From contig OZ024763.1 of NCBI GenBank assembly GCA_964016885.1, forward strand, positions 12,586,001 to 12,650,000: a stretch of 64,000 nucleotides of DNA, written 5' to 3'. Below the pieces are notes generated by a model. It searched no databases. It saw only the letters and a list, made by a program, of their open reading frames with translations, and had not been told where the DNA came from. Of this stretch, positions 1-64,000 are shown in pieces (position 1 is the stretch's first letter; each line of letters begins with the position of its first letter). A program made the translations under genes and the position numbers. Origin of the DNA: Eledone cirrhosa. Its lineage: Eukaryota.

Positions 1-162
1 CAGAGACGTATGAAATATTTCATCAGACGTCTCTGTTGAGCTCGCCTGTCTTCGAGAAACCTTTGGTAAATGGAATAATTGTATGTGTTGTTTATTACAT
101 ATTTAAATAGCTCTGTACTATACATAGAGCACTCCTTTCCTTTACCCTTTCTACGGAAATAC

Positions 163-166
<4 letters not shown>
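1..166 (+). mobile_element. 5'-truncated HHR-bearing element with fold-back 5' end
   Basis: GAA-ACC-ttt-GGT-A at about 55-68; downstream sequence resembles 45662-45715; hairpin at 1-35; ends at (TA)n. Confidence 0.45.
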
Positions 167-201
<35 letters not shown>

Positions 202-263
202 TATAAATTATGTCCATAGAATCATTTGATAAGATATATCCACCATTTCCTCTCCCAATTAGC

Positions 264-323
264 ATAATCAACCACATAATCAACCACATAATCAACCACA
301 TAATCAACCACATAATCAACCAC
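264..323. repeat. 12-bp tandem repeat (CATAATCAACCA) x5
   Basis: Directly visible. Confidence 0.9.
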
Positions 324-671
324 ACAAAAAACCAATTAAACCAGGCTATAAGATTAAAAGGCACCTATAAAGAAATAATAGATAAATAAACGACAGCCAT
401 CTATTCGCGATCAACAGCTATAGAATATTTACCCAGCATTTAAAGTAGCACGTGGAAATAGATTAATATATCGTCAACCATACACAATTAGGTATAAAAT
501 TAAAGTTAGAAGAAAAAATACCAGGATTATATATATTATATTATATATATATATATATATTATATTATATATATATATATATATTATATTATATTATATA
601 TATATATATTATATTATATTATATATATATATATTATATTATATTATATATATATATATATATACATATAA

Positions 672-766
672 TAACTAACATGGAATTGACAACATCGCAA
701 TTAGCGAATCAACATTTAATAAGTGTTGATCATCTAACTGTGATGTTGTCATATCCATGTTAGTTA
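672..766. mobile_element. Fold-back/MITE-like hairpin in a (TA)n tract
   Basis: TAACTAACATGGA..TGACAACATC..ATCAACA pairs with TGTTGAT..GATGTTGTCA..TCCATGTTAGTTA. Confidence 0.6.
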
Positions 767-789
767 CTATATATATATATATATATATT

Positions 790-1400
790 ATCTCGTCTGT
801 TCGTTTTTACCCTTTCTAGCAGTCTCTCTCTCTGTTAGCCTTCTCCTCAACTTTCACTCACTCATTCTCTGTCACTACCTCTCCTCCTCCTCTTTCCTCC
901 TCCTCCTTCAAATTTGACCTGTGTGTAATTCTTTTCTCGCGCGGTCTTGACCAAGCTGATATGGAAATTTTTTTTCTCTCTCTCTCTTTCGTCTGCGACT
1001 TCACAAAACTTATGTTTACCGAATTCGTAGACCAGACCCCTTTATCTTCTTCTCTCTTTTTCCCCCCCCGTCAAACTTGGGCGAAATTCTTTACTTGCTC
1101 ACATTTCAACCAGGTTTGATGGTCTTTTGTCTCTTGTTCACGATTTCACCGAGTTTATATTCATAGAGATCTGGGACTTGTCTATTTCCTCTCACTTTCC
1201 GTTGCTTAAACTTTTTTGTTTGTTACCCTGGCGTCCCCTTTGTTTACGTGTCCCAACGACTTTTTTTAGCCGTTGTTCGCACCAACCTGAGGCATATGGC
1301 CCTTAAAGCGATGAAATGCCTGCGACGGTTGGAGGGTCACTGATGAAGGACCTACTTTTTCACATGCCCCACCATTTGCAACGGGCAGCCTATTATTATT

Positions 1401-1404
<4 letters not shown>
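790..1404 (+). mobile_element. (TA)n-flanked non-autonomous element or Penelope-like terminus carrying the rearranged HHR
   Basis: Pyrimidine-rich body, HHR-like motif near the 3' end, (TA)n on both sides; 3' tail resembles 15431-15503 and 51551-51625. Confidence 0.5.
1282..1351 (+). ncRNA. Rearranged (non-circularly permuted) hammerhead-like RNA motif
   Basis: AGGCAT-A-TGGCCCT (1290-1303), then GAA-ATGCCT (1313-1321), then AGGGTCA-CTGATGA (1333-1346). Stem III AGGCAT/ATGCCT, stem I TGGCCCT/AGGGTCA, distal helix CCAACC/GGTTGG. Confidence 0.7.
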
Positions 1405-1445
<41 letters not shown>

Positions 1446-1531
1446 TAATAAAAATAATAAATAAAAATAAAGAAACAAAATTACAAGGTATTATTAGTTT
1501 CACGCTTGGTGAGAGTGGGGTGTGAGGGTAT

Positions 1532-1559
1532 GACGTTTCGGACATAAGCCCTTCATCAG
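1532..1559 (-). ncRNA. Minimal Penelope-type hammerhead core (proximal stem I unpaired)
   Basis: Minus strand CTGATGA-A-GGGC-TTAT-GTCC-GAA-ACGT-C, with palindromic ACGT stem III. Confidence 0.6.
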
Positions 1560-2533
1560 GAAAGTGGGGGGAACACCCAGAAAGAGTGAGGGGGGAGTTA
1601 GCGAGATAAAATAAGAAAGGGCGGGAAAAATAGAAAAAAATTGAATATAGAACATGAAGTGGAAAATTATATATACATTGAAATAAAATGGCTGTCGATC
1701 AGTGAATCGAAGAGTGAATTCAACGACCCAGTTTTCGGTGACGGAACAAAACTAAAGAAATAAATGTTTACAAACAAAATGGCCGCCAATAGATGTAAAG
1801 CGTCGCCAGCGGAAGTAATGACATTTCTCTCTCTCTTTCCCTTCCCTCTCCTCTCTCTCTTTCTCTTCCTATATGTCTCTCTTCCCCTCTATGTCTCTCT
1901 CTCTCTCTCATTTCCTCTCTTTCCCTCTATGTCTCTCCCCTCTCTCTCTCCGTGTCTCTCTGTCTGACTGTTTTTTCTATATCTTCTTCCTCTTTTTTTC
2001 TCTATCTGTTTTTCTCTCTGCCTCTATTTCTCTCTCTCTATTTATCTATATATCCATTCATCTTTCTCTCATCCTTCTCTCTCTCTCTCCCTCCCTCCAA
2101 CTGTCTATCTATCTAACCATCCATCTATACCCTCCCCTCCCCTTCCCTGAAAGTTCATGTATAATTTATTAACTCAATGTGTGTGAAAATGTAAATTTAT
2201 ATCGGTTAAAACTTTAAAAAACAAACACAACCTGTTTTATATTTTGATATATCGTTTATTTGTTGTAGATGTTGTTGTGGTTGTTGTAGTGGTTGTTGTA
2301 GTTGATGTGGCAACAACAACCTCACCCCGTCACCACCTACAATGACCACAACAACACCATAGCCACCACCATCGCCACCACAACACCAGAACAACCACCA
2401 CTACCAACATCAACAACAACAACAAGTCACCAATCTATATCAGTGAGGTTGTCAATACACTAGAGGAACAAACCTTGTCCCTTCCTTGCCTCCCCCACAC
2501 CTATCTGTACATATCTCCCCTCCTTCACCCTAC

Positions 2534-4140
2534 CGGTACACAACCACACTCACCTTACCGGTACACAACCACACTCACCCTACCTGTACACAACCACTCA
2601 CCCTACCTTTATACAGCCACACTCACCTTACCTGTACATAACCACACTCAGCCCACCTGTACACAGCCACACTCACCCTACCTGTACATAGCCGCACTCA
2701 CCCTACCTGTACAGCCACACTCACCCCTACCTGTACACAACCACACTCACCTGTACATAGCCACACTCACCCTACCTGTACACAACCACTCATCCTACCT
2801 GTATACAGCCACACTCACCTTACCTGTACATAACCACACTCAGCCCACCTGTACACAGCCACACTCACCTTACCTGTACACAGCCACACTCATTCTACCT
2901 GTACAGCCACACTCACCCTACCTGTACACAGCTACACTCACCCTACCTGTACAGCCACACTCACCCTACCTGTACACAGCCACACTCACCCTACCTGTAC
3001 AGCCACACTCACCCTACCTGTACAGCCACACTCACCCTACCTGTACATAGCCGCACTCACCCTACCTGTACAGCCACACTCACCCCTACCTGTACACAAC
3101 CACACTCACCTGTACATAGCCACACTCACCCTACCTGTACAGCCACACTCACCCTACCTGTACATAGCCGCACTCACCCTACCTGTACAGCCACACTCAC
3201 CCCTACCTGTACACAACCACACTCACCTGTACATAGCCACACTCACCCTACCTGTACACAACCACTCATCCTACCTGTATACAGCCACACTCACCTTACC
3301 TGTACATAACCACACTCAGCCCACCTGTACACAGCCACACTCACCTTACCTGTACACAGCCACACTCATTCTACCTGTACAGCCACACTCACCCTACCTG
3401 TACACAGCTACACTCACCCTACCTGTACAGCCACACTCACCCTACCTGTACACAGCCACACTCACCCTACCTGTACAGCCACACTCACCCTACCTGTACA
3501 GCCACACTCACCCTACCTGTACATAGCCGCACTCACCCTACCTGTACAGCCACACTCACCCCTACCTGTACACAACCACACTCACCTGTACATAGCCACA
3601 CTCACCCTACCTGTACAGCCACACTCACCCTACCTGTACACAACCACACTCACCCTACCTGTACAGCCACACTCACCCTACCTGTACACAACCACTCACC
3701 CTACCTGTATATCCACACCCACCCTACCTGTACATCCACACCCACCCTACACTGTACAGCCACACTCACCGTACCTGTACAGCCACACTCATCCTACCTG
3801 TATACAACCACATCCACCCTACCTGTACAGCCACACTCACCCTACCTGTACACAGCCACACTCATCCTACCTGTACAGCCACACTCACCCTACCTGTACA
3901 GCCACACTCACCCTACCTGTACATCCACACTCACCCTACCTGTACATCCACACCCACCCTACCTGTACAGCCACACTCACCGTACCTGTACAGCCACACT
4001 CACCCCTACCTGTACACAGCCACACTCACCCTACCTGTACATCCACACCCACCCTACCTGTACAGCCACACTCACCGTACCTGTACAGCCACACTCACCC
4101 CTACCTGTACACAGCCACACTCACCCTACCTGTACACAAC
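2534..4140. repeat. Minisatellite, about 24-26 bp unit CCACACTCACCCTACCTGTACA(CA)G
   Basis: Directly visible tandem array. Confidence 0.95.
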
Positions 4141-4253
4141 CCGACCCCGCCATACAGTAGTTAAAAGCTCTCAGATGTGTTAAAGGGGTATGAGAGGAGT
4201 TGCTAATGAATCTTTTACACACACACACATACACACACACACACGCACACACA

Positions 4254-4394
4254 TGTTCGGATCTAGCTGTCGAAACGGCCGGAGCTCAGCCGTCGGGGTC
4301 CTGACTCTTCTCCTATTACCCACTCTACTACCCTAAGTATTGAGTACTCTGGTACGTTATGGTCCACCTGGTTTCTTACCACACTTTCTTTGTT
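4254..4394 (+). mobile_element. Diverged copy of family B (3' half of an HHR plus tail)
   Basis: GAA-ACGGC..GCCGT-C-GGGGTCC at 4272-4301; homologous to the reverse complement of 16713-16850; ends at (TA)n. Confidence 0.7.
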
Positions 4395-5420
4395 ATATAT
4401 ATATATATTATATATATATATATATATATAAGTATGTATGTACGTATGTATGTGTATATGTGTGTGTGAATAGGCAGAGAGAGAGAGAGGGGGGAGAGAG
4501 AAGGGGAGAGTGAGTGAGTGAGTGAGAGAGAGAGTGAGAGAGAGAGATTAGATAGATATCTATCTACCTATCTATACATACGTACATACATACACACACA
4601 CACACACACACATACATCATACACACACACACATACACACACACACACACATATATCATACATACACACATACTTATTTAATGCAGTGATATCAGAATGT
4701 TAATTGGAAGTATATGTCTGTATATATCTATAAGTGTCTACTTTCTGTTGTGAGAGGAAACATTGATATATGTGATGGCAGCCAAGATGTAAGAGGGCGA
4801 AGGAATCTTCTAAATTACTTCCATCAAGATGGCTGCCATTAGCTTCCGGCAAAAATTGTTGGCAAATTGCGGCAGACATTTTGTAGACAAATTGTAAGTC
4901 AATACTTTCCGCTGTCCCTCTTGCAATTTATATATATATATATATATAATATATATATATATATACACACACAGACACACATATATATATACACACATAT
5001 ATATACACACACACACTTACGTATATACATACATATATATATATATATATATACATGTATATTCTTATGCATATCATGCGTATCTATAAATATATATATA
5101 TATAAGAGAGAGAGAGAGATGTATGTTCGTGCGTATATATGTGTATCTGTGTATGTATATATGTGTATTTTCGAATGTGTGTGTGCATGTGTGTGAGCCT
5201 GTGTATGAGTGTGTATACATTGCACACAAATTGCAAGTCAATACATTATGCTGTCCCTTCTGCAATTCCAATATCCCTGGGGCAAGGAAAACTACAACGA
5301 ATAACAACTACAACAACAACAACCAACGTCAGATTTCTTGAACATTTTCCTCTATCTCTATCAATCTTTTGCCCAGGGGTGTATAACAATTGTATATAAT
5401 AGTAACAACTACCACAATAA

Positions 5421-5597
5421 TGATTTCTGATTCAGGAACAAGACCAGCAATTTCAGGGGAGGGGAAATTCAATGAAATCGCTCCCCAGTGCGTGACTGGT
5501 ACTTTATTGTATCGACCCTGTAACGATAAAAGTAAAGCTAACCTCGGTCGGATTTTAACTCAGAACGTAAAGGAATGTAACTCTATTCTGCAAAGCA
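5421..5597 (-). mobile_element. tRNA-derived SINE, diverged copy
   Basis: CTGGTACTTTATT..TCGACCC..AACCTCGG..AACTCAG core shared with the other copies. Confidence 0.75.
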
Positions 5598-5695
5598 CAA
5601 GGCCAGCAATTAAGTCTTGTACTCTTTGTCGTTTAACGTCAATGATATCGGCATAATCACTGGCCTAATGAACCCCGGGGCTTGGAGCAGACTGT

Positions 5696-5915
5696 AACCC
5701 TGCGATGGACTGGCGTCATGTCAGGGAGAAGTCGCGTACTCTAGTCTCAGTCATTTAATGTTAAAGAATTCAGGGTAAGCAGCGGCCAAACTAGCTTCAG
5801 AGCTTGGAACAAACTTTAACCTTGCGATGGACTGGTGTCATGTCCAAGAGAAAGTCTTGTCTTCTCAGTCGCATAACACCAATGAAATCTGGATAAGCCT
5901 TCGGGTTTAAGACAG
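5696..5915 (+). mobile_element. Two tandem SINE fragments with a V-domain-like motif
   Basis: AACC(C/T)TGCGATGGACTGG(C/T)GTCATGTC twice (5696, 5818); V-domain resemblance is from recall. Confidence 0.45.
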
Positions 5916-6022
5916 ACTTTAATCCTTTTTTTAACTAGATTTTTTTTAACACATATACACATACACGTTAGCGTATGTGTATATATGTTTGCGTGTGCGT
6001 ATGTGCATATACATACATTTAT

Positions 6023-6601
6023 ATGTATGAGTATATAAATATAAACGCGCAAACACAGACACACTTACAAAAATACACACTCAGACATACATTCACACAA
6101 ACACACACACATACATTTACACAAACAGACACATACACTCACACACAGCGTAGCTTTTTCACCATCCCCTTCCTTCCATTTACACACACACACACACACA
6201 CATACATTCACGCAGGCAGCAGACGTAAAGAGAGGGGAGTGGTATGAGGCAGTCAAACTACTCCCCTCTCTTTGTGTGCTGTGTCAGAATCGCAGAAATG
6301 TATAAATAGATAAGGCATGAGAAGTCTTTTTCGAGAAGCGGGCCACATGAGACATGTCTCATCATCAGGCGGGCCGCAAGCGCTAATTTACATTCGTGCC
6401 CACATAAACAAAAGGGCGGTAACTCACATTGTTTTGATATGTTTCTTCAGAATTCGTACACGATGTTTTCCTCGATCGTAAAAGTGATAGAAAGATAAAT
6501 TACGACTGAAAAGTTGGGGTAAAAGAATCAGAAAGATTTCACTAAGGTGACTTAGGCGAGCCATACAGAAACCTTCGCTGGCCGCAGGTTGCCCATGACT
6601 G
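6023..6601. mobile_element. Non-autonomous DNA element (hAT-like right end) with internal hairpin
   Basis: Ends GGCCGCAGGTTGCCCATGACTG, resembling hAT-type TIRs; GCGGGCC subterminal motifs; leader and hairpin shared with 26471-26620. Confidence 0.4.
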
Positions 6602-6889
6602 GTATAGATTATAGAATCAAGGCCGGTTTCAGAGAATTTCGTAGTAAAAGGGTTAAGATTAACGAGGGGATTTTTTCTCTAATTTTCTCCCCATTTAATG
6701 TAGGTCTTGTTTGATTTGTTCTGGAATTAAATACGTCAGTAATAGGCCTGAGGGAGAGAAGCGCGCTCTATAGTAACTACCGTCACTCCATATAATATTT
6801 CCTTTAACATGGCGTTACACTCATCTACATGCCTATTTCCATTAATTCTCTGATGGGTCACGTGATCACTCACCTCTACACTGACACAT

Positions 6890-7930
6890 TGTCTTTTGTT
6901 TGGTTGTTGTTGTTGTTGTTGTTTGGTTGTTGGTTTGTTGCTTTGTTTTCATTTTTATTGTTGTTTTTTTTTGTTGTTGTTGCTGTTGCTGAGATTGTTA
7001 TTGTTGTTGTCGTTATTGCTGCTGCTGCGGTTGTTCTTTGCTGTTGAGGTTGTTGTTGTTGTTGTTGCTGCTGCTGCTGCTGTGGTTGTCGTTATTGTTG
7101 CTGCTGCTGCTGCGGTTGTTCTTGCTGTTGAGGTTGTTGTTGTTGCTGAAGTTGTTATTGTTGTTGCTGCTGCTGAGATTGTTATTGTTGTTGTCGTTAT
7201 TGCTGCTGTGGTTGTTCTTTGCTGTTGAGGTTGTTGTTGTTGCTGATGTTGTTATTGTTGTTGCTGCTGCTGCTGAGATTGTTCTTGTTGTTGAGGTTGT
7301 TATTGTTGCTGCTGCTGCTGTGGTTGTTGCTGCTGCTGCTGCTGCTGCTGCTGCGGTTGTTGTCGTTATTGTTGTTGCTGCTGTTGTTCTTTGCTGTTGA
7401 GGTTGTTGTTGTTGCTGATGTTGTTGCTGCTGCTGCTCTGCTGCGGTTGTTCTTGCTGTTGAGGTTGTTGTTGTTGCTGATGTTATTGTTATTGCTGTTG
7501 CAGAGGTTGTTATTGCTGCTGTTGCAGCTGTTGTTGTTCTTGTGGCTTTTGTTACTGCTGAGGTTGTTGTTGTTGCTGCTACTGTTGTTGCTGCTGCTGA
7601 GGTTGTTGTTGTTGCTGCTGCTGAGGTTGTTGTTGCTGTTGTTGTTGTTGTTGCTGAGATTGTTGTTGCTGCTGCTGAGGTTGTTGCTGCAGAGGTTGTT
7701 GCTGCTGAGGTTGTTGTGGCTTTTGTTGCTGTTGCTGCTGAGATTGTTGCTGCTGCTGCTGAGGTTGTTGTTGTTGCTGAGATTGTTGCTGAGGTTGTTG
7801 TTGCTGCTGCTGAGGTTGTTGTTGTGGCTTTTGTTGCTGCTGAGGTTGTTGTTGTTGCTGCTACTGTTGTTGTTGCTACTGCTGAGGTTGTTGTTGTGGC
7901 TTTTGTTGCTGAGGTTGTTAATATTGTTGT
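6890..7930. repeat. Complex (GTT/GCT)n triplet array
   Basis: Directly visible; several non-triplet indels. Confidence 0.9.
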
Positions 7931-7939
7931 TGAGTTTTA

Positions 7940-8153
7940 TCATTGGAAGATATTTTCGGTGGTCGATGGGAAGATAATATTGTTGATCTTGTTGTTATTG
8001 TTGTTGGTAGTAGTAGTGGTGGTGGTGATAGTGGTGATGGTAGTAGTGATGGTAGTAGTAGTAGTAGTAGTAGTAGTAATAGTAGTAGTAGTAGTAGAGC
8101 AATAATCCAGGGCACCGGGCCATGTTTTCGCTGGCAGCAAGAAACAATTTCCG
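7940..8153 (-). CDS. Weak candidate exon with a C-type-lectin-like start (GNCFLLPAKTWPGALDYCS)
   Basis: TTTCTAG acceptor at 8154; C-F..W..A..YC pattern; interrupted by a Thr/Asn repeat and ends at a stop. Confidence 0.2.
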
Positions 8154-8966
8154 CTAGAAATTATAAAAATAAACACATACATACATACATACATACACAC
8201 ACACATACATACATATATACATACATACATACATACATATATACACACATACACACATACATACATATACATGCATATATATATACACACACATACATAT
8301 ACATACACCCACATATATATACACATACATACATATACATGCATATATATATACACACACATACATATACATACACATGCATATACATACACACATACAC
8401 ACATACATATATACACACACATACATACATATACATGCATATATATATACACACACATACACATACATACACCCACATACACACATACATATACATACAC
8501 ATGCATATACATACACACCTACATACACACACACATTCATACACACATATACACACACATACATATATATACATACACAGAGATACACATACATACATGC
8601 ACCCCCCCCCCCCCACACACACAAACATACACACACACAAACATACACACGCATACACATACTAAAAAATATTCCCAACAGCAATGATAATTATTATTAT
8701 TTCTTTATAATAATACTGTTGTTGATGATGATGATGATGATGATGATAATAATGATTTCATTTATCAGCCACAAGGGCCGACATGTAGGGGACAATAATA
8801 ATGATAATGTTCCTAGTGATTTGTTGGGTGTGGGGGAGTGGGGAATCATTGAAAGTGTATTTATTATGTTATTAGAAAGCAGATCGATATCATCTGTAGA
8901 GATCTTCACTTGGAATCACTCCAACTATCATTCTAAAGATGGCTGCCAATTTCTTCTTTCTCTAAC

Positions 8967-9000
<34 letters not shown>

Positions 9001-9121
9001 AGTCTCTCTTTGTCCCTCTCTATCACTAAGTCAATCTGTCTCTCTCTCTCTCTCTCTCTCGTTGTCTGTCTCTCTCTTCCTCTCTCTGTCTGTCTCTCTT
9101 TGTCCCTCTCTATCACTAAGT

Positions 9122-9164
<43 letters not shown>

Positions 9165-9230
9165 AAGTTGTCTGTCTCTCTCTCCCTCTCTCTGTCTGTC
9201 TCTCTTTGTCCCTCTCTATCACTAAGTCAA

Positions 9231-9266
<36 letters not shown>

Positions 9267-9397
9267 AAGTTGTCTGTCTCTCTCTCTCTATTTGTATGTC
9301 TGCCAGTCTCTTTATCAATTGGACCGCCATAACAATTGGAACGAGGCCACCAATAAATGATTTTGGCCATTATCATTTCAGATTCTTCTCCCCCACC

Positions 9398-9458
<61 letters not shown>

Positions 9459-10310
9459 CATACATACATACATATATATACTCTCCCTATGTGCCTCACA
9501 TTCTCTTCTTCCTCTCTCTTTTTGTGGCCCTTCCATTCTCTCTCCTACTCCCTCGCTCTCTATTTATTTAACTCTTTGTCTCTCTCACGCCCTCTTCTCC
9601 CTCTCTTTGTGAAGCTCTCCTCCCCCATCTACTTATCTAACCTTTGTCTCTCTCTCTCTCTCTCTCTCATACCCTCTTCTCCCCTCTCTCTTTCTTTGTG
9701 TGGATCTCATCTCTCCCTCCCTATCTAACCCTCTGTCTCTCTCCCAATCTCTCTTCAAACAACATGGCTACCTTTCATTGTACAGTTTCAGTTATTTGTC
9801 ACGTATTAATTGAGACAAATGTTTCGTGCTATTGGAAAGAGAACAACAACAACAACAACAACAACTCTATTGCTGTTGGCTGTGATGATGACGACCATCA
9901 TCATCATCGTCATCACCACCAGCACACCACCTCCACCATCACCATCACCACCACCACCACCACCACAGCCACCATCGTCACCACCACACCACCACCACTA
10001 CCACCATCGTCACCACCAACATCACCACCACCACCACCACCGCCACTACCACCATCGTACATCACCACCGCCACCATCGTCACCATCATGACCACCACCA
10101 CCACCACCATCGTCACCACCACCACCACCACTACCACCATCGTCACCACCATCGTCACCACCACCACCACTACCACCATCGTCACCACCACCACCACTAC
10201 CACCACCACCACCATCGTCACCACCACCACCACCATCGTCACCACCACCATGTCGATAATGATAAATAATAGCGATAGTAATATCATTATATTTTAGTTA
10301 TTACAAATCT

Positions 10311-10431
10311 TCATGTTGTTGTTGTTGTTGTGCTAGAATAGTGATGTTTTGGCCGCTCTAACTCCACTTCCTTATCTAAGGACAGCCAGACCAGATCATT
10401 GAACCTCGTATTAAGCTCCTGCCGCCATCTT
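10311..10431 (-). CDS. Weak candidate terminal exon (RWRQELNTRFNDLVWLSLDKEVELERPKHHYSSTTTTT*)
   Basis: Open, protein-like frame in a unique island; AG acceptor without an adjacent pyrimidine tract. Confidence 0.25.
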
Positions 10432-10432
10432 C

Positions 10433-10469
<37 letters not shown>

Positions 10470-10764
10470 GAAAAAGGCAAGGAAGAAAAAGGCAAGGAAG
10501 AAGAAGAAGAAGAAGGCAAATAAGAAGAAGAAGAAGAAGAAGAAGGCAAAGAAGAAGAAGGCAAAGAAGAAGAAGAAGAAGAAGGCAAAGAAGAAGAAGA
10601 AGAAGAAGAAGGCAAAGAAGAAGAAGAAGGCAAAGAAGAAGAAGAAGGCAAAGAAGAAGAAGAAGAAGAAGAAGAAGAAGAAGAAGAAGAAGAAGAAGAA
10701 GAAGAAGAAGAAGAAGAAGAAGGCAAAGAAGAAGGTAAAGAAAAGAAGAAAAAGAAAAAGAAGA

Positions 10765-11073
10765 AATTGTTTCTACTTTTTGGCACAAGGTCAACAATTA
10801 TCTCAGTGCATTAATAAAGTACCAGTAATGCACTGGGATAATTGCTGGCCTTGTGCCAAAGGTAGAAACAATTATTATAGGGCGGTAGTTTGACAGTATC
10901 GGTAGAGGGTCGGACGCCATGCTTTGTTGCATAGAATTACGGCCCTTTATGGTCTGAGTTAAAATCCCTCCGAAGTTAGCTTTGCCTTTCATCCTTACGG
11001 GATCGAGAAAATAAAGTACCAGTAACACACTGGGGTAATTGCTGGCCTTGAGCCAAAAGTAGAAACAATTATT
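10765..11073 (+). mobile_element. tRNA-derived SINE (full copy 10881-11073) plus two 3' fragments
   Basis: A-box-like TGACAGTATCGG, B-box-like GAGTTAAAATCC, central GCCTTTCATCCTTACGGGATCGA, tail AGTAGAAACAATTATT. Confidence 0.85.
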
Positions 11074-11199
11074 TTCTTTTTCATTGTATGCTGTCAATGC
11101 ATTGCTAAGCACAGCTCTGTGTGTCTTGGGTATGTGCAGTGTTGTGCTTTTGTTGCTCTGTGTGTTCTGAGTTCGAATCATGCATCCTTCTCCAAGGAG

Positions 11200-12665
11200 T
11201 TGCAACCGGCAGATAGTATCAGCAATAGAAATATTATTCCTTTGGTTCTATCTGACAATCAGCTCCTTTTTTCTGTCAGCAATTGTGACTAACAGACAGT
11301 ATCAGCAATGGAAAGACCAATGGAAACATTGTTTCTCTGGTTTGATCTGGTGTGACCAACAGATAGTATCAGTAATGGAAAGACCAATAGAAACATTGTT
11401 TCCTTGGTCTGATCTGATGATCAGCTCCTTTCTTCTGCCAGTCGCTGTGACCAACAGATAGTATCAGTAATGGAAAGACCAATAGAAACATTGTTTCCTT
11501 GGTCTGATCTGATGATCAGCTCCTTTCTTCTGCCAGGAGTTGTGACCAACAGATAGTATCAGCAATGGAAAGACCAATAGAAACATTGTTTCCTTGGTCT
11601 GATCTGATGATTAGCTCCTTTCTTCTGCCAGTCGCTGTGACCAACAGATAGTATCAGTAATGGAAAGACCAATAGAAACATTGTTTCCTTGGTCTGATCT
11701 GATGATCAGCTCCTTTCTTCTGCCAGTCACTGTGACCAACAGACAGTATCAGTAATGGAAAGACCAATAGAAACATTGTTTCCTTGGTCTGATCTGATGA
11801 TCAGCTCCTTTCTTCTGCCAGTCACTGTGACCAACAGACAGTATCAGTAATGGAAAGACCAATAGAAACATTGTTTCCTTGGTCTGATCTGATGATCAGC
11901 TCCTTTCTTCTGCCAGTCGCTGTGACCAACAGATAGTATCAGTAATGGAAAGACCAATAGAAACATTGTTTCCTTGGTCTGATCTGATGATCAGCTCCTT
12001 TCTTCTGCCAGTCGCTGTGACCAACAGATAGTATCAGTAGTGGAAAGACCAATAGAAACATTGTTTCCTTGGTCTGATCTGATGATCAGCTCCTTTCTTC
12101 TGCCAGTCGCTGTGACCAACAGATAGTATCAGTAATGGAAAGACCAATAGAAACATTGTTTCCTTGGTCTGATCTGATGATCAGCTCCTTTCTTCTGCCA
12201 GTCACTGTGACTAACAGACAGTATCAGTAATGGAAAGACCAATAGAAACATTGTTTCCTTGGTCTGATCTGATGATCAGCTCCTTTCTTCTGCCAGTCGC
12301 TGTGACCAACAGATAGTATCAGTAGTGGAAAGACCAATAGAAGCATTGTTTCCTTGGTCTGATCTGATGATCAGCTCCTTTCTTCTGCCAGTCGCTGTGA
12401 CCAACAGATAGTATCAGTAATGGAAAGACCAATAGAAACATTGTTTCCTTGGTCTGATCTGATGATCAGTTCCTTTCTTCTGCCAGGAGTTCTGACACAG
12501 TATCAGTAATGGAAAGACCAAAGGAAACATTGTTTCTTTTGTCTGATCTGAAGATCAACCCCTTTTTTCTCCTAGGGTTTGCGACCAGCAGATAGTATTA
12601 GCATTAGGCATACTAATGGAAACATTGTTTCCCTGGGCTGAACTGATTATTGGCTCCTTTCTTGT
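11200..12665. repeat. 95-bp satellite, about 15 copies
   Basis: CCAACAGA recurs at 11451, 11546, 11641 and onward; edges are degenerate. Confidence 0.95.
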
Positions 12666-13148
12666 TCATTTATTATGTATTTATTTTTATATTTCTTTTG
12701 TATGGCAGTCACAAAGAGAGACTTTAACAAGGTTTTATCACAATCACAAACAGACATTTTGGCAAAGTTTTGTCAAACTCACGAACACATTATTCCCGTG
12801 TGGCTGACAAAACCCTATAAAATGGACACGGTTATAACAACAAACAATCAAACACTCTCTGTCTGTCAGTCTCTCTCTCTCTCTCTCTCTTTCCGTCCCT
12901 TTCCCTCTCCAAACAAGATGGCTACGTTTCATTGTACGATCTTAGTTATTTGTCACGTATTAATTTTGACTCTGAATACAAATATTTTGCGGGTTAAAGA
13001 GGAAAATAGAGGAGAAAGAAAGAGAAATTACAGGAAAGAAATGAAAATAAGAAGAGAACAAATAAGAAAAGTGTTTGTTGTTATTTGTTGTTTTCTGGGA
13101 TAAATACAATGATACGATTAAAACAGGGTTAGGGTTGAGGGTGGGGGT

Positions 13149-13410
13149 ATTGGTGCTACTGCTGTTACTGGTGCTACTACTACTACTGCTGCTACTACTG
13201 CTGTTGCCACTACTGCTGCTACTACTACTACTACTACAACTGGTGCTACTGCTGTTACTGGTGCTACTACTACTACTGCTGCTACTACTGCTCTTGCCAC
13301 TGCTGCTACTACTACTACTACTACTACTACAACAACTGGTGCTACTGCTGTTACTGGTGCTACTACTACTACTGGTGCTACTACTGCTGTTGCCACTGCT
13401 GCTGCTGCTG

Positions 13411-13441
<31 letters not shown>

Positions 13442-13614
13442 AACTGGTGCTACTGCTGTTACTGGTGCTACTACTATTACTGCTGCTACTACTGCTCTTG
13501 CCACTGCTGCTACTACTACTACTACTACTACTACTACAACAACTGGTGCTACTGCTGTTACTGGTGCTACTACTACTACTGGTGCTACTACTGCTGTTGC
13601 CACTGCTGCTGCTG

Positions 13615-13651
<37 letters not shown>

Positions 13652-14625
13652 AACTGGTGCTACTGCTGTTACTGGTGGTGCTACTACTACTGCTGTTGCC
13701 ACTGCTGCTGCTACTACTACTACTACTACTACTACAACTGGTGCTACTGCTGTTACTGGTGCTACTAATACTACTACTGCTGCTACTACTGCTGTTGCCA
13801 CTGCTGCTACTACTACTACTACTACAACTGGTGCTACTGCTGTTACTGGTGCTACTACTACTACTGGTGCTACTACTGCTGTTGCCACTGCTGCTACTAC
13901 TACTACTACTACTACTACTACAACTGGTGCTACTGCTGTTACTGCTGCTACTACTACTACTACTACTACTACAACTGGTGCTACTGCTGTTACTGGTGCT
14001 ACTACTACTACTACTGTTACTACTACTACTGTTGCTACTACTGCTGTTGCCACTGCTGCTGCTGCTACTACTACTACTACTACAACTGGTGCTACTACTA
14101 CTACTGCTGCTACTACTGCTGTTGCCACTGCTGCTACTACTACAACTGGTGCTACTGCTGCTAATACTACTACTATTACTACTGTTGCTACAACTATTAG
14201 TGCTGCTACCGCCGCTACTACTACTACTACTGGTGCTGCTACTACTACTACTACTGCTGGTGTTACTGCTACTGCTGCTAATAATACTACTGGTGCTACT
14301 ACTACTGCTGCTACTACTATTACTACTCCTGGTGCTACTGCTGCTTTTACTACTACTGCTATTAATGCCCCTACTACTACTACTACTATTACTACTACCA
14401 CCATTACTACTACTATTGCTGGTGCTAGTTCAGTTCCTGCTGATGATGATGATGGGTGACTGATGAGATAGGCACTAAAACTGCAGTAATGGTGTTTAGT
14501 ACTGAGGAAAGGCGCACCTGCTACAATCACCCCTATCTAGTAGTAGTATTAGCAGCAGTAGCAGTAACACCAGTAGTAGTAGTAGTAGTAGTAGTAGCAG
14601 CACCAGCACCACCAGTAGTAGTAGA
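13149..14625. repeat. Complex (CTA/CTG)n triplet array with higher-order units
   Basis: Directly visible. Confidence 0.9.
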
Positions 14626-14632
14626 GGCGGCA

Positions 14633-14823
<191 letters not shown>

Positions 14824-14931
14824 GGTCTACTACATTTTCCAATGTATCCTTGTTGTAGTGGTTTAGCCCATGCATGTCGGAAGAAAGGTTTTGCAGTCAT
14901 AACCATGATGTCTATATATACATATATACAT

Positions 14932-14978
<47 letters not shown>

Positions 14979-15072
14979 TATATATACACGCACACACATA
15001 TATATATATATACACACACATATATATACACACACACACATATATATACACGCACACACATATATATACACG

Positions 15073-15118
<46 letters not shown>

Positions 15119-15240
15119 TATATATATATATACACACACACATATATATATATATACACACACACATATATATACACGCACACACATATATATATATACA
15201 CACACATATATATACACACACACACATATATACACACACA

Positions 15241-15280
<40 letters not shown>

Positions 15281-15310
15281 CACGCACACATATCATTGTA
15301 ACCACACAGC

Positions 15311-15349
<39 letters not shown>

Positions 15350-15418
15350 TGTATATATATACTGTATATATATATATATATATATACAGTATATATATAT
15401 ATACAGTATGTATATATA

Positions 15419-15496
15419 GTTGGAAAATCACTGACGAAGGACTATTTTTATCATATGTAACCCATGTGCAACCACGCAGTATTCTTCTTTCTTCTC

Positions 15497-15503
<7 letters not shown>
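15419..15503 (+). mobile_element. Family C 3' fragment (CUGANGA strand of the rearranged motif)
   Basis: GTTGG-AAAATCA-CTGACGA-AGGAC plus a tail homologous to minus-strand 51551-51640; (TA)n on both sides. Confidence 0.6.
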
Positions 15504-15556
<53 letters not shown>

Positions 15557-15611
15557 AATACAGGAATTGAACTATCAAGACCGTAGAGGTATGTCATACA
15601 TCAAATCATAT

Positions 15612-15671
15612 TTTATCTGATGAGGACGTACTGAAAAAACAACACAGTACCTTCGAAATATATATAATAAA
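15612..15671 (+). ncRNA. Type I hammerhead ribozyme, family D copy 1 (element 15553-15720)
   Basis: TTTAT-CTGATGA-GGAcGTACTG..CAGTACcTTC-GAA-ATatatAT-A-ATAAA. Confidence 0.75.
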
Positions 15672-15716
15672 CCATATATTTTGATTATGGGAATATCTTC
15701 ATTTGTTAATATTTTG

Positions 15717-15788
<72 letters not shown>

Positions 15789-16021
15789 TTAATTTAATTT
15801 AATTTAATTTATATATATATATAGTTATACTTGGGGAGGGTCATAATTGTGTAATATTGCCAGAATTAATAACAGAACACACTCACTGTTTGGTTGGTTT
15901 TCGCTTGGTTGGTTTCCCCAAGTATAACAATATTTGCTTGGTTGGTTTCCCCAAGTATAACAATATTTGTTTCGACACACGATTTCATATAAAAAAACTT
16001 CGCAAAACTAATTCATCGCCG

Positions 16022-16074
<53 letters not shown>

Positions 16075-16162
16075 CGACCGAACTAGAAACTGCTAAATGT
16101 GTGGCCGCCTTCTGCCGCTGCATTTTCAGGCCCATGGATTATATTCCTTTGTTATATTTCGA

Positions 16163-16220
16163 ATACCTGATGATGTCACCGGATTCATACTGAACCCGGT
16201 CATTGAAATGTTCATAGTAT
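16163..16220 (+). ncRNA. Type I hammerhead ribozyme, family E (element about 16072-16268)
   Basis: ATAC-CTGATGA, stem II (ACCGG/CCGGT, TTCA/TGAA), GAA-ATgttcAT-A-GTAT. Confidence 0.7.
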
Positions 16221-16284
16221 AATAAACCTTTAAGCAATTACACCAGTCCAGCCTCCTGTTATTTTATTATATATATATATATAT

Positions 16285-16463
16285 AATTGTTTCTACTTTT
16301 GGCACAAGGCCAGCAATTATCCCAGTGTATTACTGGTACTTTATTTTATCGACCCCGTAAGGATGAAAGGCAAAGTTAACCTCGACGGGATTTGAACTCA
16401 GACAGTAAAGGGACGTAACTATGCTGGAAAGCATGGCGTCCGACCCTCTACCGATACTGCCAA
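16285..16463 (-). mobile_element. tRNA-derived SINE
   Basis: Near-consensus copy with A and B boxes. Confidence 0.9.
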
Positions 16464-16510
16464 ATTTAAAATATTAATAAATGGAGACATTCACGTAATC
16501 AAAATATATG

Positions 16511-16572
16511 TTTTATTATATATATTTCGGAGGTACTGTGCTGTTTTTTCAGTACGTCCTCATCAGATAAAA
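16511..16572 (-). ncRNA. Type I hammerhead ribozyme, family D copy 2 (element 16466-16633)
   Basis: Minus strand TTTTAT-CTGATGA-GGAcGTACTG..CAGTACcTCC-GAA-ATatatAT-A-ATAAAA. Confidence 0.8.
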
Positions 16573-16632
16573 TACATAAATTGATGTATGACATAACTCA
16601 ACTGTGCTGATGGTTCAATTCCAGTCTTGGCA

Positions 16633-16712
<80 letters not shown>

Positions 16713-16715
<3 letters not shown>

Positions 16716-16913
16716 GAAGGAAATGTGGTAGGGAACCAGGTGGACCATAACGCACCAAAGTATTCAATACTTAGGGTAGTAGAGTGTGTAATAGGAACGA
16801 GTAGGACCCCGACGGCTGAGCTCAATCCGTTTCGACGGCTAATTCTGGACTAAATTTAGTCCAGAATTAGCCGTCGAAACGGCTTGAGCTCAGCCGTCGG
16901 GGTCCTACTCGTT

Positions 16914-16918
<5 letters not shown>
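16713..16918. mobile_element. Family B element with 64-bp fold-back
   Basis: Palindrome 16791-16918 (1 mismatch) carrying the HHR 3' half GAA-ACGGCT..AGCCGT-C; flanked by (TA)n. Confidence 0.8.
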
Positions 16919-16966
<48 letters not shown>

Positions 16967-17487
16967 GCACACATATCAGTCTAACCACACAGTCTAATAT
17001 ATATATATATACACACACACACATTTCATTGGGTTATGCACCCCACCCCAGCCTGTTATAAAAATCTATATATGTATGTACTAGTTTAACGCTTCATATA
17101 ATAGACAACTCAATAACATGGCAGGTTAGTGTCAGATCTAAAGTTTCCCACTAATTGTAAATGGTGTAATCGATGACATTTGATGACGTCATCGTTATCG
17201 TCTGCCAACACTCAGACAATTTACTTTTAAATGTTTCCAATAAATAATTATCGATCTCCATCTATAACAATAAATAATACATTTGTCTTTCAATTGAGAT
17301 CAACGCAACTCTAGCTGTTGTTGTTGTTGTTGTTTTTATAGTTGCTTTTGATTTTACTGCTGGCATTGTTGTTGTCACTGTTGTTCTTGTTTTGGATGTT
17401 GTTGTTGTTGTTTTGGATGTTGCTGTTGTTGTTGTTGTTTTGGATTTTCTTTTTCTTGTTGTTGGTGTTGTGGCTGCAGATTTTGCT

Positions 17488-17547
<60 letters not shown>

Positions 17548-17629
17548 ATGTTTATGAATATACATGTACGTAAGTACATATGTATATTGGGTCGTCAAGT
17601 ACGACATATATATATATATATATATATAT

Positions 17630-17891
17630 TGTCAGTGTTGAACAAAAGGGCAACGATGGTTGCTAGACACTGTACGGCTTAATTCGGGCTGTTTGTTTAC
17701 AAACAAACCGAACATTATAATAAATGTTCGGTAAACCCATACGTACATGTATATATGTGTGCATGTATGTATATATATATACATACTACTGTACGTCTGT
17801 ATACATATATGTATGTACGCGTACACACTTATATTTAAGTAACAGCCGTACTAAGAGTGAGAAATGAAATTTCGTTTCATTTTGTCCATTT
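17630..17891 (+). mobile_element. Family F fragment plus module G
   Basis: 17630-17833 is a diverged reverse complement of 19482-19684; 17836-17891 is a direct copy of 19865-19921. Confidence 0.75.
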
Positions 17892-18012
17892 ATATATATA
17901 TCCTTTTACGAATTGCCAACACTTTATCACTACCTTGATGTCACTTGTGTCATCACCTTGCCACTGTCATTATATTACACACACACACACACACACACGC
18001 ACCCCGACCTAG

Positions 18013-18045
<33 letters not shown>

Positions 18046-18371
18046 GATAAATATATATATATTTATACACACACACACATACGTGTATATATGTATATAT
18101 ATATATCCAGATACAGATGAGTGATTGAAAAGAGGGTAGGGGTTATCAAAGAACAGAAAATATAACATTACACAACAAGAAGTGAAAATAAATCTAATTA
18201 TATGTGGTGGTAAGGGGAGGGGAGCAGAGATTTAATGGCGGAGGAAATCTTATATGGACGCCATGATGTAAACCTGACCGGAAGTTGTCTAAAATGAATC
18301 CGCACGAACTATAATTATACATCACTGATCACTAGTTCACATATTTCACCTACAGACAACCACATATACAT

Positions 18372-18406
<35 letters not shown>

Positions 18407-18409
18407 TAT

Positions 18410-18470
<61 letters not shown>

Positions 18471-19373
18471 CACTTACACACTAACTTACTTATATACACG
18501 TACATATACACATGTATACACAGACATATGCATATATACATGTATGCATACTAAACTATATATATATATATACACACACACAAATATATGCACACGGGTA
18601 TATCTACTTACAAGTATACTTACACACACAGACAACACAGACATATATATACATATATATATATATTCCCGCATACATATTCACGTGCAAACATATGCAA
18701 ATGAGCACACACACACACACAAACAACCCCTCCCCATTGCAAGACACCACACATATACACGTACAGCTACATAGTCATGGCAACACACGCGCCCACACAT
18801 GTTTTACATGCGTATATGCACACACACACACACACACACACATATATACAAGCGCGCTCACTTGCCTCATACTTACACACCTATGTGGTCAGCCATTTAT
18901 ATTCACACACACACACACACTATCCTACATATATACATATACGCGCACTTATAAACACACTCACCCCTTCATATTTATACATACAAACTCTCTCGCACTC
19001 ATATACAAGTACACACACATCTTCATACACACACACACGCATGCAAGCTGTTAGTCATCCATGTTCATACACCAACCACGCACACATATATACACATACA
19101 GGCACCTATATACGCACACAAACTCTCACATACGCACACATACAGGCACACACCTCACCTTCATATATACACAAACATATACATGCACACCTACTCCATA
19201 TATACACACACATATACAAGCACACCCCCTCCATATATACACACACACATACAAAAACACGCATATACCTTCAGATACACACACATACATGCACTCACAC
19301 CTTCATATATACACACACACATGCGGTCAGCCATCCACATACACACACACCCCTTCCTATTTAACACTGACAT

Positions 19374-19445
<72 letters not shown>

Positions 19446-19450
19446 GTATG

Positions 19451-19484
<34 letters not shown>

Positions 19485-19689
19485 AGTATGCATACGTACA
19501 TTCATATATGTATACAGATGTACAGTAGTATGTATATATATACATACATGCACACATATATATGTATGTACGTATGAGTTTACTGAACATTCATTATAAC
19601 GCTCGGTTTGTTTGTAAACAAACAGCCCGAATTAAGCCGTACAGTGTTTAGCAACCATCGTTGCCCATTTGTTCAACACTGACACAGGA

Positions 19690-19732
19690 ACGATGTACTA
19701 GTTTCAAGCTTATTAGCTATCGTCAGCATCGT
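19690..19732 (-). ncRNA. Type I minimal hammerhead ribozyme, family F (element 19482-19921)
   Basis: Minus strand ACGATG-CTGACGA-T-AGCT-aata-AGCT-T-GAA-ACtaGT-A-CATCGT. Confidence 0.8.
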
Positions 19733-20130
19733 ATACCTTCCTGCCAGATGATTGAACGTCTGAAAGTATATACTTTCCTAATGCATATTAACGGCTGAGC
19801 AGCCTAATTTGCATATCGAGTGAGTTAGTCGGCCGGGCGCACCAAAAACGATAAATGGAAAAAATAAGTAACAGTCGTACTAAGAGTGAGAAATGAAATT
19901 TCGTTTCATTTTTTCCATTTATATATATATATATTTATATATATATAGGGTGTCCTAAAAAGTGTATAATATATTTATTAGTATGCTGTTGAAGTGTGTA
20001 TACATTTTTTGGGGGACACCCTGTAAATATAAATATATATATATATATATACAGGGTGTCCTAAAAAGTGTATACATATATTTATTAGTATGCTGTTGAA
20101 GTGTGTATACATTTTTGGGGGGACACCCTG

Positions 20131-20166
<36 letters not shown>

Positions 20167-20250
20167 CGTTATTCCGGGTTGAATCGGAGGTAACCACAGT
20201 AAGTAAGGTACTCAATACATTGCAGAGTATAAAAGTTTTAATATAGATGA

Positions 20251-20299
20251 GATTCTACAGGACTAGAACTGTTTCATTCTTTAGAAATCATCAGGAATC
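20251..20299 (-). ncRNA. Type I hammerhead ribozyme, family A (left arm of palindrome)
   Basis: Exact reverse complement of 20301-20349. Confidence 0.8.
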
Positions 20300-20300
20300 A

Positions 20301-20349
20301 GATTCCTGATGATTTCTAAAGAATGAAACAGTTCTAGTCCTGTAGAATC
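20301..20349 (+). ncRNA. Type I hammerhead ribozyme, family A (right arm of palindrome)
   Basis: GATTC-CTGATGA-T-TTC-taaa-GAA-T-GAA-ACAG-ttctagtc-CTGT-A-GAATC. Confidence 0.8.
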
Positions 20350-20362
20350 TCATCTATATTAA

Positions 20363-20420
<58 letters not shown>

Positions 20421-20528
20421 GGTGTCCTAAAAAGTGTATACATATATTTATTAGGATACTGTTGAAGTGTGTATACATTTTTGGGCGGACACCCTGTGCA
20501 TATAAAATTTTTTTTTTTTTTTTTTTTT

Positions 20529-20845
20529 GCGCGGGGACATAGAAATAATCGGGCTGGATGCCCGATCGCGCAGTTAAACCACTGGGAGTGAAGGACCCCT
20601 AGCCCTTGTCAGGGCATTCTTCTAGGGGAAGGCAACTCAGGAAACTGGGTTAACTCCGATATAAAACCTGCGGCTCAGTAGTTACCGATGATGTTGATCT
20701 TTTCTTCTTTTCGGGTTATAGCTACTGTCTCTCAGAGAGTGGGACTGGCTCAGTGCACAGTCTTTCCTCACTTTAAAACATATTCTTCACGCACAGGCAT
20801 TGCACGAGTGCAAATGGCCATACTCGATAACGAGGGGGCAGCCAT
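20529..20845 (+). mobile_element. Dispersed repeat resembling an RTE-type LINE 5' region
   Basis: Diverged reverse copies at about 53141-53445, 53625-53865 and 56897-57058; the RTE assignment is recall-based. Confidence 0.5.
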
Positions 20846-20855
20846 CATATATATA

Positions 20856-20992
<137 letters not shown>

Positions 20993-21005
20993 GCAGCGAC
21001 CTTAC

Positions 21006-21128
21006 CATACAGCTGTACGACACGTGACCTGGCACCCCGGGTAGAGATTGTCTGTCACACATTGATTCATTGGAAATGTGTGATTGTGCACATCCGGGCT
21101 TCCGAAATGATATGAGAACGGGAAAGTC
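21006..21128 (-). CDS. Weak candidate exon end (TFPFSYHFGSPDVHNHTFPMNQCVTDNLYPGCQVTCRTAV)
   Basis: Unique island ending in a GTAAG donor at 21005; two minus frames are open, so the frame is uncertain. Confidence 0.25.
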
Positions 21129-21159
21129 CTCAGGGGTGGTGAGTGAGGGAGCGGGTGTA

Positions 21160-22020
21160 TGGTGGTGGTGGTGTTGGTGGTGGTGGTGTTGGTGGTGGTG
21201 GTGTTGGTGGTGGTGGTGTTGGTGGTGTTGGTGGTGTGGGTGGTGGTGGTGGTGGTGGTGGTGGTGGTGGTGGTGGTGGTGGTGGTGATGTATGGTGGTG
21301 GTGGTGGTGGTGGTGGTGTGGGTGGTGGTGGTGTGTGGTGGTGGTGGTGGTGTTGGTGTTGGTGGTGGTGGTGGTGTTGGTGGTGGTGGTGGTGGTGGTG
21401 GTGTTGGTGGTGGTGGTGGTGTTGGTAGTAGTGGTGTTGGTGTTGGTGGTGGTGGTGGTGGTGGTGGTGGTGGTGGTGTTAGTGGTGGTGTTGGTGGTGG
21501 TGGTGGTGGTGGTGTTGGTGGTGGTGGTGTTGGTAGTGGTGGTGGTGGTGGTGTTGGTGGTGGTGGTGGTGGTGGTGGTGGTGGTGGTGGTGGTGGTGGT
21601 GGTGGTGGTAGTGGTGTTGGTGGTGGTGGTGGTGGTGGTGGTGGTGGTAGTAGTGGTGTTGGTGGTGGTGGTGATGTATGGTGGTGGTGGTGGTGGTGAT
21701 GGTGGTGGTGGTGTATGGTGGTGGTGGTGGTGGTGGTGGTGGTGTTGGTGGTGTTGGTAGTAGTGGTGTTGGTGTTGGTGGTGGTGTTGGTGGTGGTGGT
21801 GGTGGTGGTGGTGGTGTTGGTGGTGTTGGTAGTAGTGGTGTTGGTGTTGGTGGTGGTGGTGGTGTTGGTGGTGTTGGTAGTAGTGGTGTTGGTGTTGGTG
21901 GTGGTGGTGGTGGTGTTGGTAGTAGTGGTGTTGGTAGTAGTGGTGGTGGTGTTGGTAGTAGTGGTGGTGGTGTTGGTAGTAGTGGTGGTGGTGGTGGTGG
22001 TGGTGATGTATGGTGGTGGT
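21160..22020. repeat. (GGT)n-rich triplet array
   Basis: Directly visible. Confidence 0.9.
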
Positions 22021-22324
22021 GTGAGGGGTGTTGATGGTGTGCGGGGGGTGACTGAGAGGGGGAGTTGGAGGTGTGTATTGTGGTGGTGGTGACTGAGAGG
22101 GTAGTGGGAGGGATGAAGGGATGTTGTAGGGGTGCTGGTGGTGTGGTGGTGGTGGTGGGGTGGGGGTGATAGTGTGGTAATGTGTTGGTGGTGGAGTGCC
22201 TAATGTCGTCGTCGTAGTAGTAGTAATGGTGGTAGCAGTAGTAGTGGTAGTAGTAGTAGTAGTAGTAGCATTAGTAGTAGTAGTAGTAATGGTGGTGGTA
22301 GCAGTAGTGGTAGTGGTGGTAGTT

Positions 22325-22410
22325 GCAGTGTAATTAAAGGGATCAGCGATGATGAGGGTTCGCTTGGATAGAGTCAATATGGCTTCCAATGTAAACTTGA
22401 AGACTGATTG
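22325..22410 (-). CDS. Candidate exon start (QSVFKFTLEAILTLSKRTLIIADPFNYT)
   Basis: Strong CCCCTCTCCAG acceptor at 22411; frame stays open into low-complexity sequence. Confidence 0.3.
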
Positions 22411-22860
22411 CTGGAGAGGGGGGAGGGGCTGATAAGTAGAGGAGGGGGTAGTAGTAGATGGTAGTAGTGGGGAGTAGGAGTGGGAGTAGGGAGGGTGTAA
22501 AGAGCAGAAGGTAGGGGCGACATGAGGAGTGGGGAGATGGGAATGGTGGACAGATGGTTGTAGTACATAGTAGTAGTAGGAGGAGAGGAGGGGAGGAGCA
22601 ATAGCCAGGAGGGTAGTAGTAGTAGTAGGAGGAGGAGAGGAGGGGAGGAGCAAGAGCCAGGAGGGTAGTAGTAGTGGGAGGAGGAGGAAGAGGAGGGGAA
22701 TATATCGAAAGGGTTTCCTCACATCCTGTGGTCAAGACAAAAGACATCGTTTAAAGGGGCTCAGAACATGGAGGGGAGGACTGAACATAGTAGTAGTGGT
22801 AGTGGTGGTAGTGGTGGTAGTGGTGGTGGTGGTGGTGGTAGTGGTAGTGGTAGTAGTAGT

Positions 22861-24208
22861 AACAGTAGTAGTAGTAGTAGTAGCAGCAGTAGTCCTCTAC
22901 AACCCTAGTAGCAGTAGTAGCAGCAGCAGTAGTCCTCTACAACCCTAGTAACAGTAGTAGCAGCAGCAGTAGTCCTCTACAACCCTAGTAACAGTAGTAG
23001 CAGCAGCAGTAGTCCTCTACAACCCTAGTAACAGTAGTAGCAGCAGCAGTAGTCCTCTACAACCCTAGTAACAGTAGTAGCAGCAGCAGTAGTCCTCTAC
23101 AACCCTAGTAACAGTAGTAGCAGCAGCAGTAGTCCTCTACAACCCTAGTAACAGTAGTAGCAGCAGCAGTAGTCCTCTACAACCCTAGTAACAGTAGTAG
23201 CAGCAGCAGTAGTCCTCTACAACCCTAGTAACAGTAGTAGCAGCAGCAGTAGTCCTCTACAACCCTAGTAGCAGTAGTAGCAGCAGCAGTAGTCCTCTAC
23301 AACCCTAGTAACAGTAGTAGCAGCAGCAGTAGTCCTCTACAACCCTAGTAACAGTAGTAGCAGCAGCAGTAGTCCTCTACAACCCTAGTAGCAGTAGTAG
23401 CAGCAGCAGTAGTCCTCTACAACCCTAGTAGCAGTAGTAGCAGCAGCAGTAGTCCTCTACAACCCTAGTAACAGTAGTAGCAGCAGCAGTAGTCCTCTAC
23501 AACCCTAGTAGCAGTAGTAGCAGCAGCAGTAGTCCTCTACAACCCTAGTAGCAGCAGTAGCAGCAGCAGTAGTCCTCTACAACCCTAGTAGCAGTAGTAG
23601 CAGCAGCAGTAGTCCTCTACAACCCTAGTAACAGTAGTAGCAGCAGCAGTAGTCCTCTACAACCCTAGTAGCAGTAGTAGCAGCAGCAGTAGTCCTCTAC
23701 AACCCTAGTAACAGTAGTAGCAGCAGCAGTAGTCCTCTACAACCCTAGTAAGCAGTAGTAGCAGCAGCAGTAGTCCTCTACAACCCTAGTAGCAGTAGTA
23801 GCAGCAGCAGTAGTCCTCTACAACCCTAGTAACAGTAGTAGCAGCAGCAGTAGTCCTCTACAACCCTAGTAACAGTAGTAGCAGCAGCAGTAGTCCTCTA
23901 CAACCCTAGTAGCAGTAGTAGCAGCAGCAGTAGTCCTCTACAACCCTAGTAGCAGTAGTAGCAGCAGCAGTAGTCCTCTACAACCCTAGTAACAGTAGTA
24001 GCAGCAGCAGTAGTCCTCTACAACCCTAGTAGCAGTAGTAGCAGCAGCAGTAGTCCTCTACAACCCTAGTAACAGTAGCAGCAGCGGCAGTAGTCCTCTA
24101 CAACCCTAGTAGCAGTAGTAGCAGCAGCAGTAGTCTTCTACAACCCTAGTAGCAGTAGTAGCAGCAGCAGTAGTCCTCTACAACCCTAGTAGCAGTAGTA
24201 GCAGCAGC
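22861..24208. repeat. 40-bp minisatellite, about 33 near-identical copies
   Basis: Unit AGTCCTCTACAACCCTAGTA(A/G)CAGTAGTAGCAGCAGCAGT. Confidence 0.97.
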
Positions 24209-24652
24209 ACACTTATACATTTACGTACATACACATACACATATACATATACACATATACATATACACATTTACATATACATATACACATATACACATAT
24301 ACACATACATATACATATATACATATACACATTTACATATACACATTTACGTATACACATTTACGCATACACAAATACACACACACAGAGATAACATACA
24401 CACATATACACACAAATACACACATACACGCTTACATATATACTCGCAAACACACACACACGTACATGTAAACATAGGTACATTTACACGTAGAGAAACA
24501 GAGACACACATATACACACCAACACACATACACTCACACACACGCATGTATGTTATATAACAAAGGTTCTTATATATAAAATATTTGTAGATAAATATAA
24601 ACATTTTTACACTTTCATTATCAGATTTCTCATAAAAGACACTGGCCCTCAT

Positions 24653-24900
24653 TCGGCCCCAAACCCTGGTACCGTGGCCTGCTATGCAGAGGAAAGGAAG
24701 ATAAACAAATACCGGGGATTTGTCCGGCAGCTTCCTCTTCTCGGCGGTCGCTGTCGAGACCTCAGGCGTACTTGGGCCCCGTACTGCTGAGCTCCTCGAC
24801 AAGATCGGAACGTCAGCAGCCCATCTGAGGATGGAACCCCGCGAGGTGGAGTGGCTGTTGTAACACGTGTCCTTGACCATTGTTCACACCACCGTGCCCT
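24653..24900 (+). pseudogene. CRE-clade non-LTR retrotransposon restriction-like endonuclease C-terminus (decayed)
   Basis: AEERKINKYR-(frameshift)-DLSGSFLFSAVAVETSGVLGPRTAELLDKIG..EPREVEWLL*HVSLTIV matches the AE..K..KY..F...A.ET.G..G..L.Q..S pattern. Confidence 0.7.
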
Positions 24901-25009
24901 AGGCCCAGAACCCAATCAACCCCTTCCCCATTCTTCAAAGCCCTAGCCTTTCCCTTCCTTTTACGTTTTTTATTTTTATTTTACACTCCATTCTTTCTTC
25001 TCAGCGAAA

Positions 25010-25990
25010 TAAATTTTCAAATATATTTGAAAACCATACGCAATGTCTTTCATTAGAAATATGGCGACGAAAGTATTTATATTTATATATAACTGTTTCT
25101 ACTTTAGGCACAAGGCCAGCAATTACCCAGTGCATTACTGGTACTTTATTTTATCGACCCCGTAAGGATGAAAGGCAAAGTCAACCTCGGCGGGATTTGA
25201 ACTCAGATCGTAAAGGGATGTAACTATGCTGGAAAGCATGGCGTCCGACCCTCTACCGATACTGCCAATCCAATAACAAAATAAATTCTCCTATAGGGGA
25301 ATTTATTTTGTTATATTTATGCATAGTTTATTTTATATTTTATATCTTAATTGTTAAATTAGCCTCGCCATTGTGCACTTTTACTTGACCTTATTGTAAA
25401 CCCCCACCGTCTGTGTCTTTGTATTGTACCCTACATGTCGGCCCTTTTGGCCAATAAATGAAATCATTTATATAAAAAATCTTCAATCCTTTGTTAAGTT
25501 ATATCTAGACATCAGTTTAATAATGACAAAGTTAGTTATATTAATAAATCCCTCCAAATTCTTAATTATTTTGAAAATAATTTGAAAATGATGGCCAGTG
25601 TCTTTTATGAGAAATCAGATAATGGAAGAGTTAAAATGTTTGTATTGATCTACAAAAATTCCAACATAATTTTATATAAGAACCTTTGTTAAGTTATGTT
25701 CCAAACACCAACTTAATAATGAGAAAGTTAGTTATATTTCTAAATCTCTCAAAATTCTTGATTATTTTCAAAATTATTTATAAACCATAGACAATATCTT
25801 TCATTAGAAATATGGTAATGAAAATGTTAAACTGTTTCTATCTAAAAATCTTAATTTTATGTATGAACCTTAATTAAGTTATGTGCCAAACAGCAACTTA
25901 ATAATGAGAAAATTAATTATATTATTAAACCCCTCCAAATTCCAGAGGCTGTGTCTTTCATGAGAAATATGGCGACGAATGAGTTACTGT
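25010..25990. repeat. AT-rich dispersed/tandem repeat (about 190-bp units) with an inserted SINE (25091-25271) and a LINE tail (25380-25465)
   Basis: CCTTTGTTAAGTTAT..ATAATGA.AAAGTTAG..AGAAATATGG recurs; reverse copies at 24559-24648 and 61990-62850. Confidence 0.7.
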
Positions 25991-26058
25991 TTCATACAAA
26001 AGATATGGTTTAACTCGTGTTCCAGAAACTTAATGTATTCGTCAGGCCGGCTTATAAT

Positions 26059-26300
26059 AATGATTTCTACATTTGGCACACGGCCAGCAATTACCCCAGT
26101 GCATTACTGGTACTTTATTTATCGACCCCGTAAGGATAAAAGGCAAAGTTAACCTTGGCGGAATTTAAACTCAGAATGGCAAGGGCCGTAAAGCCAGCTT
26201 ATGATAATTGATTCTACTTTTGGCACAAGGCCAGCAATTATCCCAGTGTATTACTGGTACTTTATTTTATCGACCCCATAAGGATGAAAGGCAAAGTTAA
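26059..26300 (-). mobile_element. Two 5'-truncated SINE copies
   Basis: SINE 3' core; repeated GCCAGCTTAT.ATAAT flanks. Confidence 0.85.
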
Positions 26301-26560
26301 GCCAGCTTATAATAATATACCTTTATTTGGCTACTAGCCAGGATTTGCTGCTTGTCAGGCCGAAGAGGTCAAACTCTCGAAGTATTGGCCGCTCTGATAG
26401 GTTTGTGGTTGAGCCTGTGACGGTGGAGACTTCCAGCATTCTTGCCCCCGGGACACACCCCTGCATTTACATGTATGAGAATATAAATATAAACTCGCAA
26501 ACACAGACACTAACAAAAATACACTCACAGACATACATTCACTCACATACATTCACGCAG

Positions 26561-27161
26561 CTAGCAGGCGTAAAGAGAGAGGAGTAGTATGAGGTAGTCA
26601 AGCTACCCCTCTCTCTTTACATGTTGTACACGGGCAGCAGACGTAAATAGAAGGGAGCAGTATGAGGTAGTCAAACTACCCCTCTCTCTTCACATGTTGT
26701 ACACGGGCAGCAGACGTAAATAGAGGGGAGCAGTATGAGGTAGTCAAACTACCCCTCTCTCTTTACATATTGTACACAGGCAGCAGACGTAAATAGAAGG
26801 GAGCAGTATGAGGTAGTCAAACTACCCCTCTCTCTTTACATGTTGTACACGGGCAGCAGACGTAAATAGAGGGGAGCAGTATGAGGTAGTCAAACCACCC
26901 CTCTCTCTTTACATATTGTACACAGGCAGCAGACGTAAATAGAAGGGAGCAGTATGAGGTAGTCAAACTACCCCTCTCTCTTTACATGTTGTACACAGGC
27001 AGCAGACGTAAATAGAAGGGAGCAGTATGAGGTAGTCAAACCACCCCTCTCTCTTTACATGTTGTACACATGCAGCAGACGTAAATAGAGGGGAGCAGTA
27101 TGAGGTAGTCAAACCACCCCTCTCTCTTTACATGTTGTACACAGGCAGCAGACGTAAATAG
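26561..27161. repeat. 73-bp tandem repeat of a hairpin unit, about 8 copies
   Basis: GCAGCAGACGTAAATAG recurs at 26634, 26707, 26780 and onward. Confidence 0.95.
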
Positions 27162-27474
27162 AGAATTTATATATAGATGCCTCACATGGTTTTGGCCACT
27201 GTTTGCAATAACTCCTATCAACGTTTTGTCTATTAACAATATACTTGTTCGGGGCGTCAGTGTTTCTTTCTCAGTCTGTTTTCTCCATCAGTGAGTGTCT
27301 ATGACTTTTCCATGTTTCCAGAACGTTCGTTACACGGCAGAAATAACACCAGATTTAATGTCGTTCAATCTCTATATTACAGAAACAGATATTTATAGAG
27401 GGCGGTACTTTGATTCGCGTCAGGGGAATACCCTTTTATCTCCCCCCCCCTCTCTCTCTCTCTCACTTTCTCTC

Positions 27475-27553
<79 letters not shown>

Positions 27554-27594
27554 TATACAAATACATGTATATCACACACACACATACACACGTG

Positions 27595-27626
<32 letters not shown>

Positions 27627-27654
27627 AATATATATATATATTATATATATATAT

Positions 27655-27859
27655 AACGAAGGAAATGTGGTAAGGAACCAGGTGAACCATAACGCACCAA
27701 AGTACTCAATACTTAGGGTAGTAGAGTGGGTAATAGGAAAGAGTAGGACCCCGACGGCTGAGCTCAAGCCGTTTCGACGGCTAATTCTGGACTCAATTAG
27801 TCCAGAATTAGCCGTCGAAACGGCTTGAGCTCAGCCGTCGGGGTCCTACTCGTTCCTAT
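27655..27859. mobile_element. Family B element with 61-bp fold-back
   Basis: Arms 27733-27793 and 27799-27859 (1 mismatch); nearly identical to 16713-16918; flanked by (TA)n. Confidence 0.8.
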
Positions 27860-27969
27860 ATATACATATATATATATATATGTACATACACACACATGTA
27901 TGTATGTATATATATATATATATATACACACACACATGTATGTATATATATATATATATACACACACAC

Positions 27970-28008
<39 letters not shown>

Positions 28009-28022
28009 CATACACACACATG

Positions 28023-28054
<32 letters not shown>

Positions 28055-28306
28055 TGTATATATATATATATATATATATACATACACACACATGTATATA
28101 TATACACATACACACACACATGTATATATATATATACATACACATGTATATATACACACATGAGAGTGCAAACTCGCTACCTTAGAGATCAAGTTTTTGT
28201 CTTGGTACATATATGTGTATATATATATATGTGTATATATATGTGTATAAATATATATATATACACACACACACATATATATATATACACACACAAACAA
28301 ACATAC

Positions 28307-28337
<31 letters not shown>

Positions 28338-28433
28338 AACATACATATATATATATATATATATACACACACAAACAAACATACATATATATATATATAT
28401 ATACACACACACAAACAAACATACATAACATAC

Positions 28434-28474
<41 letters not shown>

Positions 28475-28940
28475 TATGTTCATGTGTCTGTACATATATA
28501 TATATCAATCTAACACTAAACCACACACACTTCACATGACTACTCTCCCACTCGAACCTACGACCCCTCTGCTCCCCTCCATTACAACCTAACATGTCAT
28601 CTGATAAACAGATCCCTGTTGTGTCTGTTAATGTTGCTGTGTTTTTGTTTCATTAAAGCCGAACGGGAAAGACAAAAAAAAATGGCTCCTTAAACGTCGA
28701 AATCTCCCAAGAGACAATCACCAGAAGATTGCTATCACCGCTTTAATCGCTCGCCATATTGGTTGCACGATTTTCTTGTTGTTGCTATTATTGTTGTTGT
28801 TGTTTCTCATACATTTCTTCACACCTACTCTGGTTTTCTGTCTGTCTGTTTTGTTTATTTGTCCGTATGTCTGCTGTCTATATTTCTGTCAGTCTATCTA
28901 TACATCTATCTGTCTGTCTGTCTATCTGCCTATCTATCTA

Positions 28941-29445
28941 TTGTCATGATCAAACCGCCACCCTCCTTCAAAAGGGAAGGAGAGGCGGTTTTCCTTTGTG
29001 TGATAGCTATGGCGAAAGAGGTTGTATGGTGGACGAGGTTGAAAGGGCTGAGGTCAGACACCTTTCTCTCCGGCCAACAACTGATTCTTTTTTTCAAATA
29101 CCACTTTGGAAGAAGAATCAGGATGGAGAGAGAGGTGCTGTACCCCAGCAAGTTTTATGAAAGGTGGGTGAAAGTGGCGAGAATGGCCCGAGTGAATGGG
29201 CCTTCTCTCTATATCAGCCTGTAGGTTGAGGAAAGAAAGGAAGAGAGTACTCACTCTTCGTGCTCCTGGAGGTGAGGGTTGCACATTTTTTCGGGGGTAT
29301 GTGTCACCCATATGTAATATCTCCCACTATTGGGAAAATCGATTAATTTTTAAATTGCATTTGTGATAATATTTTACACGTTTTTATTGTATCCCCCTTT
29401 GTATTTGTCCCATTCTTTTGTGCCCCTGTGGCTAATAAAGAAACA
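28941..29445 (+). mobile_element. 5'-truncated Tx1/L1-like LINE: ORF2 C-terminus plus 3' UTR
   Basis: VFLCVIAMAKEVVWWTRLKG..ERWVKVARMARVNGPSLYISL* (stop at 29224); AATAAA at 29434; (TATC)n on both sides. Confidence 0.65.
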
Positions 29446-30161
29446 TATCTATCCATCTATCTATCTATCTGCCTCTTGTCTATCTATCTATTGGGGATTT
29501 CGATTGTTGAATTTGTTTGTTTAAAATTTTTTGTACACGATTGTATGTAAAATCCCCGGCATATGTCCCCTTTTCTTGTGCATCCTTGTGGCAAATAAAG
29601 AAATATATCTATCTGTCTGTCTATCTAACTTTCTGTCAGTATATCTATCTATCTATCTGCCTATTTTTCTGTCAGTCTATCTATCTATTTGTCAGTATAT
29701 CTATCTATCTATTTCTTCGACCACTACCTCACCATCACCCTCTACCACGACCATCACGACCAGGATGACGACATCCACCACCACCACCACTACGACAATG
29801 ACAAACCCCCTCTCCATCACCCTACCCCACTATCACGACCACGATCCCCCACTATGACCACCACCACCACATATACATTACTCTAATTTGGGCAATATTT
29901 CTTCAATAAAATTAAATGAAATAAAATGTCCTTAAATTTAAATAAAATTATAATAAAATTACAATAAAATTTAAATAATATAAATAATTGTTAACCGCAA
30001 ACAGCAGAGAATGTATTTCCTTTCTCCACTGTTGCAATGAGGTTAAATTTAGTGGGAACATTCCCACGAAACATTCCCACTGAATGTAAATATAACATGT
30101 CTGAGAAGAGCTATTTAGTACACGAGCGAAACCAGAGAGAAAACCACCACCAGGTGGCTCT

Positions 30162-30600
30162 GGATAGAAAAGAGGATTGATCTGTTGATCCGAGGCCTGG
30201 TTGAGACGGGATAGAAAAGAGGGTTGATCTGTTGATCCGAGGCCTGGTCGAGACTGGATATAAAAAAGAGGGTTGATCTGTTGATCTGAGGTCTGGTTGA
30301 GCAAGGATAGAAAAGAGGGTTGATCTGTTGATCCGAGGTCTGGTTGAGACGGGATAGAAAAGAGGGTTGATCTGTTGATCCGAGGCCTGGTTGAGACTGG
30401 ATATAAAAAAGAGGGTTGATCTATTGATCTGAGGTCTGGTTGAGACGGGATAGAAAAGAGGGTTGATCTGTTGATCCGAGGCCTGGTTGAGACGGGATAG
30501 AAAAGAGGGTTGATCCGTTGATCAGTGGCCTGGTTGAGACGGGATAGAAAAGAGAGTTGATCTGTTGATCAGTGGCCTAGTTAAGACTGAATAAAATAGA
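30162..30600. repeat. 47-48 bp minisatellite, about 9 copies
   Basis: Unit GGATAGAAAAGAGGGTTGATCTGTTGATCCGAGGCCTGGTTGAGAC(G/T). Confidence 0.95.
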
Positions 30601-30654
30601 GGGCTGTTTGGTTGCCTGATGAGACTGAAAAGTGGTCGTGTAGGGGTCATGGCG

Positions 30655-30836
30655 AAAAGCACTCAGCACACACTGTAAATGTGGTTGGCGTTAGGAAGGG
30701 CATCCAGCTGTAGAAACCTAGCCAGAAACAGTTCTATATGAAAAAGACACGGTCGCCTGACCCAACTTGCCTCAAATGGGAGAACCCGTCGAACCCATGC
30801 TAGCATGGAAAATGGACGTTAAATGATGATGATGAT
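30655..30836 (+). mobile_element. Second SINE family, 3' part with (GAT)n tail
   Basis: GGTTGGCGTTAGGAAGGGCATCCAGCTGTAGAAAC..CCATGCTAGCATGG..GACGTTAAATGATGATG. Confidence 0.6.
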
Positions 30837-30877
30837 AGAAAGATAGATAGATAGACATATAAATTGATAGATAGATA

Positions 30878-31256
30878 TTTTTCTTTATTTGCCACAAGGG
30901 CGTACAAAAAGTAGGACATTACAAGACGTGACAGCCGGGGTTTTACATAAAAATCATATAACTTTAACACTAATAAATAACAATAAACTATATAAAATAA
31001 AATAACAATCGAAATCCCCAATAGGGGGGGAACGTTACTGCGGGGTTGTTTTACACCCCCGTAGATAGAACAACCCTCAACACCAGGAGCACGTTTTGTA
31101 GGTGTTCCCGTCTTCCCTCTTTTTGTCTTCCTCAACCTACAGGTTTATATACAGAGAAGGCCCATTCACTCGGGCCATTTTCGCCACATTCACCCACCTC
31201 TCAGCGAATTTATTGGGTAGACAGATAGATAGATAGATAGATAAACAGACAGGCAA

Positions 31257-31294
<38 letters not shown>

Positions 31295-31372
31295 TTCTAT
31301 TTATTGCCACTAGGGCGCAAAAGAAGGGGACAAATACAAGGGGCGAGTTTACACAAAAAGGCGAGTAAAGAA
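30878..31372 (-). mobile_element. Tx1-like LINE 3' ends (30878-31218 and tail 31295-31372) in (GATA)n
   Basis: PNKFAERWVNVAKMARVNGPSLYINL*, homologous to the 28941 copy. Confidence 0.65.
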
Positions 31373-31740
31373 GATAGATAGAGATAGATAAACAGACAGG
31401 CAAGTAGATAAATAGATAGATAGATAAACAGACAGGAAACATCTAACACCACAAAGTGTATATTTAGTAGTTTCAACATATCGGAGTGCTAGAAAGCAAT
31501 TATTGCATCATTATCAAGTTGTAGACGTGAGGAGTTAATTAGCAAGTAATTAGCCAGATTTATCCTGTTTCACGGCACAGATGTACACCAAGAGTCAGCC
31601 ATTAAATCATTGCAAAACTGTAGACATTAGCTGCTGCTGCTGCTACTGCAGTCGCTATTCTGATAGACTGTTGCTGTTAACTGTTCTGTTAAATATAGCA
31701 GCCATATTGCCTTTATTTCATAGTCTATTGTCTGATGAAG

Positions 31741-31849
<109 letters not shown>

Positions 31850-32192
31850 GTAAATAAGAAGGAAAGAAAGAAAAAGGAAAAAGAGAGCGAGAGAGAAAGA
31901 AAGGAAGGAGAAAAGAAAGAAAGAGAAAGAAAGAGAAGGGAAGAAAGAAAGACAGGGTGAAAGAAAAGAGAGAGAAAGAAAGAAAGAAAGGAAAAAGAAA
32001 GAAAGAAAGAGTGAAAGAAAGAAAGAAAGAAAGAAAGAAATAGAAAGAGAAAGTAAGAAAGGAAAAAGAAAGGAAAAAGAAAGAAAGAGAGAAAGTAAAA
32101 ACGAAAGAAAGAGAGAAAGGACTCAATTTCGCAAGTGCAAGGAAGAGGACTTATTTCCAAGCCAAGCTTTGTAGGTCTCCTTCTTTCCTCAG

Positions 32193-32690
32193 ATGACATG
32201 TTTGACTTTTGGATTGAACCAAGAAGTCCTCATGCCATATAAAGTCAGTCAGCTGGAATTAGCAGACGACATGGTGTTTCTTAACTCGACAGAAGATGAT
32301 CTCCGACTTGCACTTGATAGGTTTGATGCCGAGTGTTTCATGGCTGGAATGAAAACCAGTGCTGGAAAAACTGAGACACTCGTCCTCTCAAAGAAGCCTG
32401 TACAGTGCACTCTACATGTGAATGGTGTTCCACTGAAGCAGGTGGAGAAGTTCAAGTATCTCGGGGGTCGTGTTCCCGAGTAATGGAAGTCAGGAGGCTG
32501 ATTAATTGAGAGATCACAGCTCCGATACTATGGGCAAGTGGTTAGAATGTCTCAGGAAAGAATCGTTGGATAAATTTTTTTCGGGCAAAACCAGCCGACA
32601 GAAGACCCAAGGGTAGACCCCGAGCAAGATGGTTGGATAACATCCACTAGCTTGGCTGACGTCGCCTGGGGATCCAGCTGGAGGGAGTGT
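32193..32690 (+). pseudogene. RTE-type LINE reverse transcriptase C-terminal fragment
   Basis: LELADDMVF..GMKTSAGKTETLV..LKQVEKFKYLG, then IERSQLRYYGQVVRM and RPKGRPRARWLD after frameshifts or deletion. Confidence 0.85.
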
Positions 32691-33119
32691 TTGAAAAAGA
32701 AAAAGAAAAAGAAAAAGAAAAAGAAAAAGAAAAAGAAAAAGAAAAATAAAAATAAAAAGAAGAAAAATAAAAAGAAGAAAAAGAAGAAAAAGAAGAAAAA
32801 GAAAAAGAAAAAGAAAAAGAAAAAGAAGAAGAATAAAAAGAAAAAACAGAAGACGACGACATATTTATATATATATATATTGTATATATATATATACAGT
32901 ATAGATGTGTGTCCAGTAAAAATTTGTTTATCACATAAAAATAAGTTCATCTGATGACATCGCACCAGCACAAGCACCAGAAACAGATGTTATTACTACA
33001 ACATGACTGCATACGGGACGCCATAGAAATAAGTATAATGAATAAACCCTTTACGTAAATACACCATCTTTCTTAATGTAAACGAAACTTTCTCTTTTTT
33101 TCTTTCTATTATCATTATC

Positions 33120-33248
33120 AGTATCGGTAGAGGGTCGGGGCGCTTTCAGCATAGAGTTACAGCCCTTTACGATCTGAGTTTAAATCCCGCCAAGGTTAAC
33201 TTTTTCCTTTAATCCTTACGGGGTCGATGAAATAAATTACCAGTAATA
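33120..33248 (+). mobile_element. tRNA-derived SINE, partial
   Basis: A/B-box region and central domain. Confidence 0.8.
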
Positions 33249-33719
33249 TATATAAATATATATAGTTAAATAAATGACCAGTCAAACACAGAGATGCAAA
33301 AACACAAAGCCTTATTAGTATCACGCTTAAGAGGAAGTAGAGGAGGGTTCGGCGCTTCGAATATAAGTCTTTTTCAGGAAATGGAGAGTTCATATATATA
33401 TACATACATACACACACACACACATACACACACACATACAAACATAACATACATACACACGTATGCATACATACACACACAAAAATACATACATACACAA
33501 ATACACACACACACACATACAAACATACATACATATACATACACACACACACAAATATAACAAAGATACACACGTATGCATACATACACACACAAAAATA
33601 CATACATACACAAATACACACACACGTACAAACATACATACATAAACATACATACAAACAGACAGACAGACATACACACACACACATTACATACACTGCA
33701 TACAATCACATCCATATAC

Positions 33720-33832
33720 ACGTACAAACACAGACATGTACGCATACATACACAGAAATACATATGCAAATACATACAAACATACATACACACACACACA
33801 CACATACACAGAAATACATATGCAAATACATA

Positions 33833-33884
<52 letters not shown>

Positions 33885-34407
33885 TACATATGCAAATACA
33901 TACAAACATGCATACACACAGAGAAATACATATGCAAATACATACAAACATACATACACATACACACACACACACACATACACAGAAATACAAATGCAAA
34001 TACATACAAACATGCATACACACACACACACACACACAGAGAAATACATATGCAAATACATACAAACATGCATACACACACACACACACAGAAATACATA
34101 TGCAAATACATACAAACATGCATACACATACCCACACACACATACAGAGAAATACATATGCAAATACATATAAACATGCATACACATACACACACACACA
34201 TAGAAATACACATACAAACAAATACATAAATTCATGCACACACACAAACATACACACACACACAGAAATACACATACAAATACATAAATTCATGCACACA
34301 CACACACACATACACACACAAATACACATACAAATACATAAATTCATGCACACACGCACGCACACACACACACAGAAATACACATACAAACAAATACATA
34401 AATTCAT

Positions 34408-34452
<45 letters not shown>

Positions 34453-34594
34453 TACACATACAAATACATAAATTCATGCACACACACATACACACACACA
34501 GAAATACACATGCAAATACATAAATTCATGCACACACACACACACATACACACACACACAGAAATACACATGCAAATACATAAATTCATGCACA

Positions 34595-34634
<40 letters not shown>

Positions 34635-34720
34635 TACACATGCAAATACATAAATTCATGCACACACACACACACACACACACACGTACAACACACACAC
34701 ACGTACACACATATACATGC
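33720..34720. repeat. (CA)n-based minisatellite with GAAATACATATGCAAATACAT units
   Basis: Directly visible. Confidence 0.85.
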
Positions 34721-35048
34721 ACATGCTGTAAAAAATAAAAAATATATGATTATGTGTAAAAGAAAAATGGAAGCTGGCAAAGAATTGAAAGAGAGTAAAT
34801 TAGATAAAAAAAAAAAAAAAGCTGAACTAATATGAATAACGAAGATTCCGCCATTTTACCGCCATTTTAGCGACATCGGTTCCAGGCGAGATGAGGTATT
34901 GTTAAAAAAGCCAAATCCCCCTGTGTATAGAGAATGAGTAGAGGTGTGAGGGAAGAGGAGAATAATAGAGACAGGAAGAAGAAGGAGGAGGAGTAGAAGG
35001 AAGTGGAGGGAGTGTGGAAAAACTTTATAAATAAATAAATAAATAAAT

Positions 35049-35713
35049 AATTGTTTCTACTTTTTTGGTGGCACGAGGCCTCAGTACATTACTGGTATTT
35101 TATTTTATCAACCCCTCCCCCCCCTCCCCCGTAAAAATGAAAGACAAAGTTAACATCGGCGTGATTTGAACTCAGACCGTAAAGGGCCGTAACTCTATGC
35201 TGCAAGGCATGGCGTCCGACCCTCTATCGATACTACTTACTGCCAATCCACAGAATGAGTTGAGGTGTGAGGGAAGGAGAGGATAATAGAGATAGGAAGA
35301 GGGAAGGGGAGGAGAAAAGAGTGGAGGGAGTATTGAAAACTGTTTATAAATAAAATAATTGTTTCTACATTTGGTGGCACAAGGCCAGCAATTACCCAGT
35401 GCATTACTGGTACTTTATTTTATCGACCCCGTAAGGATGAAAGGCAAAGTTAATTAACATCGGCTGGATTTGAACTCAGAACGCAAAGGGACGTAACTTA
35501 TGTTACATAGTATGGTGTCTGACGCTCTACCTGTTTTATCTTTCTACTTTTGGCACAAGGCCAGCAATTACCCCAGTACATTACTGGTACTTTATTTTAT
35601 CGACCCCGTAAGGATGAAAGGCAAAGTTAACCTCGGCGGGATTTGAACTCAGACCGTAAAGGGACGTAACTATGCTAGAAAGCATGGCGTCCGACTCTCT
35701 TCCGATACTGCCA
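35049..35713 (-). mobile_element. Cluster of three tRNA-derived SINEs
   Basis: Copies at 35049-35252, 35356-35531 and 35540-35713. Confidence 0.85.
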
Positions 35714-36946
35714 TTGGCACACACACACATACACACACACACCGGAGTACTAAAATGGACACACACACACACACCCCGGAGTACTAAAATGGACACACAC
35801 ACACATCGGAGTACTAAAATGGACACACACACACACCCCGGAGTACTAAAATGAACGCCAGTCTCACACACACACACACATACACATACACACATACACA
35901 CTGAGAAGAGTATTAAAATATGTGGCCACACACCGTGGTATCGTTAAAGAAGGAGGGGCAGATCACATGACACATAACCTCCCCGCCTCCTCTCTCCTTT
36001 ATTATGGTCTCCTTGATTGATGGATGTAATGGAGGAGGTGGTGGTTGTGATAGAGGTGGTGGTGGCGGTAGTGGTGATGGTTTTGGTGGTGGTTGTGATA
36101 GAGGTGGTGGTGGCGGTAGTGTTGATGGTGGTGGTGGCGGTAGTGGTAGAAGTGGCGGTAGTGGTAGAGGTGGTGGTGGCGATAGAAGTGGTGGTGGTAG
36201 TAGAGGTAGTTGTGGTTGTGGTGGTAGAGGTGGTGGTGTTGGCGGTGGTAGTGGTGGTGCTGGTGGTGGTGGTGGTAGAGGTGGTGGTGGTGTTGGCAGT
36301 GGTAGTGGTGGTGCTGGTGATGGGGTTGGCAGTGGTGGTGGTGGTAGAGGTGGTGCTGGTGGTGGTGTTGGTGGTGGTGGTAGTGGTGTTGGTGGTGGTG
36401 GTGGTGGAGGCAGGCAGATTATTACAGAACAGACCACGTTAAATGTAACAACCAGTCCATGTGTCTCGGATTCCAGGAGAAGAAAATAAAACATTTTTTT
36501 ATTTATAACATGAAACATATTTATAAAGACATCAGAAAGAAACCCCACTGAAAACTCAGCAATTCTGGAAGACACTGCCATAGAATTAATGTGCAAGTGG
36601 CTGAGCATGCCGCCGGTATGAGGGAGAGGGGAATGAGAGAGAGACGGGGGAGTGAGAGAGGTGGGGCGAGAGAGGTGGGGAGAGAGAGATGGGGAGAGAG
36701 AGATGGATACCCGTCAGTTTCGGCGAGGTATGTTTCAGTTTGATCAACCGAAGAGCCTACTCATGAAATTAACTTTCAAGTGGCTGAGCATTCTTATGTG
36801 ACAAGACTGACCCTGAGAGTTACAGGTACAGGTCCACCAGGCGGGCTTCCAAACAGTTTCCGTCTACACAATATCACTTACAAGGTATAGGCCGACATGG
36901 AGCTATGATACATGACACTTTGTGACCAAGTTGTTACATACAGATG

Positions 36947-37700
36947 TACAACACCTCACAACACTACACAACACAACATGCAATATAACATTACACAACA
37001 CAATACAACAGAACACACTTCACAACATTACACAACACAATACAACAGAACACACTTCACAACATTAGACAACACAATACAACAGAACACACCTCACAAC
37101 ATTACACAACAGAACACACCTCACAACATTACACTACATAATACAACAGAACACACCTCACAACTCTACACAACACAATACAACAGAACACACAATATAA
37201 CATTACACAACACAATACAACAGAACACACTTCACAACACTACACAGCACAATGCAGCAGAACACACCTCACAACATTACACAACACAATACAACAGAAC
37301 ACACCTCACAACATTACACAACACAATACACCAGAACACACTTCACAACATTACACAGCACAATGCAGCAGAACACACCTCACAACATTACACAACACAC
37401 TTCACAACATTACACAACACAATGCAACAGAACACACCTCACAACATTACACAACACAATACAACAGAACACACCTCACAACATTACACAACACAATACA
37501 GCAGAACACACCTCACAACATTACACAACACAATACAACAGAAGACACCTCACAACACTTCACAACAAATACAACAGATCACACCTCACAACACTACACA
37601 ACACTACAGTTCACAACACAATACGACAGAACACACCTCACAACACGACACAGCACAATACAACAGAACACACTTCAAAACGCTGCACCACAATACGTCA
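36947..37700. repeat. About 40-bp CA-rich minisatellite
   Basis: Unit ACAACACAATACAACAGAACACACCTCACAACATTAC. Confidence 0.9.
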
Positions 37701-37725
37701 CAACAGTACACCCCCACCGTCACAC

Positions 37726-37762
<37 letters not shown>

Positions 37763-38162
37763 AGGGATATATATATATATACACACAAAGAGAAAAAACG
37801 AAAGAGAAAGAGGGGAGGCAAAGAGAAGTCAGAACTGTAACACCAAAAAGCAATGCGAGAAATTAATTTGCTGTACAAGACAAGATGGATGACAGGAGCG
37901 TTGCTCTGTATTGTCTGTTTGTTAATAAATATATTTTAGTTGACTCTCGAAAGATTGGCTTGGAACGAAAAATGTATTGATATATAGAATATATAAATAT
38001 ATAAATACATAAATAAAGATAAATAGATAAATACATAAATAAATATAAGTAGATAAATAAAGTAGGAAAAGGAAGGGAAAATCATGTTTTGGGGTTCATT
38101 AAAAATACATCGATTAAATTCATGCATAAATACACACACCCATATAATATATACACATATAC

Positions 38163-38230
<68 letters not shown>

Positions 38231-38825
38231 GACAAAAGAAGAAAAAGCATTTGAAAAAGAAACGCCATTTTGAAAATGTCTGGTGAGGTCAGAGTGAAGC
38301 TGTTTTGAATGGCAAATAGGAAATATTATGTCGAAATAGTGTTGTTGTTGTGGTGATGGTGGTGGTGATGGTGGTTCTGGTAGTGGTGGTTGAGGTGATG
38401 GTGGTTGTAGTGGTGGTGGTGGTTGAGGTGGTGGTGCTGATGGTGGTTGAGGTGGTGGTGGCGGTGATGGTGGTTGTGGTGGTGTTGGTGGTTGAGGTGA
38501 TGGTGGTTGAGGTGGTGGTGGTGGTGATATTGGTGGTGGTTGTATTGTTAGTGTTAGTGGTGTTGTTAGTGTTGTTAGTAGTGTTGTTGTTAGTGGTATT
38601 GCTAGTGTTGACGTTGTTAGTGGTGTTGTTGTTGGTGTTGTTGTTGTTAGTGTTGTTGTAATGGTCGTATTACTAGTGCTGATATTGTTAGTGTTGTTGT
38701 TGGTGGTGTTGTTGTAAAGGTGGTATTGTTAGTGCTGCTGTTGTTAGTGTTGTTGTAAAGGTGGTATTGTTAGTGCTGCTGTTGTTAGTGTTGTTGTAAA
38801 GGTGGTATTGTTAGTGCTGCTGTTG

Positions 38826-38959
38826 TTAGTGTTGTAGTAAAGGTGGTATTGTTAGTGCTGCTGTTGTTAGTGTTGTAGTTGTTGGTGTTAAGATATAACT
38901 ATATAACTGCCAAGGGAACAGATTGCGTTTTAAATAACAGTCAAGACTGAATATCTCGT
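38826..38959 (-). CDS. Weak candidate exon (EIFSLDCYLKRNLFPWQLYSYILTP)
   Basis: TCTTTCCATTTTAG acceptor at 38960; single open frame. Confidence 0.25.
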
Positions 38960-40512
38960 CTAAAATGGAAAGACCACCACCACCACCACCACCACCACAT
39001 ACCACCACCACCACCACCACATACCACCACCGCCACCAATACCCCCCACACACCTATACCACCGCACTACCCCCCCCCCCCCACTATACCACCAGTATGT
39101 TGTCAGTAGAGTTTATTGTAGTGTTTTATTATATGTCCAGTCGTTTATTTACAAAAGCAGATCACTTACAAACCATTGACACCCTCCCTTTTCACAATGC
39201 CCCCCCCCACCTACTCATGTTATTCTGCCTCCTCCCCACCGCTTTCTCTCCCACCCTTTCCCTTCCTTACAAATCTAGACACACAAACATAAAGATTAGT
39301 GCACCCCCCCCCCCCACACACACACATAACACCACCCACACACATAACACCACCCACACCCACACAGCACCACCGACACACATACAGCACCCCCCTACAC
39401 ACACACACACACACACTCACCCACACACACAGCACCACCGACACACACCCACACACACATCACCACACACACACCCACAGCACCACACACACAGCACCAC
39501 CCACACACACATACAGCGCCCACACACACACACAGCACCACCCAGACACACATACATCACCACCACCGACACACACACACACAGCACCACCCCCACACAC
39601 ACCCACACACAGCACCACCCACACCGAAACGTCTTCTGCTAATGTTGCTCTCTTCACCCTCGTTGTTCTCCCTCTCTCACACACCCTCTCTCTCTCTTTC
39701 ACACTCCTCTCTCTCTCACTCTTTCACACTCCTCTCTCTAACTCACTCTTTCACACTCCTTCACTCTCTCTCACTCACTCACCCTCTCCCGTTCACACTC
39801 ACACTTGTACCCTCTCCCCCCGGCCCTCTTGTTCACACTCACTTTCTCTCTCGCTCTTACTCTCACTCTCGTCTTAATACTCTCTCTCACTCCCTCTCCA
39901 TCTTTCTCTATTGTTCTCTCTCTCTCTCGTACCTGACGCACTCACCTCCATTGTCCTCACTCACCTCATTCTTCTCTCTTTCACTCCCACTCTCCTCATC
40001 ACACACCTCTGCTCCCCCCTCTCTCACATTCCCCCCTCCCCCCTCTCTCACATTCCCCCCTCCCCCCTCTCTCTAACAACTTCGATCTCTTACCTCCCTG
40101 CCCATCCCCCACACCATCCATCCTCTCTCCTCCTCCTGTAAACTCACCTCTTCTTCTCACCTCCCACCCAACCCTTACCACCATAACACCCACCCAACCT
40201 AACCACAACCACCCAAACCTAACCACTACCACAACCTCATGTCCCACCCACCGTTACCACCCAACGCTAACCACCACCACACCTCCCACCCAACCCTCCA
40301 TCTCCCATCTCTACCCATAACCACCCCCACCACTACCACCACCACACCTCCCACCCAACCGTCCCTCCCACCACCACTACAACACAATACAACCTATTAA
40401 GTTCTAATATATATTTCACAAAATCATGTCACGACAAAAGTTAAGTTAGTTTCATCTTACACTTTTTACAACTCTTACAGCCTCCTTGTCACTGTTGTTG
40501 TTGTTAGGGTTG

Positions 40513-40544
<32 letters not shown>

Positions 40545-41539
40545 GTTGTTGAGGTTGTCACTGTTGTTGATGTTAGGGTTGTTGTTGGTGTTGTTGTTGT
40601 TGGTGGTGGTGGTGGTGTTGGGGTTGTCACTGCTGTTGATGTTAGGGTTGTTGTTATTGTTGTTGTTGTTGTTGGTGGTGTTGGGGTTGTCACTGTTGTT
40701 GTTAGGGTTGTTGTTGTTGTTGGTGTTGTTGGTGGTGGTGTTGTTGGTGGTGGTGTTGTTGGTGTTAGGGTTGTTGTTGTTGTTGGTGGTGGTGGTGGTG
40801 GTGTTGTTGTTGTTGGTGTTGTTGGTGTTAGGTTTGTTGTTGGTGTTGTCACTGTTGTTGTTGTTGTCTCTGTTGTTGTTGTTGGTGATGCTGTTTATTG
40901 GTGGTCGTATTGTTGCTATTGGTAGTAATACTATTGGTTGCTGTGGTAGTGTTGTAGCTGTTGGTGATGTTGATTGTAGTGTTGTTGGTGTTGTTGTTGT
41001 GGTGGTGGTATTGTTGATGGTGGGGGGGGGGGAGTGACGACGGTGGTATAGGTGTTGCTGGTTCTACTGTTGGCACAACAGCTCCTGTTACTAACCCTCC
41101 AATTGTGGTGACATGGTGCAACGCATCAGACACCCTCCTCCCATTCCACGGCACACACACACACAGGCGCATGTACACACACAAACACATACACACAGTC
41201 ACACAGGCGCATGTACACACACAAACACACACACACAGGCACACAGGCGCATGTACACACACAAACACACACACACAGGCACACAGGCGCATGTACACAC
41301 ACAAACACACACACACAGGCACACAGGCGCATGTACACACACAAACACACACACACAGGCGCACATCAGACACCACACTTCGCCTCCTCTCCTTCCATGG
41401 CAAACACACACACACACAAAACACTATGCAACACCACACCATAACACAACCACACCAAAACACCAACATACAGCACCCCACGCCCACACCACACCACCAC
41501 AACATCATATCACACCAAAACTACTATGCATCACCACAC

Positions 41540-42865
41540 CACACAACACCACTATACCATGCCACGACCACAGCACACAACACCACTCCACAACACCACA
41601 CAACACCACCATACTATGCCACAAGCACAGCACACAACACCACACAACACCACCATACCATGCCACCACAGAACACAACACAACACCACTCCACAACACC
41701 ACCCAACACCACCATACCATGCCACCGCACACAACACCACAACACCACACAACACCACTCCACAACACCACCATACCATGCCACAACACCACAGCACACA
41801 ACACCTCACAACACCACCATACCATGCCACAACACCACAGCACACAACACCTCACAACACCACCATACCATGCCACAACACCACAGCACACAACACCACC
41901 ATACCATGCCACAACACCACAGCACACAACACCTCACAATACCACTCCACAACACCACACAACACCATTCCACAACACCACCATACCATGCCACAACACC
42001 TCACAACACCACCATACCATGCCACAACACCACACAACACCACCATACCATGCCACAACACCTCACAACACCACCATACCATGCCACAACACCTCACAAC
42101 ACCACCATACCATGCCACAACACCTCACAACACCACCATACCATGCCACAACACCACAGCACACAACACCTCACAACACCACCATACCATGCCACAACAC
42201 CACACAACACCACCATACCATGCCACAACACCACACAACACCACCATACCATGCCACAACACCACAGCACACAACACCACCATACCATGCCACAACACCA
42301 CAGCACACAACACCACCATACCATGCCACAACACCACAGCACACAACACCACATAACACCACCATACCATGCCACAACACCTCACAACACCACCATACCA
42401 TGCCACAACACCTCACAACACCACCATACCATGCCACAACACCACAGCACACAACACCTCACAACACCACCATACCATGCCACAACACCACACAACACCA
42501 CCATACCATGCCACAACACCACACAACACCACCATACCATGCCACAACACCTCATAACACCACCATACCATGCCACAACACCTCACAACACCACCATACC
42601 ATGCCACAACACCTCACAACACCACCATACCATGCCACAACACCACAGCACACAACACCTCACAACACCACCATACCATGCCACAACACCACAGCACCTC
42701 ACAATACCACTCCACAACACCACACAACACCACTCCACAACACTACCATACCATGCCACAACACCTCACAACACCACCATACCATGCCACAACACCTCAC
42801 AACACCACCATACCATGCCACAACACCTCACAACACCACAGCACACAACACCTCACAACACCACA
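41540..42865. repeat. About 31-46 bp minisatellite (CACCACCATACCATGCCACAACAC core)
   Basis: Directly visible. Confidence 0.9.
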
Positions 42866-42884
42866 CCATAAAACTATACAATAC

Positions 42885-42955
42885 CGTAATATTATCCTCC
42901 TTCGTCCCAAGCAGACGCTCAACGTCAAAGTCTCCACGCCATCTTGTTAATAGCT
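42885..42955 (-). CDS. Candidate internal exon ((E)LLTRWRGDFDVERLLGTKEDNIT)
   Basis: TTTAATTTGTAG acceptor and GTATTG donor; phase 1 matches the upstream candidate exon. Confidence 0.45.
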
Positions 42956-43017
42956 CTACAAATTAAACTAACAAATAGCTTCCTTCTTCTCCCCCTCCCC
43001 TTCTTCCTCTCTCTCTC

Positions 43018-43084
<67 letters not shown>

Positions 43085-43184
43085 CTTTAGGGGTAGAGAG
43101 AAAGCGTGGGGGAGGCGGGGGGGGGGGAGGAGAAGGAATGATATGGAGAGAGAGAGATGGCAAGAGAAAGCAAGAGGACAAAGA

Positions 43185-43225
<41 letters not shown>

Positions 43226-43381
43226 TTGTTTCCTCCTTGCATTCTCTTTCCATCTCTCTCTCTATATCATTCCTTCTCTCCCTCCCCTCTCTCTTTCTCT
43301 CTACCCCTCACTCACTACCCCCCCCCCCTCTCTCTCTCTTTCTCTCTACCTTCACTCACAATCTCTCAGTTCCCTTCCCAC

Positions 43382-43505
43382 CATGTTCTGTCAACTTCCT
43401 GCTGTCTTCCAGAGTGACTAAGTCATGCAATCTTTGACATATTGTGAGGAATTCCCAGAGAAGAATGAAAGCGACGCCATCTTTGTAACGGCCACAGTGG
43501 TTCAC
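43382..43505 (-). CDS. Candidate exon (..GVAFILLWEFLTICQRLHDLVTLEDSRKLTEH); 5' boundary unclear
   Basis: Open frame ending G|GTGGG, phase-compatible with 42955. Confidence 0.35.
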
Positions 43506-45459
43506 TCAGCAGATAACCAACTCATTTAAATTGAATCTATAATTATATTATATTTACAGCGCCGCCGTCACCAGCATCACCACCACCACCACCTCCATCC
43601 CACCACCATGCCACCACCATCACCAGCATCACCACCACCATACCACCACTATCAACACTACCACCACCACCACCACCACCACAACCATACCACCAGTATC
43701 AACACTACCTCCACCACTACTATCAACACAACCACCAGCATCACCACCACTATACCACTACTATCAACACAACCACCACCACAACCACCACCACCATACC
43801 ACTACTATCAACACAACCACCACCACAACCACCACCACCATACCACTACTATCAACACAACCACCAGCATCACCACCACTATACCACTACTATCAACACA
43901 AACACCACCACCATACCACTACTATCAACACAACCACCAGCATCACCACCACTATACCACTACTATCAACACAACCACCACCACCATACCACCACTATCA
44001 ACACTACCACCACAACCATACCACCAGTATCAACACTACCTCCACCACTACTATCAACACAACCACCAGCATCATCACCACTATACCACTACTATCAACA
44101 CAACCACCACCACCATACCACCACTATCAACGCTACCACCACCACCACTACCATACCACTACTATCAACACAACCACCACCACCATACCACCACTATCAA
44201 CACTACCACCACCACTACCATACCACTACTATCAACACAACCACCACCACCATACCACCACTATCAACACTACCACCACCACCACCACTACCATACCACT
44301 ACTATCAACACAACCACCACCACCACCAACAACAACTCCACCATTATCAACACAACCACCACCAACTACACCACCACTATCACCATCAACACCACCACCA
44401 TACCACCACTATCAACACTACCACCACACCACTACTATCAACATCAACACAACCACCACCATACCACTACTATCAACACAACCACCACCACCATACCATT
44501 ATTATCAACACAACCACCACCACCACCAACAACTCCACCATTATCAACACAACCATCACCACCACCACCACCACCATTACTACTACTACTTCTTACACCA
44601 CCACCACAACCACAACCACCACTGTTATTGTTGCTATTGTTCCTGTTGCTATTGTCATTGTTGCTATTGTCACTGTTGTTGTTGATATTGTCACTGTTGT
44701 TGCTACTGTTGCTATTGCTATTGTCACTGTTGTTGTTGCTATTGTCACTGTTGTTGTCACTGTTGTTGCAATTGTCACTGTTGCTATTGCTATTGTCACT
44801 GTTGTTGTTGCTATTGTCACTGTTGCTGTTGTCACTGTTGTTATTGTCACTGTTGTTATTGTCACTGTTGTTGTCACTGTTGCTATTGTCACTGTTGTTG
44901 TTGCTATTGTCACTGTTGTTGTTGCTATTGTCACTGTTGTTGTTGCTATTGTCACTGTTGTTGTCACTCTTGTCTTTTATTGTTATTGTGTCATATATTA
45001 TTGTCACTGTTGTTGTTGTTGTAGATGTTGTTGTTATTGTCAGTTGTTGTTGTTGTTGTTGTTGTTATATCTTCCCAACTGTGAAATCAGATTAATTATG
45101 ACTGTGTCATGACAGCTTTAACATTTTGTCATCGTGTAATTGTTAGGTAAGGTGTGGTGTAGTGGTGGTGGTGTGGTGTAGTGGAGTGGTGGTGTGGTGG
45201 TATGGTGTAGAGGTGGTGGTGTGATGTAGTGTGGTGGTGGTATGGTGGTGTAATGGGGTGGTGGTATGGTGTAGTGGTGGTGTAGTGTAGTGTAGTGTAG
45301 TGTAATACAGTGGTGGTGTGGTGTAGTGTAGTGGTGGACTACCGCAGTGGTGGTGTGTGTTTAATGTATTGTAAGTACAATGTAGTGGTGTTATAGGCAA
45401 ACCTCCAAATATATATATATATATATATATATATACAGTAGAACCTCAGTTGACGAAGA

Positions 45460-45497
45460 GTCTTTACGTTTCAGACACTAGTCTTTCATCAGAAGAC
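45460..45497 (-). ncRNA. Type I minimal hammerhead ribozyme
   Basis: Minus strand GTCTT-CTGATGA-A-AGAC-tagt-GTCT-GAA-ACGT-A-AAGAC. Confidence 0.8.
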
Positions 45498-45560
45498 AAA
45501 ATGAGAAGAAGAAGGAAGAGAAACCATTTTCGGAGAAAAAGCACGTGTGTATTGAATCAC

Positions 45561-45610
<50 letters not shown>

Positions 45611-45612
<2 letters not shown>

Positions 45613-45682
45613 CCTTGTCTGATGAACGAATGCGGACGTATCTTGTATTCGTCTTATTCGGGAAACCTCTGGTAATGAGGTA
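45611..45682 (+). ncRNA. Type I hammerhead ribozyme
   Basis: TGCCTTGT-CTGATGA-A-CGAAT..GGACG..CGTCT..ATTCG-G-GAA-ACC-tct-GGT-A-ATGAGGTA. Confidence 0.75.
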
Positions 45683-45797
45683 ATTATACTGTATTGTTTA
45701 TTATACATTAAATAATTATATATATGAGAGAGAGAGAGAGAGAGTGAAGAAACAGGGATAGTGTAGTTGCTGGATAAGGTGTAATTATAAATAAGAG

Positions 45798-45929
45798 GAA
45801 ATCAGATGATTTCTAAAGAATGAAACAGTTCTAGTCCTGTAGAATCTCATCTATATTAAAACTTTTATACTCTGTTATGTATTGAGTACCTTACTTACTG
45901 TGGTTACCTCCGATTCAACCCGGAATAAC

Positions 45930-45932
<3 letters not shown>
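45798..45932 (+). mobile_element. Family A element truncated inside the HHR core, with 7-bp fold-back
   Basis: Reverse-complement match to 20168-20292; GAAATCA-ga-TGATTTC at the 5' end; (TA)n at the 3' end. Confidence 0.8.
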
Positions 45933-45960
<28 letters not shown>

Positions 45961-46094
45961 AGTAGAAGGGGTATTTAATTTGCTGGAAGTACGACAAATA
46001 TAAATATTTATAACTGATTTAGAGCACTCAACAAGTTAGTGGAGTAATAAAATAAATATGGTTTTATAAATATAGTTTCCATTTATTTAATATA

Positions 46095-46147
<53 letters not shown>

Positions 46148-46269
46148 CACTACTACCTTCACCGCCAACACTACTACTACCACTACCATCATCATCACCA
46201 CCACCACCACCACCACCACCATCAACTCTACTTCAACCACCACAACTACTAGAACCATCACGCCCACCA

Positions 46270-47690
46270 CCACCTACAACAAACCCTACTACAACCACCA
46301 CCACCACCTACAACAAACCCTACTACAACCACCACCATCTACAACAAACCCTACTACAACCACCACCACCTACAACAAACCCTACTACAACTACCACCAC
46401 CACCACCTACAAGTAACCCTACTACAACCACCACCATCGCCTACAACTACCACCACCACCACCACCACCCTACAACTACCACCACCACCACTACAACAAA
46501 CCCTACCACCACCACCACCACCACCTACAACAAACCCTACAACCACCACCACCACCATCAGTACCACCACCACCACTACAACAAACCCTACCACCACCAC
46601 CTACAACAAACCCTACTACAACCACCACCACTACAACAAACCCTACCACCACCACCACCTACAACAAATCCTACTACAACCACCACCACCACCACTACAA
46701 CAAACCCTACCACCACCACCAACACCTACAACAAACCCTACTACAACCACCACCATCACCTACAACCACCACCACCACCACCACCTACAACCACCACCAC
46801 CACCACCTACAACTACCACCACCACCACCTACAACAAACCCTACTACAACCACCACCATCACCTACAACTACCCACCACCACCACCACCTACAACCACCA
46901 CCACCACCACCTACAACTACTCACCACCACCACCACCACCACCTACAACTATCACCACCACCTACAACAAACCCTACTACAACCACCACCATCACCTACA
47001 ACTACCACCACCACCACCACCACCACCTTCAACAAACCCTACTACAACCACCACCACCACCTACAACTACCACCACCACCACCACCTACAACAAACCCTA
47101 CTACAACCACCACCATCACCTACAACTACCCACCACCACCACCACCACCACCTACAACTATCACCACCACCACCACCACCTACAACCACCACCACCACCA
47201 CCACCTACAACAAACCCTACTACAACCACCACCACCTACAACTACTCACCACCACCACCACCTACAACTACCACCACCACCACCACCTACAACAAACCCT
47301 ACTACAACCACCACCATCACCTACAACTACCACCACCACCACCACCACCACCTTCAACAAACCCTACTACAACCACCACCACCACCTACAACTACTCACC
47401 CCCACCACCACCTACAACTACCACCACCACCTACAACAAACCCTACTACAACCACCACCATCACCTACAACTACCACCACCACCATCACCTACAACCACC
47501 ACCACCACCACCACCACCTACAACAAACCCTACTACAACCACCACCATCACCTACAACTACCACCACCACCACCACCACCACCTTCAACAAACCCTACTA
47601 CAACCACCACCATCACCTACAACTACCACCACCACCACCACCACCACCACCACCTACAACAAACCCTACTACAACCACCACCATCATCAC
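46270..47690. repeat. (ACC)n-based minisatellite with CTACAACAAACCCTACTACAA units
   Basis: Directly visible. Confidence 0.9.
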
Positions 47691-50354
47691 CTCTCCCCCA
47701 ATTATCTCCCCCTTGTCGTCATCCAGTCTAGGATGAGACATTGCTAGAACATGGTTTGTGTTGCTCGCACCAGTTGAATGTGTTGTTAAACAAGATACTT
47801 GGCTCCATTAAGTCTTACCACTAGATGTCGCTAGCCAATTAAATGCCTTATCATCACGAAGAGATTATTTTTGCCAGGGGGCGTTGTTTGGTACATTTCT
47901 TGTTGCTGCTGCTAGTGTTGTTGTTGATGTTATTGGTGTTGTTGTTGTTATTGGTGTTGTTGTTGTTGATGTTATTGGTGTTGTTGTTGTTATTGGTGTT
48001 GTTGTTATTGGTGTTGTTGTTATTGGTGTTGTTATTGGTGTTGATGTTGTTATTGGTGTTGTTGTTGATGTTATTGATGTTGTTGGTGATGGTGGTGGTA
48101 ATGTTGGTGGTTTTGTTGGTGGTGGTGTTGATGGTGTTGGTGATGTTGGTGATGGTGATGGTGGTGTTGGTGGTTTTGTTGGTGTTGGTGGTGACGTTGG
48201 TGATGGTGGTGGTGGTGTTGATGATGGTGTTGATGATGGTGGTGGTGGTGGTGGTTTTGTTGGTGTTGGTGGTTTTGTTGGTGGTGTTGGTTTTGTTGGT
48301 GATGGTGTTGGTGACGATGGTGACGGTGTTGATGGTGGTGATGGTGGTGGTGATGGTGGTAGTGGTGTTGGTGGTTTTGTTGATGTTATTGGAGTTGTTG
48401 CTAGTGTTGTTGTTGTTATTGGTGGTGTTGATATTGTTTGTGTTGGTAGTTGTTGTTATTGTTGTTGTTGCTGCTACTGTTGTTGTTAATCACAAATTGT
48501 CACAGTTCAATTACAACTAATCCCTTACAGCCAGCACTTGTCCTTGTATCGCCTTCATCTCATTCACAACTTCTTCCGCCTGCTGTCACACTCCCCTCCT
48601 CGCACCACACCCCCCTCTCTCTGTCACACTCCCCTCCTCGCACCACACACCCCTCTCTCTGTCACACTCCCCTCCGTTACCCCGCTCTCTCTCTGTCACA
48701 CTCCCCTCCTCGCACCACACACCCCTCTCTCTGTCACACTGCCCTCCTTTACCCCGCTCTCTCTCTCTGTCACACTCCCCTCCTCGCACCACAAACCCCT
48801 CTCTCTGTCACACTCCCCTCTGTTACCCCGCTCTCTCTGTCACTCCCTCTCTCGTCACCCCATGTCGCACTCCCCTCCTCTCGTCCCACTCCCCCTCTCT
48901 CTGTCACACTCCCCTCTCACATCACACTCCCCCCTCGTCACCCCATGTCACACTCCCCTCCTCTCGTCCCACTCCTCCCCCTCACGCAACACACCCCTCT
49001 TACTTCCACACACCTCATTCATTACAGAACTTCTCCCTTCCATGCCCCCCCACCACCATGATGGTGCTGTAATGGAGGTGGTGCTGGTGGTAGTTGTAAT
49101 GGTGGTGATTCTGGTGATGGTGAGAGTGATGGTGATGGTGAGAGTGGTGGTGGTGGTGGTGAGAGTGGTGGTGGTGGTGGTGATGGTGAGAGTGGTGGTG
49201 GTGGTGGTGAGAGTGGTGGTGGTGGTGGTGATGGTGAGTGGTGGTGGTGGTGATTTTTTTTCTTTTTAACTTCTCAAAACCATTTCCATGTTCGCAGCAG
49301 CAGCACCACCGCCGCCGCCACCTCACCACTACCACCACCACCGTTGCCACTACCACCGGCAACACTGCCACCACCACCACCACCACCGCCATCTCACCAC
49401 CACCACCACCACCGTTGCCACTACCACCGGCAACACTGCCACCACCACCACCACCACCGCCATCTCACCACCACCACCACTTCCACCGCAGCCGCCATTA
49501 CTGTAACATCGCCTCATTTAGCATGCGCAATTCAATGTAGGACATATTCAGCGTTCGGAGAAAATGTTGTTATATATTTAGATATTGTTTAGTCGCCATA
49601 TTGGCCGTTAAACAAATCGTTTCGTCGCCATCTTGTAAATCAGTTGAACATAGCAGCCTATGTTTGGAAAACATGATTATTCTTGTTTGTTTCATGGTGG
49701 TGGTGGTGGCGGCGGCGGCGGGGGTAGTGGTGGTTGTGGTGGTGACGGCGGGGGTAGTGGTGGTTGTGGTGGTGGTGGTGACGGTGGTGGTGGCGGCGGC
49801 GGGGGTAGTGGTGGTGATTGCGGTGGCGGTGGCCGGGGGGGGGGGGTGACTGCGGGGGTAGTGGTGGTGGTGGTGATTGTGGTGGTGGTGGCGGTGACGG
49901 TGGTAGTGTGGGGCAGATGGTGGTGGTAGTAGTAGTAGCAGCAGTGGTAGTAAGAGCAGTAGTAGAAGCAGTAGCAGTAGTAACAGCTGTAGCAGCAACA
50001 GCAGCAACAATAGTAGAAGTAGTAGTAATTGTAGCAGCAGCAGCAGCAGTAGTAGTAGTAGCAGCAGCAGATACAGTATTGTACAATCCCAGTTCAACTC
50101 CTGTCCGCCGGGTGTTGTAATGTTATACCTTTTATCTTTCTAAAGTTCCTAAAACAACCAAGAGTCAACGCGTGTCCCTCAATCACCCTCCTGGGAAACA
50201 CCTCCACTATTCCGTCCGCCGGGGCCCTAGGGTGGCCAGCGCGTGATCGCCTTTTGTTCCTTATAGTGAGACAGGGGGAGAACGACGGGGGGCAGTGACC
50301 TTACCAGCGTTGCTGAAGTATCTTTTAGCGGTAAAGGTACAAAAGAGATGAATA

Positions 50355-50798
50355 ATCGTTTCTACTTTAGGCACAAGGCCAGCAATTTGAAGGGAGGGGA
50401 GGGGGGAAGTCGATTAAATCGACACCAGAGCATTACTGGTACTTTATTTTATCGACCTCGTATGGATGAAAGGCAAAGCTAACTTCAGCGGGATTTGAAC
50501 TCAGAACGTAAAGGGCCATAAGTCTATACTGCAAAGCAGGGCGTCCGGCGCTCTACCGATACTGCCAATCAACCATTAATAATGGATGTGAATTAAAGGC
50601 GGTGGATTGGCAGTATCGGTAGAGAGTCGGACGCCATGCTTTCTAGCATAGTTACGTCCCTTTACAGTCTGAGTTCAAAGCCCGCCGAGGTTGACTTTGC
50701 CTTTCATCCTTACGGGGTCGATAAAATAAAGTACCAGTAATGTACTGGTGTAATTGCTGGCCTTGTGCCTAAAGTAGAAACAATTAATAATGGATGTG
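50355..50798. mobile_element. Head-to-head SINE pair (50355-50573 minus, 50598-50785 plus)
   Basis: Plus copy flanked by a 16-bp duplication ATTAATAATGGATGTG (50575-50590, 50783-50798). Confidence 0.9.
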
Positions 50799-51346
50799 GG
50801 TATTCCCAAAAAATAATAGTCAGAGTAAAAATATGGAAAAACCAGGAGATACGCGAGTCTACATGTTAGATCATTAATAGATTGTTCTTTGAGCTGATCG
50901 ACAGTGAAACATATGTAATATGTAATTAGATATGCATATCGCAACACTGATTCTTTGTTCCTTTATATATTAATACTATTGATACTCTGCTCTCCCAAGA
51001 GCATCGAGTGCTCATCTGGCATACCGCCTACGGACGCAATTAACTTGCACCTTAACATATATATATATATATCAGGTTGGCCACAACTTACTTTCCCTAT
51101 TTTTCCGCGGTTACTCTTTTGCATATTTATTTCACCTGTGTCTTCCCACGATGGGACCTGTTCACTTGTTTTTTCCTATTCTTTTTCTATTTTTCCCCCT
51201 TTTCCCTTTCTTCCTTTCTCCTCGTCTATCCCCCCCCCCCCCACACCTCTGTTCTTCCACTTTTCCCCATCTTTCCTCTCTCCTTGTTTCTCTCTTTCTC
51301 TCTCATTTTCCCCCTCGCCTTTTGATTAATAAAAGGCCCCGGGCGC

Positions 51347-51420
51347 TCCCGAACTCCACCGATGTCCTGTAATTCAGCGCCGAAACATCGGATCGGGAAA
51401 CATTTACAGCTGACGAAGGA
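51347..51420 (+). ncRNA. Rearranged hammerhead-like motif, second complete copy (element about 51074-51515)
   Basis: CCGATGT-C-CTGTAA, then GAA-ACATCGG, then TTACAG-CTGACGA; distal helix TCCCGA/TCGGGA. Confidence 0.7.
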
Positions 51421-51513
51421 AACTCCTTTCTTCCTTTCTCCTCTTGTTCCGCCCAAACCACCATCCTAAACCTTGTTTCTAGTAACCACACAGCTCCTTT
51501 CGTTTCATATCAT

Positions 51514-51550
<37 letters not shown>

Positions 51551-51551
<1 letters not shown>

Positions 51552-51652
51552 AAAAACATGGGAAGAAAGAGGAATACTGCGTGGTTGCACATGGGTTACA
51601 TATTATAAAATTAGTCCCTCATCAGTGATTTGCCAACCATCATTGGTATTTC
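51551..51652 (-). mobile_element. Family C fragment with GAAA and CUGANGA strands in rearranged order
   Basis: Minus strand GAA-ATACC..GGTTGGC-AAATCA-CTGATGA-GGGAC; flanked by TA runs. Confidence 0.6.
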
Positions 51653-51960
51653 ATATATATTAACTAGTCTGTGTACAATTATAATATTAAGCTGCAACAT
51701 TAAAATAACGCTTATAACCTACAACAGACCCCAAAAGTGCCGCCCTCCATAAAATTGTCGCCCGTGGAGGACTGCCCCCTCTAGCTATGCTATTGAGGAG
51801 GGGACAGTCGATTATATCTACACCAGTGTTTGGCTGGTACTTTATCATATCGACCACGGGAAGCTGACTGACTAAGTTGACCCCGGCGATATTTGAACTC
51901 AAAACGTAAAGATCCCGAACAAATACTGCTAAACATTTGTCCGACGTTCTTGCCATCTGA

Positions 51961-52695
<735 letters not shown>

Positions 52696-52954
52696 CTGTC
52701 TCTGTGCGTGTGGAAACAATTATACAGCGCAGTGACAAGATGTCTCTCTACCAGGCGAACCCATGGTTTGCTTGGTCAACTCGCTTCCAAACAACCGTCA
52801 AAGCAATAATTGTACGACACGGCTTCGCAGGTGAAACCTCACCTTGTTTATTTACTTATGACTAATCACCGATTCGGACGAATCGAGGCACGACACGTTT
52901 GGCAAAATATGGTTGTTTGTTCGTTCGTCTGTGTGTGTGTACGTGTACGTGTGT

Positions 52955-52985
<31 letters not shown>

Positions 52986-52986
52986 G

Positions 52987-53099
52987 GCTTAAAAATGGAA
53001 TGAGAATAAGAAGAAAGCAAAAACGGGGGAGGGGGGATATTTCCTCATCAGTTGTCTACTGGAAGTCTCGGATATTTCAACGCTTTAAAGACATCTTTA
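52987..53099 (-). mobile_element. 5'-truncated element with rearranged hammerhead-like motif
   Basis: Minus strand TGTCT-TTAAAGCGTT-GAA-ATATCC..AGACAA-CTGATGA-GG; small fold-back TAAAGA-ca-TCTTTA at the truncation. Confidence 0.55.
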
Positions 53100-54208
53100 G
53101 GCTACGACCAGCCACACGAGACTCTAACATATCCTGAACAAGCAATGCCTGTGCTTTGAAGGTTTTTCAAGTGGAGAAAGGCCTTGCACTCGACCAATCC
53201 CACTCTCTGAGCATCGAAAATACTACCCGAAAAGGAGAACTGGTCAACATCATCGGATGTTTCTGAAGCCGCAGGTTTTTTTTTTCAGAGTTTCCCTCTC
53301 CTAGAAAGGGGTTGTGACAACAACTGGGGTCCTTTCACTCCCAGGTGAAATACTATTTGGATGGTCATTGGCTCTGCTGACTTCCTCCACCCTTTGCTGG
53401 GTCTTTTACTTCATCCCGCAGGATGTCCAAATATCACACTCCTCACAAAACCACACACACACACACACACATACATGATGGCTGCAACTCGATTTCGAGT
53501 AATGCCATCGCTTGATACTTAATCAAGAGCATCACTGATGTGAATTTTTATTCCCGGTAGGGACTTGCCTGTGGCCAGCAATACCACACATCACAAACAA
53601 TGTCACATATCAAGCGATACCTGAGCTTGAAGCTTTTTTTAAGTGAGGAAAGGCTTTGCACGGGGGTCAATCCCAATCTCTGAATATCGAATTCATTTGC
53701 CCCAAAAGAAACACTGGTCTACATCATTGGATGTAAACGATGTCACAGGTTTTATATAAGGGTGACCTTCTTTACTAGATGGCCGGTGACTCTCCTGAGT
53801 TCCTCCGCCCTTTGACGGGTTTTGTTTTTCATCCCCCCCAGGGTGTACAAATCACCCTCCTCACCAAGCAATCAAGCTAGAAGGGGTTGCCGGTTTAGCC
53901 GCCGCCGACCCGACCATTCACAGGTTGTATTGGGTGACATGTTACCAGTAACGCTGAAAAAACCACCTAACATACATACACACACACCCAAAACACATAC
54001 ATACGAATACATAGATTCATACATACACACACACAACACAGATACACACAAAATACATAGATATGAATACAAACACACACACACACACACACACACACGC
54101 ACGCACATACCTACACACACACACACACACACATACATACATACCTACCTACCTACCTACCTACACACACACACACCTACATACCTACACACACGCACAT
54201 ACATACCT

Positions 54209-54239
<31 letters not shown>

Positions 54240-54617
54240 CCTACCTACATACCTACATACATACATACATACATACATACATACATAGATTCAGATAAAT
54301 AAACAAAACTGTATAAGTATACACAAACATCAAAGGGAACACTAAGCACGACTGAATTATTCAAGTATTTTCTTGTTACGAATAACCAATATGGCCACCC
54401 CTCCTACATCACCGCCATCATTACACTATGGCCATATATATACTTATATACACTATGGCCATATATATACTTATATACATTATATATATATACACACACA
54501 AATACAAATAATATATATATATATATATATGTATGTTTAGATATTTTTATATACATTATATATATATATGCAAACAAATAAAATATATCTATATACATAT
54601 ATATATGTTATATACAT

Positions 54618-54651
<34 letters not shown>

Positions 54652-55374
54652 AATAAAATATATCTATATATATATCTATAATATATCTATATATATATCT
54701 ATATCCGATGGAATTACTTCATTTATACATTATATATATATATATATATATATATACAAACAAATAAAATATAGCTATATACATATATATATATTGTTTA
54801 TATACATTATATATATATATATATACGCACAAATAAAATATAGCTATATACATATATATATGTTTATACACGTTATATATATATATATATATATATACAA
54901 ACAAATAAAATATAGCTATATACATATATATATGTTTATATACGTTATATATATATTTATATATATATATACACACAAATAAAATATATCTATAAATATA
55001 TATATATATGTTTATATAAATAATATATATATATATATACAAAAATAAAAAAATATATATGTTTATATACATTATATATATATATACACACACATAAAAT
55101 AGATCTATATACATATATATATGTTTATATACATTATATATATATATACACACAAATAAAATAGATCTATATACATATATATATGTTTATATACATTATA
55201 TATATATATAACGTTGTAAGAAACAGTTTTTAAAGATCAAAGACGTTTCCTTGTGTTACTTTTTAACAACAACCACAACAACAATCACAACAACAACCAC
55301 AACCACAACAACAACGATGGTGGCAACACATCATTGAATTGACGATTTGTCGCTCATGATTTCGCTGTTCCTTC

Positions 55375-55405
<31 letters not shown>

Positions 55406-55570
55406 TTTATATATATATATGAACACACACAAATATATATATGAGCACACACATACACAAATATAAATATGTATATATGAATTCACACACAAATATATAT
55501 ATATATATATATATGTTTATATGTATATATGAACACACACACAAATATATATATATATATATATGAACAC

Positions 55571-55609
<39 letters not shown>

Positions 55610-55756
55610 TGTCTATATACATATATGTCTATATACATATATGTCTATATATATATATGTCTATATATATATATATATATATGTCTATATATATATATGT
55701 CTATATACATATATGTCTATATACATATATGTCTATATACATATATGTCTATATAC

Positions 55757-55820
<64 letters not shown>

Positions 55821-55827
55821 TTGTGTG

Positions 55828-55878
<51 letters not shown>

Positions 55879-55983
55879 AAAAATAATGAATAAAACAATG
55901 AAACAGTTCCTTATATTAAACAAAAAAAGTTCATTATTTAACGATCGGATTGGACACTACCGTAAACTCTTGGTAGATTTATC

Positions 55984-56174
<191 letters not shown>

Positions 56175-56219
56175 GTCTATATATATATATATATATATAT
56201 ATAATGTCTATATATATAA

Positions 56220-56297
<78 letters not shown>

Positions 56298-56381
56298 TTA
56301 TATATATATATAGACATTATATATATATATATATATATATATATGACATATATATATATATATATATATATCAATTGGCCC

Positions 56382-56645
56382 TGCTCTCTTCAACATCACA
56401 CCAGGACACGTCAAAACAGAAACTGACCACACAAAATTCAAGAAGTCTTTGGACAAATTCCTCCAAGTAATCCCGGACAAACCACCCACACCCGGATATG
56501 TCTCCGCAAACAGTAATTCTCTTCTCGAATGGGCCATGGTGCCCAAATCCTGAGTTGAAAGACTTCGCCAGGTGGTGCTATTAAGTTAGACATGGCCTGG
56601 GCCAATACTGGCCAAAACATTTTAAAGTTATTCAAAGTTAAGTTA
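56382..56645 (+). mobile_element. CR1-clade (Zenon-like) LINE 3' end
   Basis: IGPALFNITP..FKKSLDKFLQVIPDKPPTPGY..NSLLEW..* followed by a 3' UTR and AAGTT-type tail. Confidence 0.75.
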
Positions 56646-56647
56646 TA

Positions 56648-56687
<40 letters not shown>

Positions 56688-57054
56688 TGGTAGCTGCCAA
56701 CTCGTTTTCGAGTACGGCCACTACTTTATATCCATGTAGGAGAACCCCTACCGATGCGCTGAACAAGTGAGACTTTTTAGCCCAGCCAGCGACTTGAAAA
56801 CTCTGGTACAAACACTACACTTGTGACAATTATTGACACATAGTGCTGGGCCCATGATACCATGTGACGACAAGTGCAGAGAGATCTCCAGATATAAAGC
56901 AATACCTGTGCCGTGAAGCTTTTATAGTGAGCAAAGGCACTGCACAAAGCCAGTCCCACTCTCTTAACCAAGATGATATTTACCAAAAAGAAGAACAAGT
57001 CAACATCATTGGATACCATCAGGGTTGCAGGTGTTATATCAGAGTTTTCCTTCT

Positions 57055-57090
<36 letters not shown>

Positions 57091-57520
57091 CATATAGACA
57101 TATATATAAATATATACATATATGCGCGTGTGTGTCTGTGTATAGACAGTGAAACGCCATATTAACCTGTTTTTTTAAAGTGTATGTATTTAAAGTGACT
57201 GTAATATTTCAATGAGACGTGAAACTGACGCCTTAATCAGTAATTGCGTAGAAGCGAGAACTAATGTGTGTGTTTATTGCGCATGACAAAAAAAAATCAA
57301 ACAACAACGGAAGACAATCACGTGATAACGTGTCGATTTTGCGATAATACAGAAAGAAAATCGTGATTTTTGTCGGAAATCCCGTAATCAGAATTTCTTT
57401 CTGTTTACTTATCACTCTAAACATCAATCCATTCACCACTTGTACTAATTAATTGCTCATATTAATGACTTATAATTAATCATTGGCTCGACACTTTTAT
57501 TATTCTTTTATTATTGTTTA

Positions 57521-57551
<31 letters not shown>

Positions 57552-57658
57552 TAATGTTTAATATTTATATTTTTTTTTAATTTAAAAAAAATCTGTTCAG
57601 CTGTTGCGTTAGATATTACTGAGAGTAAACAGATGTTTACCACACAAACACACTCACT

Positions 57659-57716
<58 letters not shown>

Positions 57717-57783
57717 AACTACTGACAAAGACACTCAAACATATTCACACAAAAAAAAAGTCATGTGAAGTGAATTCCTTAAC

Positions 57784-57857
<74 letters not shown>

Positions 57858-57919
57858 AAGTTTTATTTAAATTGTTGGGTTACAACGAGTAAATATTTAT
57901 AACTGATATAAAAGCACTC

Positions 57920-57946
57920 AACAAAACACACACACACACGTATATT

Positions 57947-57978
<32 letters not shown>

Positions 57979-58013
57979 CAGGTGTATTTGTGCTTACACA
58001 CGCACACACATAC

Positions 58014-58047
<34 letters not shown>

Positions 58048-58054
58048 GTATATT

Positions 58055-58087
<33 letters not shown>

Positions 58088-58124
58088 TAGTGTGTTAGTG
58101 CAGGTGTATTTGTGGTTACACACG

Positions 58125-58169
<45 letters not shown>

Positions 58170-58176
58170 GTATATT

Positions 58177-58207
<31 letters not shown>

Positions 58208-58244
58208 TAGTGTGTTAGTGCAGGTGTATTTGTGCTTACACACG

Positions 58245-58289
<45 letters not shown>

Positions 58290-58296
58290 GTATATT

Positions 58297-58331
<35 letters not shown>

Positions 58332-58368
58332 TAGTGTGTTAGTGCAGGTGTATTTGTGCTTACACACG

Positions 58369-58421
<53 letters not shown>

Positions 58422-58428
58422 GTATATT

Positions 58429-58471
<43 letters not shown>

Positions 58472-58606
58472 GTGCAGGTGTATGTGGTTACACACGCACA
58501 CACATACATATATATATATATATACACACACACACACGTATATTTATATATATATGTATGTGTATGTGTTAGTGTGTTAGTGCAGGTGTATTTGTGGTTA
58601 CACACG

Positions 58607-58656
<50 letters not shown>

Positions 58657-58660
58657 TACA
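57920..58660. repeat. Compound minisatellite with GTTAGTGCAGGTGTATTTGTG core between (TA)/(CA)/(TG) runs
   Basis: About 6 visible units. Confidence 0.85.
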
Positions 58661-59727
58661 CACAAAGTATGCGAAAGTCACCTAATTTATTTCAACACTC
58701 TCCAGCCATTAGCCACTCACTTAATGAGATAATAAGTTAGCAATAGAGAGAGTGCAAGCCATCATAACAAAGTGCACACAATTAGCTAATTTGTAAGATG
58801 GCGGTATTTTGGTAATGATACTCCATATCAAATTCCTGGATCTCGTTTCCACGCGGCATTCTGTCTATAACAGTTATTAAAAGTGTTATATACAGAAACT
58901 TGCGTAATATCAACAGACATTACGCAATTTGAGCTGTTGTGTGTCCTCAGCAGGCTGCCCCTTTCAACATTTTTGTCTTTAAAGTGCACACACACACATA
59001 CATACACATACATACCACGAATGTCACAGCTGCAACCTGATGGCATCAAACACTGCGTCATGCCGAATCTCCCTGAGAATTACCTTGAAGGTACCCGTAT
59101 CTGAGTATTAATTTAATGAGAGGCTGTTCCGTTAAATAAACAACTGAATCACTCCTCACTGAAAGCGACGAAGGTCCATCTCTCTCTCTTCACCAACAGC
59201 ACCTCCAACACTATCACTGCACCACCACCACCATCAACACCAACGCCACCACCATCACCACCACTACCAACAATACCATTACCACCATTACCACCATTAA
59301 TAACATCACTACCACAAACAAAAACAACATCAACACCACCAACCACAACACCAACAACATCACCAACACCACCACCACCACCAACAACAACAACACCACC
59401 AACGACAACAACAACGCCATCACTGTCACCAACAACAACGTCACCACCACCACCAACAACAACACTATCACCACCAAACACACCACCAACAACCACAACA
59501 CCACCATCACCAACAACACCATCACCACCAACAATACCACCACCACCAACAACAACAACGCCATCACTGTCACCAACATCACCATCACCACCAACACCAC
59601 CATCACCACCAACAACACTAACAACAATGAAGTATTAGTTGTCTTCTCTATCAATCAGTGAGAATTGAATGAGACATGTGAGGTGTGTGTGAGTTGTGTG
59701 TGTGGCGTGGTGTGAGGGATGTGGTGT

Positions 59728-59760
<33 letters not shown>

Positions 59761-60415
59761 CGTGATGTGGTGTGTGTGATGTAGTGTGTGTGTGGCGTGT
59801 GTGATGTGGTGTGTGGTGAAGTGTGCGTGTGAGGTGTGTGTGGTGTGGTGTGATGTGAGGTGTGTGTGTGTGGTGTGGTGTGATGTGAGGTGTGTGTGTG
59901 TGTGGCTTGTGTGTGTGTGTGGCTTGTGTGTGTGGTGTGAGGTGTGTGTGTGTTGCTTGTGTGTGTGTGTGGTGTGAGGTGTGTGGTGTGTGGTGTGTGT
60001 GTGTGTATGTGGTGTGTGGTTCGTGTGTCCAGTGTGTGAGAGACTATATAAATATATAAATACATATATGATTGTGTATGTATATGTGTATATACATGTA
60101 TGTACATGTATGTATATGTGTGTGCTTGTGTATGTATATGTGTATATGCATGTATGTACATCTATGTATGTATGTATGTATGTATGCGTGTGTGTGTGTA
60201 TGTATGTGTGTTTATACGAATGTGTCTGTAAATATATGTACGTATGTATGTATGTATGTATATATGTATGTATGTGTAAGTATATATGTGTGTATATATG
60301 TATGTATGTATGTCTGAATATATGTATGTATATGTATGTATGTATGTATGTATGTGTATGTGTATGTATGTATGTGTGTGTGTATGTATGTATGTATGTA
60401 TGTATGTGTGTGTGT

Positions 60416-60471
<56 letters not shown>

Positions 60472-60729
60472 ATGTATGTACGTACGTATGTATGTATATA
60501 TGTATGTATATGTATGTATGTATGTGTAAGTATATATGTGTGTATATATGTATGTATGTACGTACGTACGTACGTATGTATGTATATATGTATGTGTATG
60601 TATGTATGTATGTGTAAGTATATATGTGTGTATGTACAGACTGGGGTTTGGGGTTTCTACGGTGTAAACGCTGCATTGCCCTGGACGTGTGTTCAACAAA
60701 GGTCACGTGAACATAATTATACTTGTATT

Positions 60730-61960
60730 GAAAACTAGATTAAATTATCAGACCCTCTCGCTTTCCCATTTTGATTGAAACAGAACACAAATTTGTGACG
60801 GCGGCCATTTTGAAGGCGCCGTTCATCTCTCTAACTCCTCCTCCCCCCTCACCGCCCGCTATCAGTCAACCATTTTAACGACACTTGATAAGTGGATGAA
60901 AGGAATTTAGAAAGAACTAGCTGGCCTTTTCTAAAAGATAATTATTTGTGGAAGGCAGTCAAGCCCTCACCACCACCCACCACCCGTGTGTCTCTCTCTC
61001 TGTCTGTCTGTCTGTCTGTCAACTAAAAATAAATGGGGCTAGGGGTTTGGAGGAGAAGGGGGAAAACGGTCTTCAATGAAAACTGAAATATCCTTTTAAG
61101 ATTAATGAATGATGAACTAAGGAAAGATAACTTTAAGATACTTGGATGTTAAATCTTACTATTCTCCGATAGATTTATTGTTGAACCCACAACGGTGGAA
61201 ACATGGGTCCTGGGTCCTCAAACTACTCCCCAGTCCTCTTAACTATGATAAGGGCCGACGATGCTCTTCCGCAAGAACAAACCCCCACTGGCTCTTTCAA
61301 CACATCACCCTCGGTATCCTCTGGGGTAACACATTGACAATTCTGTCTGACGGACCATGAGACAACATCTATCTGATGTTTTACAAATTACATGAGATGG
61401 TGGCGTTGGACCGGCTCTTTCAGCACTCCCCCCTCTCTATCCTCTGGGGGCAATACATTTCCAATTCTTTCCACGGGAGTTACCACCAGGCAACATCTAC
61501 CAAATCTTTTACAAATAGGCTTTTTAAATCTTTTTTTACACAGTTTTGTTTTATTCTGTCAGTATTACCAGTATATCGATTATTCTGGAATTGAAAATAA
61601 ATAAATAAATAAATAAAAATAAAAACTAGATTGAATTATAAAATCCCTGCTTTGCCATTTTAATTTGTCAGACGAGAACATAACAGAACTCCCATTTCTG
61701 TCGGCAGCCATTTTGAAGGCGCCGTTGTAACATCCTGCCCTACCCTAGTAATATCTGTCAGCCATTTAAACGACACTTGATAACACGATGAAAGGAATTT
61801 AGAACTGGCTGGCCTTTTCTAGATGTTAATCATTTGTGGAAGAGAGTCAACCCCATCCTTACACCCCCGTCTGTCTGTCTGTCTCTGAACTGAAAGGAGA
61901 AACGGGTGGGTGGGAGTGTATGGGGTCAAACCGGTTTCATCAATGATAACTGAAATGTTT
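60730..61960. repeat. Diverged direct duplication (60730-61110 vs 61620-61960) around CRE fragments
   Basis: Shared AAAACTAGATT, GCCATTTTGAAGGCGCCGTT, AACGACACTTGATAA and GATGAAAGGAATTTAGAA. Confidence 0.75.
61160..61490 (+). pseudogene. Two decayed CRE-type endonuclease C-terminal fragments
   Basis: TVETWVLGPQT..WLFQHITLGILWGNTLTIL and LFQHSPLSILWG. Confidence 0.55.
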
Positions 61961-62194
61961 TTTTTTAGCTTAACATTTTCCTTACTCTTTATCAAACGAA
62001 AGGCCATATGGTTTTCAAACCCCCTTTGAAAATAATCAAGAATTTTGAGGGATTTAGTAATTTAACTAATTTGCCTATTTTTACACTGGTGTTTTGAACA
62101 AAACCCAATCCTTTCGTTACGATATTTCTTATGAAAAACACTATCTTTCAAATCCTTATGAAAATAATCAAGAATTTGGAAGGATTTAGTGATA

Positions 62195-62972
62195 TAACTG
62201 TTTCTACTTTAGGCACAAGGTCAGCAATTACCAGTACATTACTGGTACTTTATTTTATTAACCCCGTAAGGATGAAAGGCAAAGTCAACCTCGGCGGGAT
62301 TTGAACTCAAACCGTAAAGGGACGTAACTATGCTGGAAAGCATGGTGTCTGACACTCTACCGATACTGCCAATCCACCGCAAACTTTATCATTATTTAAT
62401 GGTATTATTGGCAGTATCGGTAGAGGGTCGGACGCCATGCTTTCCAGCATAGTTACATCCCTTTACGATCTGAGTTCAAATCCCGCCGAGGTTGACTTTG
62501 CCTTTCATCCTTACGGGGTCGATAAAATAAAGTACCAGTAATGCACTGGGTAATTGCTGGCCTTGTGCCCAAAGTAGAAACAATTATTTAGTTGGGTTGG
62601 ATTGGCCAGGGCGGTGGACTGACTGTGTCGGTAGAGGGTCTGACGCCATGCTTTGCAGCAAAGAGTTACAGCTCTTTATGATCTGAGTTCAAATCCCACC
62701 GAGGTTAACTTTGCCTTTCATCTTTACGGAGTCGATAAAATAAAGTACCAGTAATTACACTGGGGTAATTGCTGGCCTTGTGCCAAAAGTATAATCAATT
62801 ATTTAGTTGGTGTTTGGAACATAGCTTAACAAAGTTTCTTACATAGAATTATAATTGTTTCAACTTTTGGCACAATGCCAACAATTTTGGGGGAGCGGCA
62901 AGTCAATGAAACCGACCCAGTGCATTACTGGTACTTTATTTTATCGACCCCTTAAGGATGAAAAGCAAAGCG
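62195..62972. mobile_element. Cluster of four SINEs in orientation -,+,+,-
   Basis: Copies at 62195-62380, 62405-62590, 62610-62800 and 62853-62972; CAATTATTTAGTTGG duplicated at 62581 and 62796. Confidence 0.9.
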
Positions 62973-63089
62973 AACATACATACATACACACATATATATA
63001 TATACATACACATATATATATATATATACATACAAATACATATATATACATACACATATATATACATACATACACATATATATACATAC

Positions 63090-63122
<33 letters not shown>

Positions 63123-63259
63123 CATACATATACATATATATACATACATATACATACATATACATACATACATACATACATACATATACATACATACATA
63201 CATATATATATACATATATATACATACATACACATATATATATACATACATATACATAC

Positions 63260-63293
<34 letters not shown>

Positions 63294-63583
63294 ATACATA
63301 CATACATATATATACATATATATACATACATATACATATATATACATACATATACATACATATACATATATATACATACATACACATATATATACATAGA
63401 TACATATACATATACATACATATACATATATATACATACATACACATATATATACATAGATACATATACATATATATACATACATACACATACATATATA
63501 TACATACACACATATACATATATATACATACATACACATATATACATACATAAATATACATATACACACACACACATACATAT

Positions 63584-63614
<31 letters not shown>

Positions 63615-63844
63615 TATTGAGAAAGTGAACCCCCTGTTCGATCATCCAAAACCAATAACTTATATATATATATATATATTAGGTATTAATTTAACAATGA
63701 AAATAATAACTATCAAGTTATTTTACCTATTCATATCGATGTTTTACGATCGTTTCGGAGGGCTGATGATATCGACTGATCTATAGCAGTTATATAACTG
63801 TATACTATCAGACTTCATAGATAGGTTCGATCATATCGCTGTCT

Positions 63845-63883
<39 letters not shown>

Positions 63884-64000
63884 ATATATATATATAATAT
63901 ATATATATAATATATATATATAATATATATATATAATATATATATATAATATATATATATAATATATATATAGGTAATATATATATATAATATATATATA

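Follow-up and report, generated by a model that had tools for sequence, protein, structure and literature searches.

The window, a stretch of 64,000 nucleotides of the Eledone cirrhosa genome (contig OZ024763.1, positions 12,586,001 to 12,650,000), contains a copy of a non-coding repeat unit, referred to here as family A, with a hammerhead motif near its 3' end, and a unit of a second family, family B, with a motif of the same architecture (Table 1). In the family A motif, the complete hammerhead core set is present, i.e., CUGANGA, GAAA, A15.1-U16.1 and H17. The blocks follow each other in the order S-G-C, which is none of the circular orders of types I, II and III (CGS, GSC and SCG). The stem II strand located before GAAA pairs with an upstream strand, beginning at G10.1-C11.1, and helices IV and V are inserted between A9 and G10.1, with both ends of the motif sitting in helix IV. 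As in the type SGC hammerheads described in PMC10085705, a further helix connects the far sides of stems I and II; it is located between stem II and stem I. Cleavage is predicted after C51366 in this copy and after A1296 in the family B motif, which has a U.U mismatch at 10.1-11.1.

Table 1. Repeat units and hammerhead motif elements in the window.
Feature	Position	Strand	Remarks
Family B unit, almost full	792..1405	+	between (TA)n runs; period 630-765 bp
Motif of the same architecture, family B	1250..1351	+	helix IV 1250-53/1348-51, helix V 1254-75, stem II 1277-80/1308-11
Non-coding Penelope-like unit copy, family A, 5'-truncated	51073..51515	+	between (TA)n runs; includes the optional ~40-nt 3' tail
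Open-form hammerhead motif, family A	51307..51422	+	all core nucleotides present; block order S-G-C, non-circular
Helix IV, 5' strand	51307..51312	+	pairs with 51417-22
Hairpin V	51317..51337	+	7 bp in the window copy
Stem II, 5' strand	51342..51347	+	starts with G10.1; separate from CUGANGA
Stem I-stem II interaction helix, 5' strand	51348..51352	+	distal helix of the original prediction
Block S	51359..51372	+	IIIb 51359-65 (U16.1), C17 51366, Ia 51367-72
9-nt linker	51373..51381	+	3-nt linker, then stem II 3' strand 51376-81 (C11.1 = 51381)
Block G (GAAA and stem III 5' strand)	51382..51391	+	GAAA 51382-85; IIIa 51385-91
Interaction helix, 3' strand	51393..51397	+	
Block C without stem II	51404..51416	+	stem I 3' strand Ib 51404-09; CUGACGA core 51410-16
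Helix IV, 3' strand	51417..51422	+	directly after A9
Family B fragment, 5'-truncated	51548..51652	-	GAAA, core and tail present; cleavage block absent

The original prediction had placed a rearranged hammerhead-like fold at 51347..51420. Helices III and I, the core and GAAA are indeed found there; the motif, however, starts at around 51307, and stem II as well as helices IV and V had been missed. The proposed cut after GUC 51364-66 is upheld as a prediction, with C17 at 51366. The 9-nt linker ending in AGCG exists, but its AGCG belongs to the 3' strand of stem II, which pairs with 51342-47. The distal helix pairs as proposed; T51347, however, is a minority base (5 of 43 family copies), so the helix common to the family has 5 bp. 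The AGGA after the core, which had been noted in both copies, is not invariant; it is the 3' strand of helix IV, and 32 of the 43 copies have T as the first base. The copy at 1282 shares the architecture, but belongs to the other family, and an alignment of the units of families A and B revealed only short, low-complexity matches between them.

Scanning both strands of the window with a descriptor that allows any block order resulted in exactly two loci, 51365 and 1295, both S-G-C, compared to one S-G-C match and three matches of any order in total on both strands of 40 dinucleotide-shuffled windows; the claim that chance is an unlikely source of the motif holds up. An Rfam scan at the gathering threshold gave no matches. 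Descriptors for type I would not match the motif because of its pseudoknotted strand order and its full 7-bp stem III. Nested folding of the window copy gives helices IV and V, the interaction helix and stem III with an unremarkable z of -1.2, and a copy of one A-type subfamily reached a z of -5.1; stems I and II remain unformed since the method is pseudoknot-free. A hepatitis delta virus (HDV)-like fold, judged by eye, was dropped, as P3/L3 do not fit between the candidate strands.

The complete core set is present in 37 of 43 family copies, which were chosen by similarity or pattern. The junction pair of helix IV is A-U in 31 of these, U-A in seven and mismatched in five, one of which is the window copy, and it switches between A-U and U-A from one subfamily to another. 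Base 51312 is C in the window copy and A or T in 39 of the 43 copies, and the closing pair of hairpin V is C.C in the window copy and G-C in 38 copies; the window copy is therefore mismatched at two junction pairs. In 986 contigs from one sequencing run, the majority bases at 51312 and 51417 are A and T as well; these contigs were not counted as independent support.

For family A, covariation was analysed in 14 rows spanning the subfamilies, which were drawn from 69 untruncated copies; the interaction helix was misaligned in this set and omitted from the count. 92.1% of the cells are paired, and two-sided changes are found at six pairs, three in helix IV and three in stem I, a number reached in one of 500 shuffles. 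The family B set comprised 41 of 55 rows after removal of one family A row, two junction chimeras and near-duplicates. Here, 94.5% of the cells are paired and 40 cells show two-sided changes, which was reached in none of 500 shuffles; the count of seven two-sided pairs was reached in 95 of 500. These changes fall in stems I and III and hairpin V, and none of them in stem II, helix IV or the interaction helix. In both families, the paired percentage and the two-sided cell count were reached by none of 500 shuffles, although kinship among the rows inflates such tests. Stem II is paired in 100% of the cells over the 14 rows of family A with one-sided changes only; its two-sided covariation is confined to the comparison between the families, the partners of which were selected for pairing.

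Families A and B consist of non-coding units of around 650-850 bp with one hammerhead per unit, located near the 3' end. The tandem period is 753-847 bp in family A (n=4) and 630-765 bp in family B (n=23). In both families, partial tandems are seen, as are inverted truncated copies next to the units, with (TA)n as the usual boundary; the units have two 3' end points around 40 nt apart. The family A copy in the window is 87% identical to the unit at locus L003 over 457 nt, and the third motif of the window, the family B fragment on the reverse strand, lies head-on right after the (TA)n run of this copy. A pattern that spans linker, GAAA and core matches the 3.0-Gb assembly exactly at 9,343 places, compared to one match in the control, and a family A-specific pattern has 689 matches compared to none in the controls. 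Identity between copies amounts to 95-100% in family A (40 scored of 813 candidates) and 99-100% in family B (40 scored of 138). Partial tandems, inverted truncated copies, an optional tail of 30-40 nt and a ribozyme close to the 3' end are hallmarks of Penelope-like elements (PLEs); apart from the ribozyme, they are also given for Naiads, which likewise target (TA)n (PMC8557442). The Penelope link of the original prediction holds on the basis of these hallmarks and of the same fold found downstream of Naiad-type ORFs elsewhere (see below).

Some other repeats were observed as well. The flanks of L029 and L034 contain a different repeat, which is flanked by (TA)n, includes a long inverted segment and often adjoins these elements. 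At 1540-1570 of the window (approximate, reverse strand), a core in canonical order (CUGAUGA, stem II, GAAA) is similar to the one with which a Neptune remnant in L091 ends, and several type I-like families of this kind are present among the genome loci. Window positions 51960-52150 are occupied by a 43-bp tandem repeat (4.4 copies, 99% matches).

A search upstream of the copies for an ORF with a reverse transcriptase (RT) and a GIY-YIG domain had been proposed; none was found at any sampled copy: searches of 60 loci, seven longer stretches and 25 diverged loci gave unrelated repeats only. Unlike Naiads, which as autonomous elements encode an N-terminal GIY-YIG domain and an RT, the sampled units of families A and B have no coding capacity, and no long sequence match to a Naiad ORF was found. 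A Naiad RT pattern had no matches in this genome or in viral contigs. In a Naiad RT search of the genome, in which 92 of 4,170 candidates were scored, the Naiad hits were broken remnants only (best E value 2.5e-18); an intact Naiad could have escaped this search. The pattern of the published octopus Naiad 3' motif had no matches in this genome; a looser version had 25 compared to none in the controls, in which family A variants and decayed single copies are mixed. The decayed motifs, which occur as single copies and are similar to the 3' end published for octopus Naiads, are located at L099-L104, L111, L112, L115, L116 and L120, and no ORF was seen within 1.5 kb upstream of them. Among the loci examined, no physical link between the 3' ends of families A or B and an autonomous Naiad of this genome was found.

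The only intact PLE ORFs seen in this genome are Neptune-type ORFs and one Nematis-like fragment. Families A and B could be read as retrozyme-like repeats with an active ribozyme which, whatever their origin, are carried by a non-Naiad partner such as the young Neptune family. In this Neptune, too, the 3' end lies at either of two points and before (TA)n, and animal retrozymes have been proposed to be non-autonomous PLE derivatives (bioRxiv 10.64898/2026.07.22.740005). However, Neptune has no sequence in common with the A and B units, the similarity of the tails is not significant (112 of 2000 shuffles), and a Neptune remnant in this genome carries a canonical type I core; moreover, an intact Naiad may have gone unnoticed among the 4,170 candidates, 92 of which were scored. 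A non-Naiad partner is thus considered improbable, and the young Neptune was rejected as a candidate. This Neptune-type PLE (L254-L282) is abundant and has intact ORFs and a 3' region rich in microsatellites; its pLTR contains a type I-like fold, judged by eye, with a non-standard first core strand.

The same fold is found downstream of Naiad-type RT genes elsewhere. A search for the Naiad RT motif gave at least 121 metagenome loci and 21 genome-contig loci. L335-L355 are Naiad-type RT motifs in 21 bacterial-labelled contig stretches, for which eukaryotic contamination is probable. Long Naiad-type ORFs contain, by eye, an N-terminal GIY-YIG domain ahead of the RT, and this order was also obtained for both long ORFs scanned (L180 and L183), with Pfam matches under curated cut-offs. 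Ten distinct metagenome motifs were picked on stems I and III alone. All ten lie on the sense strand, and in each of them stem II forms with an upstream strand over 4-6 bp, whereas next to the core it would amount to 0-1 bp (0 bp in nine of ten). Per-locus shuffles give weak support for the detached stem II (p 0.013-0.34); the domain formed by IV, V and II exceeded 60 of 60 shuffles in five of nine metagenome motifs and in six of six genome copies, and the other four metagenome motifs were not clear of the shuffles.

For the downstream scan, 101 loci with flanks were used (41 short ones were left out), 77 of which have at least 200 nt downstream (70,128 nt in total). The descriptor was composed after examples had been seen, and many contigs stop before the end of the element. 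In the 77 loci, 17 hammerheads were found downstream of the RT, all on the sense strand and all non-circular; neither the antisense and reversed controls nor any circular order gave a hammerhead. As their distance to the RT motif is 636-2,500 nt, some of the 17 may belong to a neighbouring element. G10.1-C11.1 is present in 16 of them. They comprise ten open forms (two of which are identical), one form that is open by eye, two identical plain CSG hammerheads and four closed CSG hammerheads. In the latter (L128, L166, L202 and L336), two closed hairpins, IV and V, are located between A9 and G10.1 ahead of a 6-bp stem II, thereby forming a two-helix domain of 23-29 nt. Helices IV and V are supported most strongly by these four closed forms, which correspond to the window motif in circularly permuted form. 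In the RT tree, the open form and the closed form are intermingled (four and three changes), and no order of events is therefore claimed. L183 and L187 have plain type-CSG hammerheads downstream of Naiad-type ORFs; by eye, such hammerheads are also seen at the consensus ends of nematode Naiads (supplement of PMC8557442).

In a simpler reading, the motif would be a plain type SGC hammerhead with a vestigial stem II of 1-2 bp after CUGANGA, and the upstream pairings would be incidental. Just one or two pairs can be drawn directly after CUGANGA in the motifs of families A and B, where the published SGC has stem II; in family B, A9 can be followed immediately by an A-U pair, and very short stems II occur in nature, as does the U10.1.U11.1 mismatch (PMC3088659). 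The near absence of an adjacent stem II in the metagenome motifs, the covariation of the bases after the core with the upstream strand of helix IV and the closed forms, in which hairpins IV and V precede a 6-bp stem II, argue against this reading and make it very improbable. The reading with two helices inserted at the A9/G10.1 junction is therefore preferred.

Naiads were stated to lack canonical hammerheads, with eight flagged as HHR_half_core and some as HHR_core (PMC8557442). In the supplement of this paper, places around four core spellings were inspected (45 of 62, 15 of 23, 15 of 25 and 15 of 43). By eye, the open form, which is the fold of the window motif, is seen at consensus 3' ends of Naiads in ten passages; going by neighbouring headers, these include records from coral, box jellyfish and octopus (two records). 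Plain CSG was read in five passages, three of them beside nematode headers. Several other Naiad ends in this supplement, in which a stretch rich in C precedes the core and a GAAA lies upstream, could not be fitted by eye and may represent other wirings. The ribozyme motif of families A and B is likely what Naiad-type elements had seemed to lack.

The type SGC and CSG hammerheads of PMC10085705 share with the window motif the non-circular order, all core nucleotides, a linker of around 3 nt between stems I and II and the interaction helix. In these hammerheads, however, CUGANGA is joined to stem II, a connection that was assumed to be uninterruptible, whereas block C of the window motif is split by helices IV and V and no stem II strand follows CUGANGA within 0-2 nt. 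Furthermore, they are known from metatranscriptomes and metagenomes only; PMC10085705 reports none of these RNAs from known genomes except for one bacterial candidate, and octopus is unmentioned in its supplement, while the window motif occurs in thousands of animal chromosomal copies. Type CSG was known before from two metagenome sequences. Animal non-LTR retrozymes resemble families A and B as non-coding tandems with one hammerhead each, located near pLTR-like ends, and were proposed to be non-autonomous PLE derivatives (PMC4209133; bioRxiv 10.64898/2026.07.22.740005), but they are defined by type I hammerheads in circular order, which are often minimal and cleave as dimers; the A and B units are not of type I. 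At the A9/G10.1 junction, one extra base is tolerated (PMC3705267; PMC4209133), and CChMVd and many PLE motifs demonstrate that a one-nucleotide insertion is compatible with cleavage. In contrast to this single base, the junction holds a two-helix domain in the closed form and a chain break in the open form; the published precedent found is the single nucleotide, and the two-helix insertion is known from sequence. Variants 'with additional helices' are mentioned in PMC13725137, and none of that kind was found in the text of PMC10162972. In the literature covered, which included few subscription journals, neither non-circular hammerheads in animal genomes or Naiads nor a helical insertion at A9/10.1 were found.

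Taken together, the locus is, with good confidence, a hammerhead core in non-circular order with two helices inserted at A9/G10.1, which belongs to a likely non-autonomous derivative of a Naiad-type element and is predicted to cleave itself after C51366. The strands would fold into the usual hammerhead active site, with helix IV stapling the 5' and 3' ends together where A9 would meet G10.1, helix V leading into stem II and the interaction helix tying stems I and II. Tandem transcripts might then be cleaved into unit-length RNAs, which are possibly circularised, as was proposed for PLE hammerheads (PMC4209133) and retrozymes (bioRxiv 10.64898/2026.07.22.740005), and the released RNAs might be copied in trans into (TA)n sites by a Penelope-like RT/endonuclease; these later steps are put forward more cautiously than the fold. 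The cut after C51366 is predicted by analogy, since types SGC and CSG cleave; their rates in vitro are 0.004-0.19 per minute (PMC10085705). Self-cleavage is judged to be probable for the family and somewhat probable for the window copy. Family B copies are 99-100% alike although the Naiad RT remnants in the genome are broken.

The fold could also be conserved as a hammerhead derivative that no longer needs to cut and instead offers a retroelement protein a site for binding or priming. In vitro, insertion of a Poseidon element does not depend on hammerhead cleavage, and no reads ending at the cut site were found (PMC11167929); eight of nine Xenopus retrozyme dimers tested were not cleaved (bioRxiv 10.64898/2026.07.22.740005), and the inserted helices could distort the A9/G10.1 region. 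However, distantly related RT lineages retain all positions needed for catalysis, along with the NUH site and G10.1-C11.1, and H17 is never G, a restriction that the descriptor had imposed. Loss of cleavage thus appears unlikely, and a self-cleaving motif is favoured.

Beyond this genome, it seems fairly probable that Naiad-type PLEs across animal phyla possess their own class of active hammerheads, which are non-circular, often carry a two-helix insert at the junction and interconvert between closed and open forms, with more than 9,000 copies in this genome that have been spreading recently. The motif breaks a stated design rule, as CUGANGA and stem II had been held to be inseparable, and it places non-circular hammerheads, previously a matter of anonymous metatranscriptome contigs, on animal chromosomes at high copy number. 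It also offers an explanation for the seeming absence of hammerheads from Naiads, which had served as an argument that these ribozymes are dispensable in PLEs. If the motif is active, the A9/G10.1 junction would be a natural site for domain insertion or chain opening, which would be useful in ribozyme engineering, and if the class extends to Naiads in general, non-circular hammerheads would be abundant in animal genomes rather than rare.
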